From a virus, in the IMG/VR virus record IMGVR_UViG_3300021962_000082, positions 6,475 through 70,474 of that record: a DNA stretch of 64,000 bases; one strand, 5' to 3'. How positions within the stretch are numbered: position 1 is the stretch's first letter; each line of letters starts with the position of its first letter. Positions 1 to 64,000 of the stretch are shown in pieces. The translations under genes and the position numbers were made by a program. Below the pieces are notes generated by a model, which worked only from the letters and a program-made list of their open reading frames with translations, did not search any database and was not told the DNA's origin.

Positions 1-2
1 TG

Positions 3-281
3 ATGAAAACACGCTATGCCAAGCCGTTTGAAGGTATGCAAGTTAAGATTCCTTATGAAACAGGTATGAATCCCCATAGTGGACTAGTTGACTTAGCAGA
101 GAAAAAAGGTTTTCTCAAGAAAGAAGGCAACAGCTTGGTGTTTGTTACTAGTGATGGTGAAATTATTAAAAAGTTTCGCAAAAAGTGGGAATCAAATGAA
201 GACGAATGCTTGGATAAATTAATGGCTGACTTTGCCAATCAAAAGGGCGAAGGGCAATCAGAACAAACAACGGAGGAATAA
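3..281 (+). CDS. uvsX: C-terminal part of RecA/UvsX-like recombinase (truncated by window edge)
   Basis: KTRYAKPFE..VKIPYETGMNPHSGL resembles the RecA/UvsX C-terminal region; lies upstream of UvsY. Confidence 0.75.
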   Translation: MKTRYAKPFEGMQVKIPYETGMNPHSGLVDLAEKKGFLKKEGNSLVFVTSDGEIIKKFRKKWESNEDECLDKLMADFANQKGEGQSEQTTEE

Positions 282-283
282 AC

Positions 284-535
284 ATGAGCGTAGAATTGTC
301 TAGCGAAATTTGGAACGAACTCAAACGATACATTAATACTGTTGATCGGTCTGAAGCTGCTGAGGTGCTAGTTTCTGTACTAGTTGATCACGACGTTGAT
401 CCCGACGATATACACGATGCATTTAAGGGCGACAAGGATGTTAAGGTAGCACTGGCGGCCTATATCAAAGATCTAGCCGACGAGCCCGAGGAAGACGAAG
501 ACGAAGACGACTATGAGTCAGAGTACGAAGACTAA
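284..535 (+). CDS. hypothetical acidic protein
   Basis: 83-aa ORF, GGAGG SD, packed between uvsX and uvsY. Confidence 0.8.
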   Translation: MSVELSSEIWNELKRYINTVDRSEAAEVLVSVLVDHDVDPDDIHDAFKGDKDVKVALAAYIKDLADEPEEDEDEDDYESEYED

Positions 536-537
536 CC

Positions 538-990
538 ATGTGGCTTAGCCGTATTACTAACGACTTGGGACAAATTCCTGACTTCATTGCCCATTACGAA
601 AAAGAGCTTGAAGCAGCACGTCGCGATTGTAATATTGGCGGCATAGTTGAAAGGAACATTTCAGCATTGCCGGGCATTACTGAGCATCGTTTTAATCAAC
701 TACAAGAAATCGAAGCGGTGCTAAATCACTTAAATATACAACTTCGTAAAATTCGACGACGACATTTTCAAAAGTATCTTGAGGGCTATGCCCGCGCATT
801 AACCAGCAGAGATGCTGAAAAGTATGTAGATGGTGAAGACGAAGTTATTGACTTTGAAACCATTATCAACGAAGTGGCATTTCTTCGCAATCGTTATTTG
901 GGAATAATGAAAGCAATGGAAAGTAAAAACTTCATGCTTGGACATGTGGTGCGATTGCGAGCCGCAGGTATGGAAGATATACAACTATGA
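538..990 (+). CDS. uvsY: UvsY-like recombination mediator
   Basis: Helical 150 aa with Y.RALTSRDAEKYVDGE and terminal LRAAGMEDI; context after uvsX. Confidence 0.75.
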   Translation: MWLSRITNDLGQIPDFIAHYEKELEAARRDCNIGGIVERNISALPGITEHRFNQLQEIEAVLNHLNIQLRKIRRRHFQKYLEGYARALTSRDAEKYVDGEDEVIDFETIINEVAFLRNRYLGIMKAMESKNFMLGHVVRLRAAGMEDIQL

Positions 991-1748
991 CAACGTTTCG
1001 AAACGACGAAGAGCGGCATCAGCATAGCTTACAAACGCTGAACACATTGTTTGAGTATGATGATTTTATGGCAAGCATTGCCACCTTAGTTGATTTGGGT
1101 TGTGGTACAGGCTTGGACTTAGAGTGGTGGGCAACACGAACTACTCGGGATGATGTGCCTGAACCATTGAATATTAAATGCACGGGCATTGACATTATTA
1201 ATGCACCGTCGGTGTTTAGAAAATACTCCAACATTACATATCAAAAGTGCGACTTTGAAGATCATGAAAAAACACTACCCGATGCAAAGTTTGATGTGCT
1301 TTGGTGTCATGATGCTTTTCAGTACTGCATCAATCCCATAAAAACACTGGGCAAGTGGTACAATCTTGCCGAAGATGGTGGTATGTTGATACTGTCAGTT
1401 CCGCAAACCACTAACATGGACATACGTCAAATGTCCTTCATACAGCCTGACGGGTGCTATTATCATCATACTGTGGTCAGCTTAATGCACATGTTGGCAT
1501 TAAATGGTTGGGATTGTAATACTGGATTCTTTTTAAAGCGTCCCAATGATGATTTTATACATGCTATTGCTTATAAAAGCTCTCACCCTCCAATGGATCC
1601 GCGAACTACCACTTGGCTTGATTTAGCCAAGAAAGATCTACTGCCCGAGTCTGCTGTAGCCAGCATCCAGCGTCATAACATTGTAATGCAGCAAGAGCTG
1701 GTGCTACAATGGATTGATAAGAGTTTATCGTGGATGGGACAGCAATAA
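987..1748 (+). CDS. class I SAM-dependent methyltransferase
   Basis: VDLGCGTG motif I and FDVLWCHDAFQY. Confidence 0.85.
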   Translation: MTTFRNDEERHQHSLQTLNTLFEYDDFMASIATLVDLGCGTGLDLEWWATRTTRDDVPEPLNIKCTGIDIINAPSVFRKYSNITYQKCDFEDHEKTLPDAKFDVLWCHDAFQYCINPIKTLGKWYNLAEDGGMLILSVPQTTNMDIRQMSFIQPDGCYYHHTVVSLMHMLALNGWDCNTGFFLKRPNDDFIHAIAYKSSHPPMDPRTTTWLDLAKKDLLPESAVASIQRHNIVMQQELVLQWIDKSLSWMGQQ

Positions 1749-2567
1749 TCGCTTGAGTGGCAAGCCGGTGGCAATTTCATCCGCATACCACTCAGTATGT
1801 GCTATTTGCTCTAACCATTGACTGCGATCGGGACGCAGCGGGTTTTCTATAGCAGCCAAATCTAAATTACCAACTGGTGCTGCTAAACTACTGCCATCCA
1901 CAAATGCCGGAACACCGCCTAATATTGCTTGACATCCGGGCCCGCTGTTGTGATTGACCACAGCCCAAGCAGTTGACAAGCAGCGATCATAATCAAAGTT
2001 ATCATAAGTTCCGGGTATAGGCTGCGGCATTTCAATAGCACAGCCCGGCACGGAACCTATACGCTGCCGCGGATGTGGCCTTATAGTAATAGGACGGTCG
2101 CTGTACTGTCGTATCTTGCGAGCAGTTTCTGTCAGCCAAGCCACAGTAGGTGGTTGTCCCGCCCATTGTTCACTGTCGGAACGCTGTGCAGCAATAACAA
2201 TGCGATAGCCGCTGTCGTTCCAAGGCTGTGCTTCTAATCGTAGATCTTTCCCTCGCCCGGGTATGAGATTTTGACCGTAGTAAGCACCACTGCCGGTTCC
2301 GTTTAGGCCCAGTTTCCAAGTGCTCCCCCGGCGCAGCATGCCCACTTCGACCACCAATACATTCCGACCACTTGATCTAAACGTGTTCCAAACATCGCGA
2401 TTGGATTGCATGCGACCATGCCACAGCATGCTCCAGATTACAGCAACGTCTGCTGAACTGTCCATGGTATTGTGCTCAATTCCAATGCTGTCAAGACCCG
2501 CTTTGACTGCTTCAAATACAGGGCGGCTGTTGAGTGCGCCGTATTGATCGAAAATGCTTACTCTCAT
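1725..2567 (-). CDS. glycosyltransferase-like (capsule-synthesis-like) protein, paralog 1
   Basis: IRPHP, WAVVNHNS, G.PAF motifs shared with 3425-4333 and 6399-7307. Confidence 0.6.
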   Translation of the reverse strand: MRVSIFDQYGALNSRPVFEAVKAGLDSIGIEHNTMDSSADVAVIWSMLWHGRMQSNRDVWNTFRSSGRNVLVVEVGMLRRGSTWKLGLNGTGSGAYYGQNLIPGRGKDLRLEAQPWNDSGYRIVIAAQRSDSEQWAGQPPTVAWLTETARKIRQYSDRPITIRPHPRQRIGSVPGCAIEMPQPIPGTYDNFDYDRCLSTAWAVVNHNSGPGCQAILGGVPAFVDGSSLAAPVGNLDLAAIENPLRPDRSQWLEQIAHTEWYADEIATGLPLKRLLLSHPR

Positions 2568-2608
2568 TTTTGGTGTTAAATATGTTATACTTAATTATAA
2601 GGAAAACA

Positions 2609-3418
2609 ATGAGCCGGAAATTCTCTGTGGTCACTACGTTTAATGCCCACGGGTATAAGCAATATGGCAAACGAATGATTGAAACGTTCCTGCAAAACTG
2701 GCCAGTTGAAGTTGAGCTGTTAGTTTATGCCGAAGATTGTGTGGTACTTGAGTCAGCACCAAACTTAAAAGTATTTGATTTACATAAGGAAAGTCCCCAA
2801 CTGGTTGCTTTCAAAGAACGCTGGCGGCATGTGCCCCGCGCCAACGGCACCATAACCGATGACCCAGTTCGAAAACTACGCCGCGACGCTGCTAAAAATT
2901 TCAAATGGGATGCTGTGCGGTTTTCCCATAAAGTATACGCTATTTTTTCAGGAGCAACAGTAAACACCGATTGGTTGATATGGATGGATGCTGATATGGT
3001 TTGTCATAGCCCTATTACATTGCCTGAATTAAATCACTTGTGTCCATCCACTGCGGATCTTTGCTTTTTGGGACGGCGTGGAAAATACAGTGAATGTGGA
3101 CTGTATGCTATGAATCTGCGTTCAACAACAGTTTTAGACTTTTTAAAGCAGTTTCAACAGATGTATGACGATGCTGAACGCGGCATATTCACACTACGCG
3201 AATGGCACGATAGTTTTGTGTTTGATGAAGTAAGAAAGTCACTGCCCTTGGTTGAGCATGATTGGAGCAGCCACTTGATTAAAGGCGAGGGGCATCCACT
3301 AATCAATTCTGAATGGGGTGCTTACTTAGATCACCTTAAAGGCAATCGTAAAAGCCAGGGCCGTAGTAAAGACAAAGATCTATTAATGCCCCGTGCTGAA
3401 GCATATTGGAAACGCTAA
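2609..3418 (+). CDS. GT-A fold glycosyltransferase / nucleotide-diphospho-sugar transferase
   Basis: WLIWMDADM DxD motif; start MSRKFS has AAGGA SD. Confidence 0.7.
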   Translation: MSRKFSVVTTFNAHGYKQYGKRMIETFLQNWPVEVELLVYAEDCVVLESAPNLKVFDLHKESPQLVAFKERWRHVPRANGTITDDPVRKLRRDAAKNFKWDAVRFSHKVYAIFSGATVNTDWLIWMDADMVCHSPITLPELNHLCPSTADLCFLGRRGKYSECGLYAMNLRSTTVLDFLKQFQQMYDDAERGIFTLREWHDSFVFDEVRKSLPLVEHDWSSHLIKGEGHPLINSEWGAYLDHLKGNRKSQGRSKDKDLLMPRAEAYWKR

Positions 3419-3424
3419 CCTATT

Positions 3425-4333
3425 TTAAACGTAAATTCGCATGTGAGACCATGCTGCACCCGAAGCAATTTCTTCTTGATTCCAATGAGCCATGGCAATG
3501 CGTTCTATCCAGTCTTGCCTTTCGGGCATAGTAGGATGCTCTATTTGACTTAGATCCGTATTGGCTACGGCTGCTGCTTGGCTTTTTTCGGAGTCAGTGA
3601 CAAAAACTGGATATCCTTCTATAGCAGCAGCCACAGTGGGACTGGAATTGTGGTTGACTACTGCCCAACAATTTTTTAAATCATCTAATAGTGTAGAATT
3701 GGGCGATGATATTTTAACACCAAGAGTGTGGGCCAGTTGTTTTATGTGTTGTCTTGCTGTTCGATCTCCAGGATGGGGTCGAAGCAGTATAGGGCGGTTG
3801 CTGTATTGCCGTATTCCTCGAACAGTTTGTTCTGCCCAATCGCGTATGTCATACGTTCCCATACTCCACCCACCATTGCGCTGCAAGCACAGTAATATGT
3901 GATTGCCAGTGGAGCGCCAGTCTTTTAAACTTATACCAGTATTCCGGCTGATTGACGCCCAACGAGCAGGATCCGGATTGTTCCAAAAATATACGCCAGT
4001 GCTAGGAAACACACCATCAAAACTGTATCGTGAATAGTCGTTTTTGTTCCAATAGTTAAACAAGTTGCTGTCCACAACCAATAGACGATTGCCGTTCTTT
4101 TTTTGAAAATCATGTGCTGCTTTTCTAAACAAGTTATGCCGCCCTTGCTTGCCAGTGGGATGTGGCCAACCTTGTATAAACGCCACATCAGCGGGCACCA
4201 AATTTGATTGATCACTTACATATCCATCGTCGCCTGCTGCTGTCACTCCGCGAACAAATTTTACCAGCAGGTCCAATTTGTGCTGGCTTTTACTACTAGG
4301 TGGCACCGATGCAAGATAAGCTACAAATTTCAT
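3425..4333 (-). CDS. glycosyltransferase-like (capsule-synthesis-like) protein, paralog 2
   Basis: LRPHPGD, CWAVVNHNSS, IEGYPVF; start MKFVAY overlaps upstream stop (ATGA). Confidence 0.6.
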   Translation of the reverse strand: MKFVAYLASVPPSSKSQHKLDLLVKFVRGVTAAGDDGYVSDQSNLVPADVAFIQGWPHPTGKQGRHNLFRKAAHDFQKKNGNRLLVVDSNLFNYWNKNDYSRYSFDGVFPSTGVYFWNNPDPARWASISRNTGISLKDWRSTGNHILLCLQRNGGWSMGTYDIRDWAEQTVRGIRQYSNRPILLRPHPGDRTARQHIKQLAHTLGVKISSPNSTLLDDLKNCWAVVNHNSSPTVAAAIEGYPVFVTDSEKSQAAAVANTDLSQIEHPTMPERQDWIERIAMAHWNQEEIASGAAWSHMRIYV

Positions 4334-5241
4334 TGTATGCTTTCCCAGAATTTTACAGTCGCGTCTCGGCACTCATCTAGCGCATTATCATATATTTTTA
4401 CACTGTCAATTGTGTCTTTCCAGTCTTGCACTTTTCTTATCATACCCGGAGGGTGTTTCATTGACAAAAATTTAGTACTCCACGGATCAACTACAATAAC
4501 TTTTTTGCCCAATAGTGCACCCCAGTAAGCACCGTGATAACTGTTGGTTAAAATTATATTGGCGCTACCAAGTAATTCAATTGTTTGTTCAACATTGCTG
4601 CCAGAATTTATAAAGCGTGGTATGCTGTCGTTTCCAAACTTTTTAATCAGTTGTTTTTTGTGCTCAAAAAATATAACATCGTTTTTGATCCCATACTTTT
4701 TGCTCAACGCTGGGTGCATACAACTGGCACACGGCGCCCACGTTTGCGCTTGATTCCAATCTCGCACACCAACACGAGCGAAGTTTGCAAAATAATCAGG
4801 AAATGGTAAATCAACACAGCTAAAACTTTCTATTGGGCCATTGTGACCCACGCCCCAAATATACCTTGGTGCTGAAGTTGTTTTAACTTTGCTAATAAAA
4901 TTGTTTATAAAGTTATTAAAAGCTGGTTGAAACTCTGCATGTAGTTCCTTGTTAGATATATCTTGAAGAAACCATTGGTGTTTTTGCATGCGCATCAGTT
5001 GACTTAAATCTGACATTAGTGGTGCAATAGCATCACCAAATAGATCATTGCCCACAAGACCTCCACCGCCAACAACTATAGGAAGACTGCTGTCAAATTT
5101 AGTTTCTTTTATTTGTGAAATATCAACCACTTGATATTCATCAGGTGGAAGAAAATATTGTAATGGATTGCTAGCAATGTCCCCTACATTGTTATTGTCC
5201 ACACGATGTACGACTGTAAACTTATGCTTACTCAAGATCAA
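4330..5241 (-). CDS. polysaccharide pyruvyl transferase-like protein
   Basis: NNVGD, VGGGGL, WGVG, VGVRD, TNSYHG motifs. Confidence 0.7.
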   Translation of the reverse strand: MILSKHKFTVVHRVDNNNVGDIASNPLQYFLPPDEYQVVDISQIKETKFDSSLPIVVGGGGLVGNDLFGDAIAPLMSDLSQLMRMQKHQWFLQDISNKELHAEFQPAFNNFINNFISKVKTTSAPRYIWGVGHNGPIESFSCVDLPFPDYFANFARVGVRDWNQAQTWAPCASCMHPALSKKYGIKNDVIFFEHKKQLIKKFGNDSIPRFINSGSNVEQTIELLGSANIILTNSYHGAYWGALLGKKVIVVDPWSTKFLSMKHPPGMIRKVQDWKDTIDSVKIYDNALDECRDATVKFWESIQ

Positions 5242-5920
5242 TCCTTTGTTGGCAGTATTCAGTTAGGAGTCGTTCACGATGCCACTCGTTGGCTTGTGGT
5301 GTGTTAGCAAACTCATGAAAACAAGGTGTTCCTAGTGTGTAGTGTAATAATTTAGCGTCGGAGTTTTCACCATATTCATCGGGCAACCAGTTCCACTCGG
5401 GCGGCAATTCCCCAATGCGATTGTCCTCTAACCACGAGAAGCGGTGGAGGAAACCGCCTGTGGATTGTTGTACGAACTCGGGTGTAAGTTTCCTATTAGG
5501 AAAATTACTGCAATTCCACAGAATAACACTAGACCAATTTTTGCGAGGATAATCTTCATTTTTAACTCCTAAATATTTTATGGGCATCCGTGTTTTGTAG
5601 TCGTGCTTGACTACCATAACATCCATGTTGTGATTTTTCAAGTCCCACAATTTAACAATGTCATCACGCACAATCATGTCCCCATCAATAAAAATAGCCC
5701 AACCTGTATAGTTCATCAAGTACGGCACTAGGAATCGTGTATAGATAAAGTGGTTGGACCCATCGTTGTGTGTTTCTTTGTAGTCCTTAAACAAATTTAA
5801 TGCTACTGGCATAATGGACACTGGTTGGCTAGCGTGCCGTATAATGCTGTTAACACAAGTGTGATAAGCTATTGCTTCACGTGGGTCGTAGCCAATAAAG
5901 ATAGGAATGGGATTGATCAT
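5228..5920 (-). CDS. GT-A (GT8-like) glycosyltransferase
   Basis: FIGYDPRE, RFLVP, FIDGDM, YPRKNWSSVILWN, LLHYTLGTP. Confidence 0.8.
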   Translation of the reverse strand: MINPIPIFIGYDPREAIAYHTCVNSIIRHASQPVSIMPVALNLFKDYKETHNDGSNHFIYTRFLVPYLMNYTGWAIFIDGDMIVRDDIVKLWDLKNHNMDVMVVKHDYKTRMPIKYLGVKNEDYPRKNWSSVILWNCSNFPNRKLTPEFVQQSTGGFLHRFSWLEDNRIGELPPEWNWLPDEYGENSDAKLLHYTLGTPCFHEFANTPQANEWHRERLLTEYCQQRIDLE

Positions 5921-5962
5921 AATTTTATGCCGATAAGTTATTTAAACATATTCAACTGTTGG

Positions 5963-6406
5963 CTATTTGTTTAAGCACTCGGCAATAATGTAGCTGCCCA
6001 CACGGGTATAGTTCCTATGAGCCCAAACACCGGCTAGCAATGTGTCAAATGTTTTGTAGGTAAATGACTGCCGCCATTCGGGCTTAGGATGATTCTTTGT
6101 CAGCGTCATAATAATATATCTATCAGCAAAAGGGGCTATTTTCTGTACAAAAGATTCAGGATCTTTTACATATTCAAGCACACCCAAAACCAATCCTACA
6201 TCATAATGTTTCTCTAACACTATAGTGTCGCTGTCAAAATCAATTTGTATATCAGCAGTGGGGGCACGATCCAATCCCACATAGTCGCGAAACGATTGGT
6301 AGTTTAGGATGCTTTTATCGCCACAACCAAAGTCTACCACAGTAGAATCTTTTAAGTTGTATTGATCCAGCAATCGATTGCGGCTTGCCCACCGTGGTTC
6401 AGTCAT
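5963..6406 (-). CDS. small SAM-dependent methyltransferase
   Basis: VVDFGCG, LGVLEYV; probable start MTEPRW overlapping upstream gene. Confidence 0.7.
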   Translation of the reverse strand: MTEPRWASRNRLLDQYNLKDSTVVDFGCGDKSILNYQSFRDYVGLDRAPTADIQIDFDSDTIVLEKHYDVGLVLGVLEYVKDPESFVQKIAPFADRYIIMTLTKNHPKPEWRQSFTYKTFDTLLAGVWAHRNYTRVGSYIIAECLNK

Positions 6407-7307
6407 CAAAATAAACACCCTTCAAATGCTGCCAAGCAGTTCCGTCATTTAACTCGTTCATATTCCAAATCATATAAGCAGCGTTGTGTAGCCATTGAGT
6501 GCGATCAATGTTTAATTTTGGATGCGCTAGGTCTTCTATACGGTTAGCAATGTCCCAAACAACGCTTTCATCACTGAGTGGAAAGGTAGGAATACCTTCA
6601 CAGGTGCTTTCAACTAGCGTGTTGGTGTTGTAGCCTACAACGGCACATGCAGCATCAAAATCTTTTTGTAATCCATCGCCACCTTCGTATACGGTGCGTT
6701 GGTTCCATGTTGTGCTCAATCTAACATTTTTGCTAATAAACTGAGCAAAATTGATTTTTCCTGTTTTCAAATGTGGTCGTATCATTATTGGAGCATCTGT
6801 GCGGAGTCGAATCTGTTCAATAGCATGTGCTATCCAGTCTTCGTAGGTCTTGTACTGTTCATATAAACTGTTGAGCGTAGAATCGCCGGGTTTTTGCAAG
6901 CACAACAGGACATAACCATCACGCAAGCGCCAGGGCTTGATTTTAATGTCCTGCAATTTTTGTATGTGATTCCAACGGTCGGGTGGGCTGTTGCTATTGT
7001 TAAAATTGCCACTTCTCAAAAAATGTCCCCAGCCTAAGCGATAATAACACTTGTCGGGATGGTGCACGGAATAACTATTTTTTCTAAATAAATTTGATTC
7101 ACAGACCAACACTGGACGCCCGGAATTTTTTATAAAATCATACTCTTTTATATGTCGAGTTTTGTGCTTTTTCACATTGATTTGAAAATAACAATCAGCT
7201 TGGCTTTTTTTGGGATCATCAAAATCTAAAATACTCCAACCTGGTATTTTAAAATCCACTTGAAAAAATTTATTAATCAAACCAGTAAAGGCTACAACTC
7301 GAGTCAT
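6399..7307 (-). CDS. glycosyltransferase-like (capsule-synthesis-like) protein, paralog 3
   Basis: IRPH, CAVVGYNTN, CEGIPTF, R.QWL..A...W...E...G.AW. Confidence 0.6.
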   Translation of the reverse strand: MTRVVAFTGLINKFFQVDFKIPGWSILDFDDPKKSQADCYFQINVKKHKTRHIKEYDFIKNSGRPVLVCESNLFRKNSYSVHHPDKCYYRLGWGHFLRSGNFNNSNSPPDRWNHIQKLQDIKIKPWRLRDGYVLLCLQKPGDSTLNSLYEQYKTYEDWIAHAIEQIRLRTDAPIMIRPHLKTGKINFAQFISKNVRLSTTWNQRTVYEGGDGLQKDFDAACAVVGYNTNTLVESTCEGIPTFPLSDESVVWDIANRIEDLAHPKLNIDRTQWLHNAAYMIWNMNELNDGTAWQHLKGVYFDD

Positions 7308-7352
7308 AATTTTATAAACATATTTACCGTTATATACGCATATAAATATAGA

Positions 7353-8084
7353 ATGAAATCAGCAATCGTGTCCAACGAACCACTTGATTGTGCCTGTGTT
7401 ATATACGGCGATACTTATGATTGGACTTATGTTGAGCGGTTGTACAACATGCTGTGTAGGCATTTGACGCGGCCCATAAGATTTCATGTGTATACTGAAG
7501 CAAGCAGGTCCGTGCCTGATCACATGATCAAGCACTCTTTAGAAGATTGGGGATTTGCTAATCCCAAAAAACGCTGGTGGTACAAGCTACAACTGTTCAA
7601 TACAAAACACTATAGTGGCCCGCTGCTGTACTTTGATTTAGATGTAGTTATAGTCAACAACATTGACTGGATTTGGCAGTTGAATACCCGAAGTTTTTGG
7701 TCAGTTCGAGACTTTAAATACCTTTGGAAACCAAACTGGACCGGATCAAATACCAGCGTCATGTGGTGGGATAACGTGCAGCATCCAGAAATATGGTCCG
7801 CTGTAGTTGATCAAGGAATTGATCATTTGGCTGCTAAATACCGTGGAGACCAGGATTTAGTCTCAGACTCTATACCTGTAGCACACAGACGTTTTTTTCC
7901 CACGGAACAGGTAAAAAGTTGGCGGTGGGAATGTTTAGATGGGGGCTTTGATTTCAAACTCAGAAAATATAAAAACCCAGGTAGCGGAACTGCTATAGAC
8001 ACAAACACTTGTATTTTAGTGTTTCACGGCAGCCCCAAACCACACGAAATAACAGATCCGGTGATTATAAAACACTGGCAATGA
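7353..8084 (+). CDS. GT-A glycosyltransferase
   Basis: WWYKLQLF, LYFDLDVVI, GDQD, VFHG.PKP; ATG 4 nt after TATAAATA. Confidence 0.75.
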   Translation: MKSAIVSNEPLDCACVIYGDTYDWTYVERLYNMLCRHLTRPIRFHVYTEASRSVPDHMIKHSLEDWGFANPKKRWWYKLQLFNTKHYSGPLLYFDLDVVIVNNIDWIWQLNTRSFWSVRDFKYLWKPNWTGSNTSVMWWDNVQHPEIWSAVVDQGIDHLAAKYRGDQDLVSDSIPVAHRRFFPTEQVKSWRWECLDGGFDFKLRKYKNPGSGTAIDTNTCILVFHGSPKPHEITDPVIIKHWQ

Positions 8085-8112
8085 TAAATAACATTAATAG
8101 GAGACCAATAAC

Positions 8113-8802
8113 ATGGCCAATAGAACACTAAACTTTCACGGAGCAGCATTTGGAGAGGTGCCCGTGCAAATGAACGCACACATCAACGGGCAACTGGTTT
8201 TTAGCGGAGCAGTTCAGCCACAATCCGCAGATCACCCGGATCCAGTTACACCCGGTATGTTTGACAATTCGGGAATTCTTTTCAGCGTAGTAGATTCCTC
8301 ATTATTTCCGACTGGATCAGAGCTGACATATCCAATGACTCTTTCGGTTGCTACTGGTGAGTGCGTTTTCCTCACAGTAGTTTACTCTAATTATATGCCA
8401 ACTAGCGATATTACCCGTTTTTCAGGATCAATAAGCGGAACAACTTTAACTGTTAGCTCAGTTACATCCGGCACAATTTCAGTTGGTATGGGCGTTGGTG
8501 TACCTGGTACTACTACAGGTTATGGAAAAATTGTATCCGGTAGTGGTACAACATGGGAATTAGATCAATCACATACAGTACCCGAAGGCTCATTGGGTGC
8601 AGGAAAATCAATTCCTGGAACACCCACCGACTTTAGTGATTGTTATCCACAAGGTGATGCACGTACTAATGTTCAAATTGACGGTGTTGACCAAACCCCT
8701 GATCGCCAGCCCGGTCAAGAAAATGGCGAGTGGACCTGGTGTATTAACGCCGGCAGTACATTTGAATGCCAGCTACACGTAGCCCCAGGCTTGGCACCTT
8801 AA
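8113..8802 (+). CDS. probable virion structural protein (beta-rich)
   Basis: Gly/Ser/Thr-rich, SGTTLTVSSVTSGTI segment; TAAATA at 8085 and AGGAG SD. Confidence 0.5.
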   Translation: MANRTLNFHGAAFGEVPVQMNAHINGQLVFSGAVQPQSADHPDPVTPGMFDNSGILFSVVDSSLFPTGSELTYPMTLSVATGECVFLTVVYSNYMPTSDITRFSGSISGTTLTVSSVTSGTISVGMGVGVPGTTTGYGKIVSGSGTTWELDQSHTVPEGSLGAGKSIPGTPTDFSDCYPQGDARTNVQIDGVDQTPDRQPGQENGEWTWCINAGSTFECQLHVAPGLAP

Positions 8803-8822
8803 TAGGTTAACACTTAACTAAC

Positions 8823-8850
8823 AAAACCCCACACAAAGTGGGGTTTTTTT
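8823..8850 (+). terminator. rho-independent terminator
   Basis: AAAACCCCAC-acaaa-GTGGGGTTTT followed by a T run. Confidence 0.85.
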
Positions 8851-8854
8851 GTGG

Positions 8855-8883
8855 TTGACGAATATTCAGCTTTTTGCTATAAT
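8855..8883 (+). promoter_or_regulatory. sigma70-type promoter
   Basis: TTGACG-17 nt-TATAAT with extended -10 TG. Confidence 0.8.
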
Positions 8884-8946
8884 ACGCAGCATAAAAACAA
8901 GACAAAACTGTTGCTTTTACGCAACAATCCAACCCCAAATAAACTA

Positions 8947-8975
8947 TTGACCAATAATGGCTCATTTGCTATAAT
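8947..8975 (+). promoter_or_regulatory. sigma70-type early promoter (near-identical copy at 41135)
   Basis: TTGACC-17 nt-TATAAT with TG extension. Confidence 0.85.
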
Positions 8976-9005
8976 AATGGCATAGTAACAAAACAGGAGT
9001 TAAAA

Positions 9006-10025
9006 GTGAATGCAGTTCGTATTAAAAACGGTGTCTATCGCAACCGCCCCGTTAATAACGTCTGTTTCAATTTAGTAAAAGGCTACGCCACTGGTGCAAA
9101 AGGCAACTATGTGACTGTAGACTCAGCCGGCTACTTTGGACCCGAGTTTGGCACCGTGCGTATTCGCGTTGATGCCATTGATGATTTTGAATATGTAAAT
9201 GCTGAAAATATGACGCAACAGTCCGAGACACCAGCACCTGTCGTTGAAGAAACTGACGAGGCTGCAATCAATCGCATTCGCGAGCGGTTTGATATCCTTA
9301 CCGAAATGACCAAGGCCACGGTGTCTGGTGACATTCGTGCAATGATTGTTTCAGGCCCCCCGGGCGTGGGCAAGTCGTTTGGCGTCGAACAAGAGATTGA
9401 AAAATCCACCTTGTTTGATCGTATGGCAGGTCGCAGGATTCGTGCTGAAGTTGTCAAAGGCTCCGCTACCCCCATTGGACTGTATCAAACGCTGTACAAA
9501 TTCTCAGACCCCAATTGCGTGGTTGTGTTTGACGACTGCGACAGCATTCTGATCGATGATGTGGCGCTTAACCTCCTAAAAGGTGCTCTGGACTCAGGCA
9601 AAAAACGCACCATTTCCTGGCTGAGTGAATCCAGTGCCCTGCGCCGTGAAGGCATACCCGATCGTTTCGAATTCAAGGGCTCGGTGATCTTTATCACCAA
9701 CTTGAAGTTTGACAAGATGAAGTCGCAAAAACTCAAGGACCACTTGGATGCACTACAATCTCGTTGCCACTATTTGGACTTGACTCTGGACACCATGCGC
9801 GACAAAATTCTGCGCATCAAACAAATCGCCAAAGACGGTGTGCTGTTTGCGGACTATGATTTTACCACCGAAATGCACGACGAGATCATTGCGTTTATGG
9901 ACGCCAACCGCAATCGTCTGCGTGAGATGAGCTTGCGTATGGCACTGAAAATTGCTGATCTGCGCAAACTGAGCGATACAAATTGGCGCCGACTTGCCGA
10001 AACCACTTGTATGAAAGTGGCTTGA
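9006..10025 (+). CDS. AAA+ ATPase with N-terminal accessory domain
   Basis: Walker A GPPGVGKS, Walker B VVVFDD, ALQSR arginine finger; CAGGAG SD. Confidence 0.85.
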   Translation: MNAVRIKNGVYRNRPVNNVCFNLVKGYATGAKGNYVTVDSAGYFGPEFGTVRIRVDAIDDFEYVNAENMTQQSETPAPVVEETDEAAINRIRERFDILTEMTKATVSGDIRAMIVSGPPGVGKSFGVEQEIEKSTLFDRMAGRRIRAEVVKGSATPIGLYQTLYKFSDPNCVVVFDDCDSILIDDVALNLLKGALDSGKKRTISWLSESSALRREGIPDRFEFKGSVIFITNLKFDKMKSQKLKDHLDALQSRCHYLDLTLDTMRDKILRIKQIAKDGVLFADYDFTTEMHDEIIAFMDANRNRLREMSLRMALKIADLRKLSDTNWRRLAETTCMKVA

Positions 10026-10061
10026 TAGTTTAACTCCTGAGTAGTAAAACTACTCTTTGGG

Positions 10062-10093
10062 CAGGTACTACTAAAAATAGTACCTGTTTTTTT
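10062..10093 (+). terminator. rho-independent terminator
   Basis: CAGGTACTA-ctaaaaa-TAGTACCTG then T7. Confidence 0.85.
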
Positions 10094-10120
10094 GACTTTG
10101 CTGTTTAAATAGTGTACAAT
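10092..10120 (+). promoter_or_regulatory. sigma70-type promoter
   Basis: TTGACT-17 nt-TACAAT, 8 nt before uvsW ATG. Confidence 0.7.
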
Positions 10121-10128
10121 TAATCTGT

Positions 10129-11589
10129 ATGAAAACAGCCACAATCATAATCCGCGACGAAGTTAACATCAAGATCGAAGGGCTTGAGCTTGACGCACGC
10201 CGTGCTCTGGTCAATGCTTTCAAGTATGATATCCCGGGCGCACGATATCTACCGGCTGTAAGACTCGGTCGGTGGGATGGCAAAGTCAGCTACTTCCAAT
10301 TAGGTGGTAGTACCTATGTAAATCTACTGCCCGAGATTGTGCCCATCCTAGAAAAGTTTAATTACGACATTGAACTTGATGACCAACGGACCTACTCAAC
10401 CACCTTTGACTTTGATACTGTTAGCGAAGACTCTTTTGCTCATAAGACTTGGCCAAAGAATCACCCCCAAGCTGGTCAGCCAGTGGTTCTGCGTGATTAC
10501 CAAGTGGAGATTATAAATAACTTTCTTGGAAATCCCCAGTGTATTCAGGAAGTAGCCACAGGTGCCGGTAAGACGCTGATAACTGCGGCCCTAAGTTCCA
10601 GTGTGGAAAAGTATGGTCGTAGCATTGTTATTGTGCCCAACAAAAGCCTAGTAACACAAACTGAAGCAGACTATATTAACTTAGGGCTAGATGTTGGTGT
10701 GTACTTTGGTGACCGTAAAGAAATTGGTCGCACACATACCATATGTACTTGGCAAAGTTTGAATATACTATTAAAAAATACCAAGAGCGGAGTAGCGGAA
10801 TTTTCAATACAGGATTTTATTGAAGATGTAGTGTGTGTGATTGTTGACGAAGTACATATGGCTAAGGCCGATGCTCTCAAGACACTACTAACTGGCATCA
10901 TGTCTCGTATGCCAATTAGATGGGGGCTGACTGGAACTGTGCCCAAGGAGCCTTATGAATTTCAAGCATTAAAGTGTGGATTAGGTCCTGTGATTAATCA
11001 ACTTGGCGCAAGTGAATTACAGGATCGTGGTGTGTTAGCGCAATGTCATGTAAACATTGTACAATTGGTAGACCATGCCGAGTTTACCAATTATCAAAGT
11101 GAGTTAAAGTTCTTGTTAGAGGAACCGGATCGTTTGTCAACTATTGCTAACTTGGTAGCACAAGTTAACCTTACTGGCAATACACTGGTGCTAGTGGATC
11201 GAGTGGCAGCCGGTCACGCTTTGATTGAACGCCTGGGCGATCGAGCGGTTTTTGTTTCGGGCGCAACTAAAGCAGGAGCAAGACAAGATGAGTATGATCA
11301 AGTGGCGACGAGTTCTGACAAGATTATTGTGGCGACTTACGGTGTGGCCGCTGTGGGTATTAATATCCCTCGTATTTTTAATTTGGTTCTTTTGGAGCCC
11401 GGAAAGAGCTTTGTTCGTGTTATCCAATCAATTGGACGAGGCATTAGGAAAGCAGAAGACAAAGATCATGTAGAAATTTGGGATGTGACTTCCACTTGTA
11501 AGTTTGCCAAGCGGCACTTAACTAAACGCAAACAATTTTATAAAGAAGCCAACTATCCTTTTTCGCAGGAGAAATTAGAATGGAAATGA
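10129..11589 (+). CDS. uvsW: UvsW-like SF2 helicase
   Basis: LRDYQ, ATGAGKT, DEVH, GLTGT, QSIGRGIR. Confidence 0.9.
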   Translation: MKTATIIIRDEVNIKIEGLELDARRALVNAFKYDIPGARYLPAVRLGRWDGKVSYFQLGGSTYVNLLPEIVPILEKFNYDIELDDQRTYSTTFDFDTVSEDSFAHKTWPKNHPQAGQPVVLRDYQVEIINNFLGNPQCIQEVATGAGKTLITAALSSSVEKYGRSIVIVPNKSLVTQTEADYINLGLDVGVYFGDRKEIGRTHTICTWQSLNILLKNTKSGVAEFSIQDFIEDVVCVIVDEVHMAKADALKTLLTGIMSRMPIRWGLTGTVPKEPYEFQALKCGLGPVINQLGASELQDRGVLAQCHVNIVQLVDHAEFTNYQSELKFLLEEPDRLSTIANLVAQVNLTGNTLVLVDRVAAGHALIERLGDRAVFVSGATKAGARQDEYDQVATSSDKIIVATYGVAAVGINIPRIFNLVLLEPGKSFVRVIQSIGRGIRKAEDKDHVEIWDVTSTCKFAKRHLTKRKQFYKEANYPFSQEKLEWK

Positions 11590-12185
11590 ATAATATTTTA
11601 TACTTAGATATACCAATCTTGCCTGCTGAATTAGAGAAAGAGATAATTCAATTTGGTGATCAACTGGTTGCAACGGTTGATCCTTGGGTTGAAAATTTTT
11701 ATCAACATAAAATTAGAGTAGCAGCTCATCATTACGGTAAACCCGATACGTTTTTAAATCAAGATATCATGGACAAACTTAAAAAAATTTACGGTCCTTA
11801 TTTTGGTAATGATTTTGTTGCATTTATTGGAAAATTAGAAAACACTTACAAAACTGGATTAGTAGAGAATCCACCGCATTGTGATAAATTTCGGTATATC
11901 AGTATAAATTATCTTTTAGGCCTCGGGGGCGATAATGTACTAACATGTTTTTATAATGAAAGTAGAAAATCAAAATTGATGGAAAAGGGTGAAAATGCCC
12001 TACACAAAGATTTAACCCTTAATTATAAAATACGTTTACCAAAACATACCTGGCATTCATTCAATGTTCAATGTTTTCATAGCGTGGAAAATATTGAAAC
12101 ATCAAGGCTTATACTTAGTTTGGTGCTACTTGATAACCCCGAATTTAATACCTTTAAAGAAAAATACAAAAATATAATTAAATGA
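11586..12185 (+). CDS. AT-rich cupin/2OG-Fe(II)-like protein
   Basis: PPHCD (HxD) and FHSV distal His; ATGA overlap with uvsW stop. Confidence 0.5.
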   Translation: MNNILYLDIPILPAELEKEIIQFGDQLVATVDPWVENFYQHKIRVAAHHYGKPDTFLNQDIMDKLKKIYGPYFGNDFVAFIGKLENTYKTGLVENPPHCDKFRYISINYLLGLGGDNVLTCFYNESRKSKLMEKGENALHKDLTLNYKIRLPKHTWHSFNVQCFHSVENIETSRLILSLVLLDNPEFNTFKEKYKNIIK

Positions 12186-12193
12186 AACAAAGG

Positions 12194-12221
12194 TTGCAAA
12201 ACTAAAAAACTGTGTTATAAT
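12194..12221 (+). promoter_or_regulatory. sigma70-type promoter
   Basis: TTGCAA-16 nt-TATAAT with TG extension, 6 nt before ATG. Confidence 0.65.
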
Positions 12222-12227
12222 AACCAC

Positions 12228-12731
12228 ATGCGAATACTGACACTAGATAATAACGAGCCATTTGATCTTGATCATCTACCCGAGGAAGTAGATGACATGC
12301 GATTTGCTATTTTTGATAACTCGGATCCCAAGGATCCTGACTATCATTATATTCCCTTGATCTTCCTGGAAAGTTTTAACAGTCCCGCACTGGTATTAAA
12401 AATTGGTGAAAATACAATTCGCATGCCCATGGACTGGCAGGTGTTGATCGGCGAACCCGAAATTGGCGATCTTGAAGTGCTGCCCTTAACCAGCATTAAC
12501 GATCGTGGCTTCCGAGTGTTTGAGTTCAACCCACTAAGCAGTTTTCGCCCAAGTTTTCCCCACATTGAAATAATTGATGTTTATCACGAAGTGGCGTGGT
12601 ATGCGCCCAAGTTAAAGAACGGCCAACTGCTATGTGTACCCATCACTGACGGGCCCAAGCCGCAATGTGTTTACTTTGTTAAAGACATCAGCCGTAACTG
12701 TGAAATTGTTGACTACAATAAGGCCTGGTAG
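12228..12731 (+). CDS. hypothetical phage protein (beta-rich)
   Basis: 167-aa ORF heading a translationally coupled operon. Confidence 0.75.
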   Translation: MRILTLDNNEPFDLDHLPEEVDDMRFAIFDNSDPKDPDYHYIPLIFLESFNSPALVLKIGENTIRMPMDWQVLIGEPEIGDLEVLPLTSINDRGFRVFEFNPLSSFRPSFPHIEIIDVYHEVAWYAPKLKNGQLLCVPITDGPKPQCVYFVKDISRNCEIVDYNKAW

Positions 12732-13180
12732 TGAGTGAAAAACTAAGCATTGTCAACGAGATGCGACAGTTTGATCGCAAGAATCGCGAATTCTATCGTG
12801 AGCTCACAGACGAAGAACGAAAGAAGTTTTCCAACTATCTAATGATTCGTTGGGGGAGCGCAGTAGAAGGCACTCGTGAGTTACAAGAGTTTTATCTTGT
12901 AGCCACCAATGAGCGACTGAACAAACACTTTTTTACTATTAACAAGCATCCCGAACTACAATGGCTATGCGCTACCACTGTTAGTCCCGATATGGGCACA
13001 CACAGACACAACTGGATTGCGCCTAAAAAGCGCGAACCTGGTGCTACCAGCATACGGAAGCAGTTGGCTGAACTGTATCCTGATATGAAGGACAGTGATA
13101 TCGCAACACTGGCATCTATAACTACACAGAAAGAAATAGACGAGCAACGTCGGTTAATGGGCCAAGAAACCAAGAAATGA
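12731..13180 (+). CDS. hypothetical protein, possibly clamp-loader small-subunit-like
   Basis: FSNYLMIRW, HPELQW, H.WI resemble T4 gp62-like proteins (weak). Confidence 0.45.
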   Translation: MSEKLSIVNEMRQFDRKNREFYRELTDEERKKFSNYLMIRWGSAVEGTRELQEFYLVATNERLNKHFFTINKHPELQWLCATTVSPDMGTHRHNWIAPKKREPGATSIRKQLAELYPDMKDSDIATLASITTQKEIDEQRRLMGQETKK

Positions 13181-13851
13181 AGTACACTTGCCAGTTTTGT
13201 AAAAAAGACTTTGTAAAAGAAACAAGTCTAACTGTACATAGCTGCGAGCCGCGCCGTCGACGGCAAGAACGTAATGAGCGTGGTGTGGAGTTGGGCTTTC
13301 AAGCCTACATCAAGTTTTATGAAATGACGCAAGGCAGCGCTCGTTTGAAAACTTATGATGACTTTTGTGACAGTCCTTACTATCGAGCGTTTGTCAAGTT
13401 TGGTCGCTATTGTGTGTCTATTCGTGCAATCAATCCCGAGCGTTTTATGGAGTGGGTGCTTAAACAAAATAAAAAAATTGATCGCTGGTGCACCGACACA
13501 GTTTACACTGAATACTTAACACACTATCTCCGTGTGGAAAATGTAAACGATGCGCTTGCGCGAGGTCTTGAGTTTGGGCTTGATTGGAGCGAAAAAACTG
13601 GGCATCCACCACACGACTGCTTACGCTATGGTGGAACTAATGCAATGGTGTATGCTGTGACTGCGGGACGTATCAGTCCTTGGATAATTTTTAACTGTGC
13701 ATCGGGACAACAGTTTTTAAATGAACTGAACGCTGAACAAATTGGTTTGGTGTATCCTTATATTGACGCAGATCATTGGCAAAAGCGTTTTCAAGACTAT
13801 CCCGCAGATCAAGAATATGCCAAAGAAATTTTAGCACAGGCAGGTTGGTAA
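13177..13851 (+). CDS. N-terminal zinc-finger protein
   Basis: CQFC-x12-H-x-C at N-terminus. Confidence 0.65.
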   Translation: MKYTCQFCKKDFVKETSLTVHSCEPRRRRQERNERGVELGFQAYIKFYEMTQGSARLKTYDDFCDSPYYRAFVKFGRYCVSIRAINPERFMEWVLKQNKKIDRWCTDTVYTEYLTHYLRVENVNDALARGLEFGLDWSEKTGHPPHDCLRYGGTNAMVYAVTAGRISPWIIFNCASGQQFLNELNAEQIGLVYPYIDADHWQKRFQDYPADQEYAKEILAQAGW

Positions 13852-14429
13852 TGAGCGCAGATATTGACATTGACTTGGCTAATAGAGATGAGTTACTAAC
13901 ACTCATTAATACAACTCCGGCTATGCAAAAAGTAAATGGGCAGATTAGAAAACATAACTCCGGTGTGTATGTAACCGACATACCATATGATCCAGTTAAT
14001 GGTTGTGCAGCCATAGACTATGAAACTGCTGAACAGTTAGGCTACTTTAAGATTGATCTGTTGAATATGAGTGTGTATCAACTGATTACTAGTCCCGAAC
14101 AGTATACCCAAGCACTGGCACAAGAGCCACAGTGGTCACGCTTGTGGGAAGAGCCTGCTTGGGCACAGCAGTTAGTGCATGTGGGTAACTACACTGATTT
14201 ACTACGCGAAATGCGCCCCGATTCTATTCCGCGTATGGCAGCGTTTATTTCGATTATTCGCCCAGGCAAGGCACACTTACAAAAACAACCGTGGCCTACG
14301 GTATTTGAATCAGTGTGGGATGGGGATAATTCGCGGGGATTTGTGTTTAAGAAGTCGCATGCAATTTCTTATGCAGCATTGGTTGCGCTACATATGAATC
14401 TGCTTACTCCATCTTCCGTACAAGCGTAA
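13851..14429 (+). CDS. miniature DNA polymerase III alpha (DnaE)-like protein
   Basis: DIDID, KHNSGVYV, LGYFKIDLL, IRPG, FKKSHAISYA in DnaE order within 192 aa. Confidence 0.75.
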   Translation: MSADIDIDLANRDELLTLINTTPAMQKVNGQIRKHNSGVYVTDIPYDPVNGCAAIDYETAEQLGYFKIDLLNMSVYQLITSPEQYTQALAQEPQWSRLWEEPAWAQQLVHVGNYTDLLREMRPDSIPRMAAFISIIRPGKAHLQKQPWPTVFESVWDGDNSRGFVFKKSHAISYAALVALHMNLLTPSSVQA

Positions 14430-14781
14430 TACTTTTTCGCTTACTCTTTTTAAGAATAATATCGTTTAACGAGCATACAGGACCGTGTAGTATTTCAAGG
14501 TCCTTATTGATAAACGTCCGCAAGCAGGACTTGAATATGTCCCAGTCCTTTTTCAAAAAGATATTGATAGGAATACTGCGGTTACTTTCCCACCACCATA
14601 CGTTGGCTAACTCTAAAAATCGCCGTTTAAGTTCGGGATCGTGCAAGCTACCAAAGTCATATATGGTGGTAACAACGCTGTCTTGATTTTGCACAATGCC
14701 CACATATTCCGTTGATGCGTATACACATAACGTGATAAAAGGGTATTGTTCGCTTAATTTTGTAAAGATATCGTTGCCCAT
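14404..14781 (-). CDS. hypothetical phage protein
   Basis: 125-aa ORF with WWWESNR.IPINIF; TAAATA 5 nt upstream. Confidence 0.75.
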   Translation of the reverse strand: MGNDIFTKLSEQYPFITLCVYASTEYVGIVQNQDSVVTTIYDFGSLHDPELKRRFLELANVWWWESNRSIPINIFLKKDWDIFKSCLRTFINKDLEILHGPVCSLNDIILKKSKRKSITLVRKME

Positions 14782-14855
14782 CAGGATATTTATATCGTAA
14801 GAATTTGGCTGGATTAAAATGGTAAAAACGGTCTGCTGTTATCGCTAAATACAAG

Positions 14856-15971
14856 ATGTACTCAACCACTGCCTACCTTTACCAACAAGTAATTAGAGTG
14901 TTAACTCCGGACACCAGTGGTGCGTACTTTTCATATAGGTACGATCCCGTGTATGCTAAAAAACTAACAATTAACAAAGGTGTTGACAATGTAGTCCTGT
15001 TTGAGTTTATTAATCAAGACGAAAAACCTGTGAATATCACGGGCAGCACACTAACATTTAGACTGGTCAGTCAAAACGGCGACTCGTTGCTGGTACAAAA
15101 GCCCATGGACATTATTAATGCTACATATGGTCGTGCCAAAGTAACACTAACGCCTGCCGATCTTGACATAGTAGAAGCACAGCCCGCAGGCTATAGCATT
15201 ATGCGAGCCAGTGGCAACTTGGTGGAAGCGGTGTTTACAGATGCCCAAGCAGGTGCCCGCGCACCAGCAGACATCCTGGACAGCATTTATCCCGAGTTTG
15301 TGCCCAGCACTGAGCTGACTATTCCTACTACCAACTTGTCAGCACAAACCAGTTATGGGGGAAGCAGCGGTTCTCAATACCCCGATTGGGCACTACAAGC
15401 TGGCCAGCCAATTGGATCAAACAATCCTTACCAATCAACTGAATACTATAGCAGTCAAATTGTGCCCCGCGGTCCGGTGACTACCATACAAATGGACTTG
15501 GTTGGTTACACTGGAACTATAAAAGCACAAGCTGCTGAAACTTATCAAAGTGTTTGGTATAATGTAACACCTTCTACACAATACCTAAACGAAACAAAAA
15601 CCATCCACATGAACATTATTGGGTGGCATCCTTTACTGCGACTGTGCTTTAACAACAGCGTGACTACTACAGGTGTAAATGGACAAACCAATTTTGGTAC
15701 GGCAGCCACTGCTAATGCTGTGGTTACTAATGGAGTGGTTACTAGCATATCTGTAACCAGTCCGGGTTCAGGCTATCAAGCACCTCCTATAATTGAGTTT
15801 ATTGGTGAAGGTGCGGGTGCTGAGGCTGTAGCCACAATTGGTGCTGGTGGCGCAGTTACTGATATTACACTTGTATCTGGTGGCTCGGGTTATCGTCCCA
15901 ATCCATATGGTATGGTATCAGTGGCCATTGTGGTATCCACGGGCCATGTGGAAAATATAAAATACCGTTAA
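14856..15971 (+). CDS. probable virion (baseplate/tail) protein
   Basis: BppU-like N-terminal region, C-terminal V..I.V...GSGY repeats; late box upstream. Confidence 0.6.
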   Translation: MYSTTAYLYQQVIRVLTPDTSGAYFSYRYDPVYAKKLTINKGVDNVVLFEFINQDEKPVNITGSTLTFRLVSQNGDSLLVQKPMDIINATYGRAKVTLTPADLDIVEAQPAGYSIMRASGNLVEAVFTDAQAGARAPADILDSIYPEFVPSTELTIPTTNLSAQTSYGGSSGSQYPDWALQAGQPIGSNNPYQSTEYYSSQIVPRGPVTTIQMDLVGYTGTIKAQAAETYQSVWYNVTPSTQYLNETKTIHMNIIGWHPLLRLCFNNSVTTTGVNGQTNFGTAATANAVVTNGVVTSISVTSPGSGYQAPPIIEFIGEGAGAEAVATIGAGGAVTDITLVSGGSGYRPNPYGMVSVAIVVSTGHVENIKYR

Positions 15972-15981
15972 ACCAAAACAG

Positions 15982-16010
15982 TTGTTTTTCGTCGTAAAAC
16001 ATGTTATAAT
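15982..16010 (+). promoter_or_regulatory. sigma70-type promoter (extended -10)
   Basis: TTGTTT-17 nt-TATAAT with TG extension, 6 nt before primase ATG. Confidence 0.6.
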
Positions 16011-16016
16011 CGTAAC

Positions 16017-16985
16017 ATGATTGATGTGTTGGCGTTTTTACCTGCTAAGAGAAAACAGTCTAGTTCCGGATGGATTTCTTTCAACGCCCCTTGCTGCATA
16101 CACAATGGCAACACAGCAGATCGTCGGGGACGAGGCGGTATTAAACTATCCGACCAAGGTTGGAGTTATCACTGCTTTAACTGTAACTATACTACCAGTT
16201 TTATTCTTGGCCGCAACATCAGTTTTAAAGCACGACGCTTGCTTGAGTGGTTGGGCGTTCCGGAAAATGACATCAACTTAATAAATCTTGAAAGCATGCG
16301 CCATCGTAGCATTGAGGGCATGCTGGAAGATCGTCAGCGAACTTGGAATGCACTGGCACCAATAGAATTTAAAGAAGCAGATCTTCCGGGTTTTGTTAAT
16401 TTTGTTACACCCGAAACAGTAGACGAATGGAACTATCTACGGAGCAGGCATGTACCCGAAGACTATCCTGTAATGGTTGCTGCTACTACGGGCACAAGAA
16501 AAGGTGTTATCATCCCATTTACATATAATAATCAAGTGGTTGGCAGTACTATACGATTCCTTGACGATCGTAATCCGCGATATATCAATGACACACAGAC
16601 GGGATATGTGTTTGGCACTGATTTACAACAACCAGGGTGGCAGCATGTGATTGTAACAGAAGGCATTTTTGATGCGCTGTGCATCGGTGGCTTGGCTGTT
16701 ATGCATAATCAAATCAGCGACGAGCAGGTTCGCATGATACGGAGCCTGGGTCGTGAAGTTACTGTAGTGCCCGACCAAGACACAGCGGGACTGGCACTAG
16801 TAGATCGTGCGTTAGAACTGGGTTGGGCAGTTAGCATACCCAATTGGCCAGACGGAGTTAAAGACATTAACGACGCTGTGAAATTATGGGGAAAGTTGCC
16901 AACTTTGCTAACTATACTGCAATCAAGAGAAACCAGTAGAATAAAAATTGAATTAAGGAAAAAGCAACTTGCAAAAAAATTATAA
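16017..16985 (+). CDS. DNA primase (zinc finger + TOPRIM)
   Basis: HCFNC zinc finger, VTEGIFDA, PDQD, KDIND. Confidence 0.9.
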   Translation: MIDVLAFLPAKRKQSSSGWISFNAPCCIHNGNTADRRGRGGIKLSDQGWSYHCFNCNYTTSFILGRNISFKARRLLEWLGVPENDINLINLESMRHRSIEGMLEDRQRTWNALAPIEFKEADLPGFVNFVTPETVDEWNYLRSRHVPEDYPVMVAATTGTRKGVIIPFTYNNQVVGSTIRFLDDRNPRYINDTQTGYVFGTDLQQPGWQHVIVTEGIFDALCIGGLAVMHNQISDEQVRMIRSLGREVTVVPDQDTAGLALVDRALELGWAVSIPNWPDGVKDINDAVKLWGKLPTLLTILQSRETSRIKIELRKKQLAKKL

Positions 16986-18318
16986 AAATAATAAAGTTGT
17001 GATAACTACAGTGCCTTTTGTTGACGAAAACACACCGTTGGCAGCTCCAGCTGTATTAAAAGCAGCTCTTCAAGAAAATGGAATTCAGTGTATCGGACTC
17101 GATCTTAATATTGATATATACAATAAATTAAAACATCATCCTGATAAAAATTTATTCATAAATTTTTTTTACAAACAGATTATTGATGAAAAAATTGTTG
17201 ATGATCTTATTAAGATGTTGCGTTTTTTTGTTGATGAGATTATGTATCACAAGCCCACAATAGTAGGGCTAAGTTTGTTCAGCAGTGGTTCTCAAGTTTT
17301 TGCAATGTGGTTGTGTGCCATGTTAAAACAACAGGTTCCAGACGTAAAAATAGTTATTGGTGGCCCGGGTTTAGAAACATTAGAAAATTCTTTATTTAAA
17401 TTTCCAGATCGTTTAAAACGATTAGGTCTAATAGATGATTACATTACAGGCGATGCAGAAAGATCGATGGTAGAATACGTCAATGGTAATACTAACTATC
17501 ACGGGATCAATTCCTGGAGCTGGTTGCCAAATGAAAACTTTAAAACAAACCCGCCTCCTGATTATTCTGACTATACCTTATTAAGGTATGAGTATCCTTT
17601 ATTACCAATTATTGACAGCCGAGGGTGTGTTCAGGATTGCGAATTTTGCGATGTAATAGCATTTTGGAAAAAATTTCAATACTTGACTGCAGATGCTATT
17701 TTTGAACGTATGCAATTGTATATTGGTAAGTATCACACACGCAGATTTCAGTTCAGCAGTAGTATTTGTAATGGTAATTTACGAGAATTTAAAAAATTAA
17801 TTAAATTAATAGCAGAATATAATGATGCTGTTAGCGTTGATGAACAAATACACTGGATTGGATCATTCATTATTCGCCCCAAATCACAACACCCGGAATC
17901 AATGTGGTACGACATTAAAAAAAGTAATGGGTTTTTATTAACTGGTGTTGAAAGTGTTATCGAAAAAGTTAGAATAAATCTTGGAAAAAACTTCACAAAT
18001 CAAGATTTGGAACATCATTTAATAATGGGTCAAAAATATCAAGTACCGATGAATTTATTGATGATTGCTGCATACCACACAGAAACAGACAGTGATCACG
18101 AAAATGTAAAAAAATGGTTTATAGATCATAAGAACTTTGCTAATAATACTGTTCAACAAGTTCAGATTACATTGCCGGGAATTTTACCAGGAACCGTATT
18201 AGAATCTAAATTAAATCCTGACACATTTAAATCTGGTGAAACGAATAGAAAAAAGAAAGGGATTGAATTATTAAAGGTAATACAAGAATGCGGATTCAAC
18301 ACTCGCCATTTCTTTTAA
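16969..18318 (+). CDS. B12-binding-domain radical SAM enzyme (AT-rich; start uncertain)
   Basis: SRGCVQDCEFC (CxxxCxxC), KIVIGGPG, GDAE. Confidence 0.85.
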   Translation: MQKNYKNNKVVITTVPFVDENTPLAAPAVLKAALQENGIQCIGLDLNIDIYNKLKHHPDKNLFINFFYKQIIDEKIVDDLIKMLRFFVDEIMYHKPTIVGLSLFSSGSQVFAMWLCAMLKQQVPDVKIVIGGPGLETLENSLFKFPDRLKRLGLIDDYITGDAERSMVEYVNGNTNYHGINSWSWLPNENFKTNPPPDYSDYTLLRYEYPLLPIIDSRGCVQDCEFCDVIAFWKKFQYLTADAIFERMQLYIGKYHTRRFQFSSSICNGNLREFKKLIKLIAEYNDAVSVDEQIHWIGSFIIRPKSQHPESMWYDIKKSNGFLLTGVESVIEKVRINLGKNFTNQDLEHHLIMGQKYQVPMNLLMIAAYHTETDSDHENVKKWFIDHKNFANNTVQQVQITLPGILPGTVLESKLNPDTFKSGETNRKKKGIELLKVIQECGFNTRHFF

Positions 18319-18704
18319 ATTTAAAAATACTTGATCATGGTGATTCGACTAATCTTAAGTTAGATAGTCAAAATGCTACATTAGTACAACATGATATTGT
18401 CAATAATTTGCATATAATTAAATTATTGACATGTCTGCCTAATAATGTTATACTAGAATGTAAGGGAATAAAAAATAATGGAATTGAATTAACGGGTATA
18501 GATTTTGTAGGAGTTCCTATTAACAAAGAACTTTTTGAAAAGGTTGTTGAATATAGATTAACAGAATCTTTTGATAATATTTTAAATGCAGACGCTATAA
18601 GTAGTCACAAGTGGACTAGTGATGGATATGCAATATTTAAATTATTTCACCACGACCCGTTTGCATATCATTTGTTCATTGGTAATAAAATTAAAATCAT
18701 ATAA
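18288..18704 (+). CDS. AT-rich hypothetical protein
   Basis: 138-aa ORF overlapping the radical SAM 3' end. Confidence 0.55.
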   Translation: MRIQHSPFLLNLKILDHGDSTNLKLDSQNATLVQHDIVNNLHIIKLLTCLPNNVILECKGIKNNGIELTGIDFVGVPINKELFEKVVEYRLTESFDNILNADAISSHKWTSDGYAIFKLFHHDPFAYHLFIGNKIKII

Positions 18705-18705
18705 T

Positions 18706-20112
18706 ATGCTTAAAGAATACGGATTAGACGTACAAAAACTTTTTCTAGAAATGATGCTGGAAGATGCATCCAGCTATGTGCGGGTGCAGAACATTTATAA
18801 CGCTACAAACTTTGACAAGTCGCTAAGACCCGCAGCAGAGTTTATTAAAGAGCATACCGAAAAGCATAAGACCATGCCCGACCGGACACAAATTTCCGCG
18901 GCTACGGGTGTTAAACTACAACCAGTACCCGACTTAAACGAAGGACATTTTGAATGGTTCATGACTGAGTTTGAAAGTTTTACACGGCGCCAAGAACTGG
19001 AACGTGCTATTTTAAAATCCGCAGACTTGTTGGAAAAGGGCGATTATGATCCAGTAGAAAAACTTATCAAGGATGCAGTACAGATCAGCCTGACCAAAGA
19101 CATGGGCACTGATTACTTTGCGGATCCCAGTGAGCGCATTAACAGATATTTTAACTCAGGTGGACAAGTTAGCACAGGTTGGCCACAACTAGACAAACTC
19201 CTATATGGTGGATTCAGTCGCGGCGAACTGAACATTTTTGCTGGTGGCTCGGGTTCAGGCAAAAGTCTTGTGATGATGAATATTGCGCTAAACTGGCTAC
19301 AGCAAGGACTGAGTGGCGTATACATCAGTCTTGAACTTAGTGAAGAATTGACCAGTTTACGAACTGATGCTATGTTGACTAACATGAGCACCAAAGAAAT
19401 ACGAAAAGATATTGACACAGCTACAATGAAGATTAAAATAACTGGCAAAAAGTTTGGTCAGTATCGTGTTAAAGCATTGCCAGCACAAAGCAACGTCAAT
19501 GACATTCGCGCATATATTAAAGAAGTACAAATACAAACAGGCATTAAAATTGATTTTATCATGGTAGATTACCTGGATCTGCTGATGCCAGTGAGTGCCA
19601 AAGTCAGTCCCAATGACTTGTTTGTTAAAGATAAGTATGTGAGTGAAGAACTGCGTAATTTGGCCAAAGAATTAAATGTGTTGTTTGTGACAGCAAGTCA
19701 GTTGAATCGATCAGCGGTTGAAGAAATTGAGTTTGACCACTCTCATATTTCAGGTGGTATTAGTAAGATTAATACTGCTGACAATGTGTTTGGTATTTTT
19801 ACTAGTCGTGCGATGAAGGAGCGGGGCAAGTATCAACTTCAATGTATGAAGTCGCGTAGTTCAACAGGTGTTGGACAAAAGATTGATTTAGAATATAATA
19901 TTGACACCATGCGGATTACTGACAACGGCGGCGATGATAGTAACAGCAGCAGTTCATTCAAGAAACCCAGCATTTACGATACTATCAAACCACAAAGTCG
20001 TGTTAATACAAACGAAAAAATTGATGCTGATACCGGAGAAGTGAGCAAAATTACAGTAGATGTACAAAGCGCCAAGCTAAAACAGTTGCTGGGACAAATT
20101 AAACAAGTTTAA
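18706..20112 (+). CDS. DnaB/gp41-like replicative helicase
   Basis: GGSGSGKS, VDYLDL, TASQLNR, KSRSS; start MLKEYG. Confidence 0.92.
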   Translation: MLKEYGLDVQKLFLEMMLEDASSYVRVQNIYNATNFDKSLRPAAEFIKEHTEKHKTMPDRTQISAATGVKLQPVPDLNEGHFEWFMTEFESFTRRQELERAILKSADLLEKGDYDPVEKLIKDAVQISLTKDMGTDYFADPSERINRYFNSGGQVSTGWPQLDKLLYGGFSRGELNIFAGGSGSGKSLVMMNIALNWLQQGLSGVYISLELSEELTSLRTDAMLTNMSTKEIRKDIDTATMKIKITGKKFGQYRVKALPAQSNVNDIRAYIKEVQIQTGIKIDFIMVDYLDLLMPVSAKVSPNDLFVKDKYVSEELRNLAKELNVLFVTASQLNRSAVEEIEFDHSHISGGISKINTADNVFGIFTSRAMKERGKYQLQCMKSRSSTGVGQKIDLEYNIDTMRITDNGGDDSNSSSSFKKPSIYDTIKPQSRVNTNEKIDADTGEVSKITVDVQSAKLKQLLGQIKQV

Positions 20113-20115
20113 TAT

Positions 20116-21147
20116 ATGGCAAAATTATATATTAGTGTTCCTTCTAACAAATTAGTCACATACGAGTTAGATTACTTAGACAACGATGTGTTGTTTATAA
20201 GTGATTTTTATGAGCCAAGCAGACTAGATAGATTAATTAGTTACACACAACCAAAGTATATAATAAACGATTATTATATTCCAACAGACGGTGAGGATAA
20301 AGATAACGATTTGCCAATTTATTGTGTTCCTGCTTGTTTTGTTTTTTTTAACATAACATTTATGTCAGCTGATTTGCCCGAAATTACTGATTATAATACT
20401 TTTAATTTTATAATCAATAAAAAACGAATTCATAGAACGTTATGCATTCGACTAGTTGAAATGTTTAAATTAACTGACTACACCTATACATGGAGCGGGT
20501 TAGGACGTGAGTTAGACATGTCCAACACAATTACTGAATTAGATCACTTAGGAACAAGTAGTCCGTTAACAAAAGAGCAACGACAATTTTTATTGGCACC
20601 CATTGAAATAGAATCAAAATTTTTCGAAATGCCCGAGGGCGTAAATTCAACCGACTCGCACATTAAACACAAAGATACTACCTATACCTGGAATAATTTT
20701 TTAAAAAATATATTTGCATCAAGTGCTGTTTCTCTTATTACCGAAAGTCATGGCTATCAAAAAAAAGCAGGGTTCACAGAAAAAACATCTTATGCTATTT
20801 TAGGATTAACTTTTCCAATTTGGGTAGGCGGCTATAATCAAGCGCAGGGGTTGAAACAATTAGGATTTGATGTTTTTGAAGATATAATTGATCACAGCTA
20901 TCAATCATATCCAACACTAATAGAAAGATGTTATTATGCTATTGCAAATAACTTAGAAATTTTATCAAACAAATCACTTGCCCACGAATTGCGTACTAAA
21001 AATATCAATCGTTTAAAAGCTAATAGGGATTTATTATTAAGTAGTCGTGTTCTAGAACAATGTGTGAAAATAAGGAAAAATTGGCCCTTGGATTGTCAAA
21101 AAGTAATACCTCGATTGAAGGACCGCTTTCCAGTCAGCACAAGTTAA
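20116..21147 (+). CDS. AT-rich GT-B-like protein (paralog of 58942-60261)
   Basis: SLITES..FTEKT...P....LKQLGFDVF..IIDHSY. Confidence 0.5.
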   Translation: MAKLYISVPSNKLVTYELDYLDNDVLFISDFYEPSRLDRLISYTQPKYIINDYYIPTDGEDKDNDLPIYCVPACFVFFNITFMSADLPEITDYNTFNFIINKKRIHRTLCIRLVEMFKLTDYTYTWSGLGRELDMSNTITELDHLGTSSPLTKEQRQFLLAPIEIESKFFEMPEGVNSTDSHIKHKDTTYTWNNFLKNIFASSAVSLITESHGYQKKAGFTEKTSYAILGLTFPIWVGGYNQAQGLKQLGFDVFEDIIDHSYQSYPTLIERCYYAIANNLEILSNKSLAHELRTKNINRLKANRDLLLSSRVLEQCVKIRKNWPLDCQKVIPRLKDRFPVSTS

Positions 21148-21188
21148 CTGAATAGTACGATAAATAATAAAAAGGTCCGGGACTTATT

Positions 21189-21437
21189 ATGCAGAAGAAA
21201 ACTCGTAGTTTATTAGAAGAACTAGAAAGCATGTACATCGAGCGTGATTCTCGGCATGTAATTGAAACTCGCGCTAGTAACATTATAGCCAGTGCCATCC
21301 GCTTATTAGAACAAATTGACGCCAGCTACGAGCCCGATACGGCTAAGAATTTGCAGCGTAAGTTGATCAACGCTATTAATCTGCGTGATCCCGGCAAATT
21401 TACTCGTACTGTGAGAAAAACTGATGCAAATTCATGA
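21189..21437 (+). CDS. hypothetical late protein
   Basis: 82-aa ORF after TAAATA (21161). Confidence 0.75.
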   Translation: MQKKTRSLLEELESMYIERDSRHVIETRASNIIASAIRLLEQIDASYEPDTAKNLQRKLINAINLRDPGKFTRTVRKTDANS

Positions 21438-22266
21438 GTTAACGCAACGCCAACCTGTAAAAGAAGGTTTATTGGGTGCAGTTGGGTCGCTTGCTAAAAA
21501 TGCAATGTTTGGTAAATCCACCAGCGCGGCAGGAATTATCGATCCTAAGAAAAAGTTAGCGGCTGTTAAAGCTCAACCTGAATTAGTTAAAATGGCACAA
21601 GGCTGGGCCGATGAGTGGATTAAACAGCAAAAGACCCCGCAAACAGAAGCAGTTACAGCTCGCGGTGGTGCAACTCCAGCAGAAATCGCCAATCTTGAAA
21701 AACAAATAGCAGCACAACAAGCTGCGCTTCAAGAACCCGCACAACCACAGACAACTGCCCAGCCTGCTGCTGACCCAAAAAAGGAATATTTAAATAGTTT
21801 TTTAGCATTTGCCAATAACAAAATTGCCATGCGTGATCCAACTACCTATGAGATGATTGCCTTACAAGCAGTCGAAGACTCGGGACTTTTAAAGGACCAA
21901 CTCGAAAAGGCCGAAGGTGCAATTGGAGCTGCTCAAGGCAACGAAGCGGCAACTAAAGCAGCAGTTGTCGATTATATGCTCACCGCACTAGCTGGTGCGC
22001 AACTGTTGATCACTAACAATAAGATGAATCGAAGTAAACTATCAGTACCTGCTTATGGTAGTAAACCAGATACAGCACCAACTAGAGCCACTCAACCAGT
22101 TGACCAGGATATGAATGCTTTGTTTACCGATGTAGGGTTGCCACCGGCATTATTGGGGCAAGCTGGTAAAAAATTTCAACAACTGAGCAGGAATACTCAA
22201 TTAAGCACTACTGGTGACCGTGTTGCTGACTCATTACTAAGGTCCATGGGATATCGTATATCATGA
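21424..22266 (+). CDS. putative head-internal protein
   Basis: Ala/Gln-rich, N-terminal MQIHEL..VKEG. Confidence 0.55.
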   Translation: MQIHELTQRQPVKEGLLGAVGSLAKNAMFGKSTSAAGIIDPKKKLAAVKAQPELVKMAQGWADEWIKQQKTPQTEAVTARGGATPAEIANLEKQIAAQQAALQEPAQPQTTAQPAADPKKEYLNSFLAFANNKIAMRDPTTYEMIALQAVEDSGLLKDQLEKAEGAIGAAQGNEAATKAAVVDYMLTALAGAQLLITNNKMNRSKLSVPAYGSKPDTAPTRATQPVDQDMNALFTDVGLPPALLGQAGKKFQQLSRNTQLSTTGDRVADSLLRSMGYRIS

Positions 22267-24131
22267 TTATTAAAGAAGGCGGCAATGTTTTTAAAGACAG
22301 CTCGGGCCGCGCCCTAACGCAGCGCATTAACCAAACGGACATTCCAACGACGCTGGCTTGGTTGGATCAGATGTTGCCAGGACTTGATCTACAAAATAAC
22401 ACACTGGGATCCACAGGCAAAAAGCCTACATCCGGTGACTTAGATTTGGCTGTAGATGCCAATCAAGTGACCAAGGAGCAGTTGATTGCTCGCTTGTCAC
22501 AATGGGCTACCAGTCATGGCCTCAAGCCCGAAGAGTATATTAAGAAGTCGGGCATTTCTGTGCATTTTAAAACACCCATCGGTGGCAATGTTAACTCGGG
22601 TTATGTGCAAACTGATTTTATGTTTGTTACAAATGTGCCGTTTTCAAAGTTTATACTCAGCGCACCCTCAGACAGCAACTATCGTGGCGTTGATCGCAAT
22701 GTGCTATTGAACAGCATTGCCAAAAGCCTGGGCTATAAACTAAATCAAAACGCTGGTATTGCTGATCGTGCTACTAATCAAATCATCAGTGATGATCCTG
22801 ACAAAATTGCCAAACTGCTACTAAATCCCCGCGCCAGTCGCGACGATTTAAACAGCGTGGAAACAGTTGTAGCAGCACTTGAACGTGATCCCAAGCGGGA
22901 CGAAAAACTAAAAGACGCTCGCGAATACTTTGCTCGTGAAGGTGTGCCCTTTATGGAAAACGATCAAGCAGTATACAAAGAATACAGCGATGTGGATTTT
23001 CTATCTCGGCTTCGTGATCGTATTGTTAACCAAGGCATGCAAGTGATTGTTGAAGGCGCCAAGGATGTACGCATTGAGCACCTAGAAGACTTGGTGTTTG
23101 AAAAAGGCACTCGTGGCATTCGTGATGCAGTGGCAATTATGACGCATGCTGCTGAAAACACCCGCGGAACTACCACTGTCAAGTGGGACGGCAAACCTGC
23201 TATTGTATTTGGTCGTAAGTCCGATGGAACATTTGTGCTCACAGATAAAAGTGGTTTTGGAGCCAAGGGCTATGATGGGTTAGCAACTTCGCCCGAGCAT
23301 ATTGGTCGAATGATGGCCATGCGAAAGGGTGATCGCACTGAGTTAGTGGCTATCTATCAAAAGTTATTTCCTTTACTACGTGCTGCTACGCCGGAAAATA
23401 TGCGGGGCTACATTCAAGGTGACCTGTTGTATGTTAACCGCCCGCCAGAAGTGTCCGGTGCTTATGTGTTCAAGCCCAATTTTATTGAATACAAAATTCC
23501 CGTTAAAAGCCGTCTCGGACAGCGCATTGGCGACAGTGAAGTAGGTGTAGCTATACACACAAGATACAAAGATCCTGACAGTCCTGCTGAAGCAATTAAA
23601 CACGTTACACTTGAATCAGTTCCGGGACTCCTACTAATTGAGCCCAGCGTTAAAGAAATACAAAATGTTGAGCTTGATAACAACTTGGTCAAACAGTTGA
23701 ATCAAATTGTTTCTGCTCACGGTGCTCACATTGATGGTTTGTTTAATCCTGCTGAGCTTCGTGCTTCGGGTATTACGGATTTGCCACAACTGTGCAAACG
23801 CTATATTAACTCCCGCATCACCAGCGACTACAGCAATTTGTTAAATGGGTTTGGTGAGTGGTTGCGGTCAAATGTAACACCCCGCAAGTTTAACAATATT
23901 GTAGAATACCTGCAAAGCCCCCGTTCAAACATGGACGGTATTACAGCAGCGTTTACAGCTTTCTTGCTGCTACACGATGTTAAAACTGACATGCTGCGCC
24001 AGCTGGATGTGCAGCAACCCGGGCAAGAAGGTTGGGTGTTAGCTACCCCCGCTGGCCGTGCTAAATTAGTTAATAGATTCGGCTTTAGTGCTGGAAATCG
24101 AGCCCTAAACAACCCCGAACTGGCCGCGTAA
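22263..24131 (+). CDS. fusion of Pol-beta-like nucleotidyltransferase and RNA-ligase-like domain
   Basis: N-half LGSTGKK..SGDLD; C-half VKWDG, QGDLL, EGWV, KLVNR. Confidence 0.65.
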   Translation: MIIKEGGNVFKDSSGRALTQRINQTDIPTTLAWLDQMLPGLDLQNNTLGSTGKKPTSGDLDLAVDANQVTKEQLIARLSQWATSHGLKPEEYIKKSGISVHFKTPIGGNVNSGYVQTDFMFVTNVPFSKFILSAPSDSNYRGVDRNVLLNSIAKSLGYKLNQNAGIADRATNQIISDDPDKIAKLLLNPRASRDDLNSVETVVAALERDPKRDEKLKDAREYFAREGVPFMENDQAVYKEYSDVDFLSRLRDRIVNQGMQVIVEGAKDVRIEHLEDLVFEKGTRGIRDAVAIMTHAAENTRGTTTVKWDGKPAIVFGRKSDGTFVLTDKSGFGAKGYDGLATSPEHIGRMMAMRKGDRTELVAIYQKLFPLLRAATPENMRGYIQGDLLYVNRPPEVSGAYVFKPNFIEYKIPVKSRLGQRIGDSEVGVAIHTRYKDPDSPAEAIKHVTLESVPGLLLIEPSVKEIQNVELDNNLVKQLNQIVSAHGAHIDGLFNPAELRASGITDLPQLCKRYINSRITSDYSNLLNGFGEWLRSNVTPRKFNNIVEYLQSPRSNMDGITAAFTAFLLLHDVKTDMLRQLDVQQPGQEGWVLATPAGRAKLVNRFGFSAGNRALNNPELAA

Positions 24132-24199
24132 CGGACATTTTTTCTCCAAAAGCATAAATAAAAGTAGGTCTTCGGACCACATACTAAGGAGAATTTAAA

Positions 24200-24577
24200 A
24201 TGGCTAACATCACAACACCAACAAATGGTACATATCAACCAGTATCCAACATGGATGCTGGTACAACAGCAGCTTCCCCCGGCGCCGGCTGGCCCACACC
24301 TTTAAACAGTGTAACAAGCGCCGCTACAGTTAACTTGGCTGGTCCCAAGTTAGACTTCTTCACTATCGCTTTAGCTGGTGTAGCATCGACAGGCAGCGTA
24401 ACAAACGCTACTATGCTTGCTATTCAAACCAAAGCTACTATCGCTATGTATGAAGCTACAACTGGCGCCCCTGATACATTGGCTATCGCTGTGTATCCCA
24501 CAGGTGCTTGGACTACAGCTGATCTAAATGCTGCCACTGGTGGTACTACAACAGCTTCGGCTACATTCACAAACTAA
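24200..24577 (+). CDS. probable small virion protein
   Basis: Ala/Thr-rich; own TAAATA box, 5' UUCG hairpin, AAGGAG SD and terminator. Confidence 0.65.
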   Translation: MANITTPTNGTYQPVSNMDAGTTAASPGAGWPTPLNSVTSAATVNLAGPKLDFFTIALAGVASTGSVTNATMLAIQTKATIAMYEATTGAPDTLAIAVYPTGAWTTADLNAATGGTTTASATFTN

Positions 24578-24595
24578 TCATTAGTTTCTGATACA

Positions 24596-24623
24596 AAAAC
24601 CTCGGATTTAAACCCGAGGTTTT
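24596..24623 (+). terminator. rho-independent terminator
   Basis: AAAACCTCGG-8 nt-CCGAGGTTTT. Confidence 0.85.
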
Positions 24624-24646
24624 CTTTTGGCGTTAAATACTACACT

Positions 24647-24910
24647 ATGACGTCGAGCAATATTGCCAAGGTAACCGAGTTAACTGTATTCGAGACAGCC
24701 GACGGTGGCCGCACAATTTACTCTCGTAAACATCATAGCGAAACACGCACACTACACTACAAAGACCCCACACTACAGCGTGAGCTTGAGCAGTTGGAAA
24801 ACAAAAAAAGGTGGGGTGAAATATTTGAATCAAGGCATAACAATACAGCACTTAACGATTTGTGTAATCAAGTTGAAGTGTTGTATGAATTAAGCAAAAA
24901 ACACACATGA
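24647..24910 (+). CDS. hypothetical protein
   Basis: 87 aa, FETADGGRTIY motif; TAAATA 7 nt upstream. Confidence 0.7.
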   Translation: MTSSNIAKVTELTVFETADGGRTIYSRKHHSETRTLHYKDPTLQRELEQLENKKRWGEIFESRHNNTALNDLCNQVEVLYELSKKHT

Positions 24911-25347
24911 AGTATGCAGTACAAACGTTTTTTGACATAACAGCCACAGGTATTACTGGACACTACAAGCCGGCAAAAATACCATTTCGCGACGATAGTG
25001 GAAATATGATCCAGGATCTTGAGTCATGGACTCGTGCTCGCAATCAGCAACGAAACTGGGAAACTATAACACAAGTGCTCAGTTTAAGAACGCAATTGTT
25101 TCGCCTGCAAACGCCTATTACAGATACAAAAAATCGTGCTTGGATGTTTGAGTTTGAAACTGAAACAGAGCACATATACGGTGATGATTCAGACCCAACA
25201 CGCATATTAAAAGACGACGCCGACGGTGTGCCCATGATCACAGGATTAGACGAACAAGGTGAATTACTCCCATTATTGGTAACTTCGGGTCCCAATCAGA
25301 ACATATGGTTTACTCTAATTTCCATAAATACAGCAACGGGGATTTGA
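24907..25347 (+). CDS. hypothetical protein
   Basis: 146 aa, FDITATG and RNQQRNWET; ATGA coupling. Confidence 0.75.
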   Translation: MKYAVQTFFDITATGITGHYKPAKIPFRDDSGNMIQDLESWTRARNQQRNWETITQVLSLRTQLFRLQTPITDTKNRAWMFEFETETEHIYGDDSDPTRILKDDADGVPMITGLDEQGELLPLLVTSGPNQNIWFTLISINTATGI

Positions 25348-25348
25348 A

Positions 25349-25612
25349 ATGGCCGATGCTACTAACATTGAGAAAAAAAGTTTAGAAGCGCACGTAGAGT
25401 TGTGCGCAGAACGTTACAACGCATTAGAAGTAAGATTAGACCATGTTGATGGCAAAATTTCTAAACTTGAAACAATTATCTGCGAAGTTCGTGATTTAGT
25501 AGTAAAAATGAACGCAAAACGTAGCAGTCAAATAATCAACTGGGGATTTAGCATCATTGGTGTGCTACTCACTGTTATTGCATTTTTTATCGTACGCTAT
25601 ATTCTTCCATGA
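25349..25612 (+). CDS. coiled-coil protein with C-terminal membrane anchor
   Basis: LEAHVELCAERY coiled coil plus hydrophobic C-terminus. Confidence 0.7.
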   Translation: MADATNIEKKSLEAHVELCAERYNALEVRLDHVDGKISKLETIICEVRDLVVKMNAKRSSQIINWGFSIIGVLLTVIAFFIVRYILP

Positions 25613-26106
25613 TATCAACTAAAAAGTTTACAGAATTATTTAAAAACGAATTTGCCGCACTTGAGCCCAACAGCATTTTTAAAAATGATCAAGGCGAGTA
25701 TGAAGTGTTTGGACGTTATCGCATTATTAAAGAAAGCGATGGGTATAGAGTTTACTGTTCAGCCACTGATGTGGGGCTTTTTTACAAATCAAAAGCTGCA
25801 TTAAGCTGGTGTGTAGCCGACAAATTTGCTCAATTTAACAAAGCACGGGACATATTAAAATTAGACAATCGTTTACATTTTTTAACAGTAGATATTAATT
25901 CAAGAGCAACAATAGGAGATCGTGTAAAAACTGCTGATCAACACGAAATTATACTGACCAAGCTGGAAAGTAAATTGCTTCAGAAAAAAGAGATAGAAAA
26001 TAGGTTAGCCGATTGTGTCAACTGGGCTAAATACTACCAACAACAAGGATTCGACAATGAAACTGCAAGAATTGGCCATATTGCCACAAACAAAGCAAAT
26101 CGCTAA
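25609..26106 (+). CDS. hypothetical protein
   Basis: 165-aa ORF, ATGA coupling. Confidence 0.7.
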   Translation: MISTKKFTELFKNEFAALEPNSIFKNDQGEYEVFGRYRIIKESDGYRVYCSATDVGLFYKSKAALSWCVADKFAQFNKARDILKLDNRLHFLTVDINSRATIGDRVKTADQHEIILTKLESKLLQKKEIENRLADCVNWAKYYQQQGFDNETARIGHIATNKANR

Positions 26107-26938
26107 AGTATTTGAAAGTTACTTTGGCAAAAGTATTACCTTTGAATCAATTTCAAAGCGTCAAGCAAATGTCATGCTAGGTCGAGTTCGGGGACTGTTG
26201 AAAGAACACCGTAGAACAGCTGACTATCACGCTAGTGAGAAAAATTCTGCTTACTTAAAATTAGTAATGTTAGAACAAGTGTTGACTAAGAAAATTCGCG
26301 AAGAATTTCCGGCCACTTCCACAGGCGGCGTTAGTACTGGCTCCGCTGATGCTAAAAAGACACAAGACGGAATCAATAAGATTTCTGACCCCAAGCTCAA
26401 AACCGCTATGGATAAAAGCTCTAAAGGTCAAACACTTACTCCTGACGAAGACAAGATGGTCAAGGCCGCAGCATTACAAGCAGTTGCAGCCGAAAGTCGT
26501 CACCGCAAAGGTCGCCGTCTAAGTGAAAGTGAAGTACAACAGGCTCAAGTGATCCTGGCCAGCCAAGACATGGTTGATCAAGTTCAGAAAATGATTGAGC
26601 AAATTACTGCCTTACAGTTTAAAGACTTGCCAGCATTGGTTGATCAGATCCGCAATGAAATTGGTTACGAGCAAGCTACAAAGTTTAATGCTGATGCTAC
26701 AGCCGCTCTTGGTGGCATGGTTCAAAATCTACAAGGTTCCAAGTCACAGTTAGAAGCTGCTATGGGCACAGTAACTGGACAAGCACCTGTAGTACCTGGT
26801 GTCACTGATGTTGGTGCTGAGTTACCTGCCGAGCCTATGCCCGATGCCGGTGACGAGTTAGATTTAGATGCCGAAACCGACATTGAAGTTGACGCCGAAG
26901 AACCAGCCAAATCCAGTTTAGGTCGTGAGCGCAGATAA
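26057..26938 (+). CDS. putative prohead core/internal protein
   Basis: Start MKLQEL after TAAATA (26028) and AAGGA; helical with acidic tail. Confidence 0.6.
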   Translation: MKLQELAILPQTKQIAKVFESYFGKSITFESISKRQANVMLGRVRGLLKEHRRTADYHASEKNSAYLKLVMLEQVLTKKIREEFPATSTGGVSTGSADAKKTQDGINKISDPKLKTAMDKSSKGQTLTPDEDKMVKAAALQAVAAESRHRKGRRLSESEVQQAQVILASQDMVDQVQKMIEQITALQFKDLPALVDQIRNEIGYEQATKFNADATAALGGMVQNLQGSKSQLEAAMGTVTGQAPVVPGVTDVGAELPAEPMPDAGDELDLDAETDIEVDAEEPAKSSLGRERR

Positions 26939-27279
26939 TGCGTTTATACGAGGTTTTTGAATCGCGGCCCGACGCTCAGAAGTTAGCAGCACTGGCCACT
27001 TTTCTATCTGACCGCGCCGATGACGAAAACGCATCAAAACAAATTAGTAAACGTGCATTTATTGATCTTGCCCAAACCATGGGCGTTAATGTAACGGATC
27101 AAAATCTTTCTGACTTGGTCAGTGCCGAACCACTAAAAAATATTCTCAATCCAATTGACCCCGGCTCGGACGTGGTCAGTTTTAGAGGCGACACCGAAGC
27201 CGCTACTGGCATGAGCGTTGACCAAGCACAAGCGGTAGTCAACAGCAACGCCAAGGCCGCAATGAAACGCCGTCAATAG
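26938..27279 (+). CDS. putative head-internal protein
   Basis: MRLYEVFES N-terminus; coupled to previous gene. Confidence 0.55.
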   Translation: MRLYEVFESRPDAQKLAALATFLSDRADDENASKQISKRAFIDLAQTMGVNVTDQNLSDLVSAEPLKNILNPIDPGSDVVSFRGDTEAATGMSVDQAQAVVNSNAKAAMKRRQ

Positions 27280-27365
27280 GCTCAGTAAACAAAAACCCAA
27301 ATAAATAAACGATTAGCAATATAAAACTATTGCTAAAAAATAATTTTAAGAAAGAAACGGTTATT

Positions 27366-27578
27366 ATGGCATCAGGTAAAGTAAAATGGTTTAATGAAAC
27401 CAAAGGCTTTGGATTTATTATTCCAGACGACGGCGGGGAAGAATTATTTGCTCACTATTCAGCAATTCAATCAGAAGGTTTTAAGACACTAAAAGAAAAT
27501 CAACGTGTCACTTATGATGTCGTAAAAGGCCAAAAAGGTTTACAGGCTGCAAATATTGCAGCCGAAGGTAAAGCATAA
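27366..27578 (+). CDS. csp: cold-shock protein (CspA family)
   Basis: [15 protein letters not shown] (RNP1) and LFAHYSAI (RNP2). Confidence 0.95.
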
Positions 27579-27594
27579 AACAACTGCATTAAGT

Positions 27595-27939
27595 TTATTT
27601 TCTGCTTGCGTATGCGTTTGCGCCAAAAAACGCAGCAACCAAAGCAGATATTGCCACAAAGTAAGTGGGGGCAATATCGCCTATGATTTTGGCAGCATCA
27701 TCAACATCTAACCATGATGCAATCACAATGGTCACTGGATATAATAACATACCCCACAAAGCAAACCATGTCATTTTTCGCATGGCATCGCGCTGCGCAT
27801 CTTGATCTTCTAGTTCTTTTCGTTTAAATTCTAGATGTATATCCAACTCGCTTTTTGATAACCGTCTATCTCCGTTGGAATCTGCTGCGTCTAAACCAAC
27901 ATCCTTGTCAACAACTAGTTCTTTTTGTTCTGCGTCCAT
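27595..27939 (-). CDS. small two-TM membrane protein with EF-hand-like loop
   Basis: DSNGDRRLSKSE loop followed by two hydrophobic helices. Confidence 0.7.
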   Translation of the reverse strand: MDAEQKELVVDKDVGLDAADSNGDRRLSKSELDIHLEFKRKELEDQDAQRDAMRKMTWFALWGMLLYPVTIVIASWLDVDDAAKIIGDIAPTYFVAISALVAAFFGANAYASRK

Positions 27940-28005
27940 GATAGACCTTTCTACATATAGTTTGTGTATTTAATCTATAGATAAGTATTAGTATAGGGGT
28001 ATATT

Positions 28006-28392
28006 ATGTTTGGACCAATAACAATACCACAAAATGCAGTAATGCTATTCAACGAAGTGCACCTCAAACCGGGTGTAACTGTTGATGACGTTGAAGAAGC
28101 ATTAGCAGAAATGTGCAATGTAGTTAAAGAAAACTACACAGCGTTCGTTGCTGGACAAGTGTTTGAGTTTGCTGGATTTATTTCCGATGAAGGCAGCATT
28201 GGCGGGCAATCACCACAAGGGTTTACAAATGATAGCGTTAGAATTGCCATTGTCACTTACTGGGCAAGTTTTGATGAGCATGAAAAAAGCCATGCTGATG
28301 CGTTATTTAGAAGTAAGTTTGATAAACTGCTAGAGTTTAGCAGTGGATCAGTAGAGTATGGTTACAAAAATTTATGGCAAGGACAGAGGTAA
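28006..28392 (+). CDS. dimeric alpha/beta-barrel (ABM-like) protein
   Basis: V.LKPGV, IVTYW.SF..HE.SH pattern. Confidence 0.55.
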   Translation: MFGPITIPQNAVMLFNEVHLKPGVTVDDVEEALAEMCNVVKENYTAFVAGQVFEFAGFISDEGSIGGQSPQGFTNDSVRIAIVTYWASFDEHEKSHADALFRSKFDKLLEFSSGSVEYGYKNLWQGQR

Positions 28393-28395
28393 AAT

Positions 28396-28776
28396 ATGGC
28401 TTATTCACCACAGTTAATTGATCATTATGAAAATCCACGCAATGTGGGATCATTTGATAAAAATGATCCAAGTGTTGGAACAGGGCTCACCGGAAGTCCG
28501 GCGTGCGGAGATGTAATGAAGCTTCAAATTAAGGTAGATGAAAATGGTATTATTAGAGATGCTCGTTTCAAAACATATGGCTGCGGTTCAGCAATTGCCA
28601 GCTCGTCGTTGGTCACTGAAATGGTTAAAGGAATGCATATTGATCGAGCTCAAACTATTCGTAATAGCCAAATTGCTGAAGAATTAGCACTACCGCCAGT
28701 TAAGATACATTGTTCAATTTTGGCCGAGGATTCAATTAAAGCGGCTGTTGCTGATTACAAGCAAAAGCACCAATGA
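28396..28776 (+). CDS. iscU: Fe-S cluster scaffold IscU
   Basis: DHYENPRNVG, PACGD, GCGSA, LPPVKIHCS. Confidence 0.95.
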   Translation: MAYSPQLIDHYENPRNVGSFDKNDPSVGTGLTGSPACGDVMKLQIKVDENGIIRDARFKTYGCGSAIASSSLVTEMVKGMHIDRAQTIRNSQIAEELALPPVKIHCSILAEDSIKAAVADYKQKHQ

Positions 28777-28788
28777 CCATATTTTACA

Positions 28789-29631
28789 TTATTCAATGAT
28801 ACTTTTTAACTCTATGGTGTTTGTTGGGAAATCATTTACTCCGTAACACCTTAGTTGTTTATTATTTTTTCTTATTTTGTATTGCAGCAAGGCTTCGCCG
28901 TAAAGCGATAGTTTGTTCCATTCTAAAAATTCATTATTGTTTAAGTGCTCCATGATATTGTTGGCAAGATCAATTTCATTTAAAACATATGTTTGTTTGT
29001 TGGCCCAAATATCATAAAAACTTTTTATGTTATTGTTGTTAAAAGTTAAATTTAAAAAATCAAAGATTTTAATTAACGTATCTTCTAAATAATACAAAAC
29101 ATCGTCAAATGAAATTGTTAACCATTCAGTGGGAATATTTTCATTTGGAAAAATATTTTTTTGCCATTGTGCTAAATGATAGCTTATCATTTCTCTTTTT
29201 TGCCATACTTCAAGCTCGCTAGTAGAACTAACATTATAAAACCTTAATTTTGATTTATATACAATTGGTAATATTTTATCACCGGCTCTATATAGTTGAA
29301 ACATTGTACATTTTTCAGCTTCGACTAAATTTCCTAAAACAATCAAAACTGTTTTTGAATGGCTTGGGAACTTCTGTTTATATGTAAGAACAGTTTCAAC
29401 TGCTGGTTTGTTATTAAAATCTGGATAAATCAATGAAGCAACAGTATATTCGGGGCGGTAATCATTGAAATTGCCTGTATGAAACTCTTTTTTAAAAGCA
29501 TGCATTGCACCATCACTGGTAAAAGAATTTTCAACAATAAGTGAATCGTCAAAATGCTCGTTACTGAAATAACGTATGCAGAACTCTAAGGTGCTGCCAA
29601 ATGCACCAGGAGGAAATAGTATGTTTATCAT
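28789..29631 (-). CDS. AT-rich P-loop/sulfotransferase-like hypothetical protein
   Basis: ILFPPGAFGSTL at N-terminus; probable start MINIL. Confidence 0.5.
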   Translation of the reverse strand: MINILFPPGAFGSTLEFCIRYFSNEHFDDSLIVENSFTSDGAMHAFKKEFHTGNFNDYRPEYTVASLIYPDFNNKPAVETVLTYKQKFPSHSKTVLIVLGNLVEAEKCTMFQLYRAGDKILPIVYKSKLRFYNVSSTSELEVWQKREMISYHLAQWQKNIFPNENIPTEWLTISFDDVLYYLEDTLIKIFDFLNLTFNNNNIKSFYDIWANKQTYVLNEIDLANNIMEHLNNNEFLEWNKLSLYGEALLQYKIRKNNKQLRCYGVNDFPTNTIELKSIIE

Positions 29632-29690
29632 TACAGTTGATAAGGCTAAGTACACGTAGTTATAAGTTTTTAACGTTCCAAAATTATTTA

Positions 29691-30017
29691 ATGATCACAG
29701 TTACCGAATTAGCTTCCCGAAAAATTACGGGATTACTCAAAAAACGGGGTAAAGGTGCGGGCATTCGTATAGGTGTCAAAACAACCGGTTGCTCTGGACT
29801 AGCTTATGTGTTAGAATACATAGATGAAATCACAGCCGACGCTGGTACTATAGCATATCCACAAAAAGATTTTGTGGTTGTTGTTGATAAAAAATCAGAA
29901 GTGTATCTTGACAACATGACTATAGACTGGACTCGTAGCGGGCTCAACGAAGGATTTGAGTTTAAGAATCCCAATGAGCGTGACCGCTGCGGTTGTGGTG
30001 AGAGCTTTAGAGTTTAA
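29691..30017 (+). CDS. iscA: Fe-S assembly A-type carrier IscA
   Basis: GCSGLAY and NPN...CGCGESF. Confidence 0.92.
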   Translation: MITVTELASRKITGLLKKRGKGAGIRIGVKTTGCSGLAYVLEYIDEITADAGTIAYPQKDFVVVVDKKSEVYLDNMTIDWTRSGLNEGFEFKNPNERDRCGCGESFRV

Positions 30018-30054
30018 CATTAAAATTATGTCTATAAAAGTAAGGTAAATTATT

Positions 30055-30657
30055 ATGAAAAATAACCTTATAATTATGTTTTTTCCGGGTCTTGGGGGTA
30101 ATCATTTAGCCAACATAATATCAATTAGCAAGGAATATAAAAATTTCAAAGTTGATCGTAGTCAATATTTTAACCCAAGTAAAAAAAGCAATGCCCATTA
30201 CAATAATGCCAATAGCATTAGTTCGAACATCAATACAGACAATTATATATTTTTATACCATTTCGGCACTGCCGACGAAGATAATATTAAAAAAATAATC
30301 GACACATCTACCAATTACCAATTCCTGGTCATTGGTTTCCCGCAAAAAAATCAATTGGCCTTTAAAAGAATGGAACGCAAAAATGAGGTAGATCTTAGAA
30401 AATATTTTATCCGTTATGACTTAGAGAGACTATACAAGCAACAATTTTTAGAAAAATATTACCCTGGCAAGTGGTGTACAATATTTGCCGATGATCTGTT
30501 TAGCAATCAAAATATCGAACAATTTTTAACTGATTTAGAAAATAAGTTAGAGATTAATATTTTAGACAGGGAGTTAGCTATTTCTATTCATAATCGCTGG
30601 ATATTAAATCTTGAAGAAACATTATTAAAAGCAAAATCAAACGATCATCCTAACTAG
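30055..30657 (+). CDS. AT-rich P-loop/sulfotransferase-like hypothetical protein
   Basis: FFPGLGGNHL at N-terminus. Confidence 0.5.
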   Translation: MKNNLIIMFFPGLGGNHLANIISISKEYKNFKVDRSQYFNPSKKSNAHYNNANSISSNINTDNYIFLYHFGTADEDNIKKIIDTSTNYQFLVIGFPQKNQLAFKRMERKNEVDLRKYFIRYDLERLYKQQFLEKYYPGKWCTIFADDLFSNQNIEQFLTDLENKLEINILDRELAISIHNRWILNLEETLLKAKSNDHPN

Positions 30658-30697
30658 CGTGATTATCTATTTCCAGAATTTAAACAATATTTTTAAC

Positions 30698-31408
30698 ATG
30701 TACAATCCCAAATACAACTATCATTCGCTTGAGCGCGAAAGTGTCAACGGCCGTCGCCTGTATGCCACACCAGACGGTAGCCGCGTACCTTCCGTTACAA
30801 CGATCCTGGACGCAACAAAACCACAAGAAAAGCGTGAAGCACTACAGCGTTGGCGAAGCAGCGTAGGCGAAGAGCGAGCACAACAGATCACCACTGAAGC
30901 TGCTGCTCGTGGCACACGGATGCACACTTATCTTGAAAACTATGTAAAGACTGGTGCAATTAAAGAACGTGGCACTAATCCATTTAGTTGGGCTAGCCAC
31001 GCTATGGCAGAAGTTGTTATTGAAAACGGACTTAAAAATGTTGATGAGTTTTGGGGTGTAGAAGTTCCATTGTATTTCCCGGGGATTTACGCAGGCACCA
31101 CTGACTGCTGTGGAATACACAATAACCAAGAAAGCATACTGGACTTTAAACAAAGTAACAAGCCCAAGCGAGTTGAATGGATTGAAGATTACTTTCTGCA
31201 ACTTTGCGCCTACGCTGAAGCACACAATGAAATATACGGGACAAAAATACAAAAAGGCGTTATTTTAATGTGCGTTAAACCTGTTACTGATGACATGGGC
31301 AATATTATTAGCGAACCACAATATCAAGAGTTTGTTATTGAAGGTGAAGAATTTGAATACTGGCGGAACCGCTGGTGGGCGCGAGTGGAGCAATACTATA
31401 CATTATGA
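30698..31408 (+). CDS. PD-(D/E)XK exonuclease
   Basis: PSVTTIL, RGT.MH..LE, AGTTD, LDFKQS, QL.AY. Confidence 0.88.
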   Translation: MYNPKYNYHSLERESVNGRRLYATPDGSRVPSVTTILDATKPQEKREALQRWRSSVGEERAQQITTEAAARGTRMHTYLENYVKTGAIKERGTNPFSWASHAMAEVVIENGLKNVDEFWGVEVPLYFPGIYAGTTDCCGIHNNQESILDFKQSNKPKRVEWIEDYFLQLCAYAEAHNEIYGTKIQKGVILMCVKPVTDDMGNIISEPQYQEFVIEGEEFEYWRNRWWARVEQYYTL

Positions 31409-32136
31409 AAACAATTTTAATTGCTGGTGATAGCTGGGGGTCTGGTGAGTTTGACCAGTTCCGTATTTCCCACCCGGGGTTAGCAGCATACTTTATGGCA
31501 GAGGATAACTCCACAACAGTAATTAATTTGAGTAAACCGGGTGGTGATAATATTACAAGTTGTAGTCGAATTCAAAATTTTTTAGCCACCAATAAGAATT
31601 TAAATATATCTCATATTTTAGTGTTCCAAACCGAATGGTTACGAGATTGTAAATATTTTATTGGAATGGAAGAAGAAATTTTTATACAGAATATAGCAGA
31701 CGGGTATATTGCATTAAGAAACAGAACAATAAGTAGATTTTATTATGATTTATCGAGTACCAGCACAACTTTCAATGTTCCAATTTATGTTATAGGCGGA
31801 TGCAGTGATACAATATGGATTGATAAATTTGAAACAGAATACCCAGGGGTACATATAGTATGTCAAAGTCAAACATCTTTGGTATTAGAAAATAATCACA
31901 AAACTTTGGATCCAGTTTATTCATTATTTACTTCGGGATACGAAAAAGTAATTCAACATATTAAATCTTATTTAAACAATGAGGATTTAGATATATTACT
32001 GCAGGATATAGACAAAGGACATAAACGCTTGGCTTTATGGAAAAATAATCCTACTTTTTTCTGGCCAGACGGTAGGCATGCCAACAGAAAATCACATGAA
32101 ATATTGTACCAACATATCAAAAAAATAGTTTTTTGA
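31405..32136 (+). CDS. AT-rich SGNH/GDSL-like hydrolase or acyltransferase
   Basis: IAGDSW block I and DGRHAN block V. Confidence 0.7.
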   Translation: MKTILIAGDSWGSGEFDQFRISHPGLAAYFMAEDNSTTVINLSKPGGDNITSCSRIQNFLATNKNLNISHILVFQTEWLRDCKYFIGMEEEIFIQNIADGYIALRNRTISRFYYDLSSTSTTFNVPIYVIGGCSDTIWIDKFETEYPGVHIVCQSQTSLVLENNHKTLDPVYSLFTSGYEKVIQHIKSYLNNEDLDILLQDIDKGHKRLALWKNNPTFFWPDGRHANRKSHEILYQHIKKIVF

Positions 32137-32172
32137 TATACGCTAAATAGTTAATCACAGAGGACAACTAAA

Positions 32173-33756
32173 TTGGCTATTGTACAAATTTCGCGCATTA
32201 CCCAGCGTAAAGGGTTACAAGAAGATCTACCCCAATTAGCCGGTGCTGAATTTGGCTGGAGCGTGGATGAGCGCCGACTGTTTATTGGTAATGGCACACT
32301 TGAAGAAGGTGCTCCAGTAATTGGCAATACTGAAATTCTCACTGAATTTTCGGACTTAATGTACCTGGTCCGGGACTATACATACTCGGGCGAAGCAGCC
32401 ACAGGCTATAGCGTACAAACTGGCGTTACACCAGGAACACCAGTTCAGTTGACGCTGCAAAACTGGATGGACCAGTTTGCTACAATTAAAGACTTTGGTG
32501 CAGTCGGCGATGGTGTTACTGACGATACAGATGCTATTAACCGCGCACTTTATCAACTTTACTGTAGAGAAGTTAATCCTGCAATTCGCCGTAGTTTATT
32601 CTTTCCTGCAGGTGTTTATCGTGTATCGGGCACAATTGTTGTTCCTCCTTACGCTACGCTTAAAGGTGAAGGCCCCGAGAATAGTGTTATTGAACTAACA
32701 GCCACTTCCACTGCCACTTGCGTTATGCGCACAGGTGACAGCTTGCAGCAAACTGGTGTTAACATTGGTACCAATGGCGCCACTCCTCCGATTAGTATCA
32801 CTATTGAAAACATGGGATTTAGCAGTTTGAAAATAACTGACATTGTTTGCATCGATCAAGCAAGCGAAATAGTTTTTAATCAGGTAGAATTCAATGGACC
32901 TTTAACAACAGCTGAACTAACAACAGCAGTCGATGATATTGCATCTATTAGATTTAGCAGTACTCCAGCAAACGACACACACCAAATTAAATTTGATAAC
33001 TGCGTATTTTCAGGTTGTACCTACGGTATGAAAACCGACGAACAGGTCCGTGGCATTGATTTTTCAGGATCGCACTTTCAAGTGTTGTACGAAGGTGTTG
33101 TAGTTGAACCAAACCCACTGGGCACAGCGTATGATCCGCGGGGCATAGGCGTACACAGTTGTGATTTTGATTCAATTTATGGCCGCGGCATTGTTTTTGA
33201 AGTTGAACGTAATGCTACTGCGCAAAATACTTTTGGCGATGTGGGCAATCACTTTGGTGGCATTTCGCAACCGTATACTTCTATTATTGATTTTGTTTCT
33301 CCAAATAATATCAGCGTCGGTGACATTTTTGATCGTACTGATCAATTTGCCACTGTACATCAACGAGTCAACGTAAACGGCACAGCCAGTATCGCCTTTA
33401 CTAATGGTCAGCAGTTGGCCATGGGCCCATATGTTCGCGAATCAGGACTAACTGTAACACTCAATAATAATGTAACTTCGCCTGCTACTGCTTTTTCCTA
33501 CAGTGAGTTAGGAATTTGGTCGCTTAACATTGATTATAACATAGCACGGGACACCAACTATCGACTTGGACGGCTGTCTATTGTGTTGGAAAATGGTACT
33601 GGCGCACTAACTTATACTGATGACTACTCGGAAAATGCCCCAACAGGCATTACACTAACTGTTACACAATCGGGCAGTGAAATTTTTGTCAAATACATCA
33701 GCACCAATACTGGTGTTACTGGAACATTAACTTATAGTATAAATCATATTTGGTGA
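32173..33756 (+). CDS. tail/virion protein with pectate-lyase-like beta-helix
   Basis: MAIVQISRI.QRKG, KDFGAVGDGVTDDT.AI, FFPAGVY; TTG start after TAAATA and GAGGA. Confidence 0.8.
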   Translation: MAIVQISRITQRKGLQEDLPQLAGAEFGWSVDERRLFIGNGTLEEGAPVIGNTEILTEFSDLMYLVRDYTYSGEAATGYSVQTGVTPGTPVQLTLQNWMDQFATIKDFGAVGDGVTDDTDAINRALYQLYCREVNPAIRRSLFFPAGVYRVSGTIVVPPYATLKGEGPENSVIELTATSTATCVMRTGDSLQQTGVNIGTNGATPPISITIENMGFSSLKITDIVCIDQASEIVFNQVEFNGPLTTAELTTAVDDIASIRFSSTPANDTHQIKFDNCVFSGCTYGMKTDEQVRGIDFSGSHFQVLYEGVVVEPNPLGTAYDPRGIGVHSCDFDSIYGRGIVFEVERNATAQNTFGDVGNHFGGISQPYTSIIDFVSPNNISVGDIFDRTDQFATVHQRVNVNGTASIAFTNGQQLAMGPYVRESGLTVTLNNNVTSPATAFSYSELGIWSLNIDYNIARDTNYRLGRLSIVLENGTGALTYTDDYSENAPTGITLTVTQSGSEIFVKYISTNTGVTGTLTYSINHIW

Positions 33757-34175
33757 AGTGGCCTGTAACCTTTGAAGCACGCCTTACCAGTTGGCATCAA
33801 CTTCGTAAACAAGCTGGTGAATTACCTATTGAGTCGGCGCTCCAAACCATTAACTCTTGGTGGTTTGACTCTCCGTGGACAGCATACCATTTGCACTGGG
33901 ATGACCGATCCACTTGGCCCGATCCTTGGCAATTATTGAGCGATAATATTTTTTGCGAGGTTGCTCGCGGGCTTGGAATCCTGTATACTATAACTTTACT
34001 AAACCGTGCGGATATGGCGTCAACAGAGCTGGTTTTAACTGATGACGGGCGTAATTTAGTCCTAGTGGACAAATCTAAATATATACTGAATTGGAATAGG
34101 TCAATCCTGTTAAATATCAAGTCTGAAATAAAAATTAAAAAAAGTTTGCACCAATCACAGGTAGTACAGAAGTAA
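33750..34175 (+). CDS. hypothetical phage protein
   Basis: Trp-rich, WPDPWQLL..N.FC. Confidence 0.7.
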   Translation: MVKWPVTFEARLTSWHQLRKQAGELPIESALQTINSWWFDSPWTAYHLHWDDRSTWPDPWQLLSDNIFCEVARGLGILYTITLLNRADMASTELVLTDDGRNLVLVDKSKYILNWNRSILLNIKSEIKIKKSLHQSQVVQK

Positions 34176-34196
34176 CAAAAACAACAAGAGAAGTAG

Positions 34197-36527
34197 ATGT
34201 CACTAATTAATGTAGTAAAACGCAGCGGAACACGCGAGCCCATGGCCATTGAAAAATGGCAAAATCAAGTAGCAAAAGTATGTCAAGGAATAGCAGATGT
34301 CAGTCAGTCAATGATTGAAATCAAAGCACAGTTGCATTTTTACGATGGTATCAGCACACGAGAAATTGATGGTATTACACTTCGTGCTATTGTAGATCTT
34401 ATTGACGTTGAATCCAATCCTGATGTTGGGCACACCAACTACCAATACGTTGCTGGGAAGCAGCGTCTTTCAATGCTGCGAAAGGATGTTTACGGCGACT
34501 ACGAGCCTCCACGCTTGTATGAAATTGTCAAGCGTAATGTTGAAACTGGTTTGTACACACCCGAGCTGTTAGAGTGGTATAGTGAAGCAGACTGGGACCG
34601 CATGGATGATATGATCGATCATGAAAAAGATGAGCAATACAGCTATGCTGCCATTGAACAACTGATTGAAAAATATCTTGTTCGCAATCGTTCAACAAAA
34701 GAAATTTACGAAACACCGCAAGTTCGCTACATGGTTGCCGCTGCCACCGTGTTTCATCGTGAAGAGCCTAACTCGGCTCGCATGCGTTATATTAAGGAAT
34801 ACTACAATGCTGCTTCTGATGGCCTCTTTACTCTTGCCACTCCTGTTCTTGCTGGCCTTGGAACTCCGACCAAGCAGTTTAGCTCTTGCGTTCTTATCCG
34901 TAGTGATGATAATCTTGACAGTATATTTGCCTCTGGCGAAATGATGGCCAAGTATGCCAGTAAACGTGCTGGCATTGGTTTAGAGATTGGACGACTACGA
35001 CCATTAGGTTCGCCTATCCGTGGCGGTGAAATTATGCACACGGGTATGATCCCATTCCTAAAGAAATGGTTTGGTGATTTGCGTTCATGCAGCCAAGGCG
35101 GCATTCGTAATGCCAGTGCTACTGTGTTTTATCCTATTTGGCATCATCAGTTTGATGATCTTATTGTTCTCAAGAACAATCAAGGAACAGAAGAGACCCG
35201 CGTTAGACACATGGACTATGGCGTTGTGCTATCTGCCTTCTTTTGGCGTCGCTTTAAGAACAAAGAAAACATAACCTTCTTTGATCCCAATGAAGTGCCC
35301 GACTTATATGAAGCGTTTTATTCAAATACCAAAAAGTTTGAAGAACTATATGTAAAATACGAACGCAGCACAACCGTTCGCAAAAAGACCATGAGCGCCG
35401 AGGAAGTTTTCAAAAGCGGCATACTCAAAGAGCGCACTGATACTGGACGCATATATCTTGTGTTCATTGACAATGTAATGAATCAAGGTCCGTTTGATCC
35501 AGAGTATCATACGGTTTATCAAAGCAACTTGTGTTGCGAAATATTGCTGCCCACAAAATCATTTAGGAGGCTTGATGATGATGAAGGTCGTATCGCACTT
35601 TGTACACTTGGTTCAATCAACTGGGGTGCGTTTAGGAATCCTGAGGACATGCGCCGTGCTTGCCGCATACTGCACCGCAGTCTTAATAATATTCTTGATT
35701 ATCAGGACTTTTTGAGTATTCAGAGCAAGTTAAGCAATGATGAAATTCGCCCCTTAGGCATTGGCATCACTAACTTGGCATACTGGCACGCCAAGCGTAG
35801 TTTACAATATGGTGACAAAGAAGCACTACATGAAGTAAAATCCTGGATGGAACATCAAGCATTTTACTTGACTGAAGCAAGCGTTGAATTGGCCAAGGAG
35901 CGCGGTGCTTGCTTGCATAGCGATCGCACACGCTATGGGCAAGGAACTTTTCCGTGGGAACTTCGTGCTAAGGGAGTTAACGAGCTGGCAGACTTTACAC
36001 CTGAGTTGGATTGGGAAACACTACGAACACAAATGAAGGAACACGGAGTACGCAATGCCACGCAAATGGCAGTGGCTCCAGTGGAATCAAGTTCAGTTGT
36101 TATTAACAGCACCAACGGTATTGAAATGCCAATGAGCCTGATCAGTGTAAAAGAAAGCAAAGCTGGCAGTTTAACACAGGTGGTTCCCGAGTATCATAAA
36201 TTAAAAAACAAATATCAATTGATGTGGGATCAAAAAGATTGTGATGGGTATTTGAAAACAGCAGCGGTGATTGCTGCTTATGTGGATCAAAGCCTAAGCA
36301 CCAATACTTTTTACAATCCAGCGCACTATGAAAATCATAAAGTGCCAACTACATTAATTGTGAAAAATCTAATGCAAGCACATCGTTGGGGAATTAAGAC
36401 CTTCTATTATAGTCTCGTGAATAAACAAGGCGCTAAGTCATATATCGAAGCAACTCCTTTGGAACAGCCGATACTTATTACTGATAGTTACGAAAACGAA
36501 GATGACTGCGAAGCCTGCAAGTTATAA
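34197..36527 (+). CDS. nrdA: class Ia ribonucleotide reductase alpha subunit
   Basis: ATP cone VVKRSG, QFSSC, SNLCCEI, C-terminal CEACKL. Confidence 0.97.
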   Translation: MSLINVVKRSGTREPMAIEKWQNQVAKVCQGIADVSQSMIEIKAQLHFYDGISTREIDGITLRAIVDLIDVESNPDVGHTNYQYVAGKQRLSMLRKDVYGDYEPPRLYEIVKRNVETGLYTPELLEWYSEADWDRMDDMIDHEKDEQYSYAAIEQLIEKYLVRNRSTKEIYETPQVRYMVAAATVFHREEPNSARMRYIKEYYNAASDGLFTLATPVLAGLGTPTKQFSSCVLIRSDDNLDSIFASGEMMAKYASKRAGIGLEIGRLRPLGSPIRGGEIMHTGMIPFLKKWFGDLRSCSQGGIRNASATVFYPIWHHQFDDLIVLKNNQGTEETRVRHMDYGVVLSAFFWRRFKNKENITFFDPNEVPDLYEAFYSNTKKFEELYVKYERSTTVRKKTMSAEEVFKSGILKERTDTGRIYLVFIDNVMNQGPFDPEYHTVYQSNLCCEILLPTKSFRRLDDDEGRIALCTLGSINWGAFRNPEDMRRACRILHRSLNNILDYQDFLSIQSKLSNDEIRPLGIGITNLAYWHAKRSLQYGDKEALHEVKSWMEHQAFYLTEASVELAKERGACLHSDRTRYGQGTFPWELRAKGVNELADFTPELDWETLRTQMKEHGVRNATQMAVAPVESSSVVINSTNGIEMPMSLISVKESKAGSLTQVVPEYHKLKNKYQLMWDQKDCDGYLKTAAVIAAYVDQSLSTNTFYNPAHYENHKVPTTLIVKNLMQAHRWGIKTFYYSLVNKQGAKSYIEATPLEQPILITDSYENEDDCEACKL

Positions 36528-36536
36528 AACACTACA

Positions 36537-37637
36537 ATGTCAAAAGCACAATATAATTTAAAAACTAAAACCGACTATCTCAATCGCAAGATGTTTTTGG
36601 ATCCTGCGGGCCCAGTCACGATTCAACGATTTGAGGAAGTCAAATACAACAAGCTGGTTAAGTTTGAGCAAGAAGCTCGCGGCTTCTTTTGGATACCCGA
36701 AGAAATCACACTTACCAAAGACGCTAATGACTTCAAAGAAGCCAGCGACACCGTTAAACATATTTTTACTTCTAATCTACTACGTCAAACCGCACTTGAT
36801 AGCTTACAAGGTCGCGGCCCCACTCAAGTATTCACACCAGTTTGCAGTATTCCCGAGCTGGAAGCACTGATGTACAACTGGGGATTTTTTGAAACCAATA
36901 TTCACAGCCGTAGTTATAGTCACATTATTCGGAACATCTACAACGTACCCAAGCAAGTGTTTAACACCGTTCATGACACGCAAGAAATTATTGACATGGC
37001 ATCCAGTGTGGGCTTGTATTATGATCGTCTACACATGATCAACTGCCGCAAAGAGTTGTTGGAGCAGTTTCCCGAACAAGAACATGTCAAAGCCATTTGG
37101 TTAGCATTAAATGCATCTTATGCATTAGAAGCATTCCGCTTTATGGTATCATTTGCTACCAGCTTGGCCATGGTGGAAAACCGTATCTTCATTGGCAACG
37201 GCAACATTATCAGTTTGATTCTACAGGATGAGATTTTACACAAGGAGTGGACTGCTTGGATAATTAATCAAGTAGTCAAAGAAGATCCGCGTTTTGCTCA
37301 AGCCCGTGTTGACTGTGAATCAGAAGTTTATGCCATGTTTGCTGATGTTATCCGTGAAGAAAAAGCCTGGGCCGATTACTTGTTTAAATTCGGACCAGTT
37401 ATTGGATTGAACGCACCTATTCTCAAAGATTTTGTTGATTTTACTGCTGCCGCTGCACTCAAAGACATTGGCATTAGATATCAAGGTGCTGCTCCTAAGA
37501 CTACACCAATACCGTGGTTTATGAAGCACGTGGATACCAGCAAAAAGCAAGCGGCACTACAAGAAAACGAAAGCACTAACTATGTTATTGGCGCCCTTGA
37601 CGGGGAAGTTGATTATGACCAACTTCCGGACCTTTAA
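36537..37637 (+). CDS. nrdB: class Ia ribonucleotide reductase beta subunit
   Basis: [34 protein letters not shown]. Confidence 0.95.
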
Positions 37638-38154
37638 CTAAAGACCAACCTTTAACTGATTTTTGGCGAGGATTGGCACCAAATAATGAATGAACATTAA
37701 CTTTACAAAGATTATATTTTGTGTATAATTCAACTTTGGTGCAATATTCAACGATGCCAGTGATGTGTTGAAACCCGTAAATCGTAAGGTCTGCCATTCC
37801 GTTTTTGATGCCTTTTGTTTTACTAGGCCTACCGGTCATTTTAGATCGTTGTAATTCTTTTTGTTTTTCTGTTCTAATAATGCCATCAGAACCTTCGCCG
37901 CCGTCAGTTAAATTTCTTAATATACCGGTTCCGTTGTCTTTACGACCATACCAACGGATTAGCTGGCGTTCGATTGCTAACGCACCAATATTGGTTAAAT
38001 TCTGTTCGACTAGAATAATACGAGATTTATCAGTCGGAACTGCAATAACTTTTTGGGTAGACCAGGCTCGTAGACCCTTGCCTTTACCTATATAATAAGG
38101 AGTTCCGTCCTTGCGCAAATAAGCGTAGACGTAAAAATTATTAGTTAAATACAT
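37585..38154 (-). mobile_element. free-standing GIY-YIG homing endonuclease gene
   Basis: [27 protein letters not shown]; antisense between nrdB and glutaredoxin. Confidence 0.85.
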
Positions 38155-38239
38155 GTGCTGATGCTCCTTTCAAGCATTAGAGTAGTTGGGAACGCCAATT
38201 CCGCGAACTACACTTATATTTATAAAGGAAACTAAAATT

Positions 38240-38491
38240 ATGACAGAAGTTGTAATTTGGAGCAAATATCATTGCCCCTACTGCGATCAGGCCAAGGCGT
38301 TATTAAATCAAAGAAACATTCAGTTTCGCGAAAAGAAAATTGGTGACGGTTATTCTAAAGAAGAATTGTTAGAAGAAATTCCCACAGCACGATCAGTGCC
38401 ACAAGTGATTATCAATGGTCAGGCCATTGGTGGATTCACTGAGCTAAGAAAATACATTGACGAAACTGGGTTTACTGGCCAAGGGTACTAA
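38240..38491 (+). CDS. grx: glutaredoxin
   Basis: CPYC, SVPQV, IGGF. Confidence 0.93.
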   Translation: MTEVVIWSKYHCPYCDQAKALLNQRNIQFREKKIGDGYSKEELLEEIPTARSVPQVIINGQAIGGFTELRKYIDETGFTGQGY

Positions 38492-38502
38492 AAAGGAACA
38501 AT

Positions 38503-38793
38503 ATGCTAATTGACAAAGGCGTAACAGCAGGTGAAGTTGTTACTTTTAAACTTACCAGCGGTGAAGAACTGGTTGCTAAGTTAATTGAAGAAAAAGACAC
38601 ATACTATAAAGTAGGTCGTCCAATGGTAATTGCAATGGGGCAACATGGTCCCGGGCTTATGCCATATCTGTTTACGGTTAATCCCGGAAAAGAAATCAAA
38701 CTGTCAAAAACCACAGTAACAGTATGCGAAGCTACTGACAAGGCTTTTGCTGATCAATTTATACAATCTACCACTGGCATTGCATTGGCTTAA
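38503..38793 (+). CDS. Sm-like fold phage protein
   Basis: FKLTSGEELVAK and STTGI terminus typical of T4-like small proteins. Confidence 0.6.
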   Translation: MLIDKGVTAGEVVTFKLTSGEELVAKLIEEKDTYYKVGRPMVIAMGQHGPGLMPYLFTVNPGKEIKLSKTTVTVCEATDKAFADQFIQSTTGIALA

Positions 38794-38838
38794 TCAACTG
38801 TTTTTGTGCGATAAATATAACACACAAAACAAAATACG

Positions 38839-39120
38839 ATGCCAGCAGTACAAAGACAAGGTGACTCAAATTCAGCAGGTGGCGCAGCAACAAGCGGCGT
38901 TGCTTCTGTGCGTGTAAATGGTCGCCCCGTTGTAGTTCCAGGTATTTTAGTAACTCCGCACGCACCTTGGGGTAAACCTCACCCACCACATGCTGCTGCA
39001 AGAACCACCGGCGGAAGTCCCACAGTACGTGCCGGGGGCAAACCAATTGTTAGAACTGGTGATAAAGACACTTGTGGCCACCCTCGCGCTGGTGGTAGTT
39101 CTGATGTAAGGGTACCATAA
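38839..39120 (+). CDS. PAAR-repeat spike-tip protein
   Basis: PAVQRQGD, V.VNGRPV, PIVRTGD..CGH. Confidence 0.88.
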   Translation: MPAVQRQGDSNSAGGAATSGVASVRVNGRPVVVPGILVTPHAPWGKPHPPHAAARTTGGSPTVRAGGKPIVRTGDKDTCGHPRAGGSSDVRVP

Positions 39121-41072
39121 TGGCTGCCTTGCTGTCTCCACTGCAACTACAAGCAGGCGCTACACTATTTCAAAATCAAGGAATAGGCGTTGCACCTGGT
39201 GTAACCACAGCAGTAGCTAACTATACAGCATTGCCGTTGTTGGGTAACTTACTGGCAACAATCAATGACGCTGGTTCATTGCCAGAAAGTACGCAAACAC
39301 TACTGCAAACATTTGCTGGCAACATTGCTAACAGTTGCCCCGCACTGGCCGATTCCATTGTGCTAGGCACCAACGCAACTGTATCCACAACACTGACTGA
39401 TCCGGGCATGAGTGGTGTTATTACACTAACTGCTGACGCTTATCTTGGCAATGGTGATGTTAGTAAGTTTTCACAAATTTTTACAAGCGCAGTCGGCTAT
39501 GCTGATTCGACTAATGCCTTCATTAATAGTGCTGTAAATGCAGGAACATACTTAGCAGATACATTCACTAACATGAACAGCCTAACTACCGGCGGATTAA
39601 CAGATGTAAATCTTGCCACACAAGCTATGGGCGATGATTTGGCCAATGCTGGTTATTGGATTGACTTGTCCAATCTTGAAAATTATGGCACACCCTTAGC
39701 ACTGGCACAACAAATTTCGCGCCGCGCAGGTACGATATCTCCACTATTTGGTCTGTTGGCTGGTGTTGGTATGAGCGAAAACGATATACTAAATCTCAAC
39801 GATAACACTTTGATTGTTACTGATGACGTACAAAAAGCTATGTATCAGGCATTCACCAAAGTAACAGGCACTGAGTTAGAGCAAATACTACAAATATTAG
39901 AAATATGGACACCTAATATTAATACATTAGCAGATTTGCTAAATCCAGCGGCGATGTTACCCAACAGTTATCCATCACTAACCACAACAACAGTTGAAGG
40001 ACTACGGGGCATTTACATAACACCCGAACCACAACCACCATTTAGAACCTTAGAGCAAGAAGCGACTGACCGCGTAGTTGAACGCCCACTGGCATGTGAA
40101 ATACGACAAAGTGAAAACTTGACAACACCGTCTACCAATACCCGGTCTGGGGTTTATTACACAGTAAACACTAGTATAGAGCCAATTCTTCCTATAGTTG
40201 GTATTAGCATTGAACGGCTAGCCATTATCACAGATCCAGGACTGGCACTGGCCAATAAAGCATTTGCTACATCACTAATGCAAATTACCAATGTTAGTAG
40301 AATGACATTGCCGCAACTGGCCGCTGCATTTTTGGCCGCTGAAACAAACACTGACTTGCCTGATATTGAATCTCAAACTCAAGCAGTTCCACAAGCAGAT
40401 TTAGATTACTATAAAAATACATTTGCCAATGGTACAGGCGAAAACGGAACCATACTGATAACAGACATTCTTGGCACAGCGGTTGGCACTAACATTGTTG
40501 AAAACTTAAATAATTCAGTTACCGTTATCAACTCATTATACAACGCCGGTGAGTTAAACGACTTGATTGTTATCTATAATGACATGTATGGCAACGTAAC
40601 TAATAATGCAGTTATACTGACATTAATTGGTGACGCACAAACAGAGATTGACAACATTATCACAGCCAATCCAACAGAAACTACTAATCTCAACACTTAC
40701 TTCTCGGCTATTAGTCAACAGATCACTCGTGAAACAGGATTTCAAAATACAGCCGCAATAGAAGTTGGCAATGTGTTGGCCAGCCAAACATCTACACAAA
40801 GCCTGGTGTTCTCATTACCCTCATATGGCACAGACACCAAAGAAGGCGGCACAGCACAATACCTTGAAAGCATTGCTGATATTTCAACAGCAGGTGGCCA
40901 AGCAATTGTTGCTACACTAAGAGAAGGACGAAGCGGTGTAGGATTGGCTGGCACAGGCGTAGGTACACAAGCAAATGCAGTACCTGACGAGCCTCCAGAG
41001 TTACCACCACAAGCTAATTTATTGCCATCAATTGTGAGCGAAAGCGCCGCAAGATCGCGTGTAGTTTACTAA
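39120..41072 (+). CDS. probable baseplate/tail-associated protein
   Basis: 650 aa, coupled to PAAR in a late operon. Confidence 0.55.
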   Translation: MAALLSPLQLQAGATLFQNQGIGVAPGVTTAVANYTALPLLGNLLATINDAGSLPESTQTLLQTFAGNIANSCPALADSIVLGTNATVSTTLTDPGMSGVITLTADAYLGNGDVSKFSQIFTSAVGYADSTNAFINSAVNAGTYLADTFTNMNSLTTGGLTDVNLATQAMGDDLANAGYWIDLSNLENYGTPLALAQQISRRAGTISPLFGLLAGVGMSENDILNLNDNTLIVTDDVQKAMYQAFTKVTGTELEQILQILEIWTPNINTLADLLNPAAMLPNSYPSLTTTTVEGLRGIYITPEPQPPFRTLEQEATDRVVERPLACEIRQSENLTTPSTNTRSGVYYTVNTSIEPILPIVGISIERLAIITDPGLALANKAFATSLMQITNVSRMTLPQLAAAFLAAETNTDLPDIESQTQAVPQADLDYYKNTFANGTGENGTILITDILGTAVGTNIVENLNNSVTVINSLYNAGELNDLIVIYNDMYGNVTNNAVILTLIGDAQTEIDNIITANPTETTNLNTYFSAISQQITRETGFQNTAAIEVGNVLASQTSTQSLVFSLPSYGTDTKEGGTAQYLESIADISTAGGQAIVATLREGRSGVGLAGTGVGTQANAVPDEPPELPPQANLLPSIVSESAARSRVVY

Positions 41073-41090
41073 TTGTTGCTAAAAAACAAC

Positions 41091-41122
41091 AAAAAATGCC
41101 CCAATTTTTGGGGTGTTTTTTT
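41091..41122 (+). terminator. rho-independent terminator
   Basis: ATGCCCCAA-ttt-TTGGGGTGT flanked by A and T runs. Confidence 0.75.
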
Positions 41123-41134
41123 GGCGAAAAACGG

Positions 41135-41163
41135 TTGACCCAAAATGGCTCATTTGCTATAAT
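41135..41163 (+). promoter_or_regulatory. sigma70-type early promoter (copy of 8947)
   Basis: TTGACC-17 nt-TATAAT. Confidence 0.85.
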
Positions 41164-41195
41164 AATGGCATAGGGTAACAAAACAGGAGTTCTAA

Positions 41196-41549
41196 ATGGC
41201 TTATGTATCCCAGGAAATGAAAGCAAAGTTGGCACCCACTATCAAATCTGTGCTGAAAAAGTACAAGATGAAGGGTAGCATCAGTGTTCGCAATCACTCT
41301 ACCCTTGTTGTCAATGTGTCCCAAGGTCCCATTGACTTTGGTAAGGATGACTACATCCAAGTCAACACCTATTGGATTCATGACCACTACGAAGGCAAAG
41401 CCAAGAAGTTTCTCACCGAATTGGTTGATGCTATGAAGGGTCCTGACTTCTTTGACCACAGTGATCCGCAAACGGATTATTTCCACCGTAGCCATTACGT
41501 TGACGTCAACATTGGCAAGTGGAACAAACCCTACGCACTGGTGAAATAA
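41196..41549 (+). CDS. early hypothetical protein
   Basis: CAGGAG SD; D.SD.QTDYF...Y...NIG.W.KPY motif. Confidence 0.8.
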   Translation: MAYVSQEMKAKLAPTIKSVLKKYKMKGSISVRNHSTLVVNVSQGPIDFGKDDYIQVNTYWIHDHYEGKAKKFLTELVDAMKGPDFFDHSDPQTDYFHRSHYVDVNIGKWNKPYALVK

Positions 41550-41551
41550 TT

Positions 41552-41743
41552 ATGAACTTTGAAATTATCGCTCTTAGACACGCTGAAGCTTGTGCCGTTG
41601 AAGGTGCTTACTTTTACGAAGGCAGCATGTTTTTCAACAAGGAGTTGACGGAGGCGGATGCAGTTGATGAGTTCCGTCTGCTGTATCCCAACACCATAGT
41701 AAGCCCGGTAGGTCGGGAAGCTGTTTTTGATTTTGTGGATTAA
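41552..41743 (+). CDS. small early hypothetical protein
   Basis: MNFEII start 2 nt after previous stop. Confidence 0.6.
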   Translation: MNFEIIALRHAEACAVEGAYFYEGSMFFNKELTEADAVDEFRLLYPNTIVSPVGREAVFDFVD

Positions 41744-41754
41744 AGGAAAGCATT

Positions 41755-42033
41755 ATGGGCAAGTCTATTAAAATTCAAATGTTTTCAGATCCCGGGCACG
41801 GTTGGGCTCGTTTTCCTAAAGAGCGCCTGGCTAAGTTGGGCATCGTTGACAAAATCAGCTCTTACAGTTATGAACGCAATGGTATGGCATATCTTGAAGA
41901 GGACTGTGATCTTACCATCCTGATTAATGCGCTCAAAGGTGCAGGCTATACTGACATCAAGTTCAACGAGTCTGTTACCAACAAATCGAGCAAGATTCGG
42001 AGTTATTTCCGTTATGTCCAATATGTCGCGTAA
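41755..42033 (+). CDS. early hypothetical protein
   Basis: DPGHGW and YLEEDCD motifs; AAGGA SD. Confidence 0.75.
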   Translation: MGKSIKIQMFSDPGHGWARFPKERLAKLGIVDKISSYSYERNGMAYLEEDCDLTILINALKGAGYTDIKFNESVTNKSSKIRSYFRYVQYVA

Positions 42034-42262
42034 GCACTATTTCCTCGAAGTTATGCAATGGGGTGGTGCCACCAATATTATTTTGGGGCATGTATTGAAC
42101 GCCGTTGGACCCAGTGTTTATCCTTACAACATAATTGCATTTTTCATTGGTACCATTATGTTTTTGACTTGGGCAGTGATCATTGCTAACAAGCCGCAAA
42201 TTACGGTAAATTTTGTGTCCATAGTAATTGGCACAATTGGTTTGGTCAAAGCATTTGCCTAA
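42023..42262 (+). CDS. small multi-TM membrane protein
   Basis: Three hydrophobic segments; probable start MSRKHY. Confidence 0.65.
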   Translation: MSRKHYFLEVMQWGGATNIILGHVLNAVGPSVYPYNIIAFFIGTIMFLTWAVIIANKPQITVNFVSIVIGTIGLVKAFA

Positions 42263-42268
42263 ATAACT

Positions 42269-42297
42269 TTGACAATAATTTATAAATTTGTTATAAT
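42269..42297 (+). promoter_or_regulatory. consensus sigma70 promoter
   Basis: TTGACA-17 nt-TATAAT with TG extension. Confidence 0.9.
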
Positions 42298-42328
42298 AGA
42301 CACATGCATAGCATAACAGGAGTGGAAA

Positions 42329-42499
42329 ATGTCGCGTTTTAAAGATCTTATTATGGACATTCAGGAACATCTTGAATCTGGTGAGTTGACTTACAAGCAA
42401 ATTGCTGAAAAGTTTGATGTCACTGTTGACTTTGTTAGTCAAGTTAATCTTGATCTAATGAGTCCAAACGAAAATTCTGGTTATTGGATCGAGGAGTAA
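42329..42499 (+). CDS. 56-aa HTH-like protein (absent from ORF track)
   Basis: CAGGAG SD; MSRFKDLIMDIQEHLESGELTYKQIAEKFDVTVDFVSQV.. Confidence 0.7.
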   Translation: MSRFKDLIMDIQEHLESGELTYKQIAEKFDVTVDFVSQVNLDLMSPNENSGYWIEE

Positions 42500-42502
42500 T
42501 AG

Positions 42503-42736
42503 ATGATGAGTAAACTAACGCTATTTGGTCGTCCGTATGTGGTTTTTGATGCTGCCAATAAACAGCATCGTCAATGGTTTGCAGATTTTAATCGTCGTAG
42601 AAGCTGGGGCGATTGCCCAGTAAGGTTTTATGTTAACGACGATGTCGGCGACCTTGTAACACAAATTCAACGTGAGCTCATTGAGTATTATGTTGGAAGC
42701 GAGTTTACCAAGCCAAGTAAACGCAAAGCCGCATAA
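42503..42736 (+). CDS. hypothetical protein
   Basis: GAGGAG SD; FDA.N..HR, SWG.CPVRF. Confidence 0.75.
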   Translation: MMSKLTLFGRPYVVFDAANKQHRQWFADFNRRRSWGDCPVRFYVNDDVGDLVTQIQRELIEYYVGSEFTKPSKRKAA

Positions 42737-42758
42737 TTTTGTTTCATTGGAGTAGTCA

Positions 42759-42929
42759 ATGAAGCGCACATGGAAAATCACTCTTGGTCCCGAGGAGATG
42801 GCAACGTTTGTTGCTGGCATGCAAAAAATACAAGAGCAAATGATCGAGTTGTTGGTTAAAGCACGAGCACGTGATGGATATCCCGAAGCGCGGGCAGTTA
42901 TCAAACGCATCCAAAAAAAGGAGCAGTAA
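42759..42929 (+). CDS. 56-aa hypothetical protein (absent from ORF track)
   Basis: GGAG SD; MKRTWKITLGPEEMATF..; fills the gap between neighbours. Confidence 0.55.
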   Translation: MKRTWKITLGPEEMATFVAGMQKIQEQMIELLVKARARDGYPEARAVIKRIQKKEQ

Positions 42930-42930
42930 C

Positions 42931-43083
42931 ATGACCTTTCGGCAGTTTGTAAATAATCTGTGGTATCAGCACATAGACGAAATTGAATATTTTGAAAAAC
43001 ATTTACCAAACTATAATCGGTCCGAATGGTTTGCGCGAGTGCGTTGGTGGCTGCGTCAAGAATACAGAAAATCTAAACAGTAA
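42931..43083 (+). CDS. 50-aa hypothetical protein
   Basis: AAGGAG SD before MTFRQFV. Confidence 0.7.
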   Translation: MTFRQFVNNLWYQHIDEIEYFEKHLPNYNRSEWFARVRWWLRQEYRKSKQ

Positions 43084-43088
43084 ATAAT

Positions 43089-44471
43089 ATGGCTAACTTA
43101 GATTTTAGCGCCGACAAATATGAAGGGATTAAAGTGGCCGCGGATTGGATTCGAGATCTCGAGTCAAGCGACAGTCGATTACACAAAGAATCAGTAATTG
43201 AAAAAGCCTACATGGCCGCACAACTAGGCAGCTCTAGTGCCCAATGTTTTTTGTTCAACTGCTATCAAGCATACAATCCTTACTATGTGTTTGGTGTTCG
43301 CCAAGTGCCCGAAACAGAAGGGCTAGAACATCGCCCCAATCCGTGGCCTAAGTTCTGGGCCATGTGCGAAGCACTACGCACTCGAAGCTTAACAGGTCAT
43401 GCTGCCCGCGATCGCATTCTTGCGGTGGCCAATGAGTTTGACAGCGAGCAATGGAATAACATGTGCCGCCGTGTACTGATCAAAGATCTACGATGCGGTA
43501 TTAGTGAAAAAACGCTGAACAAGGTACTGGGCAAAACAGAATGGCGTATTCCTGTTTTCACTTGCCAGTTGGCCACTGATAGCGACAAACATGTGAGCAA
43601 ACTTAGGGGAAAGATGCGCATTGAACGGAAACTAGATGGCGTGCGTGTGTTAGCATTAGTTTCTCCTACTGGTGTGACCTTGTATAGTCGCAATGGCAAG
43701 CAGTTTGATAACTTTCCTGACGTGGCTAGTACACTATTTCAGTATCGTGATTACTTTGCTTTTCGCCCCAGCCAGTCTTTTGTGCTAGATGGCGAAATCA
43801 TGGGAGAAAGTTTCCAAGCACTGATGAAACAAGCACAACGCAAAAACGATATTGAAACCAAAGATATGGTTTACAATATTTTTGACGTTATTCCTTTAGA
43901 AGATTTTGAACGTGGATTTTGGAATGCACCGCTGAAGAAACGATTGCCACTCCTTGAAGCGGCACGTTCCCGTATAGAGAAGCATGCGGATTCTTTGGTT
44001 AACATACGATTTACTGATGGTATTGAAGTTGATTTGGATACTGCCGAAGGGCACGACATCATGCGTAGGTATGCAAATGATGCTGTAAATGCTGGGTATG
44101 AAGGCATTATGATCAAAGCATTGTCTGCACCTTATGAGTGCAAGCGTGGTAGTTTTTGGATGAAATGGAAACCAGTAATCACAGTAGATTTAACTATTGT
44201 GGGTTTTGAAGAAGGCACTGGTCGTAATGCTGGGCGGTTAGGTGCTATAATATGTGAAGGGGAAGATGATGGACGTAAAATTCATGTTAATGTTGGCAGT
44301 GGTTTGTCTGATAGCAATCGTGATGAGTATTGGCTCAACCGGGATAGCTTACATGGCAACTTGGTCGAAGTCGAAGCTGATGCAGTTACTCAAAATCAAG
44401 ACGGATCATACAGTTTAAGATTTCCCAGATTTGTTCGATTCCGAAGTTTCGAAGCTGGAGAAAAACTATAA
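43089..44471 (+). CDS. lig: ATP-dependent DNA ligase
   Basis: ERKLDGVR, LDGE, EGIMIK, KWK, SLRFPRF. Confidence 0.95.
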   Translation: MANLDFSADKYEGIKVAADWIRDLESSDSRLHKESVIEKAYMAAQLGSSSAQCFLFNCYQAYNPYYVFGVRQVPETEGLEHRPNPWPKFWAMCEALRTRSLTGHAARDRILAVANEFDSEQWNNMCRRVLIKDLRCGISEKTLNKVLGKTEWRIPVFTCQLATDSDKHVSKLRGKMRIERKLDGVRVLALVSPTGVTLYSRNGKQFDNFPDVASTLFQYRDYFAFRPSQSFVLDGEIMGESFQALMKQAQRKNDIETKDMVYNIFDVIPLEDFERGFWNAPLKKRLPLLEAARSRIEKHADSLVNIRFTDGIEVDLDTAEGHDIMRRYANDAVNAGYEGIMIKALSAPYECKRGSFWMKWKPVITVDLTIVGFEEGTGRNAGRLGAIICEGEDDGRKIHVNVGSGLSDSNRDEYWLNRDSLHGNLVEVEADAVTQNQDGSYSLRFPRFVRFRSFEAGEKL

Positions 44472-44483
44472 TCAAGGACAGTT

Positions 44484-44942
44484 GTGATAAAAAATGTAAA
44501 GTCTGACTATTACTTAAACTTTATTAAGGACGACCCAGTGCGTCCTCACCTGCCTACGTTTTGGCGGGTGGAACCCAACCGCGAAGTGTATGTGCTCGAG
44601 GACGACGAAACTAACGAAGTGTGCGCAATAATCTGTGTGGCATTTTGCGATCAAGTGCCCACTGACGAAGGTGAGTTAGAAAAGTTTTCCACGCCGGCGG
44701 AAGGTCAAGCCAAAGGGTCAATCGCTGTATTTTATACAGTATGGAGTTATCGTGGGGGCTCAGGGCGAGACATTGTGCTCGGTGTTGCTGACTTGATTAG
44801 AAACACTATGCCCGAAGTCAATCGCTTTGTGACACTTAGTCCAATGACTGAAATGGCACGCCGATTCCATCTTAAAAATGGTGCTGTTGTGTTGCAGGTT
44901 AATTCGACGTCGGTTAATTACGAATACAAGTTTGACCAATGA
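44484..44942 (+). CDS. GNAT-like protein resembling the malonyl-CoA decarboxylase catalytic core
   Basis: AVFYTVWS..G.G and RFVTLSP. Confidence 0.5.
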   Translation: MIKNVKSDYYLNFIKDDPVRPHLPTFWRVEPNREVYVLEDDETNEVCAIICVAFCDQVPTDEGELEKFSTPAEGQAKGSIAVFYTVWSYRGGSGRDIVLGVADLIRNTMPEVNRFVTLSPMTEMARRFHLKNGAVVLQVNSTSVNYEYKFDQ

Positions 44943-45331
44943 ATGATCAGCACGACGAATTGATACAACACCTTAAAGGCATACGAGAAATAGTAATTAA
45001 CAAATGTTATGGTGGGTTTGGAATAAGTCACGAAGCCGAATTGTTGTATCTTAAACGTGCTAGGATTGACTACACAACAAAAGATCGTACCAGCCGCGAC
45101 GAAACACAACGTTACGGACCAATAATATTTGTTGATGACAAAGAGTGGAGCGGTTACGAAATATCTCGTGACGATCCGGTGTTGATATCCGTGATCAAAG
45201 AACTAGGCCAAGACTCTTGGGGTAATTTTTCAGAATTGAAAATTATAAAAATCCCCGCCGATGTTGATTGGGACATTGAGCAGTATGATGGAGTCGAATG
45301 GGTGGTTGAAGTTCATAGAAAGTGGTACTAA
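44939..45331 (+). CDS. hypothetical phage protein
   Basis: VINKCYGGFG.S, RDDP.L, YDG.E.V.E.H..W. Confidence 0.75.
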   Translation: MNDQHDELIQHLKGIREIVINKCYGGFGISHEAELLYLKRARIDYTTKDRTSRDETQRYGPIIFVDDKEWSGYEISRDDPVLISVIKELGQDSWGNFSELKIIKIPADVDWDIEQYDGVEWVVEVHRKWY

Positions 45332-45350
45332 AAACGATAAATATTAAACT

Positions 45351-47144
45351 ATGTTTCTAAGTCTTGTAACATTACTAGTGGCATTGGGTTTGTCGGTTAT
45401 CGCAGCCTATTACTCAATTGCTGGTCTAGCGGCCATATTTGCGGCTGCTGTAGTGCCTATTATTATAATGGGTTCGGTATTAGAAGCGGCAAAAATTGTA
45501 GCAACACTATGGCTACATGAGTATTGGCGGCAAGCTCGATTCTTAATGAAGTTATACCTAGTGCCAGCAGTGGTTATGCTAATGCTGATCACTTCAATGG
45601 GCATATTTGGTTTCTTATCTAAGGCACACTCTGATCAAACACTTTCAACTGGCGACATTGGCGCCAATATTTCTTTGTATGATGAACAAATCAAAGTTGA
45701 GCGAGATAACATTGAAAATGCGCGAGCATTAATTGCGCAACTAGACGGTGTGGTTAATGCTCTTACTACTGGCCAGGATAGAACAGGCCGTCGCGCAGAT
45801 GGGTCGGAGTTTACAATTTCAAGTGCTGAACGTGCACTGACTACACGACGCAGTCAACAAAAAGATCGCGACGCATTAACTAAGAAAATTGAAGAAGCAC
45901 AAAATCGCATACTAGAATTTCAAAAGAAGAAAGCGCCTATTGCTGCTGAACAGCGGAAAGTCGAAGCCGAAGTCGGTCCCATCAAATACATTGCTGCACT
46001 TATCTACGGTGACAACCCTGATACAAATGTTTTAGAAAGGGCTGTGCGTTGGGTAATAATATTATTAGTATGTGTGTTTGATCCACTGGCTATTATGATG
46101 CTGTTAGCCGCTACTGAAAGTTTATCTTGGACTCGGCAAAAAAAACAAGCATTACTAAATTCACTGGCTCCTGCAACTGAAGCAGCGCCTAAATCTGAAA
46201 TTTATGTGGATGAGCCGCCTAATTTTGATGATGAAGAAATAGAAGAACCCAACCTTGATCACGGTACTTGCCATAAATGTGGAACTGCATTAGAGCTCGC
46301 CCCGGGCATTGGTCCTTTTTGTCCCAATCGCAATTGCGATGTTGCAGACGGCCCGTTTTTTGATGAACCCCAGCCCCACCGCCCCGAAACGCACCCATAC
46401 CTAAGAAAAGGTTTTGCTGGATTCCCCAATCATATAAAACCAATTGTTGCACCAACATCTAAGTATGAACCAGACAATGGCCTACTGACTGATGAACAGA
46501 TTAAACAAATAGCCGAAACGGCCGAAGTACCTACAACAATAAAAAAAGTAACATCAACAATACTTGATGTTCCGGAGGAGGAAAAACCCCATGATGAAGA
46601 AATTGTTAACGTTAGGCTTGCCGAACCTGAAGAAATTGAACCAGCGGTACCAGAAGTTAGTGCCCCTGCCGAAGATGAATTGGTTGACGACGATGATAGT
46701 GAATTTGACGGCATGGATGTTAACGAAAAAGCAGCAGCCCGGCGCTGGAAAGCAGTCCACCCAAATCAAACATTAAAATTTCAACGACGGTTAGTTGATC
46801 TTGGAAAAATACTCCAAGTTCCTTGGATGTCGCCCGAATACTATTACAAACTGTCCCCCGACGCTGACATGGGCAACGAAACCAACTCGGGTTTTGGTAT
46901 TGCGTTCCCACCTAATCCCAAAAAAGGTGACAGCTTCTTGCGTGTAGATCGCCTGCCCAGCTTGTTATTCAAATACAATGGTAAAATTTGGATTGAAGTT
47001 GACAAAGCACTAAATGATCGTTATGCTCACGATCAAGCATACATTGATCATCTTATTGCTAAAATTGATTCAGGTGAATATGATCCAGACTTGTTAAGTG
47101 ATGCTGAAAGAATTCAAATTGAACAACGACTAACTGGAAAATAA
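45351..47144 (+). CDS. multi-pass membrane protein with coiled coil and Zn-ribbon insert
   Basis: N-terminal TMs, coiled coil, TM at VFDPLA, CHKC..CPNRNC, acidic linker. Confidence 0.7.
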   Translation: MFLSLVTLLVALGLSVIAAYYSIAGLAAIFAAAVVPIIIMGSVLEAAKIVATLWLHEYWRQARFLMKLYLVPAVVMLMLITSMGIFGFLSKAHSDQTLSTGDIGANISLYDEQIKVERDNIENARALIAQLDGVVNALTTGQDRTGRRADGSEFTISSAERALTTRRSQQKDRDALTKKIEEAQNRILEFQKKKAPIAAEQRKVEAEVGPIKYIAALIYGDNPDTNVLERAVRWVIILLVCVFDPLAIMMLLAATESLSWTRQKKQALLNSLAPATEAAPKSEIYVDEPPNFDDEEIEEPNLDHGTCHKCGTALELAPGIGPFCPNRNCDVADGPFFDEPQPHRPETHPYLRKGFAGFPNHIKPIVAPTSKYEPDNGLLTDEQIKQIAETAEVPTTIKKVTSTILDVPEEEKPHDEEIVNVRLAEPEEIEPAVPEVSAPAEDELVDDDDSEFDGMDVNEKAAARRWKAVHPNQTLKFQRRLVDLGKILQVPWMSPEYYYKLSPDADMGNETNSGFGIAFPPNPKKGDSFLRVDRLPSLLFKYNGKIWIEVDKALNDRYAHDQAYIDHLIAKIDSGEYDPDLLSDAERIQIEQRLTGK

Positions 47145-47145
47145 C

Positions 47146-48351
47146 ATGGCCATATTAACCACGCCCACGCATTGTAATTTTTGTGATAAACACAAAGATC
47201 AAGTGGTTAAACTAATAGTAGGCAACCACGTGGGCATTTGTAATGAGTGCGTGGAATTTTGTCATGAACTGTTGAGCAAAGCAGAAAAGAACGCAAAAAA
47301 ATTAACCAACGTTTCGCTAGATCCTCGCGAAATTCATCAATTCCTTGATCAGTATGTTATAGGTCAAGATGTAGCAAAAATGATATTAAGTGTATCAATT
47401 GCCAATCATTATAAACGTATTGGCAACACTGATCCCAACAACGAAATACAAAAAGCAAACATTCTAATTACTGGTCCTACTGGTACTGGCAAAACACTGA
47501 TGGCTCGCACGGTAGCCAAGTATTTAGATGTACCGTTTGTTATTGCTGATGCTACCACGTTAACTGAAGCTGGTTATGTAGGCGATGATGTAGACAGCGT
47601 GATACAACGTTTATATCACGCAAGTGGCAATGATATAGAACGAGCACAGCGTGGCATTATTTTTCTAGATGAAGTAGATAAAATTGCTCGCAAAGGTGAA
47701 AGTTCCACGGTATCAAGAGATGTGTCAGGTGAAGGTGTACAGCAGGCTTTGCTTAAATTAATTGAAGGCACTAAATGTAAAATTCCATATCAAGGTGGCC
47801 GCAAAGGAGCCAATGGGGAAACATTTGAAATTGACACTTCAAACATGCTGTTTATTGCTGGTGGTGCTTTTGTGGGATTGGATCAAATTGTTAAAACAAG
47901 AACACAAGGAACTACTATTGGTTTTAGTTCAAAAACTACTGCACAAAAAAATGAAACAGCCGAAGCAATCTCTCCTGATGATTTAGTGCGATATGGCATG
48001 ATACCCGAGTTTGTGGGACGTTTCCCCACAGTTGTGGAATTACAAGAGCTTACTAAACCACAGTTGATTTCTGTTTTAACACAAACAAAAAATAATCTAG
48101 TGGGACAGTATAGATGGCTATTTGACCAAGACGGTGTAGCATTGGACTTTGACACTGACAGTTTAGATCTAATTGCTGAACGCACTATGATTAAAAAAAC
48201 TGGTGCACGGGGACTACACACTGAACTGGAACGCATTCTTATGCCGCACATGTACAACCTTAAAGATTATCGCTCACGCAATATCCTAAAAATAGCCATT
48301 GACAAAACGCAAGTAGTCAATCCAGTTAAATTAGAACAACAAAATTCTTAA
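47146..48351 (+). CDS. clpX: ATP-dependent Clp protease ATP-binding subunit ClpX
   Basis: C4 zinc finger, [29 protein letters not shown] loop, TGARGL. Confidence 0.95.
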
Positions 48352-48466
48352 CAAATTTTACCAATTATCTTTTAATTTAATGATAATTTGTGTATAATAA
48401 ATAGTATTGTAGCGCCGATGGCCGGGCTACAATTATAGTCATCTTGCTTATGAAAGGAGAAAACAA

Positions 48467-48925
48467 ATGACAAAAACTCTCGCACTTCGTAGTTTCGACA
48501 TTCCCGCACTCACCAAATTTGGTATCGGTTTTGATAACATGTTTGATGAGCTTATGCGTGTGACTGCTCAGCAATCTTCCACTAACTACCCACCCTATGA
48601 TATTGTACAAATCAATGAGGATGAGTACATGATCAGCTTGGCTGTGGCTGGTTTTGGTTCCGATAACTTGACGGTTACCAAGGAGAAAAAATTCTTGGTT
48701 ATCGAAGGCAAGCACACTCGTGAGACTGTGGAGCAGGAAGATACTAAAACAAAGTATCTACACAAAGGCATTAGCGAACGCAGCTTCCGTCGTGAATTTC
48801 AGTTAGCCGATCACGTGGACATTGTTAACGCTCACCTAGAGCTTGGCATTTTAAATGTTCACCTGAAGCGTGAAATTCCTGAAGAAGCCAAGCCAAAGTC
48901 TATTGCTATCACTTACGCAAAGTAG
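48467..48925 (+). CDS. small heat-shock protein (Hsp20/IbpA-like)
   Basis: IGFD, NYPPYDI, AVAGF, YLHKGI..RSF.R.F.L. Confidence 0.93.
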   Translation: MTKTLALRSFDIPALTKFGIGFDNMFDELMRVTAQQSSTNYPPYDIVQINEDEYMISLAVAGFGSDNLTVTKEKKFLVIEGKHTRETVEQEDTKTKYLHKGISERSFRREFQLADHVDIVNAHLELGILNVHLKREIPEEAKPKSIAITYAK

Positions 48926-48983
48926 TATAATTGTCATAAGTACAGTGGCAGCAGGTGCTGCCACTTTAAAATAAGGACATAAC

Positions 48984-49301
48984 ATGGCGTCTCAAGATAC
49001 TAAAGTAATAACAAAAACACAAATTGAATTACGCGAGCCACCGTTGTTTAAAATAATTTACTTAAATGACAATAAAACATCTGTAGATTTTGTAGTTGAA
49101 AGTTTAATTAAACACTTTGACTACAATGCAGATACTGCTGTTGCCATTACCAACGACATTCATAACAGCGGTTCAGCAGTTGTGGCTGTTTTGCCCTATG
49201 AAATTGCTGAACAAAAAGGCATCGAAGTTACAGTTGAAGCTCGAAATAACGACTTTCCGTTACAAGTTAGACTAGAGCCCGATACAGTCACTAGTAGTTA
49301 A
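48984..49301 (+). CDS. clpS: Clp adaptor ClpS
   Basis: PP.FKIIYLND..TSVDFVV, IH..G.AVV, EIAEQK, FPL. Confidence 0.88.
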   Translation: MASQDTKVITKTQIELREPPLFKIIYLNDNKTSVDFVVESLIKHFDYNADTAVAITNDIHNSGSAVVAVLPYEIAEQKGIEVTVEARNNDFPLQVRLEPDTVTSS

Positions 49302-50079
49302 TGGTAATGCGTTTGGGGTAAAAAGCGGGCTGCCAGTCAGCATCATCAGCCCGCCCTCTACAGTTGTTAACATAGCGTATGCCTGAGAATTTTTGATCCA
49401 CGCTGTCGTGATAATGCCCAAAGCACCAGGTGTCAATTTTGTTTTCAGAATCTTCATCCAACGCCAGCATCATTAACCTGTTGCCCATTTTGTTAAATTC
49501 ATAAGTGTCAGTAATACGCAAATCGTGGCTGATAAGATCTTTAAAAGGTACAGTATGAGTAACAACCACAATGCGTTTAACATCAGGATGCTTTTGCAAT
49601 CGTCTTATGCTGTTAATCATATAAAGTGCGTCTTGTTCCGCTAATGCGTGAATTCTTTCGGCACTAGCACGACGAGTTTTCATAACATCAGTCCACCACA
49701 GCTTGCATTGTACTGGGTCAATATTGTCATCTAAGTCCCAAGTCCACCAACCATTGGTTCCAATAATAGCAACACCGCTGATGATCACACAGTTGTTTTG
49801 TAGAAATACCACATTTGGAATGTTGGCAATAGCCTTTTCCAACATGAGATAACTATGGTCAAGTGTATCTAAATGATGACGATGTTCGTTGTTGCCGTCA
49901 ATATAAAAAACTGCGTTATAGCATTGACCCAAGTGCGTCAGCGTTTGCTTAACCACTTCAAGGTCGCGAGAAATGTCACCGGCAACTACACAAATCGTGC
50001 TAGTTGCTTGTCCAGTCCAATCTAGTGTTTCGTGAGAATCCAGGTGAAGGTCGGAAATTAAATCAAATGATAAATGCAT
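49291..50079 (-). CDS. calcineurin-like metallophosphoesterase
   Basis: SDLH, AGD, GNNE, VTH, FGHYH. Confidence 0.88.
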   Translation of the reverse strand: MHLSFDLISDLHLDSHETLDWTGQATSTICVVAGDISRDLEVVKQTLTHLGQCYNAVFYIDGNNEHRHHLDTLDHSYLMLEKAIANIPNVVFLQNNCVIISGVAIIGTNGWWTWDLDDNIDPVQCKLWWTDVMKTRRASAERIHALAEQDALYMINSIRRLQKHPDVKRIVVVTHTVPFKDLISHDLRITDTYEFNKMGNRLMMLALDEDSENKIDTWCFGHYHDSVDQKFSGIRYVNNCRGRADDADWQPAFYPKRITINY

Positions 50080-50105
50080 GATACATATTTAAAAGGATTT
50101 GCAGT

Positions 50106-50468
50106 ATGAATATTATTATTGACCCAAAAGACTTGAAATCTTATCAAGAAAAATATACGGTGCTGGAATTAGATACTTTTCGCCTACTGCCCGAAAATCG
50201 CGAAGTCAAGGCCTACTGCGTCATTGAAGCAATACCTATTATGGAATTGCAATTAATTGAAAGCAGAAGGAATTTGCACAACGGTTTGTTGGAAAACTAT
50301 CGCAAACGAAATTGGGATTACTGCAATCAAGCACTTGATCATTTGGTTGGCAGCTGGAACAATGAATTAGACTCGTTTTATCAAGACATGCGTAATAGGA
50401 TCGATCGCTATATGGAAAACGATCCCGGTGAGTCCTGGGATGGCGTTATAGAAAAACAAGCAGCATGA
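50106..50468 (+). CDS. hypothetical protein
   Basis: AAGGA SD; Y..RNW..C and WDGVI recall the C-terminal appendage of some class III cyclases. Confidence 0.65.
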   Translation: MNIIIDPKDLKSYQEKYTVLELDTFRLLPENREVKAYCVIEAIPIMELQLIESRRNLHNGLLENYRKRNWDYCNQALDHLVGSWNNELDSFYQDMRNRIDRYMENDPGESWDGVIEKQAA

Positions 50469-51265
50469 ACATAGGAATCGTTGGCTTTGGTTATGTGGGT
50501 TCGGCTGTAGCGGCCAGTTACGCCGACAATCAAGTGTTGGTCTATGATCCTAAATATCCTGAGATATCCAGGTCCCTAAACGATATCAAACGAGAGTGTG
50601 AATTTGTTTTTGTATGTGTGCCAACACCTAGCGGCCCAGGGGGATGTGATACCAGTATGCTGGATAACGTTATTGGTCAGTTGAAAGGCTATACAGGCGT
50701 TGTAATTGTAAAATCAACTGCCCCGCCTCAATGGTATGCAGTAGCCGAAGCGGCAGCCGGATTGAAAATTGCACATGTTCCGGAATTTTTAACGCAAGCA
50801 CGAGCCAAGTATGACTATGTTAATCCCCATAAAATTGTTGTTGGCTGTAAAACAGAATTAAGAAACGAAGTTAAACGAGCATTGATGGCAAGTGCAATCA
50901 ACTTTGATCGCATTGCTAACATTGAGTTTTGTTCTATAGCAGAAGCTAGTTTTTTCAAGTATATGGCCAATAATTTTCTAGCAATGAAAGTTGTAATCAA
51001 CAATGAGTTTGCACAACTGGCACAGGCTATGGGACTGGATTGGGAAACACTGGCTTCAATGGCACGCACTGACACCAGATTGGGCAACACACACTGGGCA
51101 GTACCCGGACCTGACGGCGACTATGGATTTGGTGGTGCTTGCTTTCCCAAGGATACAGAAGCATTACAAGTTATGGCTCAAGACTTAGATGTTGAAACAA
51201 CCATGCTTGACACAGCCGTAAGCACTAACAAAAATCTAAGATTTAGTTTTAACAAACACCATTAA
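50465..51265 (+). CDS. short UDP-glucose/GDP-mannose dehydrogenase family protein
   Basis: GFGYVG, CVPTP, KST, PEFL, GFGGACFPKD; lacks C-terminal domain. Confidence 0.85.
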   Translation: MNIGIVGFGYVGSAVAASYADNQVLVYDPKYPEISRSLNDIKRECEFVFVCVPTPSGPGGCDTSMLDNVIGQLKGYTGVVIVKSTAPPQWYAVAEAAAGLKIAHVPEFLTQARAKYDYVNPHKIVVGCKTELRNEVKRALMASAINFDRIANIEFCSIAEASFFKYMANNFLAMKVVINNEFAQLAQAMGLDWETLASMARTDTRLGNTHWAVPGPDGDYGFGGACFPKDTEALQVMAQDLDVETTMLDTAVSTNKNLRFSFNKHH

Positions 51266-51893
51266 ATTTTATAGTAATCAAGCCACCTTGATTATTATTT
51301 GCTGGTCTTTGAACATTGCATATTGGCTCTTTATTTGCATATTCATTATGACGCCCCACACAATCAGGAGGGCTGTCACTAGAAGTGCAATTATCGCAAC
51401 TGTAAGGAAATACACCCGGAATTCCGGTGTTATTATTCCAGCTATTATTTTTAATATTTTTTACTTTAATGGCGCCAAAGTTACTGGTCCAGTCATCGGC
51501 ACTTAAATCAAATTCAATTAGTGCATTCGCACCAGCAACACAAGAATTATCTATTGTTTCCTGCCCCATAGGTTGAAATCCATTGTTGATGATAACTTCG
51601 GCTAAATTGACTCCGTGTGGAAATTCATTAGTTGGGCAATTCATTGGGGGTGTATTAAATGAAAAATTACCATTGAATCCTTGCGAGCCTGGCGCCCCTA
51701 CAGGAGTTGATTGCTGTTTTTCCAATATAAAATATCCCTGTAAGAAACGTTTTTCATCAGTAACCACCATCGAAATACCTTTGGCCATTTGTACTTGTTT
51801 CACATTTTGTACGCAACCTGGGGTTACACCTAGTGTAACATAAACTTTTACTGGAGAGTTTGTTGTATTTTGGACTTCTAATTGTGTTGGCAT
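51249..51893 (-). CDS. thaumatin-like Cys-rich beta protein
   Basis: NLAE.I.N...ETIDNSCVAGAN resembles the thaumatin LAEF..D.S.V.G.N signature. Confidence 0.45.
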   Translation of the reverse strand: MPTQLEVQNTTNSPVKVYVTLGVTPGCVQNVKQVQMAKGISMVVTDEKRFLQGYFILEKQQSTPVGAPGSQGFNGNFSFNTPPMNCPTNEFPHGVNLAEVIINNGFQPMGQETIDNSCVAGANALIEFDLSADDWTSNFGAIKVKNIKNNSWNNNTGIPGVFPYSCDNCTSSDSPPDCVGRHNEYANKEPICNVQRPANNNQGGLITIKFNGVC

Positions 51894-51902
51894 ATAGTTT
51901 TA

Positions 51903-52250
51903 TTAGTAATTATTTTTTGGTGGTTTTGAAGGGTTAACTTCTGCGCCGCCCATATAAACCATAACATTCTTGCCTGATCCTGTAACACAATATACTTTGT
52001 CATTAACTTGTTCGACAATAGTATATGTTAGTGTTTTTGGATTAACAAACATAATTGTAACTAATTCTTCTTTATCCCGTGTGCTAACCATTTGAAGCAT
52101 TGGCCGCTCATCATATTCTTTTAATACTTCAACAACTTTTGCCTGCGTAGCGCAAGGAACAGTTAATTTAATAGCATCGGGTGTTGGTGATTGCTGTGCA
52201 TGCACAGCAGATGACGCTAATAGCAGAATACTTAATACAAGTTTTTTCAT
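51903..52250 (-). CDS. secreted hypothetical protein
   Basis: Sec signal MKKLVLSILLLASSAVHA; two Cys. Confidence 0.75.
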   Translation of the reverse strand: MKKLVLSILLLASSAVHAQQSPTPDAIKLTVPCATQAKVVEVLKEYDERPMLQMVSTRDKEELVTIMFVNPKTLTYTIVEQVNDKVYCVTGSGKNVMVYMGGAEVNPSKPPKNNY

Positions 52251-52286
52251 AGGTCATCCTTTGTTTAACCATGTTAGATATTTATA

Positions 52287-52751
52287 CTATGCTTGTAATC
52301 CGGGCAGGTAGACAGTTTTCTTGTCTTTTGACACCGCTGTTAGCATTTCTTTTTTAAGATTTGCTGGATTATATGACACATGTACCCATCCTGAGCTTGG
52401 TACGCCTGGAGTATAAAACTCTAATATCAATTGTGTAAAATCTAAATTATCAGCAATCCAATGAGCCAAGTCAGCATTGCTAATGCCAGGAATTTCGATA
52501 TCAGCAGCCATTCCCTTAACATGCTCGCTGCTGGCAGAACCTCGAGCTGCACTATTAACCGCTGGTGATCTGTAGCCGCTGTTAACATGCACACCACGGC
52601 CGTAGTGATCGCGAACTGGTTGTAAAACATTTTCGGCCAGTGCCACCATGTTTTTAATTTCTGTGTCTCCGGGTGTATTGTCCAAGTGATTGCGTAGTGC
52701 AACATCACTTTTTGTCATTTCATCTAATGTAAAGTTTTCTGATAATTTCAT
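52287..52751 (-). CDS. peptidase M15 (putative endolysin)
   Basis: LSENFTL.E, SGYRS, SEH..G.AAD, WVHVS. Confidence 0.9.
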   Translation of the reverse strand: MKLSENFTLDEMTKSDVALRNHLDNTPGDTEIKNMVALAENVLQPVRDHYGRGVHVNSGYRSPAVNSAARGSASSEHVKGMAADIEIPGISNADLAHWIADNLDFTQLILEFYTPGVPSSGWVHVSYNPANLKKEMLTAVSKDKKTVYLPGLQA

Positions 52752-52833
52752 TTAATCCTTTGGCATTGCCGTTTGTGCAAAATAAACACATTAATAATAT
52801 TTATTTTGTTCTAATTCTATAGTAAATAGTGTT

Positions 52834-53565
52834 ATGTTAACGTTTATAATTTCTTATATTTTTTTTGTCCTATGGGCTTGGTTACAAAATACGTACCTTC
52901 ACCGATCTTTATCCCATAAACAACTTGAGTTTCATCCAATAATGGTACAAATTATTAAAATAGTAGCTTGGATGAGTCAACGACGATACTACACAGACTG
53001 GGGCAAAGTATGGGTAGCAGTACATAGAATGCATCACGCATATACGGACACAGATAAAGATCCGCACTCACCACACCACAAGAGTTTTACAGATATTTTG
53101 TTTCTGAAACGTCGTCGATTGACCAACGAAGAAATTGAATCTTGGACCAAAGATGTTAAAATAACAGTTACTAAATTGGATAAATTAATGGAAAAATTAC
53201 CAATTGGGCCGGTTGTATTTCTAGTAATTATGGTATCTTTATTTTCTTGGATCGGATTTTTAATTTGGTTGGCCTGTATTAATTCACATTACCTTATTAC
53301 ATCCTTTAACTACGTAACCCATGGTAAAATACCAGGTTACACTAACAGTCCTAATGCAAAATCTGACAAATCAAAAAACATACCTTATTTAGTATTTGCT
53401 TATTTAGGTGAAGACTTACATGCAAACCATCACAAATGGCCAACTTCGGCTAATATGGCTGTAAGGTGGTGGGAAGTTGATTTTGGTTATTGGATTTTGA
53501 AATTTCTTTCACTGTTTGGTTTAGTAACATTTAATAAAACTGCGCTGCTGGAAAAGACAATTTAA
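52834..53565 (+). CDS. membrane fatty-acid desaturase (delta-9-like)
   Basis: His boxes HRSLSH, HRMHH, HANHH; DPHSP; WWEVD. Confidence 0.9.
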   Translation: MLTFIISYIFFVLWAWLQNTYLHRSLSHKQLEFHPIMVQIIKIVAWMSQRRYYTDWGKVWVAVHRMHHAYTDTDKDPHSPHHKSFTDILFLKRRRLTNEEIESWTKDVKITVTKLDKLMEKLPIGPVVFLVIMVSLFSWIGFLIWLACINSHYLITSFNYVTHGKIPGYTNSPNAKSDKSKNIPYLVFAYLGEDLHANHHKWPTSANMAVRWWEVDFGYWILKFLSLFGLVTFNKTALLEKTI

Positions 53566-53585
53566 GTTTATTCTGATATAGTGAT

Positions 53586-53613
53586 AAGGATTAGGACTTC
53601 AATCCTAATCCTT
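53586..53613. terminator. 11-bp perfect hairpin between convergent genes
   Basis: AAGGATTAGGA-cttcaa-TCCTAATCCTT. Confidence 0.55.
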
Positions 53614-54045
53614 TGGCATTGCCGTTTGTGCATCCCATTCATACAACTCGATTTGCGTATCTGCGTCGGTTGGTGTTTTGCTCTTTTTAGCTACCATGCG
53701 CTTGCCTTCTTTTTGCGCCTTGGTACCTTTTTCCAGTTGTTCTTGCGACTGCTTGGTCCAGGGAATACGACGGAACACTGGATAATCAACATCGGGTTCT
53801 ATAGTTAGTAGATAAATCCAGGGCTTGGCATTTTTAGCATACACAACTCGAAAAGAGTCGTCTTCGGGCAAACCATCTTTGGGTTGTCCCCACAAGTCAT
53901 TTACCGTATGCCAACTAAACGCAACATTGAATAACAAGAACGGAACCAGGATGGACATTAGTATTGGGTTCCATTTTTCTTTGATCATAACAACTAACAC
54001 AATTATGGTCAACAGCATTAAACTAAAAATTGCAAGTGCTAACAT
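53605..54045 (-). CDS. membrane protein, third gene of ExbBD-like trio
   Basis: Two N-terminal TMs then soluble domain; start MLALAI with AAGGA SD. Confidence 0.7.
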   Translation of the reverse strand: MLALAIFSLMLLTIIVLVVMIKEKWNPILMSILVPFLLFNVAFSWHTVNDLWGQPKDGLPEDDSFRVVYAKNAKPWIYLLTIEPDVDYPVFRRIPWTKQSQEQLEKGTKAQKEGKRMVAKKSKTPTDADTQIELYEWDAQTAMPKD

Positions 54046-54049
54046 ATTT

Positions 54050-54757
54050 TTATATTCCTTCTGGGGCAGGCAAAGATGAATTAGTTGGCTCTGGAGCAGC
54101 ATAAGGACGCACCAACCGTCCTGAGTATTTCTTTGTTAATACTGGAACAATGTCCTCATCTGTTTCAGTAACATTAGAAACGTTCCCGTCGGCATTTACT
54201 GTAAATTTATAGTAATTGCGTGCCTCACCTTCGTCAGTAAAATTCTTTGTTTGCTTGTAAATTATTGAGTAAGGATTAATCTTCTGTACCTCAACAGTAA
54301 CTGGCAAACTGTCGTACATTTTAAAATCTTTTTCGTGATCCTTAAACACTGGTTTTCTATACCAGTGTACAGAAATATAATATTCACCAGGCATCTTGCC
54401 GCGGACGGTTACTACTTCTCTATTGACTTTTATAATCACTTCCTTACCGTCAATCTCCATTTTGTCTTCAAGAACACCACGATCGTCTCGATCTAAGTGT
54501 ATTAGTGGTGAGTCTTTTCTTGTGAATCCCACAACGTTCATATCGGGACCACGAACCCAAATGTCGATATCGTCAGCCGAATCTTCAGGCCACGTTAGTG
54601 CAATAATAAATTCAGCAGGAGTAATAATGTCACCCTTTTTAGCAACGGGGTTGATCATTAAGAACGCAATTAAGAATAAAAATACGAATCCAACAAGAAT
54701 GTTGAATAACAAGTCTGTAAATGCTACAGTACTTTTAAACTTTTGTGGCGAGTCCAT
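54050..54757 (-). CDS. ExbD/TolR/MotB-like single-TM protein with YfaP-like C-terminal domain
   Basis: AFTDLLF TM with conserved Asp; LTW..DIDIWV..P..LDRDD.G..N.E..GEY.I.VH.Y. Confidence 0.65.
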   Translation of the reverse strand: MDSPQKFKSTVAFTDLLFNILVGFVFLFLIAFLMINPVAKKGDIITPAEFIIALTWPEDSADDIDIWVRGPDMNVVGFTRKDSPLIHLDRDDRGVLEDKMEIDGKEVIIKVNREVVTVRGKMPGEYYISVHWYRKPVFKDHEKDFKMYDSLPVTVEVQKINPYSIIYKQTKNFTDEGEARNYYKFTVNADGNVSNVTETDEDIVPVLTKKYSGRLVRPYAAPEPTNSSLPAPEGI

Positions 54758-55256
54758 CAGCGTAATGCTCCAAGTTCACCAGCTGACTCTTTAAGAATAT
54801 ACTTGCAACTAAACCAACCAGTGTGGTATACAATGCTGTACTCATTCCCAACGCCATGCTGGCCAGTGCTGTTTGTAAACTTTGTGTATTGGAAACGTCG
54901 ATGTGACTAAATGCAGTCCCGAGCATTAATAAGAAGCCAGCCACCGTTCCAACCATACCCAATGCTAGGCAAGTTTCTGCCAAATACCATCCAATTTTAG
55001 AATTGTTTTGTATGTCGGACGCAGTGGTTTTTCTGTGCCATAATCCAATTAATACAGATCCTAATACCCACATTAAAACAATAACAAAACTAAGTTTAGT
55101 TTGGTCATGTTGCCAAATTAAACGATGTGCATCAAAATATACTGCAATAGAAATTAAAACTGTTTGAATGCACACCATTAGATACCAAGTCATAAATGCT
55201 TGTTGTGGTGTTACTGTTGTTATTTTTGCTAACCATCGCACTAAATTTTTAATCAT
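54735..55256 (-). CDS. MotA/TolQ/ExbB proton-channel family protein
   Basis: LGMVGTVAG and GMSTALYTTLVGL in the last two TMs. Confidence 0.8.
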   Translation of the reverse strand: MIKNLVRWLAKITTVTPQQAFMTWYLMVCIQTVLISIAVYFDAHRLIWQHDQTKLSFVIVLMWVLGSVLIGLWHRKTTASDIQNNSKIGWYLAETCLALGMVGTVAGFLLMLGTAFSHIDVSNTQSLQTALASMALGMSTALYTTLVGLVASIFLKSQLVNLEHYADGLATKV

Positions 55257-55500
55257 TTTTATCCGCTTGCATATATTTTTTTAATTGTTCTAGCAAATCA
55301 AGCAACGCTTGCTTAACTTCAGCGGCCGCATCAATGCTGTCCAACTCGTTGCGTAGTACAGCTATAAACTCGCTAGGAGTTGCCGTTCTAGTGTGCTCAT
55401 CGAACGTATAGTTATTTATTTGGTCAACTAGCGAAATTACCCGCGGATTTGTGGTTTTGTGCGCTTCAATAATACCATTAGCGAGCCGTAATAACGACAT
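55249..55500 (-). CDS. hypothetical protein
   Basis: 83-aa helical ORF coupled to both neighbours. Confidence 0.65.
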   Translation of the reverse strand: MSLLRLANGIIEAHKTTNPRVISLVDQINNYTFDEHTRTATPSEFIAVLRNELDSIDAAAEVKQALLDLLEQLKKYMQADKND

Positions 55501-55501
55501 T

Positions 55502-55828
55502 TTATTTGGCAGCGTCTTCGTTTTCTGAAATTTCTCTTCTTCTGCTTAGTGCGCTACCTGTTAGTAATGCGCCAAACGCAAGATGAAACATTCCCCCACC
55601 TCGTAGGGTATACGGATCGTGCTGATTGAAGTTTGCTTTTATTAATTCTACTTGAACTTGCTGACTTACATTGCCAGCAAGAAATATACTTTTATCTAAA
55701 TCTTTTCGCATAATACCAATCCAAGTTGGCACTACAACAAAGTCAAATAAACAAATGATTGCATAAACAGAAGCCATAACGGATTTCCACCCATCATGCT
55801 TCTGCATCCATACAAAAAATTGTCTCAT
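55502..55828 (-). CDS. holin-like membrane protein (resembles 3TM gene-transfer holin family)
   Basis: W...M..VY..ICLFDF...P and P.TL.GGG.FHLAFGA.L. Confidence 0.6.
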   Translation of the reverse strand: MRQFFVWMQKHDGWKSVMASVYAIICLFDFVVVPTWIGIMRKDLDKSIFLAGNVSQQVQVELIKANFNQHDPYTLRGGGMFHLAFGALLTGSALSRRREISENEDAAK

Positions 55829-55834
55829 GATATT

Positions 55835-56575
55835 TTACATGCTGGCTAGCTTTAATTTATGCACATAGTTGTCCATAAAGTGATCATAGACGCTGCTAAA
55901 GTACTGTCTTTTTTCTAGTGCACGTTTTCTTGCAAGAATCTGATCCCATAACAATCTCCATCCAGCAGAATGGCGGGCGTTTCCGTGGTAATCTAAGTAC
56001 AGTATTGTACCATGATGACGGAATTTCATAATATAAAGTGGGACTCTGGTAACAGCATCACAGCAATTGATAACTCGTGTGTGGGGTACTTTTAATGCCG
56101 AAACAAAGGCTTTAGTGCCAACTCTTGGAGAGCCAAATGTAACTAATGCGTTAACATTAATTAAGCCGCGAAACGACAGTCTAGAAGCCATAATGGTTGC
56201 CATTGCAGCACCAAGGCTGTGTCCTGTTATTACTAGTGGTAAATTATTTCCGTCTTTGTTTAAGTTAAGTAATATGTCATCCCATAATTTATTAACTTCT
56301 TTTCGAAAGCCAACATGTACATGGGAACCGTTTTCTTCTTTGTTTTTACCCGAAGTTAAATCAGCAAGTATGTCGCTTTTTTGTTTAACTTCAGTACCGC
56401 GAAACGACAGTACTCGTTCTTTTCCGTTAGTTAACAAATATGCTTGGGCGCCCTTTTTGTCAAAAAAGTTAAGAATAGAATAACCGTATTCTTTAAACGC
56501 CCCTGTTGCTTTGTCTGGATTAAGGTAAGTGTCCCTGGCTATCTTAGCATACGGTAGTATTTCTTTTGGTGTCAT
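55835..56575 (-). CDS. class 3 lipase
   Basis: SFRGT, VH.GF, ITGHSLGAAMA, TFGSPRVG, D.V.RVP, terminal DH. Confidence 0.92.
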   Translation of the reverse strand: MTPKEILPYAKIARDTYLNPDKATGAFKEYGYSILNFFDKKGAQAYLLTNGKERVLSFRGTEVKQKSDILADLTSGKNKEENGSHVHVGFRKEVNKLWDDILLNLNKDGNNLPLVITGHSLGAAMATIMASRLSFRGLINVNALVTFGSPRVGTKAFVSALKVPHTRVINCCDAVTRVPLYIMKFRHHGTILYLDYHGNARHSAGWRLLWDQILARKRALEKRQYFSSVYDHFMDNYVHKLKLASM

Positions 56576-56650
56576 TTTTATTCTCCGGAAAATATCAAAA
56601 TATTTACCGAATAAATTTTTTAATTAAGTGGCTATTGATACACCAATATT

Positions 56651-58477
56651 TTAGTCCGGAGCACCACCCTTTTTAATTATATCATTGATCAAGTAGTTAA
56701 CTTGGTCATTAGTTTCCCAAACACCACCTAGCGTAGCAGTATCAATGTCAAATCCAATACTGGTGTTTGTGCCAACTAACCCGTCATCACCAACTTTAAA
56801 CTCAACATCGACAGGATTGCCCTGCAAGTTCTGATCTTTGCCCGAAGTATTGGTTAACAATATTTCAAGTTCATCATCATTTAGTTCCCAAGTTGCACTA
56901 AAGCCTTTTGCAGCCTTAACATCAAGTATATCAAGCAGCGCAAGTGCTTCTTGATCGCCGGTTACTTTGATGTTTAGTGTTACTGATTCACCATCAGCAA
57001 TTTTACCCAACTGCTCTCCGGAACGATCTTGGAACTGTACATTAAACGATATTGGCTCTTCCTCTTCCAATGTGTATGCTTGATCGCTGTTGTTTCCGCC
57101 TTGAGACATAAACCAATTTTCACCAGTTTCCTCTACAGGCCAGGGCGTGTAATCGATGTCAGTATCAGTTAACACTTCCTGATCAGTTTCTACGGTTGTG
57201 TTAGTATTGGGTTGCTCACTGCTATCAACACCATCAACAACAGGATCGCTTCTAACAACACTTGATGTTCCGTCTGGATAGGTTGTTGTAGTTACAGTAA
57301 CTTGATATGTTGTTGTAGTTGTTACTACAAGTTCACCAGTGGTAACATCTCTGGAGTAATCAACAGTTGTAGTTGTAGTTGTGGTGATAATATCACGTTC
57401 ATTTTCTTCATCAGCGGTTGTTGTGGTTTCTGTAGTTGTATTACGACCAGTTTCTGCCCACTCACCATATACTGTTTCCAGCGGTGTTCTTTCAGTTGTG
57501 GTTTCTGTGTAGTACTCGTATGTTACAGTAACAACTGGTTCCGCTGGCCATGGATCATAATCAACGTTGGTATCAGTTGATACTTCTTGATTGGTTTGTT
57601 GCGTTGTAGTTGTTGTTGTTTCTGTGCTAGTCTCAACATTATCAACAACTGGGTCAGCCCTGGATACTGTAACAGTTCCGTCTGGATTGGTTGTTGTTGT
57701 AACTTCTACTTTGTATGTAGTAGTTGTAGTAGTTGTAATTTCTGACGTTGTTACGTCACGTGACAAGTCAACAGTGGTTGTGGTAGTTGTAGTAACTACA
57801 TTTTGCTTATTATCTTCATCAGCAGTAGTTGATGTATCTGTAGTTGTGTTGCGTCCAACTTCTGTCCAAGATCCGTAAGTTGTGTCGCCTGGTACTGTGC
57901 TTGTTGTAACTTCTGTATAGTATTCGTATGTGATAGCGACAACTGGTTCTGCTGGGGGTTCTGCGGGCGGCTCTGTTACTGTTGATGGTTCTTGTTCTGT
58001 CGGTAATGCGTCACCAACTAGCACTTCTGGTCTTCCTGGAGGAGTGAAGTTATAGTTAAAGGACAGTGGATTGACTCCCTCTGCAATGCGTAATAGTTGT
58101 ACAAAACTACTACCACTACCTTCGCCGCCTCCTGCGCCCAAACCAGCAGCAGTTGCATCTAAGTTTTCTAATAAATCACCACTACCGTCTAATGATTGTA
58201 TAACTGAATTAATATCAGCAGAGTTGGCAACTGCTGCTTCTTTTGCTGTGGGTAGCAGTTCTGTGTTGAATACAGAGTTGTCTATTGCTACTGTTTGTCC
58301 GGGCTCTAATGCAAGTGTCTCACCGCTTGCATCAGCAAGAACAATGCTGCCCTGTCCCGTTATGATTTTGTCGGTGTCAGCTATTGCATCACCAACTTTT
58401 AATTCACGAATGCTTCCGTCTTGTGCTTGGGCAAGAACTTTGCCGCTTATTTCTTTTACTGTGGCGATTGTAGCCAT
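56651..58477 (-). CDS. LapA-type retention-module protein (T1SS adhesin-like) with two Thr-rich repeats
   Basis: DG..R.L..GD N-domain, DLLENLDATAAG-Gly linker, SFVQLLRI.E; AAGGAG SD. Confidence 0.8.
   Translation of the reverse strand: MATIATVKEISGKVLAQAQDGSIRELKVGDAIADTDKIITGQGSIVLADASGETLALEPGQTVAIDNSVFNTELLPTAKEAAVANSADINSVIQSLDGSGDLLENLDATAAGLGAGGGEGSGSSFVQLLRIAEGVNPLSFNYNFTPPGRPEVLVGDALPTEQEPSTVTEPPAEPPAEPVVAITYEYYTEVTTSTVPGDTTYGSWTEVGRNTTTDTSTTADEDNKQNVVTTTTTTTVDLSRDVTTSEITTTTTTTYKVEVTTTTNPDGTVTVSRADPVVDNVETSTETTTTTTQQTNQEVSTDTNVDYDPWPAEPVVTVTYEYYTETTTERTPLETVYGEWAETGRNTTTETTTTADEENERDIITTTTTTTVDYSRDVTTGELVVTTTTTYQVTVTTTTYPDGTSSVVRSDPVVDGVDSSEQPNTNTTVETDQEVLTDTDIDYTPWPVEETGENWFMSQGGNNSDQAYTLEEEEPISFNVQFQDRSGEQLGKIADGESVTLNIKVTGDQEALALLDILDVKAAKGFSATWELNDDELEILLTNTSGKDQNLQGNPVDVEFKVGDDGLVGTNTSIGFDIDTATLGGVWETNDQVNYLINDIIKKGGAPD
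57140..57955 (-). repeat. intragenic tandem duplication, 2 x 408 bp (136 aa)
   Basis: Both units run PAEPVV..TYEYYTE..GRNTTT..SRDVTT..PDGT..DPVVD..DY.PW. Confidence 0.9.
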
Positions 58478-58573
58478 GATGGTTTCTCCTTGTTACGTAT
58501 TACTATCAGTTCACAATAAGTGTAGCTGACTGTATAGGTAGTGGAAGAACCTAATCCTCACATCCTCTGTATC

Positions 58574-58601
58574 ATTATAACAATATTTATACGGGTGTCA
58601 A
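58574..58601 (-). promoter_or_regulatory. sigma70 promoter with nested late TATAAATA box
   Basis: Minus strand TTGACA-16 nt-TATAAT; TATAAATA (58584-58591) lies in the spacer. Confidence 0.7.
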
Positions 58602-58640
58602 TGCAATTAAATGCCAATAGTATTGTACAAAAGTACTATT

Positions 58641-58934
58641 TTACTGGTCACTGGTATTGTTTACGTAGGTATTCAAATTTGGTTCTGTTAAAACCAATGG
58701 TTCCCCAAAATCACCAAACTCCGCAGTATGGAGCATGTATAGATGCATGATTTTCATGTACACTTCTTTGTCAAAACCTTCTTGGAATCGATTATGTTTG
58801 ATCAACAGTGATTTTAAGTAATCGTGACAATCGCGGGTCCCTAACTTAGATTCAATCTTAGGAGACAATCTTTTGGTTGCACTAAAAATTTCTTTTAGTT
58901 CTATTACCATCTGCGATAGGTTTTTCTGGTGCAT
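58641..58934 (-). CDS. hypothetical protein
   Basis: 97 aa with R.GF...V motif; TAAATA 4 nt upstream. Confidence 0.65.
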   Translation of the reverse strand: MHQKNLSQMVIELKEIFSATKRLSPKIESKLGTRDCHDYLKSLLIKHNRFQEGFDKEVYMKIMHLYMLHTAEFGDFGEPLVLTEPNLNTYVNNTSDQ

Positions 58935-58941
58935 CCGCTAT

Positions 58942-60261
58942 TTAGCTGTCTCTTTGTGATTTTAAATAGCGGCGGTAATACTTCCTTGCTTTGAGTAGTG
59001 TCTGCATTAGTTGTTCTTTATTTTCTTTCCTCCATTTTCTGCGGTTTTCATCTTCTACTGGATCAATTGTTTGAATTAGTTTATAATAGTTTTTTCGTGC
59101 CTCTAAAAAATTCTTGCTGGTGTTAGTATTTTCTAATTCGTTTAATGCTGTTTTTAAATTATATTTTAGCTCATCAATAATTTGATTCTCAAACATCTCA
59201 CTAAAAAAATGTTGTTTGTTGTGTGCTGTTATTTGATTAATTTTATTCCAGTTATGTTGTTGTTCTTCAGCCGTCCATTGTGTAATCTTTTTCATTTCAA
59301 CAACGATCATTTGCAAGCGTTTAACAGGATCACTTTCAAGATCATATGATTCGTCTATTATACCATCAAATGTTTTAAATCCGTAATCACGCAAGTAAGC
59401 AAGACTACCAGTCGTTGACGCTAATATAAACGGGTGCCCGCAAGCAATAGGTCTGAGTGCTTTTTCTGTAAGTTGTATTCTGCTATCGTCAAAAAGTGTT
59501 TCAAGTACTACTTCAAATTTTGTGTTAGCATAATCACTAATGTCAAAATCTGCACTTGAATTGCTGGATGCTGACGTTGTAGCAAATGTGTCTAGAATAA
59601 TTTTTGGTTTAAATAACACATTCTTAAACACATGGTTGGTATAATGTATATTGTGTTCTGGGTCTGTTGAATTGAAAGAAGTTTTACAATTATTGTGCAA
59701 ATTATTTTGCTGTAGCAATTCAACAAATTTGATTCGGTATTCTCTTGTACCGCCCCACGCACGATTGTATATTAAAAATTCTTGTTGTTCTTTCTCAGGT
59801 TTTATACTAATGTGTTTTGCGTAGCGAAACCAATCTCGTGCAATTAACGCATGCGACCAATAATAAACTGGTATAAATTGATCGTTTTTATATTTTTCAA
59901 CTTCAACTGAATTTTTTTCACTGTGAATAAGCAAACATTTATCGTACATATTTGAATAACCGAGATATCTAAGATTTAACGATTTAAAAATTTTTAATTC
60001 TACATTAAATATTTTTTTGTATTCATTGTTAAATTTTGCATCAACACATTGATAAAAATCATAATTCAATGGTTCTTGATCATAACATATTATTTCCGGA
60101 TCTAAAGTTTTCCCATAAGGCCCAACATCACCTAACATTTTTAAATCTTCAATATTTTTTGATCCATGGGGATAAAATCGATAAATTATTACATGATCAC
60201 CGCGAATTTGTTCAGCAACATCTTGAATATAGTGGTACAATCTATCTAAAGGAACACTCAT
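58942..60261 (-). CDS. AT-rich GT-B-like protein (paralog of 20116-21147)
   Basis: VVLET..LTEK..RPI..GHPF..L..YGFKTF..IIDESYD. Confidence 0.55.
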   Translation of the reverse strand: MSVPLDRLYHYIQDVAEQIRGDHVIIYRFYPHGSKNIEDLKMLGDVGPYGKTLDPEIICYDQEPLNYDFYQCVDAKFNNEYKKIFNVELKIFKSLNLRYLGYSNMYDKCLLIHSEKNSVEVEKYKNDQFIPVYYWSHALIARDWFRYAKHISIKPEKEQQEFLIYNRAWGGTREYRIKFVELLQQNNLHNNCKTSFNSTDPEHNIHYTNHVFKNVLFKPKIILDTFATTSASSNSSADFDISDYANTKFEVVLETLFDDSRIQLTEKALRPIACGHPFILASTTGSLAYLRDYGFKTFDGIIDESYDLESDPVKRLQMIVVEMKKITQWTAEEQQHNWNKINQITAHNKQHFFSEMFENQIIDELKYNLKTALNELENTNTSKNFLEARKNYYKLIQTIDPVEDENRRKWRKENKEQLMQTLLKARKYYRRYLKSQRDS

Positions 60262-60264
60262 AAT

Positions 60265-61507
60265 ATGAAAAATATCGGCTTTATTGGCATTGGAAAATTA
60301 GGGCTGGACTGCGCTGAAGTTATGGCAGAAAAGTTCACAGTCCGGGGTTATGATATTTACCCAAGAACAAGTGAGCTGATAAAAGTTTGCGGCATCGAAG
60401 AAATAGTAAATGAAAGTGAGTGGATTTTTATAGCAGTGCCCACACCCCACGAAGCGGGTTACGATGGATCAACGCCTAGCAGCCATATGACTCCAAAAGA
60501 TTTTGGGCACGGTGCTGTAAAAGATGCTATTGCCAAAATCAATCAATACGCTAAATCTCCCAAAAAGGTAGTCCTAATCAGCACAGTATTACCCGGCACC
60601 ACTCGCAGGCATTTTATCAACTTACTTGATAAACAACACCAGTTTTTATATAACCCTTACTTAATTGCTATGGGCTCAGTTAAATGGGATATGGCCAATC
60701 CAAATGGTTATGATTGGTACCGAAGATGGCAATTGGAATGGTGTTGCTAGTGAGCTTGTAGATATTTACAAGCAAATCATGCAAAATGATCCGCGCTATG
60801 AAATTGGCACATGGGACGAGTGCGAAGCGATTAAGATTTTTTATAACACATTTATCAGCGCCAAAGTTGGACTGGCCAACATGATTCAAGACTTTGCTAT
60901 GCGTATTGGCAACATTAATGTAGATGTTGTTACTAACGCACTGGCGCGTAGTACCATGCGCATCATGGGTCCCAAGTACATGACAGCGGGCATGGGAGAT
61001 GCAGGTGCTTGCCATCCCCGTGACAACATTGCCTTACGATGGCTGGCTGAAGAATATGACATTGGCTATGACTTGTTTGACACTATTATGAGTGCTCGTG
61101 AAATACAAGCAAAAAATCTAGCAGAGTTTTTGATCACGCAAAGCCAACTGGAATTGGATCTGCCAATTGTAATTCACGGCAAAGCCTACAAACCCGATGT
61201 GCCTTACTGTATTGGCAGTTACTCAACGCTGGTAGGACACTATATCAAAGAGCGCGGCATTGATGTAAGGTATGTAGATCCACTAGCCGATGATCCTACA
61301 GATGTTATTGCTTCAGTCGAAGGCGCCGCAGTTTATTTGTGGGCACACAATCGTCGTATTACATATGAATATACCGGCGATCAAAAAAATACCGAGCCTT
61401 ATTGCACAATACACCCTGGAAGTGTTATTGTTGACCCTTGGCGCACATTGCCTACCACACTAGATGGTATTAAAGTTGTACACTACGGAAATACTCGTCA
61501 AAAATAA
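60265..61507 (+). pseudogene. UDP-glucose/GDP-mannose dehydrogenase family gene split by a frameshift near 60703
   Basis: GIGKLG, AVPTP, STVLPGTT in first frame; KIFYN, GACHPRD, KAYKP in the +1 frame. Confidence 0.8.
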
Positions 61508-62019
61508 TGCATAACATAAAAAAATATCAGTTGTACAAATTCTGGGACGACGAGTACAAAACGTTAAACTATATCAATGAACCGTTCAATGATGTGGCGT
61601 TATCTGCCAAGTGGACGGCACAAGGTTATCCCAATAAGTTTACTGGAGACATGTGCGACATGCGGAGCAGTCAGCCTTCTTGGAACCAACGCTTCGTTGA
61701 TATTTTTGTGGCACAAGGATGGCGGGATATCGGCACCAGTTATTATCGTATGAACACTGGAACGGTGTTGCCCACGCACGGCGATCTTTACTTGAAATAT
61801 ATACAGGTACACGGCTTACAAGGACAAGAATCCAGTATACGCCGTGCTGTAATATTTTTAAATGATTGGGAGCCCGGACACTATGCTGAATACTGTGGAG
61901 AGCCGTATGTAAATTGGTCAGCAGGATCCACAATAGAATGGGCTTATGATGCACCGCACATGGCAGCTAACTTGGGTTTAACTCCTAGATACACGCTTCA
62001 AATTACTGGACACATATGA
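61507..62019 (+). CDS. cupin/2OG-Fe(II) oxygenase-like protein
   Basis: LPTHGD, PHMAAN.G..PRYTLQITG. Confidence 0.65.
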   Translation: MHNIKKYQLYKFWDDEYKTLNYINEPFNDVALSAKWTAQGYPNKFTGDMCDMRSSQPSWNQRFVDIFVAQGWRDIGTSYYRMNTGTVLPTHGDLYLKYIQVHGLQGQESSIRRAVIFLNDWEPGHYAEYCGEPYVNWSAGSTIEWAYDAPHMAANLGLTPRYTLQITGHI

Positions 62020-62933
62020 TTGATAGCCGCAATGAATGGGACCCACTAGAGGAAATTGTAGTGGGCAGCGCCAGTGGTGCCAACTGGCCATCTACAGATC
62101 CGGTGTTTGCCGAAGAAGCAGCCAAAACGTCATGGACCGAAACACCGGTGCCTTCGGGTCCTGTACCCAATTGGATTGTTGAAGAAGCTAATGTAGAACT
62201 TGATCAATTAGTAGAAATATTAGTTGACTATGGTACTGTAGTACGCAGGCCGCGACCTTTAGATTTTGTAGCACGGGGCGGTATGTACAACTACTGTCCC
62301 CGTGATCGGCTGATTGTGGCCGGAGATACACTGGTAGATTGTAATATGATGTATCCTTGCCGCAATCAAGAAATTGAAGCATTAGAACAAGTTACAAGTC
62401 AAGCCAAACGAATATTCACTATGCCCCGGAATAGCGGTATGGTGTTGGATGCTGCCAATGTTTGCCGCCTTGGGGATACTTGGCTGTATTTGGAAAGTTA
62501 TAGTGGTAATCGTGCTGCATATGAATGGCTGTGCAATCAATTCCCCCAAATCAAAATTGAACTGTGTAATTTTTATTCAGGTGTACACATTGATTCTACT
62601 GTTGTTCCCATACGAGAAGGATTGGTGCTGCTAAACGGTTCGCGAGTAAACAACAGCAATTGCCCCAATGCATTTGATTCCTGGGAGAAAATATACGTGG
62701 AGGATGTGGTACCACAAGGATTTTATCAATATCCTTATGCGTCCAAATGGATTGCCATGAACATGTTAGTGCTAGACCCACGCACAGTTATTGTTGATAG
62801 TCATCAAACTAAGCTAATTACAACACTAAAGTCAAAAGGTGTGGACGCCATACCGCATACACTAAGTCACAGCCGCACACTAGGCGGGGGTTTTCATTGT
62901 GTAACACTTGACTTACGGAGGAAACATGTCTGA
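62016..62933 (+). CDS. amidinotransferase (glycine/inosamine-phosphate amidinotransferase family)
   Basis: NEWDPLEE, CPRD, DAAN, HIDST, GGGFHCVT.D. Confidence 0.9.
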   Translation: MIDSRNEWDPLEEIVVGSASGANWPSTDPVFAEEAAKTSWTETPVPSGPVPNWIVEEANVELDQLVEILVDYGTVVRRPRPLDFVARGGMYNYCPRDRLIVAGDTLVDCNMMYPCRNQEIEALEQVTSQAKRIFTMPRNSGMVLDAANVCRLGDTWLYLESYSGNRAAYEWLCNQFPQIKIELCNFYSGVHIDSTVVPIREGLVLLNGSRVNNSNCPNAFDSWEKIYVEDVVPQGFYQYPYASKWIAMNMLVLDPRTVIVDSHQTKLITTLKSKGVDAIPHTLSHSRTLGGGFHCVTLDLRRKHV

Positions 62934-63987
62934 TTCAACAATTACAGCTACAGCTATTAGTATTGATACTAGTAGTATCAAAAACCTAGTGGACCAAGCC
63001 ATTGAAACAAACATTTTAACCGCAGTTGAATCGTTGTCCTCTGATCCTGTTTGGTTAGAAAAAATTGAAAACATGATTAACCAAGCAGTAGTGCGCCGCA
63101 CCCTTGAGCGTGTTGGTTCTATTGACATTAACACAGTGGTTCATCAGTGTGTAAATGAAAACATGGCCAAAATACGACTGGACTTATTAACTAATTTTGC
63201 CAGCACTGGTATTGACGATAAAGCCACTGCGTGTCAATTAACCATTATGGATGATGCTACAGTGGTTGAAAATACATTAACTGCGCGAGATGGAAATTTT
63301 GTAGAGTCCGTTACAGTCAAGGATTTGTCAGTTACTGGATCGATTAATGGGGACGATAGGTGTTGGCTTCCACTGGCCAATACTATTAGCGCCAAAACAC
63401 TGGCTAAACTTGACCAGGACTGGCGCGACCAATTAGTGGCTCAAGTGGCTGAAAAAATTCGAACCGACGGTATTGCTATTGACAATATTAAAGTTGATGA
63501 ATATCAATTAGTATCTAATGCTGGCCTGGCTAGATCTATTACACAAAGCAATTTACAAAAAGTAGGGCGACTGCAGGAGTTGACAGTAGACGGCGAAACA
63601 CACTTGAATGAAACAGTTGTAGTGGTTAAAAAACGTCTAGGTGTTAATACTGAGCAACCCGACGCAGCACTAAACGTTTGGGATGAAGAAGTTAGTGTAT
63701 CCATGGGCAAGTACAAGCACCAAGAAGCGTATATCGGAACCAACCGCAATCAAGCATTAAACATTGGCATTGGACGAACACCGCAAATAACATTGGGTGC
63801 GGATGGCATTACCAGTATCAATAAATTGCGTGTGGCGCAATATGCAATCGGTCACGGCACCACCGTTCCGGGCTACTCGGGTACCAAGGGCGATATTGTG
63901 TTTAATGTGGATCCACTGCCTGGCAGCGCCTTTGCTTGGGTTTGCTTAGGCGGCTATAATTGGAAGGTACTCAAGGCGGCGGAATGA
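62926..63987 (+). CDS. probable virion/tail-associated protein
   Basis: S.LQKVG.L..L.V, RLGVNT..P, KGDIVFN..P....WVC; GGAGG SD before MSDST. Confidence 0.55.
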   Translation: MSDSTITATAISIDTSSIKNLVDQAIETNILTAVESLSSDPVWLEKIENMINQAVVRRTLERVGSIDINTVVHQCVNENMAKIRLDLLTNFASTGIDDKATACQLTIMDDATVVENTLTARDGNFVESVTVKDLSVTGSINGDDRCWLPLANTISAKTLAKLDQDWRDQLVAQVAEKIRTDGIAIDNIKVDEYQLVSNAGLARSITQSNLQKVGRLQELTVDGETHLNETVVVVKKRLGVNTEQPDAALNVWDEEVSVSMGKYKHQEAYIGTNRNQALNIGIGRTPQITLGADGITSINKLRVAQYAIGHGTTVPGYSGTKGDIVFNVDPLPGSAFAWVCLGGYNWKVLKAAE

Positions 63988-64000
63988 GAATCAATTGGGT

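Follow-up and report, generated by a model that had tools for sequence, protein, structure and literature searches.

Three coupled genes in a phage genome, here called A, B and C, raise two questions: whether they encode an ion-driven membrane motor, as had been proposed from their reading frames, and what such a motor would act on. The window analyzed is a stretch of 64,000 nucleotides from a virus record (IMG/VR IMGVR_UViG_3300021962_000082, positions 6,475 to 70,474). The source of the trio is a large estuarine phage. The genes and sites discussed are, by window coordinate:

52287..52751, minus strand: M15 peptidase endolysin (Peptidase_M15_3, E 1.4e-18; phrog_894 endolysin, E 1.9e-40)
52834..53565, plus strand: fatty-acid desaturase gene (FA_desaturase, E 1.3e-9)
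53605..54045, minus strand: gene C, 146 aa from the second Met of ORF 53605..54102
54050..54757, minus strand: gene B, 235 aa, with a predicted Asp-bearing helix and periplasmic β-sandwich
54735..55256, minus strand: gene A, 173 aa, minimal subunit of the MotA/ExbB/TolQ superfamily by sequence
55249..55500, minus strand: 83-aa gene whose stop overlaps the start of A
55502..55828, minus strand: gene for a 108-aa membrane protein, coupled to the 83-aa gene
55835..56575, minus strand: class-3 lipase/esterase gene (Lipase_3, E 1.6e-22; phrog_21992)
58574..58601, minus strand: sigma-70 consensus (TTGACA, 16 nt, TG, TATAAT), 12/12 match

The original prediction described three coupled genes with motor-like motifs, and this description holds: the three ORFs are all present on the minus strand, overlapping or abutting, and the quoted motifs occur in the translations (LGMVGTVAG and ALYTTLVGL in A, FTDLLF in B). 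A and B overlap by 23 nt. The third ORF as listed (53605..54102) runs into B; because homologs align from its second Met, the start of C is most likely at 54045, 4 nt past the B stop.

MotAB, ExbBD, TolQR, ZorAB and GldLM are ion-driven motors of 5:2 stoichiometry. A matches the Pfam MotA_ExbB family (PF01618) over residues 81–155 with 33.5 bits against a gathering cut-off of 22.9 (E 4e-8), and a bacterial homolog (locus L024) scores 38.9 bits. Among 149 aligned sequences, 147 retain G100, G103, T104 and G107, the remaining two having gaps, and all retain T144, T145 and G148; Thr and Gly residues of the last two membrane helices line the ion path in ExbB, TolQ and MotA. Judged by its sequence, A is a genuine member of the MotA/ExbB/TolQ superfamily, as had been claimed. 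It is only a distant one, because its matches to the curated ExbB, TolQ and ZorA models are weak and far below every cut-off (15–21 bits against cut-offs of 500–700 for the NCBIfam ZorA models). The best solved relatives are MotA structures (8gqy, E 0.009; 6ykm, E 0.017), followed by TolQ and ExbB at E 0.6–1. Hydropathy suggests four hydrophobic helices in A, the second and third only about 16 residues apart, and the phage protein therefore appears to have no cytoplasmic domain. Bacterial homologs carry an insert at this position, which accounts for the difference in length between phage A (143–178 aa) and bacterial A (about 245–260 aa).

For B, the predicted model (pLDDT 80.6) consists of a long N-terminal helix (residues 5–35) followed by an all-β domain. 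The layout is a short N-terminus, a transmembrane helix with Asp15 (F-x-D-L-L-F-N), a linker with conserved residues directly after the helix (N36, P37, A39, K40 and K41), a β-sandwich at 48–197 and a disordered tail. Asp15 is kept in 423 of 428 sequences, the exceptions being four gaps and one Val, which bears out the predicted single membrane helix with a conserved Asp. By sequence and gene order, B occupies the position of MotB or ExbD and carries a near-invariant, putatively intramembrane Asp. Its β-sandwich contains an acidic cluster that is similarly constrained (D63 and D65 in 428/428 sequences, D91 in 427/428, E114 in 426/428). Neither B nor C belongs to any Pfam, PHROG, NCBIfam or PADLOC family.

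The ectodomain of B had been described as a YfaP-like β domain in place of an OmpA or ExbD domain. The replacement stands, as B gave no Pfam match at E ≤ 0.1 to ExbD (PF02472), OmpA (PF00691) or the MotB plug (PF13677). The likeness to YfaP stands in part. An hhalign comparison of B with an alignment of 26 YfaP proteins gave a probability of 67.6% (E 5e-5, 72 columns), pairwise BLASTP gave E 0.002 and the Atlas feature neighbor score was 0.82; the two groups share the motifs W..D-[IL]-D-[IL]..V..P-[DG] and P-G-x-Y-x-[IV]-x-[VL]-[HN]-[WY]-Y. The Pfam DUF2135 model (PF09906), on the other hand, matched neither B at E ≤ 0.1 nor anything in the B-carrying genome G001, and YfaP proteins differ from B in being secreted and soluble, without an Asp-bearing helix and away from MotA-like genes. 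By fold, TerD structures were the top matches to the model (VIA Z 9.8 and 9.2, ahead of 6.3 for the following match; Foldseek E 1e-4), the best superimposing over 133 residues with an rmsd of 4.0. TerD is a Ca-binding protein. Membership of B in the TerD family was nevertheless rejected: the Pfam TerD model (PF02342) matched nothing in five B-carrying genomes and hhalign of B against 10 TerD sequences returned a probability of 0.15%, so that the fold alone is similar. A profile search of B against PDB sequences returned nothing better than E 0.05, those matches being unrelated ribosomal and lipase chains. The ectodomain has a TerD-like predicted fold, and there is moderate support for a distant likeness to YfaP/DUF2135 by profile. 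We know of no mechanism for either the YfaP/DUF2135 or the TerD family, and our literature search found no functional study of YfaP/DUF2135.

The model of C (pLDDT 91.5) contains helices at 2–22 and 27–52 and then a small domain, in line with the two transmembrane segments foreseen for the third gene. Behind the soluble domain (residues 64–136), which has an OB-like β1-2-3/α/β4-5 order, come a stretch rich in K and E and a short C-terminal motif, conserved and with P-K-D as its last residues. The succession of strands and helix in the domain agrees with an OB-fold, a five-stranded barrel whose helix falls between strands 3 and 4, for which the structural matches are weak (C-domain of eIF5A, Z 6.3 over 74 residues; toxin B-subunit and OBody, Z 4–5), with Foldseek E values of 0.1–0.4 and scores in the range of common arrangements. 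In a wide structure search, helical-hairpin matches to the membrane helices dominated, leaving the soluble domain uninformed. The loop between the helices carries a net charge of +0.9, compared with 0 at the N-terminus and about +0.2 in the flank after helix 2, figures obtained with over-extended helices and a mean loop of 2.8 residues. This crude positive-inside measure and the lysozyme fusions described below make a periplasmic location most likely for the OB-like domain and the flexible tail; a lysozyme fusion does not by itself prove where C is located. When A, B and C were co-predicted as three single chains with alignments, both runs scored C as a partner at 0.06, where 0.32 is the mark; these uncontrolled scores speak neither for nor against binding.

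C had also been proposed to act as a TonB/TolA-like output. TonB and TolA have a single N-terminal helix with an SHLS/His motif, a long linker and a TonB/TolA C-terminal domain (PMC12204202). C instead has two helices, and these lack an invariant His or Ser because the invariant or nearly invariant positions of the family (G53 invariant, P89 and G114 nearly so) fall outside them; it has an OB-like domain in place of the TonB/TolA C-terminal domain, and Pfam detected no TonB_C in it. On these grounds, a role of C as a TonB/TolA-like transducer is not supported. The likeness is architectural only, since the K/E-rich stretch is present but the hallmarks are absent.

How often the three genes travel together was determined in 160 related loci, 80 viral and 80 bacterial. 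The order A-B-C on one strand was found in all 153 untruncated loci, phage and bacterial alike; the remaining seven end at the border of a contig or locus immediately next to B, and C was detected in 156 of the 160. This co-occurrence, which the original prediction had named as a check, is far more than chance. Clustered at 50% identity, the B family has 2,203 representatives when matches with E ≤ 1e-3 are counted, and 1,683 with the limit set at E ≤ 1e-10. As for the suggestion that the phage builds a complex of its own, the window is indeed a virus record; the trio is not a phage invention, being equally chromosomal in Proteobacteria (154 stretches in genome contigs). In a B tree built with FastTree only, phage and bacterial sequences are nearly fully apart, with two label changes among 161 rows, and because of this almost complete separation we regard the phage copies as an old phage lineage and not as fresh captures.

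We put at about 0.6 the probability that the trio is a self-contained inner-membrane complex of the MotA/ExbB/TolQ type, a new 5:2-type ion-driven branch with a periplasmic and probably cell-wall-directed output. In such a complex, A would be the ion-conducting ring and B would provide the central 'transpore' helix, whose Asp15 would bind and release the ion; ion flow through this putative 5:2 assembly would move B relative to A. Because phage A has almost no cytoplasmic part, the work would have to be delivered in the periplasm. Candidates for this output are the YfaP-like (TerD-fold) β-sandwich of B and the hairpin-anchored C, which may contact A or B; this output is probably aimed at the cell wall or envelope. 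In the phage, the trio may couple the energization of the host membrane to cell-wall handling late in infection, when it could control or position muralytic activity.

Like ExbB-ExbD-TonB and TolQ-TolR-TolA, the trio has a channel subunit, then a single-helix Asp partner and then a third protein that is anchored in the membrane and has a charged linker; the channel helices carry conserved Thr residues, and the output is expected in the periplasm. ExbB and TolQ have three helices and a cytoplasmic bundle, whereas A apparently has four helices and almost no cytoplasmic domain. The predicted β-sandwich of B differs from the α-β domain of ExbD and TolR, and outside the Asp-bearing helix the sequence of B resembles none of ExbD, TolR and MotB. 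The four-helix layout, the A-then-B order and the conserved segment after the B helix are shared with MotA-MotB and PomA-PomB, stators that include the best solved sequence matches of A. Unlike in those stators, A has no torque-generating cytoplasmic loop and B has no OmpA-like peptidoglycan-binding domain, and the window genes that were examined include none of flagellar type. Synteny and modeling have revealed TolQ-like motors in which a vWA protein is the 'transpore-helix' partner, with function unknown (Mol Biol Evol 2025, PMC12204202). As described there, they resemble the trio in having a TolQ-like ring and an Asp-bearing central helix on a protein with a non-TolR periplasmic domain; their Asp helix is carried by the vWA protein with no separate B, whereas in the trio it is on the YfaP-like B. 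A vWA protein does neighbor the trio in many bacterial loci (see below), with a domain layout that differs from that of those partners. A search of the literature found no description of the A-B-C trio, and the supplements of PMC12505986 and PMC12204202 may list the family among unnamed homologs.

The cell wall is suggested as a target by neighboring genes. Among the roles originally proposed (lysis timing, superinfection exclusion and interference with host motors), a link to cell-wall hydrolases is the sole one to have gained support. C is fused to Phage_lysozyme (PF00959, E 4e-49) in five of the 80 viral loci, and in two more an M15 endolysin sits immediately upstream of A; these seven cases include near-identical loci and represent roughly three or four independent events. 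In this phage, the M15 endolysin sits 853 nt downstream of C on the same strand. The desaturase segment between them (849 nt) is subject to presence and absence: in a natural variant, seen in a DNA contig from run X5, 52756 is followed directly by 53606, so that the desaturase is skipped and the endolysin stands directly behind C. General adjacency of the trio to lysis genes was not found in the 80 viral loci searched with M15 and GH24 seeds only, a choice by which other endolysin types may be missed. The phage neighbors are heterogeneous, including Hsp70, Hsp20, ClpP, ClpS, deformylase, SbmA/BacA and nucleotide metabolism genes; when 892 flanking ORFs were clustered, no cluster occurred in more than 17 of the 80 loci and there was no constant phage partner gene, and most phage copies are therefore not beside lysis genes. 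Consistent with this, a Pfam scan of 125 nearest-neighbor representatives from the viral loci returned 58 different families, none with more than two members.

A narrower version of the cell-wall-directed motor, which we consider unlikely, is that the trio is an ion-driven rotary device gating cell-wall hydrolysis. While the membrane is energized, the A-B motor would hold or move C, or a lysozyme fused to C, off the peptidoglycan; when ion flow stops or reverses, muralytic activity would be engaged. If true, phages would have a new class of lysis control based on a motor, and the bacterial trio would be a new energy-coupled regulator of wall remodeling working with L,D-transpeptidases.

The bacterial loci bear on a different explanation, which we find doubtful: that the trio is a host-derived auxiliary set for envelope maintenance, providing Tol-Pal-like, energy-dependent upkeep or a stress response until the progeny are ready, without taking part directly in lysis. 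Many bacteria have the trio in their chromosome, where it can lie next to housekeeping genes (tilS and accA at L024), and its bacterial neighbors are envelope and signaling genes. Methylohalomonas lacus (locus L023) is one culturable bacterium that carries it. A YkuD L,D-transpeptidase gene precedes it in 68 of 80 bacterial loci, a link confined to one large gammaproteobacterial group and seen in one of nine loci sampled across the phylum. DUF302 genes are also found, and a vWA protein absent from phages follows the trio in 41 of the 80, with its vWA domain first, a helix next and a cytoplasmic FHA domain last (VWA-TM-FHA). Of three bacterial loci whose flanks were scanned with Pfam, two have a HisKA_3/LuxR two-component pair and one has DUF3108-like genes. 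The host-like auxiliary genes around the phage trio, such as the chaperone, protease, deformylase and SbmA/BacA genes listed above, fit upkeep as well. Set against this are the old phage lineage in the B tree and the loss of the cytoplasmic insert from phage A, and pure upkeep would leave the lysozyme fusions and the endolysin adjacency unexplained.

It is improbable that A and B, joined by C, act as a gated leak of protons or cations with a timed depolarization as its result, serving as a holin/pinholin-like timer or a trigger of membrane-tethered muralytic enzymes, without rotary work. In favor of such a leak, phage A is reduced to its membrane helices, and the conserved N36-to-K41 residues directly follow the B helix, at the position of the channel plug in MotB. 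The C-lysozyme fusions are also reminiscent of endolysins that are tethered to the membrane and freed on depolarization. A mere leak, however, needs no large and strongly conserved periplasmic domains in B and C, the acidic cluster of B included, and bacteria keep the trio on their chromosomes, where a lethal leak would be costly.

Zorya ZorA-ZorB resembles the trio as a non-flagellar 5:2-type system tied to phage biology, and the membrane part of A distantly matches ZorA. A role in defense or counter-defense, as a Zorya-like sensor, in superinfection exclusion, or as a decoy poisoning host ZorAB, Ton or Tol through mixed complexes, is nonetheless very improbable: although PADLOC ZorA models were the sole defense models matched, the match was weak and confined to the membrane part (best E 6e-7, 26.8 bits, model positions 9–112 of 505), and although one viral neighbor has a PycTM domain, A, at 173 aa, has no long tail like that of ZorA, whose models are 413–692 positions long, B is unlike ZorB, neither B nor C matched any PADLOC defense model, no ZorC/ZorD-like gene occurs among the five neighbors scanned, the bacterial copies lie in conserved housekeeping contexts and not in variable islands, and A shares too little identity with Ton, Tol or Mot subunits for mixed assembly to be obvious.

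To our knowledge, the outputs of MotA/ExbB-type motors are a handful: flagellar torque, Ton import, Tol-Pal envelope upkeep, gliding with type 9 secretion, and Zorya defense. As a cell-wall-directed motor, the trio would add a widespread branch, present in Proteobacteria and many unrelated phages, with two unstudied partner proteins. Its phage versions are attractive minimal models of how ion flow is turned into work because they are pared to the membrane core, and the recurrent fusion or adjacency to wall-cutting enzymes provides a concrete, testable functional lead.

Around the trio in this phage, the lipase gene heads a tightly packed gene run. The full sigma-70 consensus lies upstream of genes for a 608-aa repeat protein, the lipase, the 108-aa and 83-aa proteins, A, B and C; promoter-like sites total 26, not in excess of the 24.2 ± 5.0 found in shuffled sequences. 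The 83-aa gene has no family, and no homolog of it was found in the 160 related loci. The 108-aa membrane protein matches no family and is present in two of the 80 viral loci; that it might be a holin is a guess only. In two RNA libraries, each from a different study, short contigs at 91–97% identity represent parts of the A, B and C genes of close relatives, a weak hint of expression that could also reflect carried-over DNA.

A search for near-identical DNA among cultured phages gave no match to this phage. More distant cultured carriers exist: Rhizobium phage RHph_N3_19 keeps the A-B-C order in its genes EVB99_065-067 (A, E 5e-15; B, E 3e-51; C, E 6e-17), and Sinorhizobium phage 16-3 has it in a looser form in p038-p042, with a weak A (E 5e-4) and with p039 and p041 interposed. 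With these phages in culture, bench study of the trio is feasible.

The minus strand of the window carries three consecutive open reading frames (ORFs), arranged head to tail and encoding A, a MotA/ExbB/TolQ-superfamily protein, B, a single transmembrane helix bearing Asp15 followed by a periplasmic β-sandwich, and C, a two-helix hairpin with a small OB-like domain:

54735-55256, minus strand: A, 173 aa, 23-nt overlap with B
54050-54757, minus strand: B, 235 aa
53605-54102, minus strand: third ORF, holding C and overlapping the end of B
54045, minus strand: most likely start of C (146 aa), four bases past the B stop

The start of C was placed there because homologues of the third ORF align from its second Met. 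This arrangement confirms the three coupled genes of the original prediction, and the channel and Asp motifs that it quoted are present in the translations. The IMG/VR record that holds the window comprises 70,474 bases; with a CheckV completeness of 19%, it is probably one piece of the genome of a very large phage. Further large ORFs have their matches among phage helicases, a DnaB-like helicase, ribonucleotide reductase, DNA ligase, and tail-fibre families, and no near-identical DNA was found among cultured phages.

A belongs to Pfam PF01618 (MotA_ExbB), with 33.5 bits against a cut-off of 22.9. Because its scores against the curated ExbB, TolQ, and ZorA models fall far under their cut-offs and the solved proteins that its profile finds are led by MotA (E 0.009 and 0.017), with TolQ and ExbB following at E 0.6-1, A is a distant, separate branch of this superfamily. 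Thr104 is kept in 147 of 149 sequences (the other two being gaps), and Thr144 and Thr145 in all 149. Hydropathy assigns four hydrophobic helices to A of the window, the second and third being only about 16 residues apart; bacterial homologues of about 250 aa carry an insert at this position. The phage protein is thus predicted to be essentially without a cytoplasmic domain.

A word-indexed search returned 246 relatives of B, and a complete HMMER search of 1.84 billion cluster representatives returned 2,203 at E<=1e-3, of which 1,683 reached E<=1e-10 and 634 reached E<=1e-30. When all six-frame ORFs of 160 loci (the best 80 of 154 bacterial genome-contig stretches and the best 80 of 295 viral-contig stretches) were searched with iterated profiles seeded on A, B, and C of the window, B was identified in all 160, A in 157, and C in 156. 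Each of the seven loci without A or C begins or ends right beside B, so the order A-B-C on one strand is kept in 153 of 153 untruncated loci, bearing out the expectation that the three genes co-occur across phages and bacteria. Nine of 301 genomes sampled across the phylum carry B, the seed genome counted. In a FastTree phylogeny of 161 B sequences, no more than two label changes are needed to divide viral from bacterial rows, which suggests, for best hits and a quick tree method, that the phage trio is an old phage lineage. The single row labelled as a genome among the viruses is probably L032, a contig filed under a Legionellales MAG that has phage-like neighbours. At 149 aa, its A has the size of a phage copy, its B seems to fall among viral sequences, and its neighbours, including an 887-aa ORF also seen in L128, are like those around viral trios; most likely, phage or prophage DNA was binned into the MAG. 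Among cultured phages, B occurs in 29 Rhizobium or Sinorhizobium phage records, always annotated as hypothetical; Rhizobium phage RHph_N3_19 has the full trio, and phage 16-3 has a looser one (p038-p042), in which A matches weakly and additional genes intervene.

Neither B nor C has a family in Pfam, PHROGs, NCBIfam, or PADLOC. The intramembrane Asp of B is kept in 423 of 428 sequences (the remainder being four gaps and one Val), in agreement with the original prediction, and an ectodomain cluster of D63, D65, D91, D92, D98, N112, and E114 is almost invariant in the same set. The B model (pLDDT 80.6) consists of a helix at residues 5-35 and a β-sandwich at 48-197, for which TerD structures are the best fold matches (VIA Z 9.8 and 9.2, next 6.3; Foldseek E ~1e-4). 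TerD family membership was rejected: the Pfam TerD model did not detect B in five B-carrying genomes, and hhalign to TerD gave only 0.15%. The YfaP-like domain originally proposed fares better, with a pairwise BLASTP E of 0.002 to a YfaP protein that the DUF2135 model had picked out and an hhalign probability of 67.6% (E 5e-5) to a 26-sequence YfaP profile over 72 columns, which include the W..D-[IL]-D and P-G-x-Y motifs common to both. On this basis we describe the ectodomain as YfaP-like, with a fold of the TerD type; homology is probable, not proven. No functional paper on YfaP was found in the literature searched, and we know of no mechanism for either the YfaP or the TerD family.

The C model, a confident one (pLDDT 91.5), shows a helical hairpin and a β1-2-3/helix/β4-5 domain. 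The closest matches to this domain, OB folds with Z scores of at most 6.3, do not go beyond the level of common arrangements. C further includes a stretch rich in K and E and a short conserved motif at its C-terminus. The basic inter-helix loop, the uncharged N-terminus of one to three residues, and fusions to lysozyme tentatively suggest that both termini of C probably face the periplasm.

We infer that A and B would assemble into an ion-driven ring-and-axle complex of the 5:2 (pentamer:dimer) kind, with Asp15 of B as the putative ion site. Since phage A seems to have no cytoplasmic part, work would be delivered in the periplasm, through the B sandwich and through C. The original interpretation of the trio as an ion-driven complex is supported in part: what is established is the family membership of A, the residue conservation, the synteny, the folds as predicted, and the gene fusions, and what is proposed is the assembly, the ion flow, the contacts of C, and the role. 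The nearest published idea is that of TolQ-like motors, found by synteny and modelling, in which the Asp-bearing central helix sits on a vWA protein; as far as the portion consulted goes, these show that non-TolR partners exist, yet they differ from the trio (PMC12204202). 'Generic ion transporters' without names appear in a survey of MotAB relatives, which, in its consulted portion, does not describe the trio (PMC12505986). No paper on the trio was found in the literature searched, supplements aside; it would represent a new form of a known kind of machine, with a testable lead on its function.

In the window the trio is the last part of a run of closely packed, co-directional genes, in the order 608-aa Thr-rich repeat protein, class-3 lipase, 108-aa membrane protein, 83-aa protein, A, B, C. 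An M15 endolysin lies downstream on the same strand, with only an opposite-strand desaturase gene between it and C:

58601-58574, minus strand: perfect sigma-70 consensus, upstream of the 608-aa protein and of the run
56651-58477, minus strand: 608-aa repeat protein, upstream of the lipase
52834-53565, plus strand: fatty-acid desaturase gene, inside the 849-nt segment 52757-53605
within 51249-52250, minus strand: 115-aa protein with signal peptide and 214-aa Cys-rich protein, downstream of the endolysin

In one DNA contig of an independent metagenome run, 52756 is joined to 53606, with a single T in place of the 849-nt segment; the segment is a presence/absence insertion, and so a close relative is without the desaturase and has the endolysin immediately behind C. 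The same desaturase lies near the trio in two viral loci, L082 and L086. The 608-aa protein has two long Thr-rich repeat units, with TTTTT runs and repeated 'AEPVV..TYEYYTE' blocks, and looks like a surface or adhesin-type protein.

No constant phage neighbour was found across the best 80 of 295 viral loci, where neighbours include Hsp70, Hsp20, ClpP, ClpS, SbmA/BacA, and nucleotide-metabolism genes. In five loci of this sample a phage lysozyme domain (PF00959, E 4e-49) is fused to the C-terminal end of C, and in two an M15 endolysin lies directly upstream of A; with near-identical loci allowed for and the window counted, the wall-hydrolase associations amount to about three or four independent ones. 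Flanks of the best 80 of 154 bacterial loci hold a YkuD L,D-transpeptidase in 68, a DUF302 protein in 47, and a VWA-helix-FHA protein in 41, a pattern confined to one large gammaproteobacterial group; a phylum-wide sample of nine loci showed it just once. Repeated association with lysozyme, M15 endolysin, and L,D-transpeptidase makes the cell wall the putative target, and the phage trio would most likely serve to tie the control or placement of wall-degrading activity, late in infection, to the energisation of the membrane. Less likely readings are an auxiliary gene set for upkeep of the Tol kind, a plain depolarising channel, and a role in defence or counter-defence.

The VWA-helix-FHA protein follows the trio (for example L024:6304-7833, 509 aa) and has its vWA domain at the N-terminus on the periplasmic side, then one helix and an FHA domain in the cytoplasm; it is reminiscent of, yet distinct from, the vWA motor partners described in PMC12204202. 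One gammaproteobacterial genome (G354) has two trio copies 40 kb apart on the same contig, one with YkuD, DUF302, and VWA-FHA genes and the other bare. A Pfam scan of flanking genes identified DUF3108-like genes in one alphaproteobacterial locus and a divergent HisKA_3 kinase/LuxR regulator pair in two loci, L179 and L180, both from large high-GC genomes; this adjacency may reflect a regulatory link to envelope-stress signalling. The flanks of L177 and L178 hold similar-sized ORFs, possibly the same pair. Among the 80 viral loci, 11 have a full-length SbmA/BacA-like inner-membrane transporter (PF05992, E 4e-140) just downstream of the trio, including L116 (6267-7235), L095, L092, L094, and L160, and in one viral locus a gene adjoining the trio encodes a PycTM (Pycsar effector) domain (E 4e-21).

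Follow-up and report, generated by a model that had tools for sequence, protein, structure and literature searches.

The locus and its phage neighbourhood

The window, the whole 64-kb stretch of DNA analysed here, is part of a 70,474-bp IMG/VR phage record whose completeness is estimated at 19%. An open reading frame at 56651..58477, first proposed in a sequence-only reading of the window, is real and lies on the minus strand, as do its parts, its promoter and leader and its two immediate neighbours described below. Its ATG start is at 58477 and its stop at 56651-56653, and its product (P0001) is an acidic protein (pI 4.05) of 608 amino acids.

The upstream neighbour (58942..60261) encodes a 439-aa protein of a widespread phage family of unknown function. 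It has no family match in Pfam, NCBIfam or PHROG and found nothing in a tblastn search of 50,697 phage records; in the ESM Atlas it scores 0.97 to Uroviricota clusters, with just a 0.79 lead to a GT10 fucosyltransferase. The downstream neighbour (55835..56575) encodes a 246-aa class 3 lipase/esterase (PF01764 Lipase_3, 80.4 bits; phrog_21992 esterase/lipase). The genes around the P0001 gene are non-structural, including besides the lipase an ExbB-like protein, an endolysin and dehydrogenases, while the small neighbouring ORFs are named by neither Pfam nor NCBIfam even at relaxed thresholds. Among the neighbours are genes with sugar-nucleotide functions and possible glycosyltransferases. Elsewhere in the window, the ORF at 32173-33756 carries a pectate-lyase-like tail-spike domain.

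The same gene order, 439-aa protein, P0001-type gene and lipase, recurs on a Tara contig (L002), our syntenic orthologue locus. Its 5′-open ORF is 63% identical to the 439-aa protein, and its ORF 3550-4320 is 73% identical to the lipase. Between the two loci the P0001 gene is under purifying selection, 596 aligned codons giving a dN/dS of 0.36.

A perfect sigma-70 consensus promoter (58574..58601) lies ∼95 nt upstream of the start codon: TTGACA, a 16-nt spacer and TATAAT (12/12 consensus matches), with TG before the −10 hexamer. The window has two such perfect matches against 0.06 expected, a number reached in 0 of 100 shuffles, and L002 has TTTACA-17-TATAAT at the equivalent position. The 5′ leader (58478..58573) ends in a ribosome-binding site, AAGGAG (58486-58491), which is separated from the ATG by 8 nt. 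The regions upstream of the gene in the window and in L002 are 85% identical per column. The leader was also examined for a c-di-GMP riboswitch or another known RNA, without success: Rfam gives just a chance snoR24 hit (E 3), and the fold is not unusual (z 0.18). The perfect promoter argues for early, non-structural expression, and host RNA polymerase probably transcribes the gene early.

The sequence-only reading saw no type I secretion system (T1SS), LapD or LapG genes in the window, and the whole 70,474-bp record likewise has no LapG (PF06035), no OEP and no ABC_tran above cut-off. These three families made up our direct search, and this absence of lapEBC, lapD or lapG linkage says little because so small a part of the genome is estimated to be present.

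Phage genes on both sides of the ORF bear out the view that a phage carries it. Were it an assembly chimera, or a recently captured and decaying host fragment without phage function, one might point to the origin of the record as an incomplete metagenomic contig and to a 531-aa variant (P0002) that is 99% identical to P0001 and diverges after residue 524. We consider this highly improbable, given the flanking phage genes, the repetition of the gene order on an independent contig, a GC content of 0.36-0.40 that is inside the window's range of 0.35-0.46, and the dN/dS value above; moreover the nearest bacterial N-termini are just 47-49% identical.

Domain layout of the 608-residue protein

Residues 3-138 (58064..58471) match the NCBIfam model NF033682 (retention_LapA) with E 1.2e-24 and 87.2 bits (curated cut-off 50), covering profile positions 2-137 of 145. 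The module's beta-rich ‘plug’ domain, residues 1-75 (58253..58477), is modelled with high confidence (pLDDT 92-98 for residues 1-70). Foldseek superposes it on 5ix9, whose annotation reads ‘Cell surface anchoring domain’, at TMt 0.85 with an rmsd of 3.6 across 76 columns (26% identity, probability 1.00). A phmmer comparison of P0001 with 5ix9_A gives a weak match (E 0.036) over residues 5-112 that reaches the xAAG motif. The retention-module layout that had been read into the N-terminal ∼140 residues is thus found by both of the checks proposed for it, HMM and structure, and curated HMM and fold together identify the N-terminus as a genuine retention module of LapA type. Reading of the sequence shows no hydrophobic core of a signal peptide there, in line with the earlier remark that a Sec signal is lacking. 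Against the orthologue the plug shows 72% identity and dN/dS of 0.24.

The predicted LapG-type dialanine cleavage motif, TAAG, is located as described at residues 109-112 (58142..58153). It is an instance of the motif [T/A/P]AA[G/V] given for LapG in a survey of LapA-like proteins (bioRxiv 10.1101/198937). Dialanines occur in P0001 at residues 81, 110 and 522; A110, A111 and G112 do not vary among 14 relatives, and in a set of 49 they are conserved to at least 90%.

The glycine linker noted earlier follows the motif directly, as LGAGGGEGSG. Residues 113-145 (58043..58141), this Gly run and then SSFVQLLRIAEGVNPLSF, are the most conserved stretch of the family: they are 84% identical to the orthologue, have F125, L128 and R130 invariant in 14 sequences, and are retained even in the plug-less relatives P0030, P0011 and the L010 protein. 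They are disordered in the structure model. A Pro/Glu-rich linker comes next (residues 146-178; 57944..58042), with 9 Pro in 141-175, pLDDT <50 at 155-173 and 44% identity to the orthologue. According to a published threading model, the length of the disordered stretch 108-173 suffices to span a TolC-like pore.

Two Thr-rich repeats follow, as previously described, at residues 175-310 (57548..57955) and 311-446 (57140..57547). Self-alignment at a 136-aa period is gapless and pairs 175-313 with 311-449 at a local score of 507, and Thr makes up 47/136 and 43/136 residues. In the model the repeats form a ribbon whose beta strands are very long: E179-201, 205-219, 226-263 and 277-306 in repeat 1 (pLDDT ∼80-90), and E315-332, 341-356, 361-399 and 413-443 in repeat 2 (pLDDT ∼64-74). 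By reading of the sequences, repeat number differs among relatives: P0004, P0007 and P0008 have one, P0003 and P0005 have several, and none is seen in P0006, P0010, P0012, P0030 or P0031.

The last folded unit, the beta domain of the sequence-only reading, is a confidently modelled beta sandwich of cohesin-like fold at residues 452-591 (56705..57124; pLDDT ∼87-95 for 453-581). It is 93% identical to the orthologue, with dN/dS of 0.10. Foldseek aligns it with the cohesin modules 2vn5, 2vn6, 1g1k and 5nrm (TMt 0.46-0.56, probability 1.00), and a structure search of the ESM Atlas gives TM 0.63-0.68 to cohesin clusters. Foldseek also returned perforin-2, complement MAC and botulinum HA70 at TM <0.1, matches that were discarded as noise from long hairpins. 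No Pfam family is assigned: residues 448-608 give just DUF4232 at E 0.15, and PF00963 has no match. As modelled, the cohesin likeness is therefore one of fold only. The domain is common to P0004, P0030, P0031, P0090, P0045 and P0057; it was sought in proteins of 1065-3040 aa and found in none.

The protein is small for its kind, as had been pointed out: its N-terminus is 31-47% identical to those of 13 bacterial proteins of 1094-2867 aa. The four of these with a name at NCBI are each listed as retention module-containing protein, and 9/13 list the RTX family PF00353. A genome scan (A4) gives no clue to the host, since it returned just two bacterial loci, in a Comamonadaceae MAG (49%) and in Marisediminitalea (36%). 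The survey of phage genomes for homologues that had been suggested yielded the orthologue, and relatives in a further two lineages of viral contigs. Viral-contig scans with P0005 and P0008 led to L005-L007 and L010; those with P0001, alignment A2, P0012 and P0011 gave no relative, and tblastn of P0001 against the 50,697 phage records was empty. The protein cluster of P0001 is represented on a 118-kb contig as well. Family members agree at their ends and vary in between: P0010, P0006, P0012 and the L010 protein, whose middles are quite unlike, retain the TAAG core and a similar tail.

Adhesive phage fibres have a stalk-plus-head layout, which the model of P0001 resembles. The protein could then be a virion fibre or decoration, in which the Thr-rich ribbon is the stalk, the cohesin-like head recognises a ligand on the host surface and docking on the particle is through the N-terminal domain. 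The tail-spike domain elsewhere in the window would suit such a role, as would the neighbours with sugar-nucleotide or possible glycosyltransferase functions, by which, speculatively, a Thr-rich protein could be glycosylated. We nevertheless regard a virion role as quite unlikely. P0001 hits no PHROG family at E ≤ 1e-5, hence no structural one; BFVD models give no meaningful TM (best by query 0.10-0.16); and the phage-record search was empty. The consensus promoter and the placement among non-structural genes also speak against it, and a fibre would have no reason to conserve a LapG motif.

The C-terminal tail and the question of export

The free C-terminal tail, NYLINDIIKKGGAPD (residues 592-608; 56654..56704), is a candidate minimal secretion signal on the grounds of conservation and a weak likeness to known tails. 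It is 82% identical to the orthologue, and its dN/dS of 0.04 is the lowest of any part of the protein. The sequence-only reading called this end amphipathic. In the structure model these 17 residues come out as disordered rather than helical (pLDDT <50), and the end aligns with an internal stretch of a relative.

That relative, P0031 (490 aa, metagenomic), has both a retention module (63.8 bits) and a beta domain matching residues 454-601 of P0001. A second metagenomic protein, P0090 (281 aa), has a beta domain matching 474-600 and no match to NF033682. Both differ from the phage protein in that they continue into RTX repeats and the T1SS C-terminal target domain TIGR03661 (VC_A0849 subclass; 29.3 and 18.6 bits, cut-off 17.6), whereas P0001 ends 17 residues past the beta domain and has Thr-rich repeats instead. 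Since P0031 combines the retention module, the same beta domain, RTX and TIGR03661, P0001 is likely to be of T1SS-type ancestry. The phage C-terminus, WETNDQVNY...IND, aligns internally in P0031 and P0090, ahead of the RTX block of each, so part of the ‘tail’ may be mere beta-domain end.

In P0001 itself the RTX nonapeptide is absent, as first observed, with 0 matches to GGxGxDxUx and no PF00353 at E ≤ 1. The search with a T1SS C-terminal target model, also recommended at that stage, came out negative: TIGR03661 does not match P0001 at E ≤ 1. LapB-like transporters are described in the LapA-like survey as without the RTX-binding residues of toxin transporters (bioRxiv 10.1101/198937), a point in favour of the protein as an exported substrate.

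The sole hint of a secretion signal is that, by sequence comparison, the very C-terminal ends of the phage-family proteins appear to resemble those of genuine LapA-type substrates. An HMM of 32-aa bacterial C-termini run against whole ORFs did not find the P0001 tail (best family score 3.9 bits, E 0.79), and hhalign of phage tails against T1SS-type relative tails gave a weak result (P 0.012, probability 3.6%). In a C-terminus-anchored test, whose HMM was built from the 20 C-terminal residues of 13 T1SS-type relatives, family tails rank 1, 2, 3, 4, 5, 7, 8 and 10 of 252, ranks that are not independent, these tails being relatives of each other. P0001 is the one at 10/252, with 2/237 background tails above it; P0005, P0007, P0008 and P0095 rank 72-160. 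Two other tests were uninformative. The LDAVTSIF composition test is non-discriminating, 12 of 76 window ORFs scoring at least as high as P0001. A published rule places [FLI][VAI] at the last two positions (PMC8861453); it describes only one of the 13 T1SS-type reference relatives (P0017), and we dropped it as a test for that reason.

These data bear on whether the protein leaves the cell through a secretion system at all. P0001 could be a derivative of a T1SS adhesin whose export signal was lost with the RTX block, acting intracellularly or reaching the periplasm or medium at lysis. It might for example engage or jam the host LapB/LapC entry, or have a new role for its plug and cohesin-like domains. 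The missing TIGR03661 and RTX, both present in relatives that share the beta domain, fit such a loss, as do the internal alignment of the phage C-terminus in P0031 and the weak statistics of tail likeness. It is nonetheless an unlikely account, if one to be taken seriously. The TAAG core and plug are under purifying selection in several phage lineages, and their retention is hard to square with a protein that would never meet the periplasmic protease or the outer-membrane pore. No other part has as low a dN/dS as the tail, and family tails top the tail-anchored test.

A proposed mechanism and its relation to known systems

We propose instead, with the balance about even, that P0001 is a phage-borne, cut-down LapA-type ‘two-step’ T1SS substrate, exported by a host LapEBC-like system and released under LapG control. 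Earlier, the protein had been taken for a substrate fed by the phage into the host T1SS; of that idea the retention module, the TAAG and the phage carriage stand, while TIGR03661 is unmatched and the tail likeness is weak at rank 10/252.

The acidic protein would enter the host LapB/LapC/LapE-like adhesin secretion system C-terminus first, the conserved 17-aa tail serving as a minimal signal in the place of an RTX block and a TIGR03661 domain that were lost. The sandwich of cohesin-like fold and the pair of Thr-rich beta-ribbon repeats would then fold extracellularly into a short stalk with a binding head. About 65 disordered residues after the TAAG would thread the TolC-like pore, and the folded N-terminal plug would remain periplasmic with the TAAG exposed to host LapG. 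As the motif would be accessible to LapG, we propose that the protein's stay at the surface tracks the c-di-GMP state of the host. The sequence-only reading had suggested surface display, pore plugging or a LapG decoy; possible benefits to the phage are sticking of the infected cell to particles or neighbours, occupancy of the pore and titration of LapG. A small, well-conserved copy of an adhesin in a large marine phage suggests that the phage alters the infected-cell surface, via putative export.

A fuller version of this proposal is possible but rather doubtful. In it, RTX-less mini LapA-type proteins would make up a family that large marine phages carry and insert early into the host adhesin secretion system, standing as stalk and cohesin-like head in a LapE-type pore, such that surface, attachment or pore availability is phage-controlled yet releasable by host c-di-GMP/LapD/LapG. 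If true, the 17-aa tail would define a minimal adhesin-type type I secretion signal.

Retention-module adhesins are giant chromosomal biofilm proteins of Proteobacteria. A full-text literature search returned no report of a phage-encoded retention module, and a phage version of 608 aa, conserved and with its LapG site intact, would be, as far as we have searched, the first sign of phages tapping this pathway. If exported, it would be a natural minimal substrate for the study of RTX-free cargo recognition by adhesin-type T1SS, a new kind of phage auxiliary gene acting on host attachment, and a compact surface-display scaffold. If not exported, it still illustrates phage capture and trimming of host surface-protein modules.

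Among known systems a close parallel is Pseudomonas fluorescens LapA, whose c-di-GMP-controlled retention involves LapEBC, LapG and LapD; it is likewise an acidic protein without a Sec signal, in which an N-terminal retention module is followed by TAAG (dialanine at 108-109 in LapA, 110-111 in the phage protein) and a poly-Gly linker. The phage protein differs in having neither RTX nor a recognisable T1SS target domain, in using a Thr-rich beta ribbon as its extender, and in being phage-encoded with no lapEBC or lapDG nearby. At 608 aa it is also under the size floor of the survey of LapA-like proteins, which took only proteins longer than 1000 aa that contain RTX motifs (bioRxiv 10.1101/198937). 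Region I of the Marinomonas primoryensis ice-binding adhesin (5ix9) has the fold of phage residues 1-75, although that adhesin is a 1.5-MDa protein (PMC5550230). Cellulosome cohesins (2vn5, 1g1k, 5nrm) share the beta-sandwich fold of the C-terminal domain, but at 10-16% sequence identity to it; the phage domain is without PF00963 and has no known dockerin partner. The Ehrlichia TRP effectors, RTX-less type I substrates, are described as having tandem repeats, an acidic pI and a non-cleaved C-terminal signal defined by composition (PMC10225607). P0001 resembles them in its acidity, tandem repeats and lack of a canonical RTX nonapeptide; they are, however, non-homologous to it and without a retention module, and their composition criterion fails to single out the phage tail.

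A retention module with a LapG site

The protein under study, P0001 (608 aa), is encoded at 56651-58477 (-), with its ATG at 58477 and AAGGAG 8 nt before it; the sequence-only reading had the coordinates and length right, and the strand, which the coordinates alone might suggest to be plus, is minus. Its N-terminus is a genuine retention module, as that reading had claimed: in the HMM search that it proposed as a check, residues 3-138 score 87.2 bits with the NCBIfam model NF033682 (retention_LapA), whose curated cut-off is 50. In an AlphaFold2 model built from a 49-sequence alignment (mean pLDDT 73.6), residues 1-70 have pLDDT 92-98, and Foldseek places the N-terminal domain on PDB 5ix9 (TMt 0.85, rmsd 3.6 over 76 columns, 26% identity, probability 1.00; phmmer E 0.036), the predicted fold being like that of a Marinomonas adhesin 'cell surface anchoring domain'.

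Pfam and PHROGs hold no match for P0001. When 1.84 billion representatives were searched exhaustively with phmmer, 616 matches reached E ≤ 1e-3, of which 298 passed E ≤ 1e-10 and 7 passed E ≤ 1e-30; nearly all of the 150 matches listed pair residues 1-150 with the start of the matched protein. Among proteins of 1065-3040 aa, a word-indexed search found 13 matches (31-47% identical); RTX family PF00353 is listed for 9/13, and the four with NCBI names are all 'retention module-containing protein'. The best bacterial N-termini are no more than 47-49% identical to that of P0001.

TAAG does lie at residues 109-112 with a Gly run directly after it, as first described, and A110, A111 and G112 are invariant across 14 relatives and at least 90% conserved across 49. 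In two sources (bioRxiv 10.1101/198937; PMC10990149) the LapG motif is [T/A/P]AA[G/V], LapA is cleaved at 108-109 and a degenerate AAAIG site is uncut; the TAAG of P0001 conforms to this motif of LapA-type proteins as given there.

The proposed repeat layout is also present, as two gapless 136-aa repeats (Thr 47/136 and 43/136; Thr is 19% of the whole protein, pI 4.05), and P0001 indeed contains no RTX nonapeptide. In the model, residues 108-173 (TAAG, Gly run, a conserved SSFVQLLRIAEGVNPLSF and a Pro/Glu linker) and the C-terminal tail, residues 592-608, are disordered. The model gives each repeat very long strands (≤38 residues) arranged in a sheet, which would produce a stalk shaped like a ribbon. 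A beta sandwich is predicted with confidence for residues 453-581 (pLDDT about 87-95); its likeness to cohesin modules is one of fold alone (TMt 0.46-0.56 in the PDB, TM 0.63-0.68 in the ESM Atlas), no Pfam family matches it, and the BFVD viral-model library gave no match to P0001 with meaningful TM. P0002 (531 aa), from another contig (46 kb), shares 99% identity across residues 1-524 and ends in unrelated sequence; it has the look of an allele in which a frameshift cuts the sandwich short, or of an assembly error.

Phage setting, conservation and promoter

The source record (70,474 bp, the window being bases 6475-70474) has a CheckV completeness of 19%, which points to a very large phage. 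Many of the 79 ORFs scanned match families for phage replication or nucleotide metabolism (UvsY-like protein, helicases, primase, DNA polymerase, ribonucleotide reductase, ligase, exonuclease), and further ORFs have matches to an M15 endolysin or to auxiliary genes. Judged by one conserved protein, the nearest isolates, at 42% identity, are PA5oct-like jumbo phages of Pseudomonas, which leaves the phage without a close cultured relative.

The survey for phage homologues that had been suggested found several. L002, a 4925-bp Tara metagenome contig, encodes a 731-aa orthologue (59% identical in the best segment, three Thr-rich repeats) and shares with the window the gene order 439-aa neighbour homologue, retention-module gene, class 3 lipase. 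Identity and dN/dS between the orthologues are 72% and 0.24 in the plug (the N-terminal beta-rich domain), 39-44% and about 0.5 in the Thr-rich repeats, 93% and 0.10 in the beta sandwich, 82% and 0.04 in the tail, and 62% and 0.36 over the whole protein; from the Gly run to NPLSF identity is 84%, with dN/dS not calculable. Synonymous divergence is 0.33 in the beta-sandwich domain (56705-57124 (-)) and 0.8-1.5 elsewhere in the gene, which suggests recent domain exchange between the two phages. A more distant relative, P0005 (946 aa), occurs on three IMG/VR contigs in a phage-like context (endolysin, MazG, NifU-like protein, peroxiredoxin), and the IMG/VR contig L010 encodes a 474-aa relative in which the plug is missing but the TAAG-Gly-SFVRLMRI core is preserved, as is a similar tail. 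The retention-module gene is a conserved phage gene, and these relatives argue against a chimera or decaying fragment, making an artefact highly improbable. Adjoining the L010 relative is an ORF (L010 6385-7083 (-)) that by its motif may be a GIY-YIG-type homing endonuclease.

Upstream of the gene, at 58601-58574 (-), lies a sigma-70 consensus promoter, a perfect TTGACA-16-TATAAT with upstream TG. Perfect matches to TTGACA-N16-18-TATAAT number two in the whole 64-kb window, against 0.06 expected; both sites, 42269-42297 (+) and 58574-58601 (-), contain TGTTATAAT, and they may represent a class of strong early promoters. The L002 orthologue has a similar promoter and a leader 85% identical. A short palindrome, TTGTAC-N4-GTACAA, stands just upstream of the gene in three phage loci of two lineages (window about 58620-58640 (-), L002 about 812-830, viral contig L006 about 9925-9945); it could form a terminator hairpin or serve as a regulatory site common to them. 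That P0001 is a virion fibre is quite improbable, since the early-type promoter and the non-structural neighbourhood point instead to export.

The 439-aa syntenic neighbour (58942-60261 (-)) is a member of a large phage protein family (about 420 aa; ESM Atlas score 0.97, Uroviricota) in which no domain has a name; one cluster of structural neighbours carries a fusion to epimerase/dehydratase domains, and a weak GT10 fucosyltransferase lead (0.79, ESM Atlas) makes a glycosyltransferase possible. The sequence for a UDP-glucose dehydrogenase is divided between two overlapping ORFs that use different frames, 60265-60750 (+) and 60665-61507 (+), matching phrog_9148 positions 2-164 and 164-357; the gene could be broken, or the split could stem from a frameshift or a sequencing error. 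Another UDP-glucose dehydrogenase-like ORF, a short one, is at 50465-51265. Downstream of the lipase, on the same strand, are a 173-aa MotA/TolQ/ExbB-like protein (54735-55256 (-); PF01618, 33.5 bits; weak ExbB, TolQ and ZorA NCBIfam matches) and a 235-aa protein (54050-54757 (-)) with one N-terminal hydrophobic helix, which could be its ExbD/TolR-like partner. A phage proton-channel pair beside a putatively envelope-threaded protein is possibly of interest.

Proposed export by type I secretion

The search with a type I secretion (T1SS) C-terminal target model, also proposed by the sequence-only reading, went against it: TIGR03661 has no match to P0001 at E ≤ 1. The model does match two metagenomic relatives above its cut-off of 17.6 bits, P0031 (490 aa, with retention module, beta sandwich and RTX) at 29.3 bits and P0090, with a beta sandwich as in P0001, at 18.6 bits. 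The counterpart of the P0001 stretch WETNDQVNY...IND is internal in both and followed by an RTX block, so that P0001 resembles a protein of this kind from which RTX and target region have been lost. This difference and the missing TIGR03661 match would suit a derivative that is not exported and has an intracellular role or a jamming one, which we consider unlikely, as conservation of module and LapG site in several phage lineages is better explained by export.

Against export, an initial HMM made from bacterial C-termini missed the P0001 tail, a composition test on it was without discrimination, and hhalign put phage and bacterial tails in register, but only at P 0.012 and a probability of 3.6%. 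In favour of export, both ends are conserved across the retention-module family and the middle is exchanged for very different sequence. On the same side, the final 20 residues of 13 T1SS-type relatives were made into an HMM, which was scored on the 25-aa tails of 237 background ORFs and on 15 family tails. Family tails ranked 1, 2, 3, 4, 5, 7, 8 and 10, the tenth being P0001 (2.5 bits, two background tails higher), and the tails of relatives P0005, P0007, P0008 and P0095 ranked 72-160; the ranks are suggestive, not proof, because family tails are related to each other. Many short relatives (P0006-P0012, P0041, L010:7182-8606) have, just before the tail, Gly/Asn/Asp-rich modules instead of RTX, of the types NNGHGNNxDGQDDxNPGQGGGGPN and GNNG[WF]GNGDQDAPGNS; no family model matched these modules, which are possibly a different calcium-binding or secretion-related repeat.

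The best explanation, to which we give about an even chance, is that P0001 would be threaded through an adhesin-type T1SS pore, with the tail as minimal signal, and then retained on the infected cell. The module and the LapG site have a known purpose only when so threaded, and the tail's very low dN/dS, the T1SS-type ancestry, the promoter and the neighbourhood agree with this. The 70,474-bp record (19% complete) contains no gene for a T1SS, for LapG or for an outer-membrane factor, and the claimed absence of T1SS, LapD and LapG genes thus stands in its T1SS and LapG part. Display, pore plugging and LapG titration are all conceivable advantages to the phage, among which sequence cannot choose.

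A full-text literature search, with most subscription journals outside its scope, found no report of a phage-encoded retention module. [quoted passage not shown] The same source describes LapB-like transporters as being without the RTX-binding residues of toxin transporters, and retained LapA as affecting LapEBC activity; by comparison with these systems, cargo lacking RTX is conceivable, and so is an effect through occupation of the pore.
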